Assembly (NCBI GenBank): GCA_035084275.1
Contig: CM068767.1
Span: 9,610,001 to 9,674,000 of the forward strand
DNA from: Hydrolagus colliei
Lineage: Eukaryota
Direction: 5' to 3'
Length of the DNA: 64,000 nucleotides
Both the position numbers and the translations under genes were made by a program. The notes under the pieces were generated by a model. It ran no database searches. It was not told where the DNA came from and saw nothing but the letters and a program-made list of their open reading frames with translations. This document shows, one piece after another, positions 1-64,000 of this stretch. Numbering within the stretch: the stretch's first letter is position 1; every line of letters begins with the position of its first letter.

Positions 1-108
1 GTGTGTGGAGTAAGGAAACTTGCCCAAAGTTTCGCCCTGATCTGCCTGGATTCGAACACAGATCTCACGCTTGTAAGGCGAGCGCTCTAACCACTGTGCT
101 ACAGGTCC
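1..108 (-). mobile_element. tRNA-derived Deu-type SINE, 5' head (truncated by window edge)
   Basis: Reverse complement reads CCTGTAGCACAGTGGTTAGAGCGCTCGCCTTACAAGCGTGAGATCTGTGTTCGAATCCAGG (A and B boxes), the same head as the many other copies in the window. Confidence 0.85.
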
Positions 109-552
109 TTGATATATTATCTCATCTAAAGGATAACATGTCTGGTAAAGCAGCCCCCCCACCCCCACCCCCTTCAGTACAGCACTGACTGTCACCACTT
201 TGTCACAATGGCTTACACAGTCACCATGTCACACCTTTGAGCTCCTAGTCTCAGTGCAGCGCTGGGGGCTGAGCTACATTGAGGTGCCCGGCCTTCGGAT
301 AAGATTTTAAACCGAGGCCTGCACCTGGGCCTGTGCACGAGCACATTAAAGACCCCTGGCACTATTCCAGAAGCATCCAAAGGTGAGGTGGTGTCCTCTC
401 CCAGTGTCCTGGCCAACCATTTCCTTTATTAAATTAATTACTCACTTCCTGATTGTTTGTGGGACATCACATCGCGCAAATTGACATTTGCATTTGCCTA
501 CAAATTACACAGTAACTACACTTCACAGTAAAAACTCAACTGAGAAACTCAT

Positions 553-690
553 TCATAGGAACATAGGAACAGGAGTAGGCCATTCAGTCCCCTGAGCCTG
601 TTCCACCATTCTATTAGATAATGGCTGATCTGTACCTCAACTCCCATGACCTACCTTTGTCCCATATAACTTGATACCCTTACTCCAGTA
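553..690 (-). mobile_element. CR1-type LINE 3' tail fragment
   Basis: cataggaacataggaacaggagtaggccattcag...cctgttccaccattc is the reverse complement of a chondrichthyan CR1-type 3' end with short tandem tail repeats. Confidence 0.65.
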
Positions 691-1172
691 GTTACTCCAG
701 TAGTTACCCCAACACTCTGGGGTCCCCCAAGCCTTGTCTCTTACCAACCTGTGCCTGGTACCCTATTGTATTTGATGACCATCCTGAGTGGGCTTTCGCC
801 TGCAGACAGGGGGCTGTATCCATGTGTACGTGACATTACATAGGTGGAAATATGTCTGGTTGGAGACAGAAGTTCTGACTGATCAAAAAAAACACGATCA
901 AAACAAAAATTCTTCTTCCTTTGCTTGTTTGAGGATGTTACATCTGTTCTGGGCTAAGGGTTTGAAATGGTCGAGTGTCTCTGCATTGCTGCTCCGCGAG
1001 GCTGTGGGACAAGATCTCCTGTAATGACTCCACACTCAGTCATTTCAGCTGCCGCTATTTCTGTTTATTTTCAGGCGACTGCTAAACCAGCCTCAGATTA
1101 TAATGATTAAAGGGTTCGAACTCTCAGCTCTCAATGCTGGGCTTCAATCTATACTGCGGTATCTTTCTCTAA

Positions 1173-1211
<39 letters not shown>

Positions 1212-2502
1212 CCTCCCGAGGCTCATTCAGGTCTTTAATAAGAGCTGGGAGCTATTTCAGTAAAATTATGTCTGTTTCTATTCACAAAACCATCCTGTGT
1301 TGAAGGATCCTGGGGTGTAAGGTGGGGGCTGGGGAATCCGACGGGCTGATTAACATGATTGAGGATCAGTGGATCAGCTTTCCTCTCGCTCACTCGCTCG
1401 CATTATGTTGAGTTTCATGTTCAACAGTCTCCAACCCAGTCTGAGAATTCCATACATGTCTGCCTCCAGCACACGTTTCCCTGAGTCTTTCCCAGCTAGG
1501 ACCACCCTAGGGTTTTGGCAGCCGGTTAACAGGAACTGAATGGGAAGCGTCTGTGCCCGCAGTGACTGGCTTAGACCTCCAAATCCCACCAATGAGCCAG
1601 GCTGGTTGTCCTGTTCTGGGCAGTGCCCTGGAGTTCTGTGGTCCTACCTGGCCACCAGAACCAACGCACAGGAGGGGCTCAGTTCTGACATTTTGTTGCC
1701 AAAAAATGTCACCTCAGATCCATCCAGCTTCAAGGTGCTCACACTTAACCCAGGCTTAGATAGGCACCAGTTGTTTCACTAGGAACTCCCTGTCAGGTAA
1801 CACAGCTCAGCATGAATTGTGTGAGAGCTCAGCCACCATCTGCCTGTTACACCCCAGAGACGCATGTCCCTTCTCATTGAGCGCGATGGTTCCATCAGTT
1901 GGATGTGGGAAGCTTGAGCAGCAGCCACCTACCTCTCTTGCATGTCTCGCATACACATTTGATGCCAAAAACATCAACCCAACCCAAAGCGCTCGACAGA
2001 GAACTACAGTATTGCAGAGCAGTGACATGTTATTGGTAAACAAACCCCTCCACCCACAAGGCACAAGGTCCCGTAAACAATCGTGAGCTCAACAACCAAT
2101 TTAGTTTGATGAGTAATAGAGCGCAGAAGGGTGAGTGAATGTGTGGGTGGAGGAAAGGCAAACTGAAGATTAACAATTGCAGGGTTCTGGGAAAGCAATG
2201 ATTATTGGAGGTGGAGACTGTCTGCATTGTGGCCAGACAGAGGGAGGAAATACATGTAAGATCTATCTCACTCAATTTATCTCTCTCTCTCGCTCCCTCG
2301 TTCACTCTGGGTCCGGACAATGTGGAAGCAATAAATTCAGCGTTCATGTCCGCAGACATTTCCTGTAGACCCACCTGAAGATCAGCCTGTTCCAGCCTGT
2401 ATGAGGAGACCATAGCAAGGCCTGCCTTATGGGGCTGGCACATGGACTGCCAGTGTGAGCTGCCATTGTTAAACCACCGTGTGGATCAAGTACGTGGATC
2501 AT

Positions 2503-2833
2503 GGAGTCCTGTAGCTCAGTGGTTAGAGCACTCGCCTTACAAGCATGAGACCTGTGTTCAAATCCAGGTAGGTCAGGGTGAAAACTTGGGCAAGTTTCCT
2601 CACACCACACACACGCCTAATAACAATCCCTCCAGAAAAAACACACTAATAAAATTGGTCGTTTCAATCCACGGCTGTTTGTGGGGGACGCTGCTGTGCG
2701 CAATTGGCTGTCGCGTTTCACTCACAAATATACAGTCAAATCACTTTACAGTATATTCTGTGAAGCACTTTGAGACGTCTAGAAGACATGTAAAGCGCTA
2801 TATCAAAATGCAAGGATTATTATTATTATTATT
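2503..2833 (+). mobile_element. Full-length tRNA-head / Deu-domain / L2-tail SINE
   Basis: Head GGAGTCCTGTAGCTCAGTGGTTAGAGCA...GTTCAAATCC; core TGTTTGTGGGG-ACGCTGCTGTGCGCAATTGGCTG (Deu-like); tail GTGAAGCACTTTGAGACGTC...AAGCGCTATATCAAAATGCAAGG(ATT)n. Dozens of full or partial copies occur across the window. Confidence 0.85.
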
Positions 2834-3745
2834 AAGTTGCTGTGGCAGACCCTTGTTAGTTGCCAGTTTGCCGAGTCGATGATTCTGTAGAAAATGCCGT
2901 GAGATCCACCGCTCTCCGCTCTCTCTGTTTCCTCTCGGACCCTGTGTCCACGATCACAGTTGTGATCTACTTTGCTGACGCTTGAAAGATTCACTGTTAA
3001 AGCGAACTTTTTAAAGGGAGAGCTTTGCCTAGCTCATCCATTGTGACTGGCTTTACATCAGCAATATTGGTCATTTACCTCACCAGCTGTTTTGTGGGAC
3101 ATTGCTGTGTGCAAATTGGCTCCTGGGTTGACTATAAATGTATAGTCACTACATTTTCATTATTATTATTATTATTTACAGAGAATCCTATGAAGTGCTT
3201 TGAGGCAAAGAGGAAAAGCGCTACCTCAATGACAAAGATTATTATTTTCAATTACCAATAAAATAAATAAAGCTAATAAAAACAAAGTGGATCTTACAAT
3301 AAACAGTGTCTGAGTCCAGTGGCCAATAAACACTCTCAGCTCAAAGCAGACGTGCTTATGTCTAAACAATTGGTTATCAGTGATTCACCCTAATTATCTT
3401 GCAGTCGACTCGATCATCCAATAAATTGCATCAACTCTAACCGAGCAACGGAGACAACAGCCACAGGGATTATTGATCACAGAGAGTGCCAGAGATTGAG
3501 GCCTCACACCACATCACCACTGGCCACTAAAACTCCTTCCCTCCCAGCATTGGTCATGGGCAATTCCCTGCCTGACCATGAGCTCAACCCACTGAGCCTT
3601 TGACTGAGCCATGGGCTAGGAGTGAGAGTGAGAGTGACTGAGCCACAGGCTGGGAGTGAGGGTGAGAGTGACTGAGTGAGAGTGTGAGTGATAGAGCCAC
3701 GGGCGAGTGATTGGCCACTGGGGGAAGCTGGGGTCTTGCACTGAC

Positions 3746-3815
3746 CTGTCTGCAGGGCCTGACACTGCTGTGTGAAGGCGTCGATCCTCTTGTCAGAGCT
3801 AACAGCAGCCGCCAT
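3746..3815 (-). CDS. Putative first coding exon (MAAAVSSDKRIDAFTQQCQALQT-G) of a gene running off the left end; possibly kazrin by synteny with PRDM2
   Basis: GC-rich context, strong Kozak gcgATGG, phase-1 donor CAG|gtcagt. Identity is inferred only from KAZN lying downstream of PRDM2 in the same orientation in mammals. Confidence 0.4.
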
Positions 3816-4453
3816 CGCTGGCCGCCCCCCCACTAGGCTCTCGCTGTTTGGACGCAGAGTCCCTCGAGCTGAGTAAGTGCTGCCCTGAGTCTCTGCCGCA
3901 GCCCAGGGACCTTTCACACCATTCACTTCCAGGCTCTGTGTTCAGATCAGCCCAGCAGCCAGACTGAGCCAGGAACCTGCTTTGCTGTCAACACAATTCG
4001 GCTGCTCTCAGCCAGCTGGGCTGCCACTGTCTCTCATCAATACACTGACTGGCTGTGCCTCCTGCAAATCACACCGCAGGTCACTGCTGACGCTCTCGCA
4101 CACCCCCACTCACTCACACAGCCCCTCCCTCACACACAGTGAGTGAAACAGCTTATTAAATCCCCAAATTCCCACTGGAACCTGGCTTGTTTCCTCACTC
4201 ACTAATTATCCCCAATCCTCAGACAGGAGGGTGCCAATGTACCTTGGGCATTCACAAGATATGTCCAGCCATACTCACTCACATCCATTGACAGTCACAC
4301 ACATCCACACTCACTGACACACACACACACACACACAGTTACACTCACTCACACCCACACTCAGACATCACACATATGCTCAGTTACACTCACTCGCTCC
4401 CACACTCTGGCCCTGGGGCCCAACCTGCCTTTATTTCTTCTCTCTAGAGGGCC

Positions 4454-4758
4454 TTATTCAGCGCATTGAAACCACGAATGAGCAAGAATATCTTTGATGG
4501 TGCAAGGGGAAGGTGGGGGGAGATGACAATTGGAGATGCTGTGGACAGACCAGGCAACCTGGCTCATTAGCAGGACATTGGAAGAGCAGACTGGTCCCTG
4601 AAGGCAGTCACTCTTCCTACTTGGCTCTCCCAAGCCAAAGGCCTGATGGGTGTTCCAAGCTGGAAAGCAGTGCTCGAACGCATATCTGCCCTTGTGGTAC
4701 AGACCTCCAGGGAGTCCCTGGTATACATCAAGCTTGGAGAGGTCATTGTCATTGAAAG
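4454..4758 (-). pseudogene. Partial duplicate of the TSSK-like kinase 3' end
   Basis: 4730-4758 is identical to the FNDNDLSKL-coding segment of the intact gene (~5509-5537); 4454-4504 encodes CTIKDILAHSWFQCAE* versus CTINSVLAHPWFQCAEQSV*; unrelated sequence lies in between. Confidence 0.8.
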
Positions 4759-4759
4759 T

Positions 4760-4869
4760 CTACATATGGCAATGACCATATATGGTATCTCCCTGTATGG
4801 GCCGGTGGCTGCCATATATGGTCATTGCCAAATATGTCGTTTGCCAAGACAAACAGTTACCATATATGG
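4760..4869. promoter_or_regulatory. Second CArG-box cluster
   Basis: CCATATATGG at 4776, 4812 and 4860 plus near-matches at 4760, 4791 and 4828. Confidence 0.65.
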
Positions 4870-4871
4870 AC

Positions 4872-5080
4872 CATGGTATCCCCCGATTTACATTTACACA
4901 ATTTTTAACACCTATTTATCGATATATGACATTTGGTTTCATTTAACGACAAACAAATTTGGTGCATCATTTTAGCGCATGTATATATACCGGTAAAATA
5001 TAGTGTAAATACCGGTTTACGATGTTTCGATTTACGTGGCTTTTTTGAATGCAACCCTGTCGTAAATTGGGGGATACCTG
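4872..5080. mobile_element. Tigger/pogo-like MITE (~210 bp)
   Basis: TIRs GGTATCCCCCGATTTAC (4875-4891) and GTAAATTGGGGGATACC(TG) (5062-5080), followed by TA. Confidence 0.7.
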
Positions 5081-5189
5081 TACACTTTTCGTGCCCGTAA
5101 AGTTCACACCCCTCCACCCCACTCGGTTCCCTCGTTCCTCCACGGTTAGGATGGTCTTTTTGTGAAAGATGGAAAAACTGAACGCAAAA

Positions 5190-5255
5190 TGGGCCCCACG
5201 GCTGGAGAAGCCTGAATCCCTGAGGAATCCAGGCCTCTCCAGGCCATGAGGCCCA
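5190..5255 (-). other. ~31-bp RNA hairpin in the kinase 3' region
   Basis: Minus strand TGGGCCTCATGGCCTGGAGAGGCCTGGATTCC-TCA-GGGATTCAGGCTTCTCCAGCCGTGGGGCCCA pairs with five G.U pairs and one bulge. Confidence 0.7.
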
Positions 5256-5279
5256 ATTGTAAATGGAGAATCACCTAAA

Positions 5280-5332
5280 AGCAGAATAGGCCCCAGGGTT
5301 TGGCTGGACCAAGCCCTGGGGCCTATTCTGCT
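5280..5332 (-). other. 24-bp hairpin 10 nt after the kinase stop codon
   Basis: AGCAGAATAGGCCCCAGGGCTTGG-TCCAG-CCAAACCCTGGGGCCTATTCTGCT, 23 of 24 positions paired. Confidence 0.8.
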
Positions 5333-5342
5333 ATTAATTCTT

Positions 5343-6140
5343 TCAAACGCTTTGTTCAGCACATTGGAACCACGGATGGGCAAGAACACTATTTATGGTG
5401 CACCGTTCCGCTGGCTCCTTCTTTATCATTTTAGAGATGAGATTTTGGCAACACGTTGAGAGACAAGGTGTTGAAGGAAACTTTAAAGCTTGTGCTTGTA
5501 ACTTGACAAGCTTGGAGAGGTCATTGTCATTGAAAGGCATGCAACCTGTGACCATCAGGTATAGGATGATGCCCAGGCTCCAGATGTCAGCCTTAAAGGG
5601 ATTGTAGACCTCACCATTGAGGATCTCCGGGGCAGCATATGCAGGAGAACCACAGAATGTTGACGAACTGCAATCGTCAGAGCAAGCGAAACCAAAGTCC
5701 GAGAGTTTTGGACAATTTTCATTGATCAGGAGGATATTTTCACATTTCAAGTCTCTGTGAGCGATGCCGAGTTCGTGGCAATATTTCAGGGCCTCAGTAA
5801 TTTGCTTAAAGATCTGCCGGGCAACCCTTTCTGACAGGTGATGTTTGGAATTGACTAATTCGTACAGATCTAATTTGGCCTCCTCCATAACAATGAGCAA
5901 GGTGTCCTGAGATGCAAAAATCTCATGAACCTTGACAATATTGGGGTGATAACACCGAGTTAGTGTTTTGATTTCACGCTTGAGGAACTTGTTGATGTAG
6001 CTCTTTGATAATTTTGATTTATCAATGACTTTTATGGCAACTGACTTGCCAAGTTTGGGAGAGAACGCTTTCCTCACAACAGAGTACGTGCCTTCGCCAA
6101 GCACCTCACCAAGTTGATAACCCAATACGGTAAGGTCCAT
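5343..6140 (-). CDS. TSSK6: Intronless testis-specific serine/threonine kinase, TSSK6-like (265 aa)
   Basis: Complete kinase domain: GEGTYS, VAIK, HRDLKCEN (TSSK signature), DFG, TFCGSPAYAAPE, MVTGCMPF. Kinase-only length and the IVME..DL / MVTGCMPF motifs resemble TSSK6. Orthology is not established. Confidence 0.85.
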   Translation of the reverse strand: MDLTVLGYQLGEVLGEGTYSVVRKAFSPKLGKSVAIKVIDKSKLSKSYINKFLKREIKTLTRCYHPNIVKVHEIFASQDTLLIVMEEAKLDLYELVNSKHHLSERVARQIFKQITEALKYCHELGIAHRDLKCENILLINENCPKLSDFGFACSDDCSSSTFCGSPAYAAPEILNGEVYNPFKADIWSLGIILYLMVTGCMPFNDNDLSKLVKLQAQALKFPSTPCLSTCCQNLISKMIKKEPAERCTINSVLAHPWFQCAEQSV

Positions 6141-6170
6141 TTTAAAAGCAGCGAGGGAGCAGCAACTTGC

Positions 6171-6210
6171 ACTGAGCCCTCGGGCCGGAGGCTTTATATT
6201 TATAAAGCCT
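6171..6210 (-). promoter_or_regulatory. Core promoter: TATA box and initiator
   Basis: Minus-strand TATAAATATAAAG starts at 6204; Inr TCAGT has its A at 6173 (31-nt spacing); ATG follows 33 nt later. The TATA lies within the palindrome AGGCTTTATA-TT-TATAAAGCCT (6189-6210). Confidence 0.7.
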
Positions 6211-6527
6211 TTTATGGAACAGGCCGTCCTGTGCCCGGCACACTCTGTACTATAACCAAATATGGTAGTGTTTTAGTACGGGACGTCCCGTGATCATCAT
6301 TTGACCAAATATGGTCAAAATCTACATCCAAATATGGTGGTTCCAAGGTCAAAAGGCCATATTTGGTGGTGCTGACCAGGCCATTTATGGGGATTGCTAT
6401 ATTTGGCAATTATCATATCTGTCCATGCCATATATGGGAATGTCCATATATGGCAGCCTGAAAAGGGCGGGGGAGGGCATTGCCATATTTGGTAGTTTTT
6501 GTGACCAGGCCAGTTTGCCATATTTGG
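6208..6527. promoter_or_regulatory. Array of ten perfect CArG boxes CC(A/T)6GG
   Basis: Perfect boxes at 6208, 6256, 6305, 6328, 6357, 6381, 6428, 6444, 6483 and 6518; near-matches at 6397 and 6534. Confidence 0.8.
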
Positions 6528-6664
6528 GAATGTCCATATTTCTCTAATTAATTGAATGGCCTGTGGCAGCTTGTTGACATTTTGATAGAGGCAGGTCCAT
6601 GTAAAACATTTTACCAGGATTCCAGTGACAGATAGTTTTTCTTTGTTCCTCCACCTTCCATCCC

Positions 6665-6961
6665 GAGTCCTGTAGCTGGTTAGAGCATTTGCCTTACAAG
6701 TGAGAGACCTGGGTTCAATTCCATGCAGGGAATTGCCTGACTCCACAAGCCTGATAATGATAATGATAATCCCTCAAAATAAACAATAATAAATTGATCA
6801 TTTTAACCCACGACTGTTTGTGGGTCACTGCTATGCACAATTGCTATGCATTTCGCACACATAAAGTGTCAATTCACTTTACAGTATAGACTGTGAAGCA
6901 CTTTGAGACACAATCTAGAAGATATGAAAAGTGCTATATCAAATGCAAAGATTATTATTAT
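6665..6961 (+). mobile_element. Deu-type SINE (degenerate)
   Basis: tRNA head, Deu core and (ATT)n tail as in 2503-2833. Confidence 0.75.
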
Positions 6962-8584
6962 CTTCATTTTGTGCTTCAAGACCTTCCTATTCAAAATTGC
7001 CTACGGTGAATTGCCCATCCTCCGACTTGGAGTCTCACAGTCTGGAACTGTGGGACTCTACCCTGCGTTGGTATCGTTGACAGGAGCTGCTCACGGCAAT
7101 GGTGACAACATGCGAAAGATTCTTGTGTTTGAGCAATCTGTGAAGAATGACCTTACTTAACACGGACTATACCAACACTCAGCGTCACATTGACACATCA
7201 TACAAGAGATACAAGAGATACTCTGGAAAGTGCCCCGGTACAAAGTCAACCTCATCCCAATAGCTCAGAGCCAAGGTTCATCTCCCTTCCCCCCACACCC
7301 CAGCTCCCCCTCAAGGATAGCTTCCAATCTGTCACAACCTTGCTAGAGGTGATTAAAGCCCTCAAAATGACTGGATGCCTTCAGAATGGAGGAGATATCT
7401 ATATAGTTTTATACCATAGACCCTATCATCTACAACCGAGTGTTTAATAAAGTCTGATGTGGGGAGGGCTCAGATGATTGATTGTGCTGCAGTGTTTGTG
7501 AGGTCATTGCTGGGCACCTACAGCTCAAAGGCGACATCTGGTGTTGAGGTTATGAAGTACACGTATTATCTCAGACCACAAACCACAAACAGCCGTGGAT
7601 TGAATGACCAAATTATTCTTTTTTATATTACCCCTATGGAGTCCTGTAGTTCATTGGTTAGAGTACCCATCTTGAAGAGAGACCTGGGTTCGATTCCAGG
7701 CAGGGTGAAACCTTCGGCAAGTTTCCTTACTCCACACGACTGATAATTATCCTGTTTCGCCCCGTCCGGGAATCAATCCCAGGTCCTAACGCTTATGAGC
7801 TAATTGATCTACAACAACAAGAACAACAAAATTACATTGGTACAGCACCATTCACATCAGCTACAAGACTCCTAAGTTTTTAGGCACTGTTTGGAAAGAG
7901 CCAAGGCTTGGGGAATCCAGAGTGTGTACGTTGGGGGAACTGCTGGAGTCTAACCAGTTAAAATCACACAGCCCTCGTTTGTTTCGATGCTGATCTTGTT
8001 CCTCAATCTCCTGGCCTGGGATCAACGATGGAGAGTGGCACGAGATCCAACTCCACTAGCTGGTCAGGGCTGCTGAGCCTGGCAGATCATCATAGAACAG
8101 TGTGACGGCATTAAGATATTCTTTGTTGCTTCTGGAGTATGCTCAGGTTTAAGGCAGCACTTTAATTTTCCACTCTGCTGCTTATTTAGTCAGACACCGA
8201 CTGGCAGCTGAGTGCGTCTCTGGACCTATTAATGGTTTGTCACTCAGGCGGTGGGCTCCAGCTGGGAGCCTCTGCCTCATCTGTCCTTTCATCTTCTTTA
8301 GGACACGGAGGGCAGCAAGACTTTCTGCCCTTTTATTAGTTCAGGGCAAACCTTTTAATCCTATTTCCCTACCAATTCTCCATATTCTTCTGTCTTCCCC
8401 CATGTCTTTATTTATTTCTAAACGTTCCATCTATTCTGCTTTTAGATTTCTCTTCCGAGACACAGCATTTCACTCCAACAGTTTTCCCATCTGGGATCCC
8501 CAAGGCTTGGTTCTTACCAACCTGCGCCTAATACTCTCTGGAATCACTCTCCAGAATTAGGTAAACAGGATGCATGCCCCCAGG

Positions 8585-8628
<44 letters not shown>

Positions 8629-9975
8629 ATTTCATTCCAATAAATATCTCAGAAATTATCATGTGTAGGTGGCATGCACAGAACTCCGGTTTGGATACTC
8701 TGAAGCATCAGAGATGGGTTTCCACTTGTGTCAGGTCTCTGGCTGACCAAAAGAACATTAACCTCTGGAACTCCCTCCCTCTACCACCCTCCCTGACTTC
8801 AGGTCACACTTCAACATATTAGAATGCATCTATGGCCATCTCCCTTCTCTCAGCCTCCAACCATGCTCCGAGACATACCCTACATGAAGGGAACTGCAAG
8901 TTTCTGTACGTATCCAACCAGAACCATCTCCCCATAAGTGCCTCAAGGGGTTGAGAACACGTCTGTATATCTTACATGGCACTTTGCTTAACCCACGAAT
9001 ATTACCTTGGGTTACTGCGCCCGAGGTCACTTCTGCTCCAAGGCGTTTGCTCCCCTAGGTACCACCTAGATCATAATAACAATAATAATCCTTGCATTTG
9101 AAATAGGCATGCCTTTTAGATGTCTCAAAATGCTTCAGAGTATACTGTAAAGTGAATTGACTGTATATTTGTGGGTGAAACGCAGCAGCCAATTGCTCAC
9201 AGCAGCTTCCCACAAACAGTCGTGGATTGAGTGACCAAATTATTAAAGCGATCCACCAAATCACTTAACATTTGGTTCCTACTTACTGGTTCCTACTTAC
9301 TGATGGACGAACAGAGGCGTGTGAAATAAGTAAACTCCCCAACATTTCGTCCTGCCAGGGAATGGAACCCAGGTCCTCTTGCTTGCAAGTCAAGTGCTCT
9401 AACCACTGAGCTACAGGACTCCACAATGTCACACATTTGTGTCACAAACGCACAAGTTTCTGCTCCCAAGCTCTGGGGTTTTTGATGCATAAATGGGAGC
9501 AAACAGCTCAGGCTATCGACTAACTAGACAGTAAAGTTCACTGAGTGTTGAGAAAACTCACAGCTCAGCCTTCATTACCTGGCTGTGGGATTGCCATGTC
9601 GCTTATAATGATTAACAAAGAGGGAACAAAGGTGATAGTGGGGATACGGAGACTGAAATCCATGAGAGATGCCGGCAGCTGATTACTGAAGATTAACGCA
9701 ATGTATTTTCAAACACGGAACAATGAACACTTGAAACTAATCAGAACACACCATGCAAACTATCAAATAACTAAGCAAACAAACTTTGGGTTGTTTCAGA
9801 CCTATTCAAACTTGGGAGGTTAAATACTCAAACTGCCCAGCTTTAGGCTTTGCTTGGCCAGGAGAGCAGCTTTGGGAAAGTCACCTTTGGATCCCAGCTG
9901 GAATCCAGCCACAACCGACAGGAGGAAGCTGTCGTGTCTTAAGTGAGAGGCCACTGTCCCAGACATGAATCCGTA

Positions 9976-10221
9976 GCAAAAATATGCCACAGAAAAACAG
10001 AGAGAGCTGGGAACACTCAGCAGGTCAGACAGCATCTGTGGAGAAAGGAAAGTGAGTCAACTTTTCAGGTCCACGACCCTTCGTCAGAACAGAACGAAGA
10101 AGGGTCATGGACCCGAAACGTTGACTAACTTTTCCTTTCTCCATAGATGCTGCCTGACCTGCTGAGTGGTCCCAGCTCTCTCTGTTTTTATTTCAGATTT
10201 CCAGCATCAGCAGTATTTTGC
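9976..10221. mobile_element. Palindromic Penelope-derived element with two inverted minimal hammerhead motifs
   Basis: ~95-bp arms (9993-10087 versus 10096-10189) are reverse complements. Minus arm reads CTGACGA-A-GGGTC-GTG-GACCT-GAAA; plus arm reads CGAAGA-A-GGGTC-ATG-GACCC-GAAACGTT. Confidence 0.7.
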
Positions 10222-11029
10222 AAAAATATACAGGAGTAAATTGCTATTCTCTTGGGACAACTGTTTTTGTGGGAAATTAAATGGACACACAAATACCAGT
10301 TGTGAGGGCTTATCTGAGACTGGAGTTGATACCCTGGATGAGTAAATATCTACGCCATGCTGTGGCACTGCTGGCGCTGGGACTAACCTGTCATCGTAAA
10401 GCAAAGGCACTATATAAATACGTGGTTCTATTCCCTTCCTCCGTCTGAAAGGCAGCACTAACGCAAAGATGGCTGCCCTACAATACGCCCAGAGGTGAGA
10501 GTATTGCCTCTGTCCCAGCACTAAATCCCATCTCCTCCCCTTCCCTCTCCCCCTGGCTCGGGGACAGACTCTGCCACTGTCAAGCTCTCCAGCATGTTAC
10601 TCCACATGAAGGGAACTATGTAAATATTGTATATTGCTGAGGCTGTCAAGCCCAGGAAAAATAATAATAACCTTTACATTTGATATTGCGCCTTATCACG
10701 TCTTCTAGATGTCTCAAAGTGCTTCACAGAATATACTGTAAAGTGAATTTATTGTACATTTTTGGGATGAAACGTGGCAGCCAATTGCGCAACCAATAAA
10801 TGGTGAAGGTCAGTCCTGATTTATAATGTGTAACCTTTCCCAATCAATACAGATCAAGCCAATGACTTACACAGCAGACCGGTTACTGAAACATTTCTAC
10901 ACATTTATTCTCACATCCCCAAAATTAAAATAAACCAAAAAACTGAAAATTAACAATGCAATAAAGGAATCACATACATCAGACAGCGCTGCCTGAGAAG
11001 ACGATTTAAATAATTTTAAATATATCCTA

Positions 11030-12121
11030 TGTTATTTATTACTACAAACACTTCGTACAATTTATTTCAACAAAGTCCCCCCCCCCACAAGTAATGGAAC
11101 AAAACAGGAATGGTCCGGACAGCTGCAGAGCTAAAGTGGACTTTGCCAAAGAAATGATCGATTACAAACATTTTAGAGGTAGATTAAGTCGAGAAGAACA
11201 GAAATGTGTGGTGTTAAATCTTCCCCCTTCGTGTCTACAATTTCTCCCAAAAGTTACAGTAGAAAGAAGCTTGAGAGGACAAACATCCTCAGGAAAAAAA
11301 AAAGGGGGGGGGGAAAGAATTACCACTGAAGCCCAGAAAAAAAAATCTGTTGGATGTGAAGTGACCCGATGGAAGTTTAGGTGTTTTCCAGAGTTGCTTC
11401 TGCTGTACAAAACGTGCTGACCGACTTTACCGTGGGGAGGAGGAGAGTGGAGGGAGGGAGGGAGAGTTGGGGGACAGACTACGCAGCCTCACAGTAACCA
11501 GCCCCCAATTTAAAGACTTGCAAATGTCAAATAACAAAATTTATTTTTAAAACAAGGGAAAAAAAATTCATAATGGATTTTGTGATCCCCCCCCCCACCC
11601 CACCCTCCCACTGTCCACAAAACACATGAGAAGAGTGTGGAGCGCAGCGGGAGCCAGGCCGACCCACTCCCTGCCGGGCCCTGCTCTCCGATATCTGTCT
11701 GTCTGTCTGTCTGACTGACTGCCTGTCCGACTGTCCGTCTGCAGTGGAGCGCAGCGGTGTACGTGGCTTTGCTGTTTGTGCTCCGTTTCAAAGTGCTTGT
11801 TGGGTTCTGCTCAGTCAGGGGCTGCTGTACCCACGTCACAGCCTGAGCAGGCGGAGGAGGTGTCAGCTGCAAGTTTCTGGGTGCCCCGCTCGCCAACTCC
11901 ATGGACACATGGTCCAAAGCAAACGACTCAAAACACCATGAGATCGTCAGGTTTCATGAGGCTTCTTTCCATCTGGTGTGACCAGGGCTTTCTCAGGCCA
12001 TCTGAATGGCAGTCTCGGTCAAAGTCTTACTTCGGGTCGTTTATTTCGCGAGAGAGAGAGACAGAGAGAGAAAAAACAAGTAAAAACAAGATTGTTACCT
12101 CGCCATCTTCATCATAGAAAC
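11030..12121 (-). other. PRDM2: Probable PRDM2 terminal exon (short coding end plus 3' UTR)
   Basis: Acceptor tttaattttacag|G at 12121; phase-0 reading VSMMKMAR*; U-rich non-repetitive UTR-like sequence; AATAAA at 11061-11066 and 11035-11040 (minus). Confidence 0.45.
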
Positions 12122-14299
12122 CTGTAAAATTAAACATCACAATTAGTTTTACATAATAATCCATGCATTTGCACATGAGCAACTTATCAATGAAATGCGT
12201 GAAGAAAGTGCTTCACGGTGTTTACTGGAAAGCATAGCGACCGGTGTATTTATAGGTGAATACAGCAGCCAACGTGCCCACAAAATACTATGAAGTGAGT
12301 GACCTTCCGATTTAGTCCTGGAATGTTTCAGAGCACTCGGCCCCATCCTGTCTGTGTTGGTGCTCACTCCCCCACTGGGAGCTCTCTACTCTAACCCCAT
12401 CATCCCCTGCTCTCCATTGCAAAGCATGTTATCTTGGCGCTGGTTCAGACCCTGCTTTACCACCCCACTGATCAGGAGAACATCTCAAAGCACTTCCAGT
12501 GAAGTGTATTTAATGTTTAATCTCCAGGTGAATGTCGCAGTCAATTTGTTCACAGCAACGTCTCACAAAGAGCCACGGAGAATGACCAATTTGATCTGGG
12601 AGCTTGAGAAACAAAGAAGTACCAGCAGACTGCAGCGGTTACATTACTCAGGGAAAAACCTGTCAGCCTGGCTTCATTTGGAGGGACTCTCTCTATCTCT
12701 CAGCCAAATCAGTATGCTGTGCACTCGATTCCCATGTTCAGACTTTGAGCTCTCAGTCTGGGCTGACACTCGAATCTAGTGCTGAATTGTTAAGAGTTGC
12801 CCATTCTTCGTTAAACAAATGGAATTTTGTTGTTGTTAAACCAAGGTCTTGTCTGTTCAGGCAGATGTTGAAGTGTCTGAGGCACTTTTAAAAGAGAACA
12901 GGGCCCAGGGATCTGCCCAGCAATTCACCAGTTGTAAAAAACAACTGGCCATTCTCTCTCCGGTGTCTGAGTACATTGCTATGCACTAATATAATACTGT
13001 TGCCACAACAACACTTGCAGTTGTATAGCGCCCTCCACGCCAGACTATACATGTGTGTACATCTTATGAGGGGCTTTGAGATCTTTTGGCAACATGATAA
13101 GGGCCTGTATCGAATAAGGATGATTATAATGTGCCTTTATCTCTATTCTCGTTGCCCATGGTTCCAAATGCTCCAGCACGCTAACCCACGTGAAGGGTGC
13201 TATATAAGGCACGCTGTTGTACTTTCTCCCGTGCCCCACCTTGTGTAATCAGCCCTCCCTCTAACCAGAAGCCTGCTGCTTTCAAAACCCCCTCTCCACA
13301 ACCCATGGCTCCTTCTCGACTGTTCTCCGACTTTAATACACAAAAAAAAAGCACAAGAACAACAGTCTTTTTCTAATATTCCATCACCTCCTTTTGAGAT
13401 TTCTCCTGCTGTTTTTCTACAACCATCTGTTTTTGTTGTGCAGCTCAAGCATTAAATGTTATCTGAACAATACTGAGCTTTACAGCAGTCTCTGAAGAGT
13501 TACTCAAGTGCATTGTCAAACAACAAACCACCAAACAGCTTATATGAATGCTGAACGCAGTTCCATGGTTCCTATTATCTGCCACCGGAGGTCCTCAGAG
13601 ATCTAGACTATTCATTCCAACATTTTCCTCATTTTCCTATAAATATCCTTTTACCGTGTCTTTCACACCCGGATGACGTCCCAAAGCGTTTCACAGGAAA
13701 TGCTATCAGGAGTGACTGAGGATTTTTGAAGCAAATATGGCAGCCGATTACAAGCAGCAGTTTCGCACAAACAGCGTTAGAGTGAGTGGCCAATTTTATT
13801 TGGGGGGTGAATGTCAGCCAGACACCAATCTCTATTCCATTTTCAAATAGTGCCATGGGATCTTTACCATCCAACTGAGCGGAAGCATGGTTCCCCCCAA
13901 CCCCAGTGACTAGGGGTTCCAGGTTCCAATGGGGCCATGAATATTATAACACAGAAGGAGGCCCATCATGCTCAGGCCTCCTGGGCATCACATAGGCATC
14001 TCTTTCGAAGAGCTACCCAATGAGCTACCCACTCTCCTGCTTTCCCCATAGCATAGCAAATTTTTCCTTTTCAAGTACCTATCCAATTCCCTTTTGGAAA
14101 TTGTTATTGAATCTGTTTCCACCAGCCTTTCAGGTAGTGTCTGAGTCTCCAACCCTCCTGATCCCAACCCCGTCATCCCCCCTACCCACCCCACGATTGT
14201 TCAGCGCCTTGGAACGTCTTCCTGATGTGAAAGGTGCTGTACACGTCGTTTCTTGCTGTTGGCAGACTAAGAAGGTACTAGGGCGAGGGTAAGGATCAG

Positions 14300-14690
14300 A
14301 TCAAACAGGAAGCCAGCAGAGCCTGCGAGGATTGGAGTGATGAGGGTTTGTTATGTATGGGTAGGGTATGGGCAACAGTTTTTGTTAGCTGGACCTTATG
14401 GCTGGTGGAACTGGCGAGAAGAGCAAGGAGTGTGGTTGAGAAATCAAGACAGATTAGTAACAAAAATATGGATGAAGGTTTTGTTTGCATTTAGTGCGAG
14501 ATGGGCTTGGAAGTGGGCAATGTATGGTAAAGGTGGAAGAAAGGAGTTCTGGTTGGGGACTGAAATTGGGGTAGGAATAGCAGCTGGGTATCTAAGCGGA
14601 CTTCAAGGTTGCACACCGCGTTAGTGACTTTGGCCAGGGAGTTGGAAGAAATCTGAGCCAGAAGTGAAGAGGCATGGACCATATTTAGCT
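14300..14690 (-). mobile_element. L2 LINE ORF2 C-terminal fragment
   Basis: Degenerate peptides VCNLEVRLD, FFHLY, CLDFSTTLLA and HKVQL match the L2 C-terminal pattern. Confidence 0.6.
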
Positions 14691-15111
14691 GCTGCACGTT
14701 GGTGCTTAATCCATCAGGTCTTGATTAGATAAGGAAAAGTGCATTTAAGTGACACCCACACACATGTGGAAGCTGACCCCTTGATGATAATTTTACGAAG
14801 ATGAAACGTAGATGCAAAAAAGGATGAGGATCATGAGGTACACCGTAGGTGACTGAGCAAGGCTGGGAGAAGAAACGGTTTCTCTGTTGAGAAAAAGTGG
14901 AGACGGTGGGTCAAACAGGACCTCAGTTTTTAACATGTTATTCGAAAGGATGGCAAATCCGACAGTGAGTCATTCTCCCAGTGTTGCGTTACACTGGCAT
15001 CTTGGGACTGTTAACTTGGAAGTTGCCATAATGGGCTTCAATTCACAACCTCTGCCCCAACTCAGCTAAACTGTGGTCTAAGAAGAAATGGTTGGTGTGT
15101 TGGTACATTAC

Positions 15112-18100
15112 CTGAACATCCTCTGAAGATGAGCCTTGGTTCTCCTGATCATCTTCCATCTCGCTATCAGTGTTTGCAGGGCCCCCACTGCGTGTGATGG
15201 CCCCAGACCGTGTCTCCTTGATTCTCCCAGAGTATCTCTCGGGCCTCTTTTGCTTCAGGACATTGGCCTTCCTCTGCCACACGACTTTCTTGTTTTTCAT
15301 TCGCAGGTACAGCCTAGGTGATGCCATCCCCGTTGAGGTAGCGGAAGACCGCTGCCTAGAGTCCGATTTAAACCGTTTGCTCTCTGCCACTGTCCCTTTG
15401 GCTGATCTGACGGGGCTGGTGGTCCTGGAAGTGATGGGGGAGGTGTTGGGTTTCCTTGATTTTATCGGGGGAAGCGATCTCATCCTCTGCTGCAACCGTG
15501 GTGCTGAGGAAACCGACTCAGTCTGCAAGGTCCCTAGCATCCTGCCCCGCCTTTTGCCCAAGAGAATCGGCGTGTTCTGTAGTTTGATCTCTGTGTCCGC
15601 AGTCCTCCTCCGCTGGACTGTCCCCTTTTCACTACTGGCTGGAGAGTGCGAGCCAGAGCCCTTGGCCGAAGGGGACACTGGTTTCTTGGGACAGCTGTAG
15701 GTCACGTGCTTGTTCAGGCTGCCCAGGTATGTGAACTCCTTGACACAGTAGGGACAGTGATGGCTCTCCATTCCTCTGGCGTTTAGCATGGCTTTCTCCT
15801 TGGCGGACGCCCGCTTCTTCTGGGCGATGGCTTTCTGCACCAGCCTGTTCCGCTTCCTTTTCAGGGCGTTCATCTTGAGCTTGTTGATGGTGGCTTTGGG
15901 TTTGCTGTCCGTGTCGAAGCTCAGCCGCTTGGGCTGCCCCATCCTCCGCATGACACTGTTCCGGGCTGGCTCGCCTCCCAACGCCCCGTTTTTCTTCCAC
16001 ACTTTCTTCTTGAGGGGGATGGCGTTTTTCTTGGGGGTGTAGCGTCGCTTGTCGCTGGCTGAGGCGCAGGCCAGGATGTGCTTGTGCAGGGCCGGCATGT
16101 TGTCAAAGCTCTTGCCGCACTTGGTGCAGTGGATGGCCGTGCTGAACGTCTGCGGGATGTTGTGGGTGGTGAAGTTGACGGCGGACGAGCCGGCGCTGGG
16201 GGCACTGCGGTTGTGGTACTGAAACGGGGGTGGCTTGAAGCTGGGGTAGCGCTGGTTGAGACCCATGCGGACGTCGGGGCCCTTGGACTTCACCCCGGAC
16301 GCCATGACCTTGATCGTAGTGTAAAGCTCCTCCGTCAAGTCGGTGGAATTATCGTCGTCCTCCTCCGGCGGTGGAGGGGTGGAGCTCACCGGCCGGGCCA
16401 TGCACTGGCTGGGGCAGCTGGTAGCTTTGTCCGGGTCGGTGAAGTTCTGAGGTCTCAGCATCCCGTTCTGGAGCTCCTGGTGCGTGCACTCCTTCCCTGG
16501 GTGCAGGTCCCGCTGATGGTGCTGTAGGTTGCAGAGGAAAGCAAATTCCTTGTTGCAGACCGAGCAGGCAAAAATCTTGCCCACCCCGTGCAGTGAAGAC
16601 CTGTGCTCAGACAGGCAGTCGGCCTCTTTGAACAGCTGGACGCAGAATTCGCACTTGAATGGCCACTGCTCCGCGTGCACATGTAGGTGTTGGGCCAGGT
16701 CCTTGATGGAGAGGAACGGTGTTTCGCACACGTTACACGCAAAGTTTTTTGTGAACGCCAGCTCCATCTTGTCGTGGTCTCCCGCGGGCTGACTATCCCC
16801 TTCTGATCCCTCCTCCTCCCCCGGGCAGTACTCGGCTGGGGTCCCCTGGGGGATCTCTGGCTCGATGGTGGGCGGCAGGGCCTGGCTGGCCTCCTGTTCG
16901 CTGTCTGAATCCGGATAGTCGCTGTCTCTAACCTCCTCCTTGATGTGGACACTGATGGGGGATAGGGCCGGAGTGACCGGCTGCAGGACAGATGTGGTGG
17001 ACTGTGGGAGAGGCGAAGGCACGGAGAGGACGGGTGGCTGGGGGGAAGGGACTGGACTGGTGGTGACGGGCTCTGGGGGGTCTGGCTCGAGCGGGTCCTG
17101 AAGTGTCTCCTCCGCCTCTGGGCAAGGCTTGGGGCTCCCGTCTGGCTCTTGCCTCCCTGCCACCGACAGATCAGTACCGTTGTACTCGTTCAGAAGCACC
17201 TTCTCCAACATGGAGGTAGTGGGTTTTCTCTTCTTGTTGCTGTACGCAGTGTGCGGACCAGCGATCCCCGCTTCCTCTTTGACGTCCCCCTCACTGTATG
17301 GCTTCTTGTGCAAACTTAAATCCAGAATGGCTACTCCTGACCCACTGCCCTCAGTCTTCACATCACTTTGCACTTTGCCACTCGACAGGTCCAAGGGCTG
17401 TTGGCTGCAGAGGTTGATCACCAGCTGGCTCGACTGGCCTTCTTTAGACGCCGTTATTTTACCTACGTTATCCCCGCTGAGAGGGCTGAGGGCCTCCTCC
17501 CGGCTCGACAAGCTCCAAGCAGGGGAACTATTCTGGCTCTCGTTTTTTGGTACTTTCAGCCCCGGTAAACTCTCGCTCCATAACCGGATGAATTCAGCGT
17601 CCTTCCCCGTGCCGCTGAGAGCCGGGCTGTGCTGGGGGGAGTTTGGTGGGGAGCTGGTCCTCCTCTTGAAGCGGCTAAATCCCATGGCTGCCCCGGTCGA
17701 GGTTGAGGGAGTGACGATCGCTGAGCTCTCCCCCGGCACGGCCCGCTGTGAGGTGCTGTCCTGTATCTGGAGAAGCTGCTTGAGCTTGGAGGTTAAGAAA
17801 GTGTTTTTTTCTTGGTGTCCAGTCAAAGGGTTGGTAGTCTGAGCAGGAAGGGACAAAGAGCAGAGCGAGGAGACAGCCGAGGAGATTGTTTCGACGCCCA
17901 AGTCGGGTTTGGCTTTTGCAAACGGAGGTGGGCTGATGGTTCGTCTCCGTTTCGGAACTTTCAGTTCCCCGTCCGACAGCTCCTTGAGATGCAAATGACC
18001 GGCTGGAACTTGGGCAGTGATCTTCAGGTTCTGAGGAGATTCATCGGTTACCGCGTACAACACCGAGGACAGTCCATACGGATTAGTGCACGTCGTGTCC

Positions 18101-19076
18101 AGCTCAATCACCTCACAGTTGCTGGTGTTGCTGTTTGATTCGATTTTGCCATCGATGTAGAAGTTGAGGTTTTCGGAGATGTTGCTGGAAACGTCCATGA
18201 TGTACGCTTGACTTTCATCGCTCTCTTCCTCCTCCTCCTCTACCTCTTCTTCCTCCTCCATTTCCGTGCGTGTTGTACGGGCCCCGACGGACCCCAGGCT
18301 TTGCTCTGACACCAGATTCGATTCCTCCTCCAAAGGCTTCCTCCTGACCCGGATACCTTTAGCCAGCAGTGGGCGCTCGTGGATACGTCTCTGGTGCCGC
18401 CGCAAGTTGGTGTATGAGCCAAAAGTCTTTTTGCACAGTCTGCACGGGTGCTGCAGTTTGGGTTCGCAGCCTCTTGTGCTGGAAGGTTCCAGGTGGGATT
18501 CCTTGGCCACACTTTTCTTGCGCTCATCCAGAGTCACAGGACTGTGGAGCCTCATGGAGGTGTTGACGCTAATGTCAATCGCTTGCTGCTCAAACTCAAA
18601 GTCCTCGTTTGGGATCTGCAGAGTCGGGCTCCCTTTCGAGATGTTTTTTTTCTTGGGTGCGGCCTCGTGGCGCCTCTCGTGCCGCCTCATGTTGATGTGG
18701 GTGCCAAAGGCTTTGCCACAATACTTGCACTTGAAGGTGAAGCCCTCGGTCGATATATGGATGTGCTGGTGACGCTCCAGCCCCTGCTTGGTGGTAAATC
18801 TGCGCTCGCAGTTTTTACAGGGAAATAGGTGAGTTTCCTCAAAGTCCCTGGTTCCATTTTGATCTCCTTTTGACCGGTGTTTCAGGGTCTTGATGGGAAG
18901 CTTCTTTTTGGGGAAACTCTCGGCAGAGCTCTTCTCCTCGGGCATGGCTTTGGGCTCAGGGCTTATTCGCGAGATCCTTAGCTGAGGCAGAGTCTTGCGT
19001 GTCGCTGTACTTTGAGCAGCTACTCTCGGTTCTGGTGAATGTGTTGCAGAGGCACAAGGCTCATTCTTCTTTGAAC
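15112..19076 (-). CDS. PRDM2: PRDM2 (RIZ) large zinc-finger exon
   Basis: Open 3965-nt exon, acceptor ctcctcctag|GT (phase 1), donor CAG|gtaatg. Encodes FPCKNCERRFTTKQGLERHQHIH, FKCKYCGKAFGTHIN, YIDGKI, PLDLS, three central C2H2 fingers and NFTTHNIPQTFSTAIHCTKCGKSFDNMPALHKHILACASASDKRRYTPKKN, all PRDM2 hallmarks. First in-frame ATG is at 18945 (gccATG). Confidence 0.95.
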
Positions 19077-19239
19077 CTAGGAGGAGAAGAACATTGCTTT
19101 GCAGTCAAACCTTTAGACATAACTACTCATCTGTTACTCACATGACAACTAACTTCTGGCTGAAATGACCTGCCTCTATCCCCATTTCTGAAGAAAGTGA
19201 CTATACAATACAAATTGACATTTATACAGCCCTTTCACA

Positions 19240-19720
19240 TAGGAAGATGTCTTGAACTCAATCCACTAGGGCATGAGGATCCAGTGGAACCAAGGAATCA
19301 AGGGAACCGGAGAGATAAAGAGATAAGAGTTGGGTGACATCCGCATACATGTAGAAGTTAACTCTATGTCTGTGGATAACATCACTGAGCATGTAGAGGA
19401 AATGACCGAGGACAGAGCTATGGGGATGCAAGGAGAAGCTGTTGGACGAGACAAAATGGAGCCATTGCAATATGTAAGCATGAAACCAGTGGAGTAAATA
19501 AATGGGAAGGTGGAGCTGAGAAGAAAGGTGGTGGATAAGGATAGCATGATCAGAGATGGCAGAGATCAAGAAGAATGAGGAGGCAGAGAGAGTCTTGGTT
19601 AAAGCAGAGAGAATGTCGCTGGTGACTTTGACAAGCGCAGTCTCGATACTATGGGTGGCGTGGAAACCGGATTGGAGGGCTGAGAAGCAACTTCTGGCTG
19701 GAAAGGCGGGTTAGAGATGG
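19240..19720 (-). mobile_element. L2 LINE RT fragment
   Basis: FYMYADVTQL (YADD-like) and LDLCHL/DHAIL motifs, frameshifted. Confidence 0.7.
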
Positions 19721-20466
19721 TGCAGTTGTTAGGGAACAAGGATAGATCGAGCGAATTGTTCTAAGGTGGGCGGGGGAGTGGGGGGGTGACACAAGCAAGC
19801 AAGCAAATTAAAGATTTTATTCTGTGCATTTTATCTGTGATCCGTGTCTTGTCGACATGAAAGGCACTCTACAAATGTGATTTTATTGTTGTTGTGTTGT
19901 TGTGATTGAAACACAAACATGTAGATGGTTTGTGGTCTGGAGGTGAAAGTTATCAAAGCATGATATTACTAAGTGCATCTCCGCAGACTCATTTAACCCC
20001 TTTGCTAAGATATACATGGTTTATCTTACAGATAAGAGAGAACTTGCATTCTGATCTCACCTTATATTGCAAGAACTTCTCAAAGCACTTTTCAGCAATG
20101 AACGTTTGAGACGATTTGTCTGTGTGAATACAGCAGCCACATTTGAAACCCAGCAATACCAGTCAACAGCCATGAAGAAAACCACCAATTTAAGGATTGT
20201 TGCCCAAGACAGCAGGAGAAACTCCCTCCTCTTTTCCACAGGTGCTGGGATCACTAACAATTTTCATCGCAATTACTTGTGAAATGGTTTGAGATTTTAT
20301 AGTTAGATAGGGTGCTAGAAAATTACAAGGATTATTACAAATTATGTAAATTATTACATACTATCACCCCCTTTAAAAAAAAATGTGGTCACTCAATCCA
20401 CAACTGTTTGTGGGACACTGCTGTACGCAATTGGCTGCTGCTTTTTGCCCATGAAATTTATATACA

Positions 20467-21190
20467 CAGGAGAAGCCCCTTTATCCGGCACCTGCGGGAC
20501 CTGGCCAATGCCGGTTAAAGCGCCTGCCGGATATTCGGGCGGCCCGCGGCCGAAAACCCACCACAAAAAAATTCAAGTTCTTTTAACACACACCACACAC
20601 ACCAGACTAAGTAATAATAGATAATAACAGAATATTATATTGGCACCCACCGTCAAAACTACTCTCCTGCGCTTCCCACCCCCACTGATTGAGGTTTACA
20701 TTCCAGCGACCCCTCCCCAAATGGAGGACGCCAAGCAGGTGAAAAAAATGGCAGTGCGATTTTAAAGTCGCGCGACTTTACTAGCTGCAAGTCGCAGCAC
20801 TAGACTCTACCAGTGGCAAACCAAAATACTGCTAGTGCGCGACAATGTGGGTTATAGGCTAGCGTTATCGGCTTGTCGCTATATGGCTTTAAAGTCGCGC
20901 TCCGTTTCTTTCACCCGCCTGGCGTGCCCCATTCCAAAAAGAATCGCTGGACTGTAAACCTCAACCGCAGCATCATAGCTTCAAGCGCAGCATCTAACAG
21001 CAAAGGTGAGAAGCGCAAGAGAGCAGCTCTTGCACAAATACAACATTCCATCACTAAACCATTATCTATGCATTTACAAATGCTTCACTGCTATTGTTCC
21101 GGATAAGTTCCGGTTTATCAAATGGGGACTTTTTTGGGGGCGTGCCGGTCATACGGAAGTGCCGAGTCACGGATAAACAGGCTTCTACTA
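20467..21190. mobile_element. Tigger/pogo-like non-autonomous DNA transposon (~720 bp)
   Basis: TIR CAGGAGAAGCCCCTTTATCCG / CGGATAAACAGGCTTCTACTA; a second copy lies at 53085-53748. Confidence 0.75.
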
Positions 21191-21199
21191 TACTATTAC

Positions 21200-21518
21200 A
21201 ATAATAATCCTTGCATTTGATATAGCGCTGTTCATATCTTATCAATGTCTCAAAGTACTTCACAGAATATACTGTAAAGTGAATGGACTGTGTATTTGTG
21301 GGTGAAACACGGCAGCCAATTGCGCACAGCAGGGTCCCCCACAAACAGTCGTGGATTGAAAATGACGAATGTTATTACTGTGGTTTTTTTTGACAGATTA
21401 TTATTAGGCATGTGTGTCGAGTAAGGAAACTTGCCCAAGGTTTCGCCCTGATCTGCGTGGATTCGAACACAGGTCTCATGTTTATAAGGTGAGGGCTCTA
21501 ACCACTGAGCCACAGGAG
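21200..21518 (-). mobile_element. Deu-type SINE, full length
   Basis: Reverse complement of the head, Deu core and (ATT)n tail. Confidence 0.85.
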
Positions 21519-22384
21519 AAATACAGTCAATTTAATTAACAGTATATCTTGTGAAGCACTTTGAGACATCTTGATAAGGCGTTATATCAAATGTAAAGAT
21601 TATTATTAAATTGATGATGTGGCTATGTTACAACACTTAAGGTACTAAATTGCTGCAGACTGTAATGAGGAAGTTGCAGCCACATCAGAACTACAGAGGT
21701 AGTGATCAATTGTAAAGCATGCAAACACAGCGCAAATGAGGAAAAGATTAGATTTGCATTCGCAAGCCCCGCGAACAGTATTCGTTGGTTTCATTTATCA
21801 AATATTCAAAATACTAAGAAACATGCCAGTGTAACAAATGTGGAATGGAACATTCTTAACTGGTGTTCATGATCTTGTGCAATGCTTGCCAAGTGAAGCA
21901 AGCAAGAAATAGACAAGGACTACAAACTGCCACTGCTTCTCAAAATACAGAGACAGAAAGCAGTGGGTGGGTGGTGGTGAACTGTTGTATTTCCAGACAA
22001 TAGGGAAGTATACAGTTATGTCCCCCAGGTGTTTGGTATCCAGTACCTCAATGACTTGGGTACAGAGTCCTGTACCTTACAAGTGTGAGACCTGTATTTC
22101 GAATCCAGGAAAGTCAGGGCGAAACCGTAGGCAAGTTTCCCTATTCCACACAACTAATAATAATCCCTCCAAAAATAACACAATAATAAAATTTGGCCAT
22201 TTCCATTCAGGACTGTTTGTGGTACACTGATGTGTGCAATTGGCTGCTGCGTTTTGCCCACAAATGCACCATCAATCCACTTCACATCACCGTATATTCT
22301 GTGCAGCGCTCTGAGACGTCTCGAAGACATGAAACGCTACATCAAATGCAAGGATTATTATTGTAATAGAGCAACATTTTGTTT

Positions 22385-22845
22385 TAAGTTTGCAGATGAC
22401 ACAAAACTTGGGAAAGTAGTGAACTACGAGAACGAGGATAGATTTTAGTTATGTGGAGAAGATGGGATTATTCTCCTTACAGTAGAGATGGTTATTGGAA
22501 AATTTAATCAAGTTGTTCAAAAATATGAGGGGTTTTGATAGAGTCGATAAGGAGAAACTATTTGCACTGGCAGGTGGGTTGGTAAACAGGGGCCATAGAT
22601 TTAAGATAATTGGCAAAAGAATCAGAGGGGAGACGAGGAGAATTATTTTTTAAAAACAGGTTAAGGTCTGGAATGCACTTCCTGAAAGGGTGGTGGAAAC
22701 AACAACAACAACAACAAAATTTTATTTTGATTCAATTGCAACTTTCAAAAGGGAATTGGACAGGTTCTTTTAAATGGAAACATTTGCAAGGATATGGGGA
22801 AAAAGGGAGTGAGACTGATTGGGTAGCTCTTCCAAAGAGCCGGCA
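22385..22845 (+). mobile_element. CR1 LINE 3' fragment
   Basis: KFADDTKLG motif, then CR1 C-terminal/3' UTR sequence (ggtctggaatgcacttcctgaaagggtggtggaa). Confidence 0.75.
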
Positions 22846-22856
22846 CTATGGTAATG

Positions 22857-23170
22857 CAGTAAAATCTCGATAATCCGGCCTGGTTGGGCCCATTCGCTTC
22901 CCGGATTTCGGTGTTTGCCGGTGTTTAGAACCTATCTTAGAAATGCCTGTGGAAGCCCTGCCTCATACACCACGTGAGCTGTAAACACAGCATTGGCCGA
23001 GCTCCACCCACAGCACCGGGTGACAGAGCAGCCACGCCAGGAACTACAAGCAGCTGTTCCCAACTTCAGGAGATTTGCAAACATCGGAAAAAAATGATTT
23101 TGTTCTGAAATCCTGCCGGTTTTAGGGAGTAGCCGGCTTTCGGAATGTCGGATTATCGAGGGCTTTACTG
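22857..23170. mobile_element. Tigger-like MITE (314 bp)
   Basis: TIRs CAGTAAAATCTCGATAATCCG / CGGATTATCGAGGGCTTTACTG followed by TA. Confidence 0.75.
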
Positions 23171-25930
23171 TATTATAATGTCATCGTGAAGCAACACTAT
23201 TTGTTCACTATCAATCTAACTGTCAGACCTACACAGCCCAGCTCAGAGCCACAGAAAATACATCCTGATTGATCAGCTCTCTTGTTATTTTCTGACTGCA
23301 TCAGCAATAGTACTTGGACAATATTTGGAAGTTTTATATACATATACACACTAATAAATAATAAATTAAATAGTTAATACAACCAAAGGCTTGAAACCCA
23401 ATGAGGGCAATGTTACTTTTGGAGACGCAAAGAATTGAGGCCAGAGTTACTCCAACATCTACCTTTGCCCCTTGAGCTGAGAACAAATCAACACAGGTTA
23501 ATTATACAAGCAATAGGACAAAAGGTCATGTTCATACTTCTCTGACTGAAAACAAGTTCTCACTATCCAACAGCAAGCCAGAGAAATCCCTACAGTATTG
23601 AGGTACAGATCAGCCATGATCTTCTAAAGTAGCAGAACAGGCTCGAGGGGCTGAATAGCCGACTCCTGTTTCTATGTTGGCTTCATCTGTTGTTTTGAAA
23701 CTGGGATGGCTGCCAAGAGAACAGCCCTTTGGGTGGCAAATATGGGTGTAATTTAATTGTGTGTGTATGGGGGGGGGAGGGGGAGAGAGAGAGGAGTCAC
23801 AGAACAGCAAACTATAACAGCACAGCCCAGAGCATATTTTTTTCGCACAGGCAATGATACCACCATAGAAAATTGAAATGCCAATAAAACTCTTGCGGGA
23901 GCAACTTCCTTCGAGCTTGTAAGATATAGCCCCGGAGAACCTGTAAAAAGAGGAATGGCTGGAAATAGCTGGCAACACACAAACTTGTTTAAAAGCAGTA
24001 AATAAACTACAAAATAAAAAGTTAAAGGAATTAACTGCAGGAATAGGGCATAAACTCTGGATATTGAGTTGGCTCAGATTATGGATTTAAGTCTAAAAGT
24101 AATACTTGCATTTGATACAGTGGTCGCAAACCGCTTCACAGGTTTTCATAAAGTGATTTGACTGTGTATTTTGTGGGCGAAATATACAACTCTTGTTTTG
24201 GGATTTGAGCTCACATGAAAAAATAAAGACATCATCCCCCTGGAGACCACTAAAGCCATGCGCAATGGTTGGTAGCTATGTTTCCCAACTAAACTGCACT
24301 ATAATCAAAGCATGTTTAGAGGTGGCTGGCGTTAAGCAGCTACGAAATATCTTTCTTCCTTCAACATAATACAGTACTAGGCACACCCTGCAGTAGTTAT
24401 CGTTTCCTTGTTGGAGATTATACGATTAGACCATATAGATTACAGAACCTGAAGCACCTTCAGCACTTACAAAGGAAAGTAGGTTAATACTCGAGCAAGA
24501 TTTTTCCATTTGATAAAAGGTTTTTTGAAGCCTGAACAATAAGTAATGAGAATAGATCACCAGGGGGGTTAGCAGGAATGGCTTTCAGTTATGAACAGAC
24601 ATCTTTTTTACACAAGATATCCTAAATCTCTTTTAGGGCCAATTGTGCACATCGGTGTTCCAAACAGTCATGGATCGAGTAACCAAATTATTATTACTAA
24701 TTTAATATACTGTTTTAGAAGGGATTATTATCCCCAGAAAAGCAAACAGACAATCGACTAACAACTGGGTTCCTATTTAATGCTAAGTAAACAGGTTTGT
24801 GGAGTAAGGAAACTTGCCTATGTTCTATGAGATTACTACCCTGGAAAATAATTGCTGTTCTGTTTTTTTTAAAAAGCACTGAATTTTTCCCAAGGGGCAC
24901 GGGGAAGGGAAAGGAGGGAATTTTGCTTCTAAACTCCGTAATAATGATGGCTGCATTTAGCAAAAAGGGTCAGACTTTAGGAAATTTCCTCTAATTATTA
25001 CATTTCTTTTAATTATAAAAAATTAATAATAAAAATTGGTCACTCAATCCACAACATTTCACCCACAAAAGGTGCAGTCAATCACTTTACAGTATATAGT
25101 ACTTTGAGACGTCTCAGCGACATAATAAGGTGCTATCTCTGGGCAAACTTCCACTCGGGTGCTGTTTGGATAATCAAATTACATGAGCCAACTTTCACAG
25201 AAGCCACTCCATTTAGGAAAACTAGCCAGGAATACGAGAAAAGAACAAACAGCCGATATTACCAATGGTTAAACAAGCAGTTGGTGCCTCAGCGTACAAA
25301 CAGACATTATTTTCAATACAAAACACGCACTGTTATTAAAGAACAGGCTGCCAAAGTGTTGATGGTTTCATTGGTCGATTAACACTGAACAGCAGCATAA
25401 ACATGAATAGGCCACAACGTCATCCATAAAAACAGCACATCACATTGGTTTGAACAAGTTTGAACTAATATTGCTATTGTAGCACAGAATGCTTCTGTGC
25501 AATCCCAGGAAAGCTTCAGAGGAGAGCTCCACTATAGATGAAGATGCAATGCAACCTAATGAAAACTGCCAAAGTCTTGAAGGCTCAAGTACAGTATATG
25601 TAATTACTGACCTCATGACCCTTTGTGGAGCACGGCACTGTCCAAACTCACTGCCATATTCAGCTACACTATATTTTACAGAAAACTCCAAAATACTAGT
25701 TGCCCTGAAAAAGCAATTTCATACTAGGATTGGAATTGTTGGAAACAACAATCTGAATTTGGAGAGAATTTAGTTCAGTCTGTGAACAAATGAAAAAATT
25801 GTACTCCAGCCAAACCTTTAAAACACAAAACCCTCTAACACTTAAAACCATTTACAGAATAGAGGCCATTCTATGCTGTAAATGACTGTGTTGCGCTTTT
25901 TTTTTTAAAGTCCCATTTACCTTCCATTGT

Positions 25931-26224
25931 GGAGTCCTGTAGCTCAGTGGTTAGAGCACTCGTGTGAGACCTGTGTTCAAATCCAGTCAGATCCAGGCGA
26001 AACCTTGGGCAAGTTTCCTTATTCTACATGCCTAATAATAAGTCTCTCAATCAATTGATCATTTCAATGCACGACTGTTTGTGGGACACTGCTGTGCGCA
26101 ATTGGCTGCTGTGTTTTGCCCAAAAAATATACAGTTAATTCACAGCATATTCTGAGAAGCGCTTTGAGGCATCTAGAAGACAGGAAAAGCGCTATACCAA
26201 ATGGCAGGATTATTATTATTATTA
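25931..26224 (+). mobile_element. Deu-type SINE
   Basis: Head, Deu core and (ATT)n tail. Confidence 0.85.
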
Positions 26225-27770
26225 ATCTGTCTCCATCACCACCCATGGAAAGGCATTCCATTTCGCAACAATCCTGTGTGAACCAATTTTTCCTAATTAT
26301 TTATTTGCTGGTTATCTTAAATTAATGTGTGCAAAGGCTGCATGTGCTGCATTTGCCTTAAAAAAACCTCAAAAACACTTGGCAGGAATTATCTGTAAAA
26401 TCCTATGAGATGTTTGGATTTAAGACATTATATAAAAAAAACAAGTTCTTTGTTTTCGCTGATTTCTTGTGTATTCTCAAATAGACATGCTCATAGATCT
26501 GAATGGTTAGTTTTGTATTACAATGCACTTTAGACTGATTTCATTTCCTTTGTGGGAATTACCCAAGTCATGCAAAATTCCACAAGGATAGTTTTCAAGA
26601 GACACTTATAGCTTACTATAATTCGTGACTATAATCGGTGTCGTACTCTGCCACTGTCAAGCGCTCTGGGACACCACAACAACAACCAAAATTACATTTA
26701 TAAAGCGCCTTTCATGTTGGGCGGACGTCCCAAGGCACTGAACAGTCAGGGGTCAGGATTTTCTCTACCTGGTTCTCTTTTAAGACCTAAAACCCCTACC
26801 CTGTGTGAGGGGAGTTATATTAATGCAAATTACTGTTGACCACATATACACACTCGCTCTCTGCACATTTGGGACGTCTTCCTGATGGGAAAGACGCTGT
26901 ATAAATGTAATTATTTATTGATAATTAGTATTATTGATTGGAAGCAAGGATACAGAAAACAATGAAATGATGAATTAGGAGCAGGAGTAGACCATTCGGC
27001 CCCTCGAGTCTGCCCCGCCATTCAATAAGATCATGGCTGATCTTCTTCATGGTCTTGCTCCACCCAACATCTGTGACCTCTAAAAATACTCTGTGCACCT
27101 CACCCAGCCTCCTGCAATATCGGAGATTGGGCAAAGCGCAGCAGCTTTGGGATTTATAGAGCGCCTTTCATATTGGGAGGACGTCTCAAGGCGCTAAACA
27201 GTCAGGTTGGGACCCGAGCAAGGGAGAGGGGTAAGGTAGGGGGGAGGCTCGGGAGAGAGTTAGGAGGGGAGGGAGAGAATTGGGAGGGCAGCAGAAGCAC
27301 AATCAAAGAGGTGAGTCTTGAGACCGACCTTGAAGGAGGCGAGGGAGGGAGCGACGTGGAGGGACTGTGGGATGGAGTTCTAGTGTGTGGGGACAGAGAG
27401 GCTGAAAGCACATCCACCGATGGTAGGGCAGTTGCGCGCGAAAGACAACATCAACTTGCCTTTATTCCTCCATGGCAGACGGAGGTGCTATATCAAATGC
27501 AAGGATTATTATTATCTTCCCAGTACCACCTTGCCCTCCATCCCTCTCGACTCCAGCCCGCAGCTCGGGTCCAATCCCTTGACTATCCTGTATCTTGGAA
27601 CATCCTTCCAACATGAAAGACGCGATACAAGTGTAATTTGTTGTTGTTGTTGTTTGCCAAAAGCATCAATTGCTTATAGTTTGCGATTAAGCAAAGCTTG
27701 AAATTGAACAAATTTCTGAAAAGCAGATTATAATGACTGCAAGAGTTAATAAGCCCATGTGAATCAATAT

Positions 27771-28080
27771 AATAATAATCCTTGCATTTGATATAGCGCT
27801 TTTCATGTCTTCTAGACATTTCAAAGCGCTTCACAGAATATACTGCAAAGTGAAATGATTGTATATTTGTGGGCGAAACGCAGCAGCCAATTATGCACAG
27901 GAATGACCTACAAAAAGCCATGGATTGAAAATGAACAATTTACTATTGCTTTTTTTTTGAGGGATTATTATTAGGCGTGTGAAGTAAGGAAACTTGCCCA
28001 AGGTTTCGCCCTGACTGGATTCGAAACACAGGTCTCACGCTTGTAAGGCAAGTGCTCTAACCACTGAGCCTCAGGGCTCC
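27771..28080 (-). mobile_element. Deu-type SINE
   Basis: Reverse-complement full-length copy. Confidence 0.85.
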
Positions 28081-31000
28081 TACGTGCTTGAAACTTCTTG
28101 TTTAATGCAATATGTACCACCTCAAGCCAGCAACAACAACTTACATATATAGTGCCTATCATGCAGGGCAGTGTCCTGGAGCGCTTCACAAATGCAGAGT
28201 CTCACAACGAGCAAGGTAAAGGGGGAGGTGACCATAAGGATAATCAAACGGGAAGGTTTTTGCATAGGATTAAAGGTGAGGCAGGAGGGGCAAGGCGGAG
28301 GGATTGAGGGAAAGAATTCCAGAGTTTCTTGGAGTGGTGGCTGATGGTGGAATAGACGGCACAAGGGATAAACAGGAGGTTGGAACCAGCTTAGTAAAGG
28401 GCAGTTGGAAGAAGCTCAAGCCTGCGCAAAATGAGAGAAAACAAGGAGAGCAAACGCAGAAACTTATACAGTACATTTAAAGACCCCAAAAAACAAACAA
28501 ACGTTGAGCAGCACAATGTTGACAGCCCAATGGTGTAGTGTTACGGGGTTTAGAAGATGGAAGACGAAGAAAGCTAAGTAAATGAATGAAACACTAAAGA
28601 GCATTACACACGGGATGGAGCAGAAACATTCATGTCCATATTGAAGTTGCAGCTGCTGAGTGCTCCGCTTGGCAAAGCATTGATACGGACAGTGTGATAA
28701 ATACAACTGCAATATCCTCCTCTCCAGGCAGGCAGTGCGCAGGACTTGTGCTATAGCACAGGAGACAAATGTCTGTCTCTATATAACTGCAGCCACTGTG
28801 CAGTGAATAAGCCGCTCACAAATTGCCAGGTGCCTACATTAGTGGTGAGGTCACTGCAATTCCAAATTTGGAAGGGAGGGGATGGAACAACAACAGCTGA
28901 CACTACACCAATCGCGCTGCCAATCCCATCTTCACATTCCTGCTACGTTGTGGGATCCTGTAGCTCAGTGGTTGGAGCACTCGCCTTACAAGTCAGAGAC
29001 ATAGGCTGAATTCCAAGAGGGGTGAAATCTCGGGCAGCTTTCCTTACTTACTCCACAAGCCTCATAATAATCCCTCAAAGAAACAATAATGAATTGGTTT
29101 TCACAATCCATGACTGTGTGTGGGATGCTGCTGTGCGCAATTGGCTGCTGCGTTTCGCCCACATATACAGTCAATTCATTTTACAGTATATTCTATGAAG
29201 CGCCCTGGGACATCTATAATAATTATAATAATCCTTTCTTCTGATAGTGCTTTTCACATCTTCTAGACGTCTCAAAGCCCCTCACAGAATATACTGTACT
29301 GTAAAGTGACTGTACTGCATATACACAGTATATATGTAGGCGAAATGCAATATGTAGCCAATTATGCACAGCAGTGCATAGAAGATGTGAAAACATGATT
29401 GTTTGTGGGACACTGCTGTGTACAACGGCTTCCACTTTACACCCACAAAATATACAGTCAATTCACTTTACTGTAGATTCTGTGAAGTGCTTTGAGACAT
29501 TTTAAAGTGATAAGACTCTATATCAAATGCAAGGATTACCATTAGTAGTAGTCATAATGAGGAATATAAAAGTGTAAGGCGATAGCCTTTTAATGTGTAG
29601 TACATATCCGATTGCATATGCTAGTCTCATTTGCTTATTGAGGCATGCTGGAATTACTTCTCCATTCTGAGGAGGACAGGGAAGAGAAAATATGAATCAG
29701 TTTTGCAATAAAGATAAGAGGAAATAACTGTAGAATTTGTCTAAATGTCATTCTCCACTGTATACCACAGTTGATTTGGATCCATAAATTGCTTTACCCT
29801 CAACAAATAAATGCATGCAGTATTGAAGGCTGCTTGCTCAATCCTTCAGATTATTTTGGAGCCCATGTGTTCACCTGTCCCTCCCTCAAAGCAACACACT
29901 TTCCAGAGGTGCTTTCCTCTTCTTGTCCATCAGTTTTGCACAATTCACGCCAACCCTTGCATGTTGCCTGTCCTTACCCAATAGTCCTTTGTTAATCTCA
30001 CGAGGCTTCAAAACCTGAACTGCATTTTTAAACATTTCTATACAATATTCTGTATTTCACTTCCTCATTCTCCCTCATACAAGGCGCAGAATTACCTTCA
30101 TTGCCTTCTCAAATGGTTCTTTCCCAATAGTATTTTTAGAAGAAAAGTTATCACGAAAATTAGCACAGTTCTCCACGTGTGGTCTTCAATAGTTTCACTT
30201 CCCTGGATTTACATTCTACTTATAATCTCAACGTTTCACTTTTTGTTAACAGGATAGATAATAATAGTCTTTGCATATGATATAGCACCTTATCATGTCT
30301 TCTGAGACGTCTCAAAACACTTCATCAATATATTTTAAAGTGAATTGATTATATATTTTGTGGGTGAAACACAGCAGTGATTTGTGCACAGCAGCGTCCC
30401 ACAGTCTGTACATTAAACAAAGGACGTTCCTCTCATAGAATACAGAAAGCCACACTGATCAAAAAAAGTGACATCAAAGCCACAAGTGGCATAAATCTCA
30501 GAGACCTTCAGATGAGTACTGCAAGGTCAGAGGTCTCTTGTTGATGTAGTTCAACGCAGAGTTTTGCACTCAGTGAAAATCCAACAATTTATCACAAACT
30601 TAGTGAGCGATATCTGGCCGCTTGGCAGACACAAGGAGGGCTTTCAGCAGATCTATTTTTCTACATGTATTACAAAAAGCCACTTGGTGCAGCAAACGCG
30701 GTGACCATTTAAGTGAATTACTACTGAGATTGGCAAGTGACATTTACAGGAGTAGGAGTGAGGCACTCAATGAATGTTCCGATTTTATCTTCAAGATGGG
30801 AAGCCACTTATCGAGCTGGTTGACAGATTTAATAGAAACCCAAAGTAACAGGTTAGTGCGTCCTTCAACAGATGTCAGGTCAGTTATTGCTTCAAGTTGC
30901 ACGGTGAGAAAAGATGGCTACTAAGTCTGAGAAGCTACAGTGCAGTCCAGTTTTAGAACGTGGCAATTCCACCCATTGGATAAGACATTGAGCTCAGGCC

Positions 31001-33811
31001 TCAGGTGAGTTGGTGGAAGCTACTCTTCTGGATTGGTTGCTGGTTGCAAACCGGGTGCGGTACCCATCAACAGTCACTACACTCTTGAAATCAACAACAT
31101 TGATCCAATAGTAGATTTTGTTCCCCCAAAAAATGTACAATCACACCTAATAATAATTCCTCTAAAAAAAGCACAATAATAAAAATTTGTCATTTCAATC
31201 CATGACTATTTGGGGGACACTGCTCTGCACAATTAGCTGCCGCATTTCGCCCACAAATATAGTCAATTCACTTTATAGTATATTCTGTGAAGAGCTTTGA
31301 GACATTGATAAGATGTGAAAAACGCTATATCAAGCGCATGGATTATTATTATTATATTTTACAATATATTTTGTGAGTGAAGGTGGCCGTAAACTTGGTC
31401 GAAGAGGAAAGTTTTCATGTGGTACTTGAAAAATGTTAGAAAGGGGTAGGGAGTGAGTGGATTTGAACACGAGTGTGAGGATCTTGAAGTCGATCCGTGC
31501 AGTGGAGCCTGGGCCAGAACTGGTGAGCTATGGGTATGGAGTTTGGTTCGAGACAGTATGCGTGCAGCAGAGTTGAATACATTATCACATTACTGTAATA
31601 ATATTATCTTCGCTGCTCCACACATTTGCGTTAAATCACAAAATGAATTAGAGGGAAAGTTAGAAAACATGTTAGAAAATGTGGAATTCTCTACCCCAAA
31701 GCATTATTGAGGCAGAGGCCAAAAATAATTATAAAATAGAACGAGGAACATCAACGGATGCCAGGAGCAAGTAACAACAACAAAATTACATTTGTAGAGC
31801 GCCCTTCACGTCGGAATACATCCCAAGGTGCAGAACAGTCAGGTGTCAGGACCCGAGCTGGGGGCTGGGTGACATAAGAGAGTGGGATTAGAGAGTGGGG
31901 TAGCTCACATGAAGAGACTGAATGGCCTACTTCTGTGCTTTAACATTCCATTGAGATGGTTGTACAAAGTGGGGGAATGGCCTGTGTAAAGTATAACACA
32001 ATGTAGACGCACTCCCAAGGCCTCCTCAATACTCTGAAGCACTTTTCCATTCAGATGCATCCATCTGTGAAACTGCTTAATTGGTTCGACAAAGATCGAC
32101 ACCAATTCTTCAAACACAAGTTTGCACTTGCTGGTAAAACCAACGGATTACCAGCCAATGAGAAATTTGATACCATTTAAATTCCCCAGGTGTGTGTATG
32201 TATGTGTGTTTTTTGAAAAAAGCAAACCCAAACCACGGATATTCGAAGCACTTTGTGAGCAGCTGTTGCAGTTTGTTCTTTCTGCACAATAGGTCTTCGT
32301 TCCATTTACTTTTCTTGAACCTATGGCTTCCAGAAACAATTCACTTTTTTTAATCCCTTATTCAATTTGACACTTCTCAAAATTACTGTAATGTGGGGTG
32401 GGGGAGTATAAAATAATAAAATATTTAAATTTATAATAATAATCCTGCATTTGATATAGCACCTTATCATGTCTCCAAGCCGTCTAAAGCATGTCACAGA
32501 ATATACTGTAAAGTGAATTGACTGTTACAAAGGATGGATGGTGCATTCATTTACAGCTGAGAGTTGTCAGACAGCTTTGTGGATATGCTGACACCACAGG
32601 TTACCTACCGTAAGCCTGTTGGTGTTGCAATCTCTGAATTGCATGCAGCGAGTGAAAAGCAATCGATGTTGTACAGCAACGTGAGCGGTGGAAAGAGTGG
32701 GTTTAATCAGCTAAGCTCTCTTTACTTGCAAAACGCAAACTTAGCGCACGTTCGCATCTAACATTGATTATTGTAAATGGTATTAGAATTAAAAGACTAC
32801 TGTGAAACTTGGTTTACAGTCTGGTCATAATTCAAAACAAGTAGACAAGAAGTCGCACATGCCTTCTTGTGTAGAAGACTTGGAGAGATTGCCTGCTTCA
32901 TATAGGTTAGCTGAATTGGGTTTTCACACTTTAGTCCACTGCAGTTACTGAATTCAGACCCCACAATGTACAATACTTATCCACCCAGGTAATGGAGCAG
33001 TATTTTACACAAACCAGATGAGAGAACAGGATGCCTGTAGGGAATATTTCCTGCTGAATACAGTATTTATCCAATGGGCAAAACCACCTGAATAATGCAG
33101 TACAACAACAATAAAAAAAAACTTGTACAGAGCCTTTCATGTCAGGAGGACATTCTCAGTGACAACATCATGCTAGTTATCCTGGTGCTGATGTAGAAAT
33201 GTCCAACAGGTATATTTTTCATAGATAAGGAAGAGTGGACAGACCTGAAATGGTCAGAAAGTTACTGATTTTCTAGAGGATGAACACTGAAATGGAAGGT
33301 GGTGATGCAATAAGATGAAATATTTGGCTTCGAATAAATAATTCCTCCACTTCCATTTGATACAGAACCTTTTGTGTCAGGAGAATGTCTTCCAAAGCAT
33401 TTCCCAAGATTATTGTAAAGTGAATGCGACTTTTTGTGGGCAAATGTGGCAGCCAATTACTTTACAGCAATGTCCGACAAGCAACTGTTAAGTAAATGTC
33501 TCATTTTATCTGGGAGATTGTTGGCCACAGCACTGGGGAAAAACTCCTTGCTCTTTTCGAATAGTATAAGATCTTTAAAGTCCCCCTGAACAGGCACAGA
33601 TAAGACCCTGGTTTCAAGTCCCAAACAAAGGACGGCACCTCCGACAACCCAGCAATCCCCCAATAATGTACTGGCAACAACAACAAATTACATTTGTATA
33701 GGGCCTTTTATGTCAGGTCACCTTAGACTAGAAACCCAAAGGCCATATATGGGACTTGAACCACAACCTTCCTGCTAGATATGAGGCTGACACCTGGGTT
33801 ATATTTTCTGC

Positions 33812-34112
33812 TCCTGTGGCTCAGTGGTTAGAAAACTCATTTCACAGGTGAGACCTGTGTTCGAATCTAGGCAGATCAGGGCAAAACCTTGGGCAAGTTT
33901 ATTTGCTCCACACTCCTAAAACAATCACGATAATAAAATTGGTAATTTCGATCCACAACTGTTTGTGGGACACTGCTGTGCGCAATTGGCTGCTGCGTTT
34001 CACCCACAAATATACAGTCAATTCACTTTATAGTATATTCTGCGAAGCACTTTGAGACATCGATGAGATGTGAAAAGCGCTATATCAAATGTAAGGATTA
34101 TTATTATTATTT
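33812..34112 (+). mobile_element. Deu-type SINE
   Basis: Head with GTTCGAATC B box, Deu core and (ATT)n tail. Confidence 0.85.
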
Positions 34113-37100
34113 TAACTGAATAAAACCAAAAGGATCAACCTCCCCAAAATGAGGATACAGGTTTGCTGAGAATCCGAGCAGCTTCAGGCAATACCGAGTT
34201 TAGGAGACAGAAATGTTTTAGAACAAAAAATGTCTATACATATCAGAACTCTTCCTGGTACTATAGAAAAGTTTTTTAGCCAGTGCAATTTCTGACTCCT
34301 AGCACCTCAGCGGATCAATATCAAGATCCTCACCCCGACCTACAAATCTTTTCCTGTCCTTCCTCCTGCCCATGCTGTTCTCTCTTTTGACCTTCAGTTA
34401 AAGTCCAAGGTCTCTCAGAATACTTCTTGCTTTTGATTCAGTGCCTTTCATGTTATCGAGATGTCTCAAACCGCTTCACGGGATATTCTGTCAAGTGGAT
34501 TGACTATATTTTGCGAGAGTAAGGCGGCAACCAGTTGCGCACAGCAATGTCCCACAAACAGCCACGGAATGAGTGACCAATTTTATTTAGGGGATTATTG
34601 GCCAGGACACCGGGAGAGAGAAACTTTCATTTCTTTTTGAATAGTGCTTTGGGAACTCTGAATGTTCTCTCTTTGCCTTCATAATATCACAAATGTTTTT
34701 TTGCCTGAAAATCCCTCTCTTTAGGAATCCCTGGAGTCCTGTAGCTTAATGGTTAGAGCACTTGCCTTGCGAGTGAGAGACCTGGGTTCAATTCCAAGCA
34801 GGGCAAAATCTTGGGCAAGTTTCCTTACTCCACACGCCTAATAATCTCTCAAGAAAAAAAATAATCCTTGCATTTGATATAGCACTTTTCACGTCTTCTG
34901 GATGTATCAAAACGCTTCACAGAATAAAATATAAAGTGAATTGACTGTATATTTGTGGGCGAAATGCAACAGCCAATTGCGCACAGCAGTGTCCCCACAA
35001 ACAATCGTGGATTGAAACGACCAATTTTAATATATTTTTTTAAATGAGTAAAATAAGTTGGTCACTCAATCCATGACTGTTTGTGGGACACTCATTGTGC
35101 ACAATTGGCTGCCGCGTTTCATCCACAAATCTAGTCAATTAATTTTACAGTATATTCTGTGAACCGATTTGAGACATATAGAAGATATGAAAAGCGCTGT
35201 ACCAAACGCATGGATTATCATTTATTATTATCCCCATTGTCTTTGTGAAGGGCGAGCTAAATTGAATTTTCAAAGCACAATGTCCGCATATAAAACATCC
35301 TCTGGCGGAGCACAAGAGTTGGACAAAATATTTCTGGTTTGAATGCTTCGTGCTTTTGAGGTTCATGAAACACCAAGCCTAAAACAAAATACTCCTCGAG
35401 TGCATGGTCTGTCTCCCTGTATCTAACAAGCAACACTGCAGTAATACAATACAAAATTATATTTGTGTAGTGCCTTTCATGTCAGGAGGACGTCCCAAGG
35501 TGCTGGACAGTAGTTAACCAGCAGAGACTGGCTCTTTGGAGGTGTAAACACGTCTTCAAGCTTCTGAGCCAAAGCGGTGACAGGTAGGGAGGTCTAAGTA
35601 GCGAAACAAACTGCTGATTTAGCACTAACCCAACTAAATCAAAACCTGTACCCCAAAACTTCTTAAAATAAACTGCCTAATGTTCCCTTTTGCTAATAAT
35701 CTTAAATTGATGTCCTTAAACTATTGACACACCAGCCCATGTAATTAATGTTTCCCCGTAAACTATCAAACCCTCTTCCACTCCTGATAATTTTATATGC
35801 TTCAATCAGATTTCCACTCAACCATCTCTACCAGCGAAAATAGGCTTAGTTCATCCAGTTTCTGTTCATAAGTCAAACCACTGATTTTTTTTCTATCCTA
35901 GCAAATCTCTGCATCCTCCCTATGGCTCTGCCATCAGTCCTCAATTGTGCTCCAACTAATGATTGATACACGTTAAGCATTACCTCTCTGGTTTTAGATT
36001 TTTACCATTATGGAGTTCTGAGAGGACCTGGGTTTGTTTCTGTGCAGGGTGAAGCATTGGTCATGTTCCCTTTCGCCACACACCTCTGGTTACCTACCAG
36101 TAAGCAGGAACCCAGTTGTTAATCGATTGGCAGCTCGCTTTTCCCACGCTTTGAGTTATCATTTCCCCTCCCCATCCCATCTCCCTTGGCTCCTACCCCC
36201 AGCTCAGCTTTGAGATGTCCTTCTGACTTGATAGAGGTACTGCTTCAAGTCAAACCACTGATTGATAGAGATACTGTATCAATGTTATTATATTTCTGGA
36301 AGGCAAACACAAAAATATTGCTTATGTGGCCCACAACAGCCAAAAGGTTAGCTGCCCCCACGCAGGCCCCCCTCCCCCACCCCCATCACGTCTTGCGTTA
36401 AATGTGTTGTCCTTGTCTCGTTTATCTTTGTCACTCTGCAGTCCTCTGGTATAGTTTTTAACAAATATCTCAAACCCCAGAATTAAATCAAGGACATTTC
36501 ACAGAAATGACTAGGCAGCTGCAGGCTGATTTGTCCCCCACATCGGATACTTACTTTCACACGTCGTTTGGTTCACAAAACAATAGGATCTTCAGCCTTG
36601 GCCAGTGTTGTGAGAACAGCCTTGGAACTCGCTGCTTTTGCAATAAAAAATCATCTCATTCTAGAGTTTAAAATGGTAACAGTTTAAGATTTTTTTCCCC
36701 AGAGAAATTGCATTTTGGAGGCCGGTGACTGTTCCATCTACTTGTGAGGTTTCCATGTTAACGTATAATAATCCTTGCATTTGATATAATAATAATAATG
36801 AAACCCTTACATTTGATACAGCGCTTCATCACCTCTCCAATTGTTCAAAACACACTATGAGTACCCACACCGCCTGCAACGTTCACAACAGACAGCACAA
36901 TAACCCAGCCCAACTTAATTAGTCACACTCTCTTTTCAGAGTCAGAGGTTGCCGTATATTGGGACTTTGAGCTCATAGTCTAGGCTGACACACCACCTGC
37001 CTGCTCAGGTAGATATTAATATCCCGTGGCACTGTTCAAAAGAGAAATTGCACAAATTGGCTGATGTGAAAAGAGACTATAAAAAATGCAAGCATTATAA

Positions 37101-37308
37101 TAAGTCATCCTTCCATTTGAGATAGTGCTTTTCACATCTTCTAGACATCTCAAAGTGCTTCACAGAAATGAATTGACTGTATGTTTGTAGGCGAAAACGT
37201 GGCAGCCAATTGCGCACAGCAATGTCGCACAAACTGTTCATCATTACAAATAAAACATTACACTTTACAGAATGCTTGCTGAAGCACTTTTGGCGTTCCA
37301 TCCAACCT

Positions 37309-37626
37309 GGAGTCCTGTAGCTCAGTGGTTAGAGCACTCACCTTACAAATGTGAGACCTGTGCTTTGAATCCAGGCACGTCAGAGCGAAACCTTGGGCAA
37401 GTTTCTTTACTCTGCACGCCTAATAATAATCCGTCCCCCAAAAAAAACTATAATTGGTCATTTTCAATCCACAACTGTTTGTGGGACACTGCTATGCACA
37501 ATTGACTGCCGCGTTTCGCCCACAAATATACAGTCAATTCACTTTACAGTATATTCTGTGAAACGCTTTGAGACGTCTAGGATCTCAAATAAAAATATAA
37601 AAATGCAAGGATTATTATTATTATTT
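37309..37626 (+). mobile_element. Deu-type SINE
   Basis: Full-length copy. Confidence 0.85.
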
Positions 37627-40600
37627 TAAAAAGCTTCATCAAACACAAGGATTATACCACCAGAACAAAACATTGGTCCATCTGTCCCAGCACATTAAAG
37701 TACCTCTCAGGTATAGTCTTTGACAAAGAGCCCTCCAATTCTCTTCTACTTGAAATTAGAAATTTAATGGCACAATCTGCCTCCACCATTCCCCTGCTAA
37801 TCATCAGAATGCATAAAGTAATTGAATCTGAATTGTATGCTCACCCACTCTCTCCGAGTTCGAATCTGTGTTGCTCGCTCTGGATTTTTGGGCTGTTAGG
37901 TTTCACTTTATCTCTGCCCTTTTAAGATCTTGAATGCATCAATAAGATATTCCCGAAGCCTTCGTGAACTTTCTCAGCTTCCACTGTGTAGCCTCTCCTT
38001 GTAACTCATTCAACCACTGCTCCCTCCTCCAATGCCAAGAAAGCCCTTGCTGATATGTGGCGATTAGGAATGACCGCAAGAACAGGGTGGAGCAGTGCCG
38101 TGAACAAGTTCAACACCATTTCCAGTGACGTTTGCCTTACTTCACAAGGACCTGGCTTGTTTTCTTTGCTGCCAGTGCTCACCTCAAGCTGTGGGGGAAA
38201 GTTTCACTGATCTGTCCTCTCGGACCCCTTGATTGGTGTTTTGTGACCTATAGACTTGCACGGTTTGGTTTACATTACTATCTTTTATTCTCTTTCCCCG
38301 ACCTCATCTCTGTTTCAGCTCACTCAAATACAACAGTGGTAAAGCGCTATATCAAATGCAAGGATTATTCCTATTACTATTCATATACACGCAGTATTGA
38401 GAGGGGGAAGCGAGAAAGAGAGAAAAATCACGAGGCTTTTAAGTTGACAACAACAGCACCAAAAATAATCGATTCTCCTTAAGACTCCAATTATCAATTA
38501 TGTAATACAGTAGTACGTGCACATTTTATTGATACAAAAGATACGCTGCGTTATAAGCAACATACTGGCAAAACAGGAATTTGCCAGCATGACTGTCCCT
38601 TTCTGTTACGGTGCTGTAGCCGACTCTCGTTGCCACATGATCATTTCAAAAGGACTCAGGAGGAAATTCCCAGCTGTCACACAAAGCGCTCAAGAAAACA
38701 AGTCACTATCAAGGGTTTTCAGCCATGGTTGCACAGTCCCGAGACATTTCCAGCCCTCAGATAACCAGCTCACTGCCATTTCCCCAAAGCTGTGGCAGAG
38801 TGTCCAGCAATGACAGGCTCCACACAAACATGTATACACACAGGCCAATAAACTTTACACTACAGAAATATACAGCTAGGCCAGGAACAGGTTATAGATA
38901 CTAGCCTCTGACAATTTGAGCTCCTCAGTCTCGTAAAAATCATCAATATCATTTGATGTGGAGTCCTGTAGCCTAATACAGTAATTAGAGCACTCGTCTC
39001 GCAAAGCTAGAGGACCTGTGTTTGATTCCCGGCAGAGCATAACTTTAGGTAAGTTTCCATACACCACACACCCCTGTTTACCTAGCTGTAAGCAGGAACC
39101 CAGTTGTTAGTCGATTGGCAGATCACTTTTCTGGAGGTAATAAATCCTTAAAAATAAATATAAATCCACAACTGTTTATGGAACGCTGCTGTGCACAATT
39201 GGCTGCCACGTTTCTTCCACAATATACCCAGCGAATTCACTTCAGAGTATTTCTGTGAAGGGCTTTGAGACCTCTCGAAGATGTGATAAGGCGCTATATC
39301 AAATTCAAGAATTATTATCATCATCATTTGATTAATCAAGACTTAGAAACCAGAGCGCTCGACACAGTTACTTTTAAGAAGCTATCTTCATAATTAAGAA
39401 TGAATTTAATAATTTGCCAAAATATTGCACAATCACAATTTTTTTTAATGGAATGTCTCGAGGTTAAAAGAGAGAATTTTCATGCCTCGACTGTCCCAGC
39501 AGTCGATTTATGAATGCCACAAGCAGATCGCAAGTAAAGGATTACTGACTTGATTGTAAAACTGCTGCAAAGTGGTTCCAAATTTTGCATATCAAGGTAT
39601 CACGATGTTGCTATGCCAGCAGCTGCACCCGGCAGCATAAACCACCCATCACTAATAGTCACTACACTTTACAGAAACTTTGTGAAGCGCTTTGCACTGC
39701 TTGACATCCTAGGCACTACACTGGTACAAGGATTATTAGCAATTGTATAAAAACATGTCTGCTCGTTCCACAGACAAACAGAGGAGTTCTGTAGCTCAGT
39801 GGTTAGAGCACTCACTTCCCGGCCTCCTTGGGCAAGTTTCCTTACTCCACACGCCTGATAATAATCCCTCAAAAATGTTTTTATCATTTCAATCCACAAC
39901 TGTCGCGTTTCACCCACGTTTACACAGTATAGTCAATTCACTTTACAGTATATTCTGTGAAATGCTTTGAGACGCCTAGAAGCGTGAAAGGCGCTCTATC
40001 AAATGCAAGGATTATTTTTATTATTAAATAGGAAAAGGATAAAAAAATTCTGATCCAGATATTGCACCAGAAATCAATTCAGAATTGCAGTAAAATAATC
40101 TAATTCCCATTTATTCCCACAATGTACAACTGCTTAGCATGAAGCGTTAAGAACACATACTTAAAGTACGCAGTGAAAAACTCACAAAACAACTTTTGTA
40201 AAATAGTTTCAGTTCAGTCATCAACTTCACTGAGTAGCGTAGCTTTTGTACAGTATAAGGAATGAACTTTTTCCTACTCTGTCAAAATGTAGGCAAATAT
40301 GATGAGCTAGGATTTTGTCAAATAAAAAAATTATGGCCACAGCAGAATAGTTATCTGCAAACTAGCCATGTACCTACTTAACAATTCTCGCAGTTGGCAC
40401 CTTTCACATTGGAAGAATTATTATTATTATAATTTTTAAACTATCGCTTTGAGACATCTCGATAAGACACAAGGCTATATGCATCGGGTATAATATTAAA
40501 CTTTTGTTGATGAACAACAACAATATTACATTTATATAGCACTTTATATGTTGGGTGAATGCTCCAATGACTGAATAGAATGTATATCAAGTTCCTATGT

Positions 40601-40845
40601 TTTTTCTTAACATCCGCCAAATATAAATTAGTTTGAATTGAAATCACTTTACCGTGGCCAATTTTCTTGCGCACTGTATTGATTGCTAATTAATTTTTTA
40701 TGTTTCCATATCCATTCCAGTTTTTGATGTTCTCTCCCCAAGCAAACATTATGTTCTGATTCCAGGCATATTTTGGAATTAATTCAGCTGATAAGACTTT
40801 ATTTTTTCCCCACTCCTGTCTGCAGTCTTCACCAAGGACATTTGT

Positions 40846-41173
40846 GGAGCTGATGTAGCTCAGTGGTTCGAGCACTCGCCTTGCAAGCGCAAGACCTGTG
40901 TTCGAACCCAGGCAGGTCAGGGTGAAGACTTGGACAAGTTTCCTTACTCCACGCGCCTAATAATAATCCGTCCCCCCAAAAAAACACGATAATAAAATTG
41001 GTCATTTCAATCCACGACTGTTTGTGGGGGACGCTGCTGTGTGCAATTGGCTGCTGCTTTTCGCCCACAAGTATACAGTCAATTCAGTTTACAGTATATT
41101 CTGTGAAGCGCTTTGAGACATCTAGAAGATGTGAAAAGCGCTGTATCAAATGCAAGGATTATTATTATTATTA
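40846..41173 (+). mobile_element. Deu-type SINE
   Basis: Full-length copy. Confidence 0.85.
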
Positions 41174-42807
41174 ATACCAAATATTTATCATTATTTACTT
41201 TAAGCTAAGTTTCTTGCTTGTTCTACCTTAAGTGATTTCCTTTTCCACAGAGTGTTTCAAACATTTGAGCTACCAACTCAAATTGCAGAGAAAAAGTTTT
41301 CCTATTTATTTCCCTTTCAGAATTTGCTTTATGGATCTCACGGAATCACTGTTTTACTGCAGTAATGAATGATTACACACAGTGACTCCACTTCACAATA
41401 TATCCTGTGAAGCACTTTAGAGTCGTCTCAACAACAAGTGTTACATTAAATAATAAATATCCCTGTTCACATCTTCTAGACGTCTCTATATACTGTAAAG
41501 CAAATTGACTGTATATTTTGTGAGCAAAACGCAGCAGCCAGTTGCGCACAGCAGTGTCCCACAAACAGTTATGGATTGAATTGACCAATTGTATTTATTT
41601 TGAGGGTTTATTATTGACCAATTGTATTTTTTTGAGAGTGTGGAGTAAGGAAACTTTCCTTACGCCCTGCTTGGAATCGAACTGGAATCGAACCCGGGCT
41701 TGTAAGGTGAGCGCTCTAACCCCTGAGCTACAGGACTCCACAAATATTCGCATTATTATTATTTAGAAAATAAATCTCTGCACTATTTTCTTTCAAAAAA
41801 ACTTCTCCACTCAGTCTTAAATAATGACGGTGGTTGTGAGGTTTGGCTTGCGGAGACGGACACCGGAATCTTACTCCGGATCAGTATTAATAAATAAAGT
41901 GATCTCGTCATTCCTTTGTACCCTGACCAATTGTCAGTACTGAAACAACAAGATTAATTCCTCATTTTCCGTGAGGAAACCCCTTTTTTTCAAAAAAAAG
42001 TTTCATCTGAAAATGGTAAAAACAACATGATGTCCTAAATTTTTTTTGTCTAGAAGTAGCAAAAATTGCAATAGGCTTAGAATTGAAAACCGGAGGGTGG
42101 GGGGCGAACAATTCCCCAAAACACTCATGGATTTTTTTGGGGGGATGGAAAAATGTTGCTGACAAACAAACCCATGATTACACTTGATCAAGAGCGCAAA
42201 CAAGTTTACAGTCGAAAGACAAAAATATGCTTGTCTGCATAGGGCAAAGGCTGATCACTTCCACAAAGTAAAGACTTATTATTGTTTGGTCGAAAAAAGC
42301 CAGCCACTTTGGTACAAAATATATGTATTTTTAAAATACACGCACACACATATATGTGTTTTAAATATAAAAAGATGCTGAGACAGAATGAATGTGGGGC
42401 AAGGTTTAGGTGACAGCATTTCCTGGAACAATTAGGTTGGTTATTCAATGCATCTGATTTGCAGCTGCATCCATTTTGTAGGCCTCTCTCTCTCAGCCAA
42501 TATCACTATCACAAAGTGCTTACATCAGGCCATTCCAGCAGTACAGTCTGCCCAGCCTCCTGCCCTTCCTTCCCCTGTAACTGTCCACAACCAGACCCAA
42601 CACACCCCAATCATCGGAATTACAATGTTAATGGCCAGCTGGGGTCCCGGGATCCCCTCCACCCCCCAAGCCAGGCGATCAGGTGAAAACTATTGGGTTT
42701 TGACACTGGCTGGAGTTTGACGCTGTGTTTATTTCCTCTCCTCAACTCTCTCACATTTTTGCAAACATACCCAAAAGCTTTTAAAAGGAAGAAAGTCTAT
42801 CTTGCAC

Positions 42808-42847
<40 letters not shown>

Positions 42848-43190
42848 TATATATATATATATATATATGTTCAAGTGCAGACCGTCTCTTGGGCTCTTTC
42901 CCTTCCTCACTCCCTCCCTCATACTCTTTCTCTACCCCTCTCTCACACTCTCTCTCTCTCACACTCACTCTCTCACACTTGCTCTCTCTCAGGCTGGAGT
43001 GTGAAGCCTGGGAAGGTCACCCAGTCACATTTCTCCATCTGACATTCCCCTGGCCCAACTGCCAGCCCCTCAACTCTCTCTCTCTCTCTCTCCTTCCACA
43101 TCACACCTCACACACACCGTCCCCTCCCCTCCCTCTCTCCCCGCAGCCTCCCCTGGCCCCTGACAGGCCCCAGCCCCGGCCATTCCTTAC

Positions 43191-43320
43191 CTTCCCTGCC
43201 TGTGGGGGAGCCGCTGTTGCTCAGGTTGTTTCCTCAGACCAGCTGTGATGTCTGAGTTCTCTCCCCCATTGTCGGAGTCACACACACACACCGACAGTCC
43301 CTCCCCTCCCCTGGGCAGGG
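43191..43320 (-). pseudogene. PRDM2: Decayed PRDM2 exon (end of PR domain; human exon 6 homologue), splice sites retained
   Basis: Acceptor ctgtccccag|CCC, donor AG|gtaagg. DNGGENSDITAGL resembles human YNGEDNPEIAAAI but is out of frame; the phase-0 frame hits TGA; there is a (TG)n expansion inside. Confidence 0.6.
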
Positions 43321-46300
43321 CTGGGGACAGGGGGGGAGGGAGAGGGGGGGGGGGGGGAGGTTAGAATTCAGCCCTGGTCAGGGTCAGATCCAGGTTCAGG
43401 TGGAGGCTGGTGTCCAGGCTGTGAGGCCTGGAGAAGTCTCCCCACCGGGTCAGCCCCGAACTCTCCCCCCGCTCTGGCGGGGATGTGATTAGTACACTCT
43501 CTCCCAACAGCAAACTCTCCGTGTCTCCCTCTCCCTGTCTCCCCCTCTCTGTGAACCAACTGCTAATCTCAGCCGCTGGGAAGTGGACCTGAACAAAGCC
43601 ACTCACTCCATCAGCACAAGAGGGTGTCTGTCTGTGTGTGTGTGTCTGTCTGTCAGCTGCTGCTGTACCTCCAGCTGAACTGTGGCGCGCCCTGGTGGAG
43701 GGAGGACTGCAGCACCGCTTCCACAACAACAAAGTTGCATTGGTAATAATTTCCTGATAATGATAATAAGGTTTAACCCCCCACCACCACCTCCCACACA
43801 CACCACTCTCCCCTACCCCTCTCCCCCCACCCCAGGGAGATTTCACAAGTGTAGCTCAATGGTTAGAGCGCTCGCCTTGCAATAATAATAATCCTTGCGT
43901 TTGATGTAGCGCTTTGAGACGTCTAGAAGTCGTGACTTCTAGAATTCGTGGAATTCTCTCCCTCCCTGCTTTGTGTACTTGCATAGAAACTCTTGGAAGG
44001 CAGGAGCTTTTTCAAGTGGAAACACTGCAATATAATGTCCAATATGAAATCCTTTCTTCTCCTTATTCGATGCAGTGGCTCTAGAGAAGCAGGTTGTCAC
44101 AGCAAGTTGTCTTTGAGGTCCAGAAACGCCTGGAAAAGGAAATAATAAAAATGGATCTTTGTGATGCATTGGTCATTGGAAATGTTCTGTCTAGTTATTT
44201 GTGTTTTGTGCGTTTGAAATTCAATCAGAATAGGAAGGAGATCAACTTTTTAAAATTAAGATTTTCTTTCAAAATTAAACTGAAAGCAAAAAATGAGACA
44301 TTTTCATTTAACAGAGCTATCAGAAAAATTTTACCTTCGTTTTTTTCTGTATTTCCGCTGAGTTCACGTGCTCATCGATCGTGCACTTGCAAACATGTGT
44401 GTGACAGCAAACACAGTAAAATAACTGCCCCCCCCCATTCTTCATGAAGGTCACCTGGATGGACTACAATTCTATCTGATGGTCAGAAGTGCTGCCTCTT
44501 GGCTTCCTCATGGGACTATAATAAGGTATGGACTTTTTTTTAATATACCGTATACATATTGTACAACTTATAAAAAAAAATCCCTGATTAAAGCTACATC
44601 CCTATATATAATAATAACCGTTACATTTACAAGCACTTCAGAATATACTGTAAAGTGAATTGACTACACTTGTGGCTAATTCAGACTCAAACTGAGGTGG
44701 TGGGTGTGGGGAGGATGTGGGTGGGTGAAGGAGTTGTCGATGGGTCCGTCGAAAAGGAGAGTCTTAAGGTGAGACATGAAGGAGGCCAAGAAGGGGGCGA
44801 GGCAGAGGGACTTCAGGATGGAGTTCCAGAGTTGGGGGCAGAGTGGCTGAAGGCTCACCCGCCAATGATGGGGCGGGTGGGTCGGGGGACATGGAGCAGG
44901 CCAGAGCCTGCTGAGGGGAGAGGGGGCGGGCAGGTTGGTAAGGGGATAGGAGGTCACAGACGTAGGGTGGAGCGAAGTCATGGAGAGCTTTAAATGGAGG
45001 ACCAGGATCTTGAATTGGATCCTTTGGATGATGGGGAAACAATGTTGTTGGGCGAGGATGGGGGAGATGGGAATTGCACACAGCGTCCCACAAATAGTTG
45101 TGGATTGAGTGATCAAATTATTATTATTTTTCAAAAAGATCTCTGTTGGTTGTTAATCTGCTTAATATCTGGTGTGACAGACAGGAAAATGTTTTCTCTG
45201 TGAGTTTTATTGTGTGCTGGAGTCTAATGGTGGCTGCAGAACACATATGTGGAACTTATGTCCTGAATCTTAAAGTGCAAATGAGTCTGCACAACTTTTT
45301 TTGTTTCATTATGAGTTGTGAACTTCAAACTAAGAATACAAAGGACAGATGAGCTGATGGTCTCGGTTTTGGTTTCAGAGGGAGTCATGGGGTTTTGGAC
45401 TTTAATCACCTTTCTTCCACACAGCGCACCACTCCTGCCCTGTGGAAAACGACCTTTCTCCAACCTGTGAATCATGGCGTTGAGAAGCTGGCTAAAATGA
45501 GTTTGAGGACTTCTATTTCTGATGGAAGAAAATTCCTGGCCTTCACTAGATTTCCCTTCCCCTCTAAGGCACACAGCACATTTACAAGGAACCTATCTAT
45601 AAATATTTTCTCTGTGTCGGAAAGTTGTGGGTTCACGACCCAATGCAGGGTCTTGGAACTAATATAATCTTGGCTGGCAGTCAATGCAATGCCACAGATG
45701 TTCTTTATTATCAGAGGTTCAATACTTTGGATGAGACTTTAAAGCAAGTTCTGTCTACTTGTTCGGTTAGATATTAACCATCCCATGACGTCATCTCAAA
45801 CGAGAAAGGAGTTTCTCCTGGCCAACAATTCCCCAGATAAACCTGGTTATCCCACTTCATAGGTATTTATACCACATCACTGCGCACAAATTGACTTCTG
45901 TGTTCATCCACTAAAAAGCAGTCTCTCCACTTTACCTGTGCCTTGAGGCAACCTGTGATGTGAAAGGCGCGATATCAAATGCAAGGATTCTATTATTATA
46001 GGTTAGCACATTGTTACAATGCAGTGATCTCAGAGTACTGTAAAAGAAAACCAGAATTAAGAAAGGCGGATTATACTTGCTCTTAAATAACGATAGCATG
46101 TGGCTGAAGTGGAACCTGAATAGAGTTCAATTTGGGGTTACTATTTATCTAGAAAATACTTCAATAATTCGCAAATTTAATTGTTCACCCAACAGTAAGC
46201 AAAGACCCTCTTTCCTGGAAGCATTTGACCAACCATATACACAGGAGTAGGTTTATACAAGCAAAAGAGTTACAGTTGAACTTGAAAGAGCTGTGCAAAA

Positions 46301-48038
46301 CACAGGTGACACACAACAGCAAATAAAGAAGAACATGTCGGAGACAAACAGCACACAAGTGGATTATAATGTAATGTAATGATTATAATGTAAACCATTC
46401 ACTGTGGATTTACTTTTTCAACTAATCTTTTTAAGGCAAGTCAAAAATGACTCATTACAAAGGTACATTTGATCAATGTGCAAATTAGCCTAAACACACA
46501 ACTCAGAGTAGAGAATAGAGAGGAAAGGTGATAACATTTCAGTAATTGTAACGAATGACATCATTCCAATTGTACAGGACACAGGACCTAAGATAGTACA
46601 GTACTGGGACTGTAATGACACAAAAGATACACTCAGGTGAGTTACATAACCAAAGACAATCAATTTGAGGTCCATAGGGGTAGGAATCACTATGATCAGA
46701 TGGTTATTTAGCTTGATGTAAATGTTATACTTAAAAAAAAATCTAGAAAGAATTAGTAAACCATATACAGTACTAGGAACCCATGCTTTAAGAACTCAGT
46801 ATAGAGTAATCTGGATCAGCCATTTGCAAATGACAGAGTCTTTGCTCTGGCAGCATGAACACATCATTCTATCTTTGAGAGAAATCACAAAACACAGGCA
46901 GCACACGAGAATGCTGGCTGGCTAAAACATGCATTGAAATGCCACAACAACAACAACTTCGATTTATAGCGCCCTCCACGCCGGACGGTGTTTCAGAGCG
47001 CTTCACAGTAGCAGATCCCAGGACCGAGCCAGGGGCAGGGGGAGAAAGGTGACCAAGGACGCGGTTGAAGAAAAAGGTCTTTAGCTGAGATCTGAAACTG
47101 GGAAGAGAGGCGGTGAGGTGAAGGGAGTGAGGAAGTGAGTTCCAGAGCCTCGGGGCGTAGTGGCTGAAGGCACGGCCACCGAGGGTGGAGCGGAGGATTG
47201 GCAAGATTTAAATATGTCAACATAAATGCAAGGAAAGTTATTGTAATTCGTACAAATAAAACGGCAGCCAACAAAACCTGAAAATCTTTATTCAGGTTAA
47301 CACTAAAAGGATGTGAAGGAGTTATTTAAAACTGTAAGGAAACATTCGTTCACAATTCCAAATCAACAACAGGAAAGAATAACCACGGAAATCCAAGCAG
47401 CTATAGCTTTCACATGTGCTAAAAGCCCCCACAGACACTACCATGTGTGAGAAGTGCTATATAAATGCAAGTTGTTAATTTAGTTTTTTTTTGAGGAAAT
47501 TAACGCAAACACAAATTCTAGCAAATCTACAATTAAATCTACCTGCGTTTTCCAAGCACAAAAACATCCCTGCAATCTGTTTGAAGGTACGTTTCAAAGG
47601 CTCAGGTTATGGGTTCCAAGAACGAATAAAGGTCAAATGTATTTTTACAGCACTAATCGCAGAACTGTGGGGAAGTCCAGATATTTTTGTGGGGTGGGAG
47701 AGGAAACATGAGAGGTATGGAAGACACTAAAATTGCACAATTGGCTACCACATTTCACCCACAAAATATACCATCATTACATTTTACACTATATTCTGTG
47801 AAGTGTTTTGCGATGTCTTAAAGTTGTGCTAAGGCTCTATATCAAATGCAAGAATTATTATCATTAAAATGAAGCAAAGGTGGTAGTGGGATTAAACTTT
47901 CCAGGAGTCTCCAGAACAAACTAAAGTTTCTGAACAGGAGCTATATTGCTCGACATTGCCCATCTAGCTATGATCAAGTGACTTTAATATCTGTTTTTAC
48001 AGAGAGATGGGAGATGGCTATCTTAGGGAGATGGCTAC

Positions 48039-48167
48039 CTCGAAGACCTTGTAGTAAATAGTCCAGCTGGAAGAGGTTCTGCACGTTCGAAAAGTGAGCC
48101 CAGTTCAGTTGCCTTTGTTTGGATCTGTGGCCTCAATACACATCCACCCAAAGCGGGGACAATCAAC
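48039..48167 (-). pseudogene. PRDM2: Frameshifted PRDM2 PR/SET-domain exon (human exon 5 homologue)
   Basis: VDCPRFGWMCIEATDPNKGN* then shifted NWAHFSNVQNLFQLD and IYYKVFE, versus recalled human VYYPNLGWMCIDATDPEKGNWLRYVNWACSGEEQNLFPLEINRAIYYKTLK; acceptor ctttcag| and donor GAG|gtagcc. Confidence 0.9.
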
Positions 48168-51019
48168 CTGAAAGAGGAGAGAGTTGATCTTGGTTATTGC
48201 TAAACATTTCAGCCGGTTGTCTCTCAAACAAAGACTAGTAACCATCAGAATGGATTGTGTGTGTATGTGGTGACTATATTTTGTAGGCAAACACGGCAGC
48301 CAATTGTGCACGGCAGCGACCCCACAAACAGTCTTGGATTGAAATGACCAATTTTTATCAATTTTTTGGGGGGAACGGATTATTATTAGGCGTGTGGAGT
48401 AAGGAAACTTGCCCAAGGCTTTGCCCTGATCTGCCTGGATTCGAACACAGATCTCACGCTTATTGCAAGTTTATCTCCATTCAGAAATGATCTCTTGGAA
48501 ATGTCTAATCACAACCCAAGAATTGATCAGGGGGACATTACGTAATTTTGTTGAAAACTCAACCGTCTCTTTAACAACATTGAAAAACAATTTCAGATAT
48601 CAGCGTTTTGTACAGGTACTTATTTGCGCATGCACCTCCTCTCATTTGTTGGCCAATGTGACTAACAAGCAATATAAAGCAAAATTTGCAGTTCTTCAAT
48701 CGGAAGTACTGAACCAATATTGTTTGCTGTAGGAAGTGATAGTCCAGTATAAGTGTACACCTTCTAAGAAGCTGATGAATGTAATAATAATAATAAACAC
48801 ATTCATTTCTCTTTACAGTATATTCTGTGAAGCGCTTTGAGACGCCGATAAGATGTGAAAAGCACTATATCAAATGCAAGGATTATTATTATTATTACTA
48901 TTATTGTATTATTGGACAGAACACCAGGAGAAACTCTCTTTGGATGGTGGGGCAGGCTCGAGGGGCCGAATGGCCTACTCCTAATTCTTATGTTATGTTC
49001 TCTTCTCTTTTCGAATAGCGCCTTGGGATCTTTAAAGTGAACAGGTAGATGGGTCCTTGCTTTAATGTCTCAGACACAGTACTTCAGTTAAGGCCTAACC
49101 AATGATTTATACAGTATATGATTTATACCAATCATTTATACAAACTCAACTTTGTAGTCTCCACAATAAAAGGTGGCAGCCGGCCAATGCAGGAGAGTAA
49201 CAAGGATGTGTTGGATGAATGCGCTATGAGCAACAATGAGACAAGCTAGGACTCTTTGGTTTTGAAAGAATACCAAAGGGGACTTTACAAAATGGATTTA
49301 GAGGGGACTTTACAAAATGTACCCAAGATTTTAAATAGGATTGAGAAAGTAGCCTCAGAACATATAGGTTTAAACTTGTGAGGGCAATTTCAAGACAGAC
49401 ACAAGGAATTATTTTATTACTCAGAATAATTAATACATAGAATAGATTCAGGGAGAGGGATTGAAGCCAGGACACTAGACTCATTTAAGAAAAAACTGTC
49501 TGATGCCATGTTGAGAGAGCAGGTGTTTTGGCAGGATATCAAATGAGTCATCTGAATCTCTCGTGAGGTCTTTGCAACTGAGAAGTGAAGAGTGGACACA
49601 GCTATCCCGAATCCTAATTCAGACAAAACTCAACAACAACAGGAAAGACACATCTGGATTCCTAATTCCAGAATATCAGGTGCCGGTGGGCAAAGTCTAA
49701 GGTTGAGGGGTGGCATGTTGGAGCTAAACCTGTGTAGCTTGCCATTGAAAGCTCTCTTGCAAGAGGTGCATGGTTGACAGGAAGCTTTGTTGATTGATCG
49801 GCCAGAATCATTCTACCAGTTGGAGCTTTGGTTTGCAGGATTCACAGCTGAGTGGAAAGAATTCCTGTCCCTGATGTCTTAACCGAAAACTAGAAAGCAA
49901 CCTCGTTGTGTTTACCCAACAGAAATAGACAAAATGCACAATCTCTACATTTTACTGAACATTCTGTTAAGTGCTTTGAGATGTCTTGAAGATATAAGGC
50001 ATTATATCAATTGAAAGGAATATTATAGAAATATTTCAGCATGGAGAGAAGCCATTTTTTCCAGGACTTTTTCATATCCTTTCATTCTTTACTTTTCAGG
50101 TGCTTATCCAATTCCCCTTTGGATAATTCTGTTGTTTCAACCTCGGTAGCTGTTTGTGGTAATTATGTTTACGGCATGACAAGCCTCCAAGTGATGAACC
50201 TAGATTACGTACAGTCTTATTGCATTTGTTGGGACTTGCAGGATGGAATATTCATTTGTTATCAGACAAATGTTCCTTGACCCAACTGCAAGAGCAGCAA
50301 ACTCCTCGAGAAACTCTACTGGGAGTTCAAAGCATTTGACTAGAGGAACCACTGATTAACTCATGAGCCACCTCAGACACAGGGCAACAAAGCAAACCAG
50401 ACAGAATAAATAAATGATTATCTAAATATAACCAAACTCTTGATAAAAATCTGTATGTGGCACTCTTGTTTCTGGAGCGAGAGGGTTAAGGCTCCACGTT
50501 GGGACTTGACCTCATACTGCAGTTTGCAGTAATCCTAGCGGAGGAGCTATCCTTCGGATAAAACATTAAATAGAGGCCCTCTCCGTTCTTCAGGTGACAC
50601 TATAAGAAAAGAGAGTTTCTCCTCCCACTATTCTGGTCAGGAATCTTTCAGGTGAATTTCTCATTCAATTTATGGCTGGTGGCAGGACCTTGCTGTTCAC
50701 AAAAGGGTTACCACTTTTGCTTGACAAATTACTGCAACTTGCTTTGAGACTTGATAGTGTGAAGCAAGGATCTGTGTTGAACTCTGTTCTATTTACATTC
50801 TTCTGTACGGCTATGTTGGATGAAGCTAAAAGGGCTCTCTTCGGGTTGGAATTGTAATAATCCTTGCATTTGATATAGCGCTTTCAAGACATCTCAAAAT
50901 GCTTCACAGTGAAGTGAAATGAACCGTAAAGTGAATTGACTGGTTACTTGTGGGCAAAGAGTTACATAATATATCAACACTGGAAGACTTTGATCTATTG
51001 AGGCTATGAGCAGTGATTT

Positions 51020-51290
51020 AAGGTTTTCACACAAATTATACAAGACCTTTCGTATACTGATGATTGTGTGCTTGTGGCAAATTCCATAGAGGACCTTCAG
51101 CTGATGAAAGATAGATTCACAGTTTCCATGGTTATCTAAGGGCTTGCTATTAGTCTGAAGACTGAAGTAATGCATCAACCAGCTCCTGGGAAGCCACATG
51201 TTAGATCATCGATCACTATTGGCAAAACTGAATTGAATCGGGTCAAGGAACACACCAATCTTGGTAGTGTACTATCTGCTGATGGATCGA
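51020..51290 (+). mobile_element. RTE-clade LINE RT fragment
   Basis: YTDDCVLVANSIEDLQ...GLAISLKTEVMHQPAPGKP...NLGSVLS. Confidence 0.8.
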
Positions 51291-52264
51291 TAAGTGATGG
51301 CTGGAGAGCAGGTAAGCCCACAGACGCGAGGTTTGAATGATGGTTGGGATAAGACACACGGGCCCTGTGAATCGCAGGTTGAAGCGTCAGTGCCTGAGGT
51401 GAGAAGAAGCTGACGGAAGTCGAGCGGAAGAACCTCTATCTTGTTGTTGTTGAACTGATCAAAAACGTAACATCTGACAAGCGATCGGTCAGAATAGCAG
51501 AATTTAACACTGGAAACTGCTGCAGAAAATAAGTGTATTAATTGCTGCTTGGAGTTTAATCAAACAATCAGCGCAGAGGGATAGGCAGGTACATAAATTA
51601 AGTAATTCAACTTGTTTTTCTTCTTTTTTTTAGTGCTCCGATTACCCCAGGGAACCAACCCAAAATAGCTACAAAAATTACATTTCCGGAAATTCTGAGA
51701 GATTAAGAAAAATGACTTGTATTTATGTATTGTGGTTAGCCCACAAGCATATAGTCAATTCACTTTACAGTATACTCTGTGAAGCAATTTGAGATGTCTC
51801 AAATACGTGATAAGACTCTACATCAAATACTCCAGCTGATCGAGTTCAAGATTGTTCTTGTCATTAAATCTTTACATGGTCTTGCCCCACTGTCCCTCTG
51901 CAAACTTCTTAAAACCCTTTCCCTCTGTTCTTGCTCAGCGCACACTGACTTCATGCCTCCCGCCCTACCATAGGCTTTCAGTGTATCTGACCCCAATCTG
52001 TGTGGGACTCCACCCTGAGTTGCTTCAACTCACTCCTTCCCTTACCCACATTAAAGTTTGCTTCAAGACCTTCCTCTTTGATTATGCTTTCTGCCATTGT
52101 TTCCCCTCTACAGCTCAGGTGAAAACCAGAGACGTTGTTAAGCACCTTGCTGACATGAAGGGTACTATTCCAAATGTCAATTTGTATTGTATTTGTAAAG
52201 TTTGAGGAGAACTTGCTGAGATTTATGGTTAGGATATAAGAGTAGAGTATCCCTGCTGCAAATG

Positions 52265-52400
52265 TCAAGGCCAATGGGTGATGATGAGGTTGAGAGCGTG
52301 GCCACAGTTGTCGGTTGGAGAGTCAATGTGGAGGGTGAGGATTAGGGAGGAGGTGGTGCAGGGAGAGTTCAGGTGAAGGTTGAAGTCGCCCACGAACACA
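52265..52400 (-). mobile_element. L2-type AP endonuclease fragment
   Basis: VFVGDFNLHLN...LHIDSPT..GHALNLII. Confidence 0.65.
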
Positions 52401-52448
52401 CAGTGAACACGGGGATTGAGGTTATGGTTTGTGTTGGGTTTGGTTTCA

Positions 52449-52665
52449 CAGGGGAGAGAGGCCCGCCCATTACTCCCTGGTAACCAGTGATTGACAGGAG
52501 AGAGACCCGCCCACTGTCTCCCTGGTAACCAGTGATTGACAGGAGAGAGACCCGCCCACTACTCCCTGGTAACCAGTGATTGACAGGAGAGAGACCCGCC
52601 CACTGTCTCCCTGGTAACCAGTGATTGACATGAGAGAGAGACTCGCCCACTTTCTCCCTGGCAAC
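52449..52665. repeat. ~45-bp tandem repeat (4 full and 2 partial units)
   Basis: Unit CTCCCTGGTAACCAGTGATTGACAGGAGAGAGACCCGCCCACTGT starts at 52473, 52518, 52562 and 52607; a further copy lies at 56153-56197. Confidence 0.95.
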
Positions 52666-52845
52666 ACATATCTTGTGTTTCCCGGTAACTTCCCGCGCTG
52701 CAGTTCATGCATGTTGTGTTGTATCTCCAGTTTGATGTAATTAAGAGAATGTCTTATTATGAGGATTAGGGTTTAGGATTAGGGGCGGGTGTTAAGGTTA
52801 AGGTGATGGTCAGAGGTCAGGAAACTGAGGCTGAGCAGCGAGAAC

Positions 52846-52888
52846 GCGGCCTGCACGTCGCCATAGCGACGTGCAGGCCGCCATCTTG
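52846..52888. promoter_or_regulatory. Perfect 16-bp-arm GC-rich palindrome with X-box-like centre and overlapping YY1 motif
   Basis: GCGGCCTGCACGTCGC-CATA-GCGACGTGCAGGCCGC followed by CATCTTG (GCCGCCATCTTG). Confidence 0.5.
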
Positions 52889-52945
52889 GTAAAGGAACTC
52901 CAGGTTACATCAGGGATCAACGCATGTGCATTGCTGACACTCTCA

Positions 52946-53090
52946 CAGCGCCCGCCGCCTGGTGTAGCGGGCACACATTACACCCTACCACACACAGCGC
53001 CGCCTGGTGTAGCGGGCACACATTACACCCTGCCACACACAGCGCCGCCTGGTGTAGTGGGCACACATTACACCCTGCCACACGCAGCGC
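52946..53090. repeat. 45-bp tandem repeat x3
   Basis: CAGCGCCGCCTGGTGTAGCGGGCACACATTACACCCTGCCACACA at ~52946, 52995 and 53040. Confidence 0.9.
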
Positions 53091-53748
53091 CTGCCAGATA
53101 TTCGGGCGGCCCGCGGCCGAAAACCCACCACAAAAAAATTAAAGCTCCTTTAACACACACCACACAGACCAGACTAAGTAATAACAGATAATAACATAAT
53201 ATTACATTGGCACCCACCGTCAAAATGACTCTCCTGCGCTTCTCATCCCCACTGATTGAGGTTTAGAGTCCAGCAAATGGAGGGCGCCAGGCGGGTGAAA
53301 AAAGGCAGCGCGATTTCAAAGTTGCGCGACTTTACTAGCGGCAAGCCGATAGCCCTAGACTACTAGCGGCAAACCAAAATACTGCACCTGCGCGACAATG
53401 TGGGTTATCAGCTTGCCGCTAGTATGACTTTAAAGTCGCGCTCCATTTTTTTTTAAACCCGCCTGGCATGTCCCATCCCAAAAATAATCGCTGGATTTCA
53501 AACCTCAACCACAGCATCATGGCTTCAAGTGCAGCATCTCCCAGCAAAGGTGAGAAACACAAGAGAGCAGCTCCAACAGCAAGCACCAATACAACATTCT
53601 GTCATTATGTTATTATTTATGCATTTACAAATGCTCGACCACTATTATTCTGGATAAATTCCGGTTTATCGAATGTGGACTTTTTTTTTGCGTGCCGGTT
53701 ATACAGAAGTGCCGATTCATCGAGTTACAGATAAACGGGCTTCTACTG
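53085..53748. mobile_element. Second copy of the Tigger-like element (left TIR missing)
   Basis: Colinear with 20520-21190; right TIR GATAAACGGGCTTCTACTG followed by TA. Confidence 0.8.
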
Positions 53749-53756
53749 TATAGATT

Positions 53757-53876
53757 TTGTGTGAGTGTACACTGAATATATACTGTATGTGTGAGTGTAC
53801 ACTGAGTATATACTGTGTGTGAGTGTAGTTCTGAGTATATACTGTGTGTGAGTGTACACTGAGTATATACTGTATG
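53757..53876. repeat. ~30-bp minisatellite (GTGAGTGTACACTGAGTATATACTGTATGT), resuming at 54306-54333
   Basis: About four adjacent units plus one further unit after the L2 insertion. Confidence 0.85.
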
Positions 53877-53877
53877 T

Positions 53878-54305
53878 AAGATCCTCGTCCTCACCTTCAA
53901 GGCCTTACATGGCCTTGCCCCGCCCTATTTAACCAATCTACTCTCCCCCTACAAGCCCACCTGGACCCTCCGTTCAGCAGGACTTGGCCTGCTCCAAGCC
54001 CCCCGCCCGAACCGCCCCACCATCGGAGGCCGGGCCTTCAGTTTTTCCGCTCCCACCCTGTGGAATTCCATCCCTCAATCCCTCCGTCTCGTTTCTTCCC
54101 TTTCCTCTTTCAAGGCCGGTTTGAAGACTTTCCTCTTCGACCGTGCCTTTTGTTCCACCCAGAATTGTTCGACCTCCCCTACGTGTTTCACCCCTTCCCG
54201 AACACTCCCCTCCCAGCTCGGGTCACACGCATCTTGTGCAGCGCCTTGGGACGTCCTCCCGACGTGAACGGCGCTTAATAAATGTAATTTGTTGTTGTTG
54301 TTGTT
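53878..54305 (+). mobile_element. L2 LINE 3' end
   Basis: KILVLTFKALHGLAPPYL...GGRAFSFSAPTLWNSIP; tail CAGCGCCTTGGGACGTCC...ATAAATGTAAT(TTG)n. Confidence 0.9.
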
Positions 54306-54908
54306 GTGTGAGTGTAGTTCTGAGTATATACAGTAAAAGCTTTGTTGTCGGTCACTGTTCGAGGCTGGGTCAGTGTAGCTGTCACGAGTCAGTTCCTGTA
54401 CAGGCTGGGTGGGTGTAGTTAGTTAGACGCAGGCAGATGGGATCACGGTTGGGGTTGCTGACTTGGTTGAGTCAGTTCAAGTCTCTGCACTAGTGTTTCG
54501 GGTGGACTGTAAATCACAATGGTGCCATGGTGTTTCTCTTCTCTGTGCTGGTGGTGAAGGGATAGTCCCAGACCCCTCTCGATCCTAGTGTTGCTACTTT
54601 GACATGATGTTTGTGTGTGTGTGAGATGGTATAATTTGTTGTATTTACGAGCAGTTTTTGTTTCCTTCCTTCTAGCTTCAGCTGCTTGGGAATCATGGAA
54701 TAGGTTGGTTGAGTGTAATAGCGGAAACCTAACGGTGACAACTAAAGCTATTACAGCCTTTCTCTCTTTGGCACCTTTCTACACCCCAGAGGTTTGGCAA
54801 CACTATGTGGACTCCATGCTGGATGTCTGACACCTTAACACATATGAGCCTCAACTCTGGTTAACTTGCAGGTCAGGGAAAAGTTACTAACTCTCTCACA
54901 GATGAAGA

Positions 54909-55054
54909 GGGGTTAGGGTTAGGGTTAGGATCCTTAGGGTTAGGGTGTTAGGGTTAGGGGGTTAGGGTTAGGGTCATCCTTAGAGTTAGGGTTAGGGTCA
55001 TCCTTAGGGTTAGGGTTAGGGTTAGGGTTAGCCATCCTTAGGGTTAGGGTTAGG
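54909..55054 (+). repeat. Interstitial telomeric repeat (TTAGGG)n with recurrent ATCC interruptions
   Basis: Runs of GGGTTA broken by GGATCC, GTCATCC and GCCATCC. Confidence 0.95.
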
Positions 55055-56152
55055 TTTTATAAATTTCGGGGATCATTGGTACACATATGCTTGTGTTTTC
55101 TTGCCCGTGCCCTGTGTTGGGGTTTATCAAATTTCGTTAGGGCTGATGAATGTGTTTGTATTTTTTTTGTTTTTTTAAAAAAAATCAATATTTTTTTGTG
55201 TGAGGGAGAATTTTTTTTTGGGGGGTGGGTTAGGTGTAGTTAGGGTTATTGTTAGGGTTAGGGTAAGTTTTAGGGTTAGCAGTTAGTGGTTAGGGATAGC
55301 GGTTAGGGTTAGCGGTTAGGTTTTATAAGTTTTGGGGCATGAATGAGTTAAAATTAGGGTTCGACGTTAAGTGTTTGAATGGGGGTTCTGGAAAATTTAT
55401 TTTGTGGGGGGGTTTATTCGTGGAAGTGTTATGGTTAGTTAGGGGTTTGGTTTGGGGGTTAGGGGTTACGGGAGGGGGCTGACTTTAGTGGATGGGGTTG
55501 CGTTCGGGTTCTAGTTTTGCGGCTGTCCTATTTAATTATTTTGTTGTTTGGTTGTTTTAATATGAGTTCAATCCATTAGGTGTTATTGTGTTTAATCTTG
55601 TAATCCATTCCCTCTCTCTCTCTTTCCTTTTTGGTGTTGACCAATGTCTATTATGTTCAATGCCTATTAATTGCATCGATTGTTCCCCATGTTCTATAAA
55701 GTTTTGTTTATAAGTTTGTCCCTATTTTTGTTCTTAATGGCACTCCGGTGGGCTGTGAACCTAGTCCTCAGAGTGTTCCCCGTTTCCCCGATGTATAAGA
55801 GTTGGCATTTTCTACATCTTCTACATTTTCTACATCTAATTGCGTATATTATCCTGATCACATTGTGTTTTATGGTTAATCCTTACTGATGTGCCCGTTC
55901 TGTTTTCTATCTTTTTAGGGGTTACTAGGTAGTTACAAAGACCACATTTTGTGTTTCCACAGTCTGTGGTGTTTGCTTTTCTAAGTTTACTACTGACTAG
56001 CCAGTCTTTGATATTCCTATGTTTTCTGTATGCTGAAACGATTTTGTACTCTCCCAATGTGGTGACGTGCCGTTTCAGTCCCTCAGAGAGAGCGTGTTTG
56101 CTTCAGAGTGAGCGATCTTGGTACTCTTACCATCTTTGGTTACTACTTTGGG
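55046..56152 (-). mobile_element. Penelope-like element (Neptune-type), 5'-truncated copy A with frameshifted GIY-YIG endonuclease and 3' UTR
   Basis: AYRKHRNIKDWLV, Cys linker CGNTKCGLC, IYAIRCRKC...YIGETGNTLRTRFTAH...REREWITRLNTITPNGLNSY* (stop 55557-55559); the 3' UTR is repeated in copy B. Confidence 0.9.
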
Positions 56153-56378
56153 CACTGTCTCCATGGTAACCAGTGATTGACAGGAGAGAGACTCGTCCGA
56201 GGGTCGAGGTCTGACGATCTGTAATACCGGCTCTCTGCGGTTTAAGGCGCTTTCTGTGCTGGAATGAAAAAAATTAATTAGTCACTCCTCCGCTGTTTCG
56301 CCAAAGCCCGTAGACCAGCTCTCCGCGGTTTGGGGCGCTTTCCAAACTGGAAAGAAAGAAAATTATTAATTGATAACT

Positions 56379-56419
56379 CCTCCGACGTTTCGCCAATGCC
56401 TGTGGCTTTTTCAAGGAGG
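56379..56419 (-). ncRNA. Minimal type I hammerhead ribozyme, U3:A8 variant
   Basis: CCTCC-TTGAAAA-A-GCCA(caggcat)TGGC-GAAAC-GTC-GGAGG: stems I and II, palindromic ACGT stem III and a GUC cleavage triplet. Confidence 0.75.
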
Positions 56420-57330
56420 TTTTTCAAAAATGATTTTCTGTGGAGGGAAAGACAGTTTCAGGTTATATATGTGGGCAGCAGAGTGAGAGAAAGAGGTTTC
56501 ACACAGGGTGTGTTTAGTTGTTAATGGCTACTCTCCATGTATTCTTTTGTTGGCTGTCCTTTTTAAATTTGAATGTTTAAAACAACTAGGTTAGTTTGTT
56601 TGAGGTAATGTCCTGCTCGTTTAAAGTAATGTTACTCAAATGTCTAAAGTTTAAGTCATTTAGCCCGTCCAAGGCATTTGCTATGACATTTGCTATGAAT
56701 TGTCTGCTTGGGAATTTATTCAATTAGTTCAATTAAATTATACTCTCTCTAGCTCCCCCTGCTGGTATTAGAGTGTTTATTTCTGGTTTTAGTTTTATGT
56801 TTTTTTAACGTTTGGTCTATTTAAATTCTTTTTGACAAAATTGGATTAGTTATGTTAGTTTAAATAATTGGTTTTTTTTAAAAAAATTCTAAGCTGCATT
56901 TTTTTGGGGGTGGTTTGTTTTGGGGAAAGTTAGGGGTTTGTTGTTGCCTTTGTCTTCCCCGTGCTGGGTATGTCGGCCTGGGTTCACATTCACCCTAGCC
57001 CGCTCTCAATTTGTGATCCCACTGTTGTTGTCTGGCAGCACGAATGTTTCTCTCAAACTGGGCCAGCTTTTTTTAAAAAAGATTCACAGTAACAGCCACG
57101 TGCTTGGCTTTTTTTCTGTGTTTACCGGTTTTGGTTTTTTCATCGAGAAACTTTCGTGGCACTTGCAGGGGTTAGGTTTTATAAATTTCGGGCATCATTG
57201 GTACACATAGGCTTGTGTTTTCTCTCCTGTCCCCTGTGCTGGGGTTTTATCAAATTTCGTTAGGGCTCATGAATGCGTTTATTTTTTTCTGTTTTTAAAA
57301 AGAAATATATATTTTTTTGTGTGAGGGAGA

Positions 57331-58071
57331 ACAAACAAACAACAAACAAAACTTACATTTATATAGCGCCTTTCACGTCGAGAGGACATCCCAAGGCGCT
57401 GTACAGTCAGGTAGGACAAGAGCAGGGTGGGAAGGCTCAGGGCAGGATAAAGAATAGTAAGAAAAGTAACTGTATTAGTGGACGAAACGCGGCAGCCAAA
57501 TTGCGCACAGCAGTGTCCCACAATCAGTCACGGAAGTGGGACTAGGGGCAAAAGGGGGTAAAGAAGCAAAAGGGGAGGGGTCGAGGCAGGGGGAAGAAAG
57601 GCAGGAAAGTCGACTGTATATTTGTGGGCGAAACGCGGCAGCCAAATTGCGCACAGCAGTGTCCCCACAAACAATCGCGAAAATGGGGCCAGGGGAGAAA
57701 GGGGGAAAAGAGGGTAAGGGGGGAGAGGGAGGGAAAGGTGGGATGGGATAGGGTTAGGGAGGAAGAGGGGGGAGAAAGGGGGGTAAGGAAGAGAGGGAGG
57801 GAAAGATGGGTGGGGGCAAGATCAGGAAGAGGGAAAAGGGAGGGAAGGGGAAAAGGGAGGAGAGAAAGTGGGGAAAGGGAGTGAGGGAAGAAGAAGATGG
57901 GGGCAGGGGTGGGGGGAATCAAACGACAATAATAAACAACAAAAGCAACAATATTAACAACAAAAACAGCAACAAACAATAACCAACAATCGTCCAACAA
58001 TCGTCCAGCAACCACTCCCTGTCCTCGCCGCCCGCCCGGACGATCCCTGAGATGCCGGGAAAAAAAACCCA
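57331..58071 (-). mobile_element. Composite non-autonomous retroposon inserted in the PLE 3' UTR
   Basis: Interrupts sequence that is contiguous in copy A (GAGGGAGAA|TTTTTTT). Contains two Deu-core fragments, pyrimidine-rich spacers and an L2-type tail ending in (TTTG)n. Confidence 0.6.
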
Positions 58072-58332
58072 TTTTTTTGGGAGGGTTAGGGTTTAGGGGT
58101 TAGGGGGTTAGGGTTTAGGGGTTAGTTTATATACTTAAAATTAGGGTTCGACGTTAAGTGTTTGAATAGGGGTCCTGGAAAATTTATTTTGGGGGGGGGT
58201 TTATTCATGGAAGTGTTATGGTTAGTTAGGGGTTCGGTTTGGGGGTTAGGGGTTATGGGAGGGGGCTGACTTTAGTGGATGGGGTTGCGTTCGGGTTCTA
58301 GTTTTGCGGCTGTCCTATTTAATTATTTTGTT

Positions 58333-58535
58333 TTCCTCTTTCAAGGCCGATTTGAAGACTTTCCTCTTCGATCGTGCCTTTTGTTCCCCCCCGAACTCTT
58401 TTACCTCCCCTTCGTGTTTCACCCCTTCCCAAACACTCCCCTCCCAGCTCGGGTCACACGCCTCTTGTTTAGCGCCTTGGGATGTCCTCCCGACGTGAAA
58501 GGTGCTATATAAATGTAAATTGTTGTTGTTATTGT
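58333..58535 (+). mobile_element. 5'-truncated L2 3' end inserted in PLE copy B
   Basis: Near-identical to ~54101-54305; absent from copy A at TTATTTTGTTG. Confidence 0.85.
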
Positions 58536-58547
58536 TGTTTGGTTGTT

Positions 58548-58850
58548 TCAATATGAGTTCAATCCATTAGGTGTTATCGTGTTTAATCTTGTAATCCATT
58601 CCCTCTCTCTCTCTTTCCTTTTTGGTGTTGACCAATGTAAATGGTCACATAATTTAACTCGTCTAAAGAAATCCTGTATGTCTTGTCCTATTTTAATTGG
58701 GCAGGGGTTTTCTGTGGGGACAAAGGTCAAACCCTTATTGAGTATACTAATCTGTGCCTCTGTGGGCTTAAATGACTGGGAGACGTTTACGATATTCGTC
58801 CCCAGGCCTAGGTTCCCCCATGCTGGGGCTCCTGTTTCATTTAGTTTAAA
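58548..58850 (-). pseudogene. PLE ORF2 remnant: N-terminus fused in frame to the endonuclease C-terminus
   Basis: ...KGLTFVPT...DFFRRVKLCDHL|HWSTPKRKEREREWITRLNTITPNGLNSY*; junction at ~58638. Confidence 0.85.
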
Positions 58851-59713
58851 TAATTTGAGCAGTGTTTTAGTAATACTTGGGCTGTTTTTGCTGTCCACTG
58901 GATTTTGTTCGAATTTTGTTCCACCCTGAACTGGGTGGCTGGGATTGTGGGGATTCCATTTTGGTTTTTTTTGGTGAACCGATTAATTTCCTCTAGCGTG
59001 TCCCTTTCTTTTTTACTTAACTGGGGGCTATAGTTACTTTCTACTGTCAGGATTTCCGCGTTGGGGAAAGCCTGCTTGGCCCTTTTTAACATGGCCTGCA
59101 ACTGTTTAGTTGCCGTTTTGGGTTGCTGCTTCCGGTTATGGATACCGAGAGAGAAGATGACCTTCCCGGTCCCTTCGCAAGGTGTGATTTTACTTAATAA
59201 TCTGTCCACATGGTTGAAGTTTGCCTCTGGAAAGGCCTCCACCTGTGTGTGCGCGTTCGGGCAACCTGCTATTTTTGCGAGGTTTTCGTCCCCAATTATT
59301 ATGACTGGTTTTGTTGGGGTTATTGTCCAGTCTGTAATTTTACGGTCTGTCCTTTTGTGGACAGTTACTATCCCTAGGTTTTTATCATTTCCCTGTTGGG
59401 CCCGATGGGGAGCCTGTCCTATATCTGTTCCTGACCCTGTTTCTTTCTCTCCCTGTAGGGAAGGGGCTATTGCTGCCTGGTTTAACCTGGGGACAGCGAC
59501 GGTAACGGGTCTTGTGGGTGGGCGTGGGAGACGTAATTTTGGTTGGCGTTGTTCTAGGGGAGGGGGGTGGATCTGTAACAGGGAGGGTGTGGTGGGGTTA
59601 ATCTGTATTGTTTTTGGGGGTCTAGCTACCCACCAAGAGCCAGCCATCACCGTCGGTGACTGTGGTCGCTCTTGGGATGCCAGGAGAATATCCAGTTCCA
59701 AGTGTACAGACAC
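58841..59713 (-). CDS. PLE-associated ORF1 with Pro/Thr-rich linker and SGNH-hydrolase-like domain (5'-truncated, frame open to ~59840)
   Basis: VIIIGDEN (block I), VEAFPEA (II), VIFSLGIHN (III), KIQWT (V); the listed start is GTG rather than ATG. Confidence 0.7.
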   Translation of the reverse strand: MSVHLELDILLASQERPQSPTVMAGSWWVARPPKTIQINPTTPSLLQIHPPPLEQRQPKLRLPRPPTRPVTVAVPRLNQAAIAPSLQGEKETGSGTDIGQAPHRAQQGNDKNLGIVTVHKRTDRKITDWTITPTKPVIIIGDENLAKIAGCPNAHTQVEAFPEANFNHVDRLLSKITPCEGTGKVIFSLGIHNRKQQPKTATKQLQAMLKRAKQAFPNAEILTVESNYSPQLSKKERDTLEEINRFTKKNQNGIPTIPATQFRVEQNSNKIQWTAKTAQVLLKHCSNYLN

Positions 59714-60269
59714 ATTGGAGCGAACTCTGGATGTGGCTGGCTGGGACGGGAGGGGTGGGGTGGGTGCGTTTAATGTTGTTATTTTCGTTGCTATTGAAAT
59801 TAACCTAACAGACCTGTTCTCCCTAAATAAGGATCTAATCTAAATCTAAAGATCTGAATGTCAGGCAAGTTTCCTTACTCCACTTGCCTCTGTTTACCTA
59901 GCAGTAAGTAGGAACTCAGTTTTAGTCGATTGGTGGATTGCATTTCTTGGAGTAATGATTCCATCAAAATATTTTTAAAAATTGACCAGGACTGTTTGTG
60001 GGACACCGCTTTGCACAATTGGCTGCCATGTTTTGCCCATAAAATATACAATCAATTAACTACAGAATATTTAGTGAATATTTGAGACGCCTCAAAGACG
60101 TGATAAGCTGCTATATCAAATAATAATAATCCTTGATTTGATTAGTGTTGTTCACATCTTCTAGATATATATTACATATGTAGGCGTATTATTACAAGTT
60201 CACGATTGTGTTGACTTTCAATCATTGCTTCTCTTTCTCTAAGAGTCAGATAAAGAGAATGAAGTTTCA

Positions 60270-61140
60270 GTCAACAACAACAACTTGGATTTCTATAGCG
60301 CCCTCCATACCAGATGGTGTCTCAGAGCGCTTCACAATAACAGATCCCAGGGCCGCGCCAGGGGGATAAAGGTGACCAAAAGTGCGGTTGAAAAGAAAAG
60401 TATTTACGTGAGATCTGAAAATAGGAAACGGGGCGCGAGGTGAAAGGAACTTGCAGAGCCTTCGGTCATAGTGGCCGAAGGCACGGTGGAATGGAGGATT
60501 TGGGGGACAAGGAGGAGGCCAGACCCGATAGAGCGAAGGCAACGGGTGCTGTTGTGAGGAGAAAGCAGGTCAGAGATGAAGGGGGTGGGGGTACAGAGGA
60601 GTGGAGGGATTTGAAAATAAGATTGAGGATCTTGAAATCGATCTGCTCTGAGACAGTGAGCCAGTAAAGTCTGGCAAGGACTGGGGTAATAGGGGAGCGA
60701 AGTTTGGTTCAGGTGAGAATGCGGGCGGTGGAATTTTGAATAACTTGGATTTTATGAATGGTGGAGGAGGAGAGACCGGTGAGGAGGACATTGGAATAAT
60801 CTAACCGAGAGGTGACAAAAGCAGCTTTTGGGGTGAGGTATTGGTGGAGACGAGCGATGTGTTGGCAATGGAAGAAAGTGGTGCTGGGGAGGAAGGATAA
60901 TTCGAACCAGGCGAGTGCGATCCCACTGAGGTAGATGACAGAGGACAGGCACTGTATCGAAGGTGGCAGAGAGGTCTAGGAGGATAAGGAGGCAGAGGGA
61001 GCTCTGGTCACAGATAGAGAGGATATTGTTTGCGACTTTCACAAGCACAGTCTCTGTAGTGTGGCAGGACGGAAACCGGACTGGATGGTTTTGAAAAGGG
61101 AGTGGAATAAGAGGTGTGTGGGGAGTTGGTTGGCAACAAT
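60270..61140 (-). mobile_element. L2 LINE fragments (RT and 3' end)
   Basis: QSGFRP..HTTETVLVKVANNIL...LILLDLSATFDTV; IDFKIL; L2 tail with (TTG)n. Confidence 0.8.
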
Positions 61141-61340
61141 GCATTCTAAAACTGTAGCATTGAAGGGCAAGTTTAAGTTACTGTATTCATACGTAAATGA
61201 AAAAATCTTGGAAGTCCAAAGACGAGCAGAATTTATAAATACTTTTTTTTCTAACTGATGTGAAATACAGTACGTTCTTCCAGCTATCTGGCAGTAAATG
61301 CGTAAACAGTAACCTTGGTGGTAATCTTCATGTTTTTCAG

Positions 61341-61449
61341 GCATGCGTTTTTCAGGAATTTGTAATTGAAGAAGACTCTGTGATGTTTCTAATAAATGTG
61401 ACTGTTCTTCTCGACTGTCTGACCCTATTTAGTGCAAGTGCCTTGCCAG
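61341..61449 (+). CDS. RAD1: RAD1 (9-1-1 checkpoint clamp) internal exon
   Basis: tttttcag|ACVFQEFVIEEDSVMFLINVTVLLDCLTLFSASALP-G|gtaatt. Confidence 0.9.
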
Positions 61450-61560
61450 GTAATTGGTTACAGGTAGTGCACAAATTTATCAAGCTGTGTAAATCAGCTG
61501 CTGTTCATTGTGTTTGTTTGATTCACATTAGCTGACAGATTTTGTTTTCCTTCTCTGTAG

Positions 61561-61819
61561 GTGTAACAACAGCCTTGAGGATGTGTTACCGGGGATATGG
61601 CTACCCTCTCACTCTTTTCCTGGAGGAGAGTGGTGTAGTGACTGTTTGTAAAATTCAAACTCAGGAACCAGAAGAAATTCTCGATTTTGATTTTTGCAGC
61701 ACAAACCTTATTAATAAAATTATAGTGCAGTCAGAGAGCCTGCGGGAGGCGTTTGCAGAACTTGACATGAGCAGTGAGGTATTACAAATCACCATGTCTC
61801 CAGACAAACCCTATTTCAG
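61561..61819 (+). CDS. RAD1: RAD1 internal exon
   Basis: TTALRMCYRGYGYPLTLFLEESGVVTVCKIQTQEPEE...ELDMSSEVLQITMSPDKPYFR; canonical ag/gt. Confidence 0.95.
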
Positions 61820-63123
61820 GTACTAATAACTAGAAATTCAAGCAGCTTTCAACACAGTTGACCAGTTTCTAAGTCCCTCCATTCCTCTGCACCCCCCTAC
61901 CTCTCTGAGCTCTTCTCCTTAACCCAGCACCCGCTGCCTTCGCTCCACTGGGTCTGGCCTGCTCCATATTCCCCCGAATCCTCCGCTCCACCCTCGGCGG
62001 CCGTGCCTTCAGCCACTAACGCCCTGAGGCTCTGGAACTCCCTTCCTCACTCCCTTCGACTCGCCCCCTCTCTTCTCAGCTTCAGGTCCCAGCTAAACGC
62101 CTTTCCCTTTGACCTTGCCTTTGGTCACCTTTTTACCCCTGCTCCTGGCTCGGTCCCGGGACCCATTACTGTGAAGCGCTCTGAGACGCCGTCCGGCCTG
62201 GAGGGCGCCATATAAATCAAAGTTGTTAAGTGGTCACCTGGTAGAGCATTGAGCTACACAGGAGCTACGCAGGAGCCGAGTCTATCAGCAACAGTGGCTG
62301 CCTGCCTTGCACACAAACAGACTTGCAATATACCGCAGAGACATGTAAGGGAGAATGACTGCTGACTGTTTAGGTGATCTGTTTTAATTGTGTAAAAGAG
62401 ATTATTTTTCATGATGATTTATATTGATAATTGTGTCCCACAGAAGATGCTTTTCTTAGATCATTCTACAAAAGGCAGCCATTATGTGAGATGTCTGTCA
62501 GATAGACTGAATAATTTTATGGTGATTCACATGTTTTAGTGTTCTATCTCAGGTTTTTGTGGGACACTGCTGTGCGTAATTGGCTCTCGTGTTTTGCCCA
62601 CAGATACACAGTCAGTAAATTCACTTCACAGTATATTCTGTGAAGCGCTTTGAGACGTCTAGAAGACATGAAAAGCACTGTATCAAATGCAAGGATTATT
62701 ATTGTTTTGTACTGTTATTGGCTTAAAAAATGAACACAATATATTTTCTGGGAATCAAAGGAATTTTACTTCACTGAAGAAGGAAAATATGCTTTTGACT
62801 CTTCGAAAGCCTTTTCCAGTTAGTCAGTCTCCCCCATATTTTCTCCAAACGCTTATATTTTTATTTTTTAAATATGGATCGGCAATAACCAAGCAACAAC
62901 TGTATTTGCCTAGAAAAGGTCATTACAGTTAACAGAAATTACTGTAAAGTACTTTTAGATATTTGTATGTGATAACTTTTGAGAGTTATGCTTTTTGTCC
63001 CTTTTCTCTTCCCTCTCTCATTTCTTCTCTTCTACTATTATTTTGAGATTCGTAATGCTGCACCACAGATGCTTATTTTCTGTCTTTTTTCCTCTGAAAT
63101 TCATTCTGTGCTTGCTATTTCAG

Positions 63124-63222
63124 GTTATCTACATTTGGGAATGCTGGGAGCACACACTGTGATTATCCAAAGAACTCTGATATGATGGAGGCATTTCACT
63201 GCAACCAGACTCAGTACAGCCG
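63124..63222 (+). CDS. RAD1: RAD1 internal exon
   Basis: LSTFGNAGSTHCDYPKNSDMMEAFHCNQTQYSR; ag/gt and phase consistent with neighbours. Confidence 0.95.
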
Positions 63223-63378
63223 GTCAGTAATTGTGCTGAGCACTTGTGCCTATAGTGTGGAACCTCATTGTTGTCAGTTATGAAAATTTACCTGATTTAA
63301 TTGATCAATTACATTGTACAAGTGTAATTTTGTTATTGATTGGTTTTTCAGAATTTTTTTCTTGTTTCTTTTGAACAG

Positions 63379-63562
63379 GTATAAAATCTCATTGCTGAAA
63401 CCATCAGCAAAAGCTCTGGCTCTGTCTTCTAAAGTTTCCATCCGCACAGATAACCGAGGATTCCTATCCTTGCAGTATATGATACGAAATGAGGATGGAC
63501 AGGTCTGCTTTGTGGAATATTATTGTAGCCCTGATGAAGAGATAGCAGAGTCAGAAACATAA
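63379..63562 (+). CDS. RAD1: RAD1 last coding exon
   Basis: YKISLLKPSAKALALSSKVSIRTDNRGFLSLQYMIRNEDGQVCFVEYYCSPDEEIAESET*. Confidence 0.95.
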
Positions 63563-63854
63563 TTATTAAATGTAATGCAGCACTTTGATTATCTGACCGC
63601 TGTGGGCTCCACTGTGCTCTGATCGGAAAGTTTAATGATGAGAGAGTTTCCTGACTCCACACTCCTCTGTACCTATCAGTAAGTAGGAACCTGGTTGTTA
63701 GTTGTTTAGCGGATCGCTTTCTGCTGATAAGAATCCCCATTAGAAAAAAACATAGTGATAATCATTATTTGGTCACTAAATCTATAACTGTCTGTGAGAC
63801 ACTGTTGCGCATAATTGGCTGCCATGTTTCACCCACAAAGATACGCAGTCAATC

Positions 63855-64000
63855 CAGTCGTGGATTGAAGTGACCCATTTTTATTATTTGTTTGCTTGAG
63901 GGATTATTATCAGCCATGTGGAGTAAGGAAACTTGCCCAAGTTTTCGCCTTGCTGGGAATCGAACCCAGGTCTGCTTGCAAGGCGATTGCTCCAACTACT
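63855..64000 (-). mobile_element. Deu-type SINE head fragment
   Basis: GGAGTAAGGAAACTTGCCC...GGAATCGAACCCAGGTC. Confidence 0.75.

Follow-up and report, generated by a model that had tools for sequence, protein, structure and literature searches.

A dense CArG array upstream of an intronless TSSK-family kinase gene in Hydrolagus colliei

Results and Discussion

In the chimaera Hydrolagus colliei, ten exact matches to the serum response factor (SRF) site CC(A/T)6GG are packed directly upstream of an intact kinase gene of the TSSK family. Our preferred reading, to which we give a probability of roughly 0.45, is that a locally duplicated SRF-site promoter drives a single-copy spermatid kinase. 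What is new here is a TSSK subfamily that has no name and a CArG array of unusual length, both of which are variants of known things.

The window is the whole stretch of 64,000 nucleotides that was analysed (assembly GCA_035084275.1, contig CM068767.1, positions 9,610,001 to 9,674,000). Positions refer to the window unless a locus or contig is named, and papers given by PMC number are cited from the available parts of their text. The features under discussion are the following.

4410-4758, minus strand: decayed partial tandem kinase copy, matching the kinase C-terminus and 3' flank
4760-4869, unstranded: second CArG group
4875-5082, unstranded: MITE-like dispersed repeat, bounded by inverted arms of 17 nt (4875-4891 and 5062-5078)
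5187-5258, minus strand: 3' hairpin 2, its folded stretch forming 34 pairs, -60.5 kcal/mol, z -10.4
5276-5336, minus strand: 3' hairpin 1, beginning 7 nt past the stop, 28 pairs, -48 kcal/mol, z -9.1
5343-6140, minus strand: TSSK-family Ser/Thr kinase ORF, 265 aa, intronless
6141-6175, minus strand: predicted initiator TCAGT (A at 6173) and 5' UTR, a 33-nt leader without upstream ATG
6189-6210, minus strand: TATA palindrome of 22 nt, holding TATAAATA (6204-6197, -31)
6208-6527, unstranded: CArG array, 320 bp with ten exact boxes, at -35 to -354 relative to the predicted start
6280-6289, unstranded: kB-like palindrome GGGACGTCCC, between boxes 2 and 3
6389-6449 and 6475-6539: internal duplication in the array, 77% alike over 65 columns
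6397 and 6534: near boxes in the array, with one and two mismatches, respectively
6465-6470, plus strand: GC box GGGCGG, between boxes 8 and 9

The kinase gene

The initial annotation had described an intronless kinase, and the locus holds one with an intact frame. The product matches the Pfam Pkinase domain (E 1e-68), and its kinase motifs are intact (Gly-loop GEGTYS, VAIK, HRDLKCEN, DFG, T-loop STFCGS and APE). The catalytic motifs are also intact across the alignment of the clade described below; the catalytic Lys and Asp and the T-loop Thr, all of them TSSK features (PMC7401350, PMC8042308), are present. The best sequence match in the PDB is TSSK6 from sperm axonemes (E 7e-64). The AlphaFold model (pLDDT 71, residues 130-165 poor) gives a generic kinase fold only, which in structure comparison matches AMPK-related kinases.

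The gene is single-copy, its next paralogues being 45-47% identical. The genome holds separate TSSK6 (L002), TSSK1/2 and TSSK3 genes (L002-L004), and a second TSSK6-like gene, frameshifted in the assembly, lies 3 kb from the intact TSSK6 (L012/L018, C33:819424-820211). TSSK4 was not found in the genome with two queries, in an exon-wise search that may miss it.

An unnamed TSSK subfamily

Among the best 120 of 932 protein matches, the closest is a 'TSSK2-like' entry of Callorhinchus milii (93% identity). It is followed by 14 clusters with 55-64% identity, whose sources are sharks, a sawfish, coelacanth, caecilians, Ascaphus and Discoglossus and which the databases name TSSK1-, 3- or 6-like or leave unnamed, and only then by ordinary TSSKs at 43-48%. 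Orthologues include XP_007896091.1 (C. milii), XP_067873100.1, XP_041062902.1, XP_072327008.1, XP_051894941.1, XP_064420767.1, XP_029473165.1 and XP_075451088.1. The named matches in this set are of the TSSK type, the others unnamed kinases. A profile of 14 clade sequences was used to score the 7,977 candidates sharing most words; among the best 120 of 1,359 matches, full-length members reached 435-525 bits and other TSSKs at most 323; this separation was broken only by a bear entry whose end is duplicated (382) and by two Ascaphus members that are shortened. No clade member from ray-finned fish, lungfish, salamander, advanced frog or amniote was found among the matches listed. A HMMER search of 1.84 billion representatives yielded one further coelacanth paralogue in the best 150, and metagenome contigs gave kinases 28-48% identical, with no clade member among at least 80 loci.

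In a maximum-likelihood tree of 37 rows, 11 members formed a clade of their own (98/99), and TSSK1/2 (99/97), TSSK3 (100/99), TSSK4 (100/100; invertebrate rows only) and TSSK6 (100/100) each stood separate; TSSK5 and the named Tssk7 were outside the trees. The clade was recovered in four separate trees. Its placement in the 37-row tree is weak and basal (64/15), and it groups among TSSK rows in a 69-row tree (96). None of 32 added TSSK-like proteins, mostly unnamed and with no named Tssk7 among them, joined it. A tree forcing the chimaera protein and its C. milii match into TSSK6 was rejected (p-AU 4.3e-6), whereas the whole clade as sister to TSSK6 was not (p-AU 0.41). As a statement of orthology, the earlier label 'TSSK6-like' is thus ruled out, the genome also having a TSSK6 gene of its own; as a hint at a sister relation it is not rejected.

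Membership in TSSK1/2, TSSK3 or TSSK4 (the last as invertebrate sequences) was likewise discarded, each being a supported clade without the chimaera protein. TSSK5 is multi-exon, has an insertion in subdomain II and lacks the Gly-rich ATP-binding region (PMC8042308), whereas the chimaera gene is intronless and retains an intact GEGTYS loop, so that TSSK5 identity was rejected as well. Tssk7 is described as protostome-only (PMC8042308). The protein resembles TSSK3 and TSSK6 in consisting of the kinase domain only, and the family in its intronless gene, its HRDLKCEN motif and its T-loop threonine; it differs in being only 42-48% identical to TSSK1/2, 3 and 6 and 36-41% to invertebrate TSSK4.

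Judged by its sequence, the kinase belongs to an unnamed TSSK subfamily, an old clade of jawed vertebrates. The initial annotation had considered a lineage-specific gene family, which finds no support in a gene that is single-copy here and a clade of this age. No description of the clade was found in main-text passages of PMC7401350, PMC8042308 and PMC6905558 or in a survey of TSSK literature at the level of titles; the tree in PMC8042308 used whale shark and skate sequences, so it may include a clade member.

The three Discoglossus copies fall into one 90% cluster and lie on three long contigs, and those of Latimeria lie on two. Internal fertilisation is found in chondrichthyans, the coelacanth, caecilians and Ascaphus, Discoglossus being the exception. 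The holders of the clade are mostly internally fertilising lineages, Discoglossus excepted; the link is loose, because amniotes and salamanders have no listed member.

The CArG array

The exact boxes start at 6208, 6256, 6305, 6328, 6357, 6381, 6428, 6444, 6483 and 6518, which bears out the count of ten within 320 bp in the initial annotation. It had also called the cores differing and the spacers non-repeating, and both statements hold in part. Four distinct sites are present when both strands are considered, but the variety was overstated: a single site, CCAAATATGG or CCATATTTGG depending on the strand read, accounts for six of the ten boxes. Tandem Repeats Finder reported no array at the CArG region, and when 36 spacer pairs were compared in both orientations, only 2 of the 72 comparisons scored better than shuffles at p<0.02; the internal duplication, however, shows that not all spacers are unrelated. 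CArG motifs are kept while most spacers diverge. The helical phasing of the boxes is irregular (1.5-4.7 turns).

The window contains 15 exact boxes, against 6.4 +/- 2.4 in 100 shuffles, and dinucleotide shuffles of 6200-6540 (n=20,000) never gave more than 3. In a second sample of the same organism (X5), one contig covers 5055-6706 with 2 differences; since this contig confirms the sequence, the array is not an assembly artefact. The CpG observed/expected ratio of 0.84 at 6141-6300 is based on 8 CpGs and is given no weight.

The CCAT half is present in all ten boxes on at least one strand, and three boxes match GCCATNTT. Possibly, then, the array is functional but has YY1 or some other factor that binds CCAT as its main reader, SRF playing the lesser part; YY1 binds the same box in SM22-alpha, where it competes with SRF (PMC7732823, PMC9185982). 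However, the CC and GG ends stand at six-base spacing in all ten boxes, while a one-sided YY1 site would need less, and only two partial sites (6397 and 6534) keep CCAT without a full box. We consider predominant reading by such a factor quite unlikely.

CArG clusters elsewhere in the genome

The genome (1.003 Gb) was scanned for three boxes with gaps of 2-40 nt, a pattern that would miss clusters of pairs more than 40 nt apart. There were 13 matches, against 5 for the reversed-pattern control. Eight of them overlap in the array and one is the trio downstream of the gene, i. e. nine of the 13 triples lie at the kinase locus; the remaining four loci have one each. The array is the genome's only chain of at least four boxes with such gaps and matches only itself genome-wide in a similarity search skipping very common words. 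A pair scan for the array's box type gave 34 matches (control 23), 19 of them at the kinase locus; the 11 other loci are at control level.

In the second-densest cluster found, six exact boxes, the majority of them of the CCTTAT type, occupy 310 bp immediately before a coding exon that we take to be ZSWIM4/5/6-like (L060:1254-1563; C1:136743277-136743586). The gene has no Pfam match and is a 'hypothetical protein' in its Atlas entry; literature tying a ZSWIM4/5/6-like gene to SRF was not found in a survey of titles. The other three triple loci comprise three near-tandem copies, a 49-bp minisatellite and a site among LINE-like frames. Exact-box counts do not rank real SRF targets, because the two EGR-family loci found in the genome show one exact box each in 8 kb (for one locus, minus a 200-nt stretch). 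In the 10 kb around TSSK6, TSSK1/2 and TSSK3 there are 0, 1 and 0 exact boxes, respectively; none of these loci has a CArG array, and CArG control is therefore not a family trait.

A scan for two CArG boxes followed by a TATA gave 262 matches (control 90). Those examined (30 fetched of 100 among the 262) are mostly one LTR family and one palindromic tandem repeat. The LTR family is young (L209-L221; e. g. L214:1064-1740, L215) and has two exact boxes about 20 nt before its TATA, one of which, with its flanks, presumably equals the SRF selected consensus. Its LTRs are 677 bp long, 100% identical in the compared pair, and the pairs stand about 6.3 kb apart; dozens of copies are among the 100 of 262 matches, on C1 and many other contigs. 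The tandem array (L227-L238, C1:154.03-154.23 Mb) has at least 19 units of an approximately 190-bp palindromic element with two CArG boxes, and these units adjoin a repeated exon-like frame. At L240:890-1770 (C1:144.19 Mb), 36 CCCATAT units follow one another every 11 nt or so, no more than 3 exact CArG boxes being among them; they are probably transposon subterminal repeats. Two exact and two near boxes with an 18-nt period lie in non-coding DNA at L033:1499-1562 (C6:15373509). Inspection of 18 pair loci, 7 from the 262-match scan and 11 from other scans, and of 7 array loci revealed no protamine-like ORF, and the PF00260 profile had no match in the genome, nor in the controls.

The downstream region and neighbouring sequences

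Three further exact boxes (4776, 4812 and 4860), overlooked in the initial annotation, lie 3' of the gene. Within this group, 4807-4836 (30 nt) is 90% complementary to 6429-6458 of the main array. The adjoining decayed kinase copy is identical to 5507-5536 at 4729-4758 (30 nt), and its segment 4410-4504 is 74% like 5313-5402. The simplest history, as these alignments suggest, would be an old tandem duplication of promoter and gene, the second copy of which lost most of its coding sequence. Such a duplication would explain the boxes on both sides of the gene without a transposon, and boxes and kinase would have been linked since then, because the decayed copy has a CArG group upstream too. A 100-codon frame in the decayed copy (4457-4756) was rejected as a gene because of a stop directly before it and a 1-nt deletion in the relative X6. 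The AATAAA at 4435, within the decayed copy, is the only one between the kinase stop and position 4000, and neither AATAAA nor ATTAAA occurs between the stop and 4435.

Both hairpins lie within the 256 nt past the stop, which match only themselves genome-wide, and their bases are similar to each other (85% over 20 nt). The value of -60.5 kcal/mol for hairpin 2 applies to the mRNA strand, the opposite strand reaching -42.9; the better pairing is due to five G-U pairs. For the two hairpins together, 7 G-U pairs on the mRNA strand stand against 2 on the opposite strand, a weak bias towards the mRNA strand. In size the hairpins are pre-miRNA-like, with stems of about 30 bp, but their loops measure 3-5 nt. 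No Rfam family, those of known miRNAs included, reached its gathering score, the best hits remaining below it (25.7 bits vs 100, and 24.4 vs 80).

Further downstream lies the MITE-like repeat, presumably of the Tigger/pogo type, whose dispersal was judged from 40 scored of 653 genome candidates; none of 19 fetched copies contains a CArG box. On the other side of the array, a same-strand gene with Pfam zinc fingers, which we take to be PRDM2-like, seems to terminate around 10,900-11,070, some 4.4 kb short of the array, as judged from splice and AATAAA signals; a kinase nested in PRDM2 was discarded on this ground. The locus is within 150 kb of the contig end and the window about 85 kb from it. 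Degenerate TTAGGG tracts flank a 268-aa frame without Pfam match (window 54910-58125; 58844-59647, minus strand).

The initial annotation had also considered that kinase and array might be cargo of a mobile or viral element. CArG groups on both sides of the gene with a 30-nt inverted match would suit such an origin, as would the clade members on several long contigs in Discoglossus and Latimeria and an LTR family with two CArG boxes before its TATA. However, gene, promoter and 3' region are single-copy, the latter two matching only themselves, and the supported tree groups follow animal lineages; cargo of a transposon or virus is therefore very improbable. The downstream CArG group is explained by the tandem duplicate, and the best relatives on viral contigs (19 loci) are generic kinases, 24-37% identical. 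Beyond the CArG motif, array and LTR show no similarity, the adjacent MITE-like repeat brings no boxes with it in 19 fetched copies, and among the repeats listed no terminal repeat pair encloses gene and array.

Variation in close relatives

Three related organisms (X6, X8 and X12) carry gene and array with about 96-99% identity over parts of the locus. The substitutions listed upstream of the ATG (6144, 6152, 6155, 6162, 6163, 6186, 6242, 6322, 6350 and 6648) hit no exact box; the list excludes 23 difference rows and the placement of 8 X12 differences in 6478-6790. All three substitutions located in 6206-6389 are outside boxes (p 0.31), too few changes to give the comparison power, and the same holds for the differences of X6 in promoter (5/216) and decayed copy (16/430; p 0.48). 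X6 is without 46 nt of the array (6390-6435), i. e. one exact and one near box, X12 has 11 and 19 gap letters, and X8 also shows gaps. The array turns over by local unit gain and loss, and the unit loss in X6 and the gaps in X12 indicate that box number is not fixed. In X8, one variant turns a hairpin U-G into C-G and another breaks a pair at the base of hairpin 1, which is suggestive only.

The array could also be largely incidental: a few palindromic 10-mers, perhaps derived from the repeats of an old DNA transposon, would have multiplied through slippage and inverted copying, and the gene would depend on its TATA and other elements. The 65-column internal duplication, the missing unit in X6 and the gaps in X8 and X12 would all be in line with this; palindromes abound at the locus (the TATA, two hairpins and the CArG trio), which is also near a contig end. 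Stretches of 23 nt in L240 and in the distal array match at 83-87%. Yet these matches end with the motif, and exact CArG boxes are rare among the L240 units (3 of 36). No similar copy of the array was found genome-wide in the search that skipped very common words, all ten boxes are exact while the spacers diverge, the array ends at the TATA, and three exact boxes were kept beside a copy decayed to 74%. We regard an incidental array as unlikely.

The promoter and its candidate factors

The CArG array runs right up to a TATA, which is followed at the proper distance by an initiator and then by a short leader. Read on the minus strand, TATAAATA starts at 6204 and stands 31 nt ahead of the initiator's A (TCAGT, A at 6173); the palindromic TATA, the initiator and the 33-nt 5' UTR of the initial annotation are thus present as motifs, from which alone a start site at 6173 is predicted. 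The first CArG box overlaps the end of the TATA palindrome, and this overlap might interfere with joint binding. The palindrome GGGACGTCCC was called kB-like by what we take to be the kB consensus.

That the boxes bind SRF dimers is likely, and they would then serve as the promoter; CC(A/T)6GG is the SRF site (PMC9185982). Six array boxes equal the proximal site CCAAATATGG of SM22-alpha, which binds SRF and YY1 in gel shifts (PMC7732823). As in known multi-CArG SRF promoters, the boxes stand just upstream of a TATA. Differences are the fusion of the first box to the TATA palindrome, the lack of a TCF site and the number of boxes, which at ten exact boxes in 320 bp is twice that of EGR1 with its five functional boxes (PMC13114476). 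The consensus (C/A)(C/A)GGA(A/T), the TCF site beside the serum response element (PMC516031), does not occur within 6141-6600; one match lies at 6615. Known multi-CArG SRF targets are muscle and immediate-early genes, whereas the chimaera gene comes from a family of sperm kinases. The human protamine 1 promoter, with a serum response element beside a DNase footprint (PMC4607923), is alike in placing an SRF-type element before a spermatid gene, but there it is one putative element, compared with ten at the kinase.

By analogy with other family members, spermatid expression is likely. TSSKs are post-meiotic kinases of the testis in mouse and human as well as in scallop: in mammals, transcripts of Tssk1-4 and 6 are confined to the testis and to post-meiotic stages (PMC7401350), and in scallop each of the five Tssks is enriched in spermatids (PMC8042308).

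An SRF promoter need not imply a sperm gene. The array could be a working SRF promoter of a somatic kinase, either in muscle under myocardin/MRTF or as an immediate-early gene, in which case a TSSK would have left the testis. A short intronless gene with TATA, kB site and GC box has the layout of an immediate-early gene, and the chimaera gene shows these elements, the kB site as a kB-like palindrome. Moreover, the commonest array box is the muscle-gene site of SM22-alpha (PMC7732823), EGR1 has five functional CArG boxes (PMC13114476), and low TSSK expression outside the testis has been reported (PMC8042308). Against this, the described TSSK subfamilies are testis-predominant (PMC7401350, PMC8042308), only one ATTTA occurs in the 260 nt past the stop, and no TCF consensus lies among the boxes. 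A somatic role appears improbable.

If instead the array is the SRF-site promoter of a spermatid kinase, it would have grown by short duplications and been kept because SRF binds the boxes. YY1 would compete with SRF on the overlapping CCAT cores. As no TCF consensus is found among the boxes, either a germ-cell factor or a protein of the MRTF/myocardin type would serve as co-activator. A short intronless mRNA would start near 6173. In spermatids, double-stranded-RNA proteins delay the translation of mRNAs, and the two 3' hairpins may bind such proteins and act in this way. The kinase, expressed in spermatids like other TSSKs, would activate itself on the T-loop threonine and phosphorylate sperm structural or chromatin proteins.

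Several observations speak against this preferred reading: the other TSSK genes lack arrays, box number is variable, no poly(A) signal stands close to the stop, and no CRE was found by a motif scan of the promoter region. Box counts are also no proof of function by themselves, given the single exact box at each of the two EGR-family loci. CREM drives many spermatid genes.

Implications

TSSKs are male-fertility kinases and contraceptive targets, and for vertebrates the family is given as TSSK1-6. An additional old subfamily, masked by conflicting names (TSSK1-, 2-, 3- and 6-like), alters the history of the family. In a broader scenario, which we put forward tentatively and hold to be somewhat improbable as a whole, a further TSSK lineage of jawed vertebrates has persisted in cartilaginous fishes, coelacanth, caecilians and basal frogs but disappeared from ray-finned fishes and amniotes; its promoter here would be the genome's strongest SRF array and part of an old SRF/actin-sensing spermatid programme shared with protamine genes, to which the 3' hairpins would add translational delay.

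The known targets of SRF are muscle and immediate-early genes. A full-text search, with most subscription papers outside its scope, found no literature joining CArG boxes and SRF with TSSKs, and among the titles listed on SRF, spermatogenesis, round spermatids and MRTF there was no study of SRF in spermatids. If ten SRF sites drive a spermatid kinase, the old idea of SRF control of spermiogenesis genes becomes testable, and this compact natural promoter of 350 bp would be the counterpart of synthetic multi-CArG reporters.

Follow-up and report, generated by a model that had tools for sequence, protein, structure and literature searches.

The stretch of DNA analysed here (the window) is 64 kb long. 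On its minus strand lies a damaged copy of a Penelope-like retroelement (PLE), with the end of ORF1 and the start of ORF2 meeting in two reading frames (Table 1). The long ORF1 frame of this copy (59839-58841) ends TAT TTA AAC TAA, and TTTAAAC is found at 58850-58844, in phase with ORF1 and directly before its stop codon, just as the preliminary description had read it. The statement that the -1 frame is a Penelope ORF2 without an ATG between the heptamer and KGLTFVP was likewise borne out: this frame is open from 58982 to 58548, holds no Met in the window copy, reads FKLNETGAPAWGNLGLGTNIVNVS...KGLTFVP and includes ...LFKLNETGAPAWGNLGLGTNIVNVS...LNKGLTFVP. The GC-rich sequence CAGGAGCCCC... 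starts 9 nt 3' of the heptamer. Homology of the window copy to an intact unit of the same family extends from 59763 to 58639 only. About 224 N-terminal codons of ORF1 are missing, and ORF2, which skips at 58639 to its last ~30 residues, lacks the reverse transcriptase (RT) and most of the endonuclease. Judged from these frames, the window copy is dead, able to make neither ORF1 nor a fusion product. Many tRNA-like SINE copies and LINE-tail repeats are scattered over the window (2500-63850), and the Penelope remnant is broken by fragments of this kind around 58540-58320 and 57750-57350. In all, TTTAAAC occurs seven times on the minus strand of the window; a lone heptamer is therefore no better than chance, and the case for frameshifting rests on conservation in relatives.

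Table 1. Features of the Penelope-like copy in the window
Feature	Position	Strand	Basis or remark
Slippery heptamer U UUA AAC	58844..58850	minus	X XXY YYZ phase with ORF1; unaltered in 28/30 genome copies; T TTA AAC in 31/39 distant families ending in Leu-Asn
ORF1 stop TAA, adjoining the heptamer	58841..58843	minus	Stop directly after the site in 30/41 families with a located site
Predicted stimulatory RNA structure, 9-nt spacer	58800..58834	minus	Bulged hairpin or small pseudoknot (AGG/CCU + CCCCAG/CUGGGG)
ORF1 remnant, 5'-truncated: proline-rich linker and C-terminal SGNH-fold domain	58841..59763	minus	Homology, profile match
ORF2 start in the -1 frame, including KGLTFVP (58736-58716)	58639..58844	minus	RT and endonuclease deleted past 58639
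Final ~30 ORF2 codons, in frame across the internal deletion	58548..58638	minus	Translation, comparison with intact copy
Terminal-repeat (pLTR-like) segment of the same family	56681..57288	minus	76% to unit 33-622; degenerate hammerhead-like motifs by eye
Second downstream fragment: Zn-finger linker, broken GIY-YIG, 3' UTR	55449..56085	minus	85% to unit 5580-6217
Family 3' terminus (...GAAATTTATAAAACCTAAC), followed by degenerate (CCCTAA)n	54909..55090	minus	Junction recurs at 12/16 such motifs elsewhere

A DNA search of the same genome gave 40 scored matches among 81 candidates, and three identical 6,627-bp units of the family were found on contig C21. The intact unit carries an ORF1 of 548 aa (counted from its Met) and an ORF2 of 783 aa from stop to stop, which overlap by about 140 nt. 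The first ATG of ORF2 is residue 102, 3' of the conserved KGLTFVP. A shift at the heptamer is predicted to yield a product of 548 + 737 = 1,285 residues. Intact copies thus have two ORFs and not the single continuous one that the preliminary description had named as the case against a frameshift. The heptamer is unaltered in 28 of 30 genome copies, the other two reading TTTTAAC and TTTAAAA, and the two-frame register is common to all 30, with no indel at the heptamer or the stop. The junction is also present in two old interstitial relatives, with about 76% identity there; one reads TTTAAAC TAA, the other TTTAATC TAA.

ORF2 of the intact unit contains an RT with YLDD, a CGNTKCGLC linker and a GIY-YIG domain (Pfam RVT_1, E 3.8e-08; GIY-YIG, E 1e-09). 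The linker conforms to CX2-5CxxC, and two Cys lie between GIY and YIG (VVYAIRCSKCQLLYIG); both are Neptune hallmarks. According to the excerpted text of PMC8557442, the CX2-5CxxC linker is common to Neptune and Nematis, and the two share the architecture RT, linker, GIY-YIG, as seen in the intact ORF2. By its domain architecture, the element is assigned as a Neptune-type, endonuclease-bearing PLE. In the terminal repeat, degenerate tandem hammerhead-like motifs were recognised by eye, two or three in number and with a palindromic AAATTT (L032:8460-8380; window 57270-57170 and 55150-55049, minus strand), and CCTAAC, where copies end, follows the second of them. Rfam gave no hammerhead match in the intact copy, its sole hit on the unit being one chance match. 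Short tandem duplications that keep the frame were also noted in the proline-rich linker of ORF1 in the intact subfamily (L032:5680-5590 and 5420-5330, minus strand), namely three TPFLPPQLA-type repeats and two IHPPPLEQRQPKLSLP repeats.

An ORF2 profile was built from 69 proteins (the query and 68 of its 120 listed relatives). Searching with it gave 79 metagenome loci and eight genome loci, and the N-terminal region of ORF2 was present in 81 of these 87. The metagenome loci with this retroelement are presumably animal DNA in such assemblies. Eight bacterial genome records (L160-L167) also carry it, host DNA contamination being the most likely source; among viral contigs no relative was found. 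Nine loci with a short or broken frame were excluded (L101, L114, L123, L138, L148, L150, L158, L163 and L167), two of which had scored frame 0 and four of which have TTTAAAC. Clustering of the remainder at 70% gave 50 families besides our own, 35-49% identical to it, and removal of L117, whose junction duplicates that of L110, left 49 distant families.

ORF2 lies in the -1 frame relative to ORF1 in 48 of these 49 families. In 37 of the 49, the last seven codons of ORF1 include a strict slippery heptamer and the -1 frame is open there; among control seven-codon windows, 77 of 3337 have a strict heptamer (2.3%). The families are kin by descent, and binomial P values overstate the significance of such contrasts. 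Where ORF1 ends in Leu-Asn (39 families), Leu is TTA in 37 and the full T TTA AAC is present in 31, while for Leu-Asn pairs elsewhere in the same ORFs the counts are 84/365 and 11/365. At these family distances synonymous sites should be saturated. The check proposed in the preliminary description, conservation of heptamer and phase among relatives, therefore came out in its favour, with the site kept at synonymous positions. In the two families that use CTA instead, A AAU UUA or A AAU UUC stands one codon downstream. Fourteen of 48 families have a -1 frame that opens no more than 10-25 nt upstream of the last base of the ORF1 stop, which leaves the heptamer as almost the sole entry to ORF2.

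Twelve of the 49 families have no strict heptamer. Relaxed forms are present in five of them (G/C TTA AAY, G GTA AAC, G GAA AAC), two have T TTT TTA 11 codons upstream, and in L142 TTTAAAC is present with the -1 frame closed. No good slippery site was found near the ORF1 end in L086, L116 and L157. Alternative slippery sites at or near the junction were noted in L132, L136, L153, L119, L162 and L112; these comprise U UUU UUA 11 codons upstream, U UUU UUU, A AAU UUA/C and A AAA AAC.

The boundary is also seen in proteins. The ORF1 SGNH profile had 4,096 matches at E 0.001 (clusters at 50% identity), and the C-terminus of each of the best 150 lies no more than about 16 residues from the point where the SGNH match ends; the longest among these 150 has 902 aa, and none extends into an RT. 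No fused form with the family's own SGNH region was found among proteins of 992-2830 aa, which is weak evidence. On the ORF2 side, x-K-L/P stands upstream of KGL in 47 of 55 relatives that are long enough, and F-K-L in 26 (counts without a chance control); F-K-L is TTT AAA CTN in the -1 reading. One in-frame SGNH-RT-EN protein fused at this junction, P0122 (1,105 aa), was present among the 120 listed ORF2 matches. This protein could represent a genuine single-ORF lineage, or else a copy that carries an indel.

The RNA 3' of the heptamer gave a modest structural signal. For the 50 nt past the heptamer in the window copy the folding energy is -17.1 kcal/mol, with z -2.3 and 4 of 200 shuffled sequences as stable; for the same stretch of the intact sister copy z is -1.1, with 27 of 200 shuffles as stable. 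Over 41 families, the fold z of 40-nt windows was lowest at offsets 0 (-1.04) and +5 (-0.90; s.e. 0.18), the other offsets giving -0.42 to +0.23. One recurring form starts 9 nt past the site, an outer stem of 3 bp being followed by a bulged A and an inner stem of 3-4 bp. With RNAalifold on ten families picked by eye for equal register, six pairs were predicted, four of which show two-sided changes. On 22 picked rows the bulged helix has 57% of its cells paired and 21 two-sided changes and beats 500 of 500 shuffles, but its covariation score of 0.233 hardly exceeds the 0.215 obtained for a slide of one column. Run unguided on sets of 22 and 11 junctions, RNAalifold returned no consensus structure, and several families, L105, L146, L121 and L156 among them, show little or no sign of a stimulator.

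The preliminary description had proposed GC-rich stems about 9 nt downstream, had likened the whole to the coronavirus-type signal and had suggested pseudoknot prediction as a check. What holds of this is the heptamer, which is the same, and a modest stem-loop signal with a fold peak just 3' of it. The structure in many relatives looks like a bulged stem-loop, and a general coronavirus-type pseudoknot was rejected: a crude scan was at shuffle level (9 of 41 families versus 5.8 expected by shuffles), with our own family under the thresholds. Subfamilies in the genome keep CCCCAG/CUGGGG and AGG/CCU, with wobble changes, while the middle G-run varies. Such retention of the arms in our own family would fit either a long hairpin or a small pseudoknot.

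Taken together, these comparisons of sequence make a -1 programmed ribosomal frameshift at the Neptune-type ORF1/ORF2 junction likely. Ribosomes would slip one base back on U UUA AAC, by tandem slippage of tRNA-Leu and tRNA-Asn, and a stem-loop 5-9 nt downstream would stimulate the slip, perhaps aided by the adjoining stop codon. A minority of ribosomes is predicted to make the 1,285-residue ORF1-RT-endonuclease fusion, and most would stop at the adjacent UAA, so that ORF1 (548 aa) could outnumber the fusion in the manner of gag and pol.

A simple possibility is that the shift is a mutation or an assembly error in a single-ORF element, and the in-frame relative P0122, one of the 120 listed matches, shows that a single-ORF form exists. 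However, all 30 genome copies share the register, the distant families agree with it, and contigs of X1, possibly the source sample, show no indel or joint over the region. An assembly error or a private mutation is ruled out by the genome copies and the relatives, and we give this explanation practically no chance. ORF2 might instead be reached by splicing, UUUAAAC/UAA being then a splice or RNA-processing signal. TTTAAACTAA is loosely like a branch-point context. A pyrimidine-tract AG recurs at one offset in at most 4 of 43 families, however, on which count a conserved splice acceptor was rejected, and splicing needs neither the -1 relation seen in 48 of 49 families nor the codon phase of the heptamer. 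Although spliceosomal introns do occur in PLEs according to the excerpted text of PMC4209133, splicing seems to us extremely improbable here. Independent translation of ORF2, by re-initiation or from an internal or non-AUG start, with F-K-L as merely a protein motif, is judged highly improbable. It could draw on the TAAATG that follows the heptamer in our own family and on F-K-L or x-K-L before KGL in 47 of 55 relatives, a count that has no chance control. Yet the ATG of TAAATG belongs to the ORF1 frame, where it starts a run of 10 codons, and an in-frame ATG before KGL is absent in 39 of 50 families and is at scattered positions in the other 11, so a conserved ORF2 ATG was rejected. Moreover, the frame opens just upstream of the heptamer in 14 of 48 families, and the variants G TTA AAC, A AAA AAC, A AAU UUA and G GAA AAC preserve slipperiness, not residues. 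A spliced or ATG-initiated ORF2, the other case named against the frameshift in the preliminary description, thus finds neither a conserved acceptor nor a conserved ATG across families.

In one variant of the frameshift reading the slip is real, but its main drive would come from pausing at the adjacent stop codon or from ribosome queuing, and the stem-loop would not be needed. The stop adjoins the site in 30 of 41 families, from which a termination pause may contribute, and several families have almost no fold. Against this, the average structure peak lies exactly 3' of the site, compensatory pairs are present in the eye-chosen subset of ten families, and in 11 of 41 families the stop is 1-6 codons further on. 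We regard this variant as unlikely.

The upstream partner of the predicted fusion is an SGNH-fold protein. The ORF1 profile of the family matched PDB 4c1b (ORF1-encoded protein), which we take to be the ZfL2-1 esterase, at E 1.7e-10, PAF acetylhydrolases matching more weakly. Pfam leaves ORF1 unnamed, with Lipase_GDSL_2 at E 0.012 for the window copy and nothing for the intact copy. In our own family the catalytic S, G, N and H read E, E, H and Q (window 58844-59353; L032:4645-5154, minus strand), while all four are intact in 38 of 42 other aligned rows. With E-E-H-Q at these positions, the SGNH domain of our own family is probably a non-catalytic scaffold. Losses among the SGNH residues were also seen in L131, L159, L140 and the fused P0122. 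The replacement of all four occurs in a family that looks recently active.

The genomic distribution of the family is polarised. Of the 40 genome matches, 29 are on contigs established as >5 Mb; in 28 of these the distance to an end is no more than 200 kb, and without exception these 28 have the 5' end outward. About 90 kb separate the window from the end of its own contig. The 3'-end motif runs directly into CCCTAA repeats at 12 of 16 occurrences and into the next unit at the other four. At each of eight picked 5' truncation points, CCCTAA repeats precede the element, in one case about 420 of them, and on C34 the last piece of the family lies directly against the terminal TTAGGG tract. No long perfect telomeric tract is present inside the 6,627-bp unit; short CCCTAA runs occur in 17 of 50 relatives, the longest being four repeats. 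Polarised head-to-tail arrays were noted at G000 C21:18684000-18740284, C2:137366001-137386000, C20:12001-22000 and C34:9748664-9758663, and at 54909-55090 of the window. A non-autonomous derivative of ~2.7 kb, made up of the terminal repeat, the 5' UTR and a 200-aa N-terminal frame of ORF1, forms long tandem runs near ends (G000 C2:137366001-137386000, C21:18730285-18740284 and C20:12064-17400).

As far as sequence can tell, the arrays match the Terminon description, here in an element that bears an endonuclease. Endonuclease-targeted insertion into existing telomeric repeats may be their source, and copies may have spread by subtelomeric recombination. A joint reading, to which we give somewhat less than an even chance, would be that a vertebrate Neptune family has turned into a telomere-extending retroelement: its 3' CCUAAC end would attach to TTAGGG overhangs and build HeT-A/TART-like arrays between telomerase tracts, the endonuclease being kept. 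A -1 frameshift common to the whole clade, with its hundreds of families, would set a large excess of catalytically dead SGNH-fold ORF1 over RT, and the junctions would be a natural library of short-hairpin, stop-adjacent signals.

If the frameshift is true for most Neptune-type elements, annotated 'ORF2' proteins begin at the wrong place, and reconstitution of Neptune retrotransposition should use the 1,285-aa fusion together with an excess of ORF1. With dozens of natural variants of the junction, the parts played by stem-loop and stop codon can be put directly to the test. Arrays at chromosome ends of an endonuclease-bearing PLE in a TTAGGG genome bear on the link between PLEs and telomerase.

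The coronavirus ORF1a/1b shift on U UUA AAC and the retroviral gag-pol shifts use a spacer of 5-9 nt and a 3' structure, and set the stoichiometry of structural to enzymatic products. The junction described here has the same heptamer as the coronaviruses and is predicted to resemble these shifts in the other respects, but differs from them in that no three-stem pseudoknot was found, the stop adjoins the heptamer and the element is a non-viral retroelement. Among PLEs, the legend of Fig. 1 in Craig et al. 2021 (PMC8557442) already allows for an ORF1 "separated" via a frameshift with a pseudoknot. A PLE ORF1 frameshift is thus not new as a class, and Neptune-like esterases are already in print. 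The frameshift remark of that legend probably concerns Athena/Terminons. The two-ORF PLEs of the legend (PMC8557442) resemble our own family in having ORF1 upstream of the RT and, as predicted for ours, a frameshift and a 3' RNA structure; our own family differs in its C-terminal GIY-YIG, its SGNH-fold ORF1 and a 3' structure that looks mostly like a bulged stem-loop. In the supplement of that paper, as far as its excerpted text goes, 'frameshift' and 'ORF1' are mentioned for Chlamys only.

Fish and mollusc Neptune-like PLEs are described as carrying esterases (PMC5408684), and SGNH esterases are placed in PLEs also by PMC3905857, whose excerpted text does not mention a frameshift. Neptune-clade elements with an endonuclease share with our own family the RT, CX2-5CxxC, a GIY-YIG with two Cys and an upstream SGNH domain (PMC5408684, PMC3905857). 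In the same excerpts canonical endonuclease-bearing PLEs are described as single-ORF with no mention of a frameshift, whereas our own family has two ORFs, all of S-G-N-H replaced and copies concentrated at chromosome ends. Programmed frameshifting is not mentioned in the excerpted texts of PMC3846280, PMC4209133, PMC11167929, PMC12031113 and bioRxiv 10.64898/2026.07.22.740005 either. To the preliminary description, gag-pol-like expression was not known to be described in a vertebrate Neptune-type PLE. No paper placing a frameshift in Neptune was found, but for PLEs as a class ORF1 frameshifts are already in print. A literature search by title, opening lines or excerpted text, its scope outside the Terminon paper and Repbase, found neither a Neptune frameshift nor vertebrate telomeric PLE arrays, either of which may already be in print. 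Degraded GIY-YIG PLEs bounded by telomere-like repeats are described in sturgeon (excerpted text of PMC12031113).

For the chromosome-end arrays, the nearest known system is that of the Athena/Terminons. As set out in the excerpted text of PMC6431247, these form polarised head-to-tail arrays at chromosome ends, are truncated 5' by telomeric repeats and carry a 3' hammerhead-like motif with a short reverse-complement telomeric stretch, as does our own family, whose hammerhead-like motifs are degenerate candidates recognised by eye. In contrast to these endonuclease-minus elements, our own family has an intact-looking GIY-YIG, TTAGGG repeats, a unit of 6.6 kb and occasional interstitial copies.
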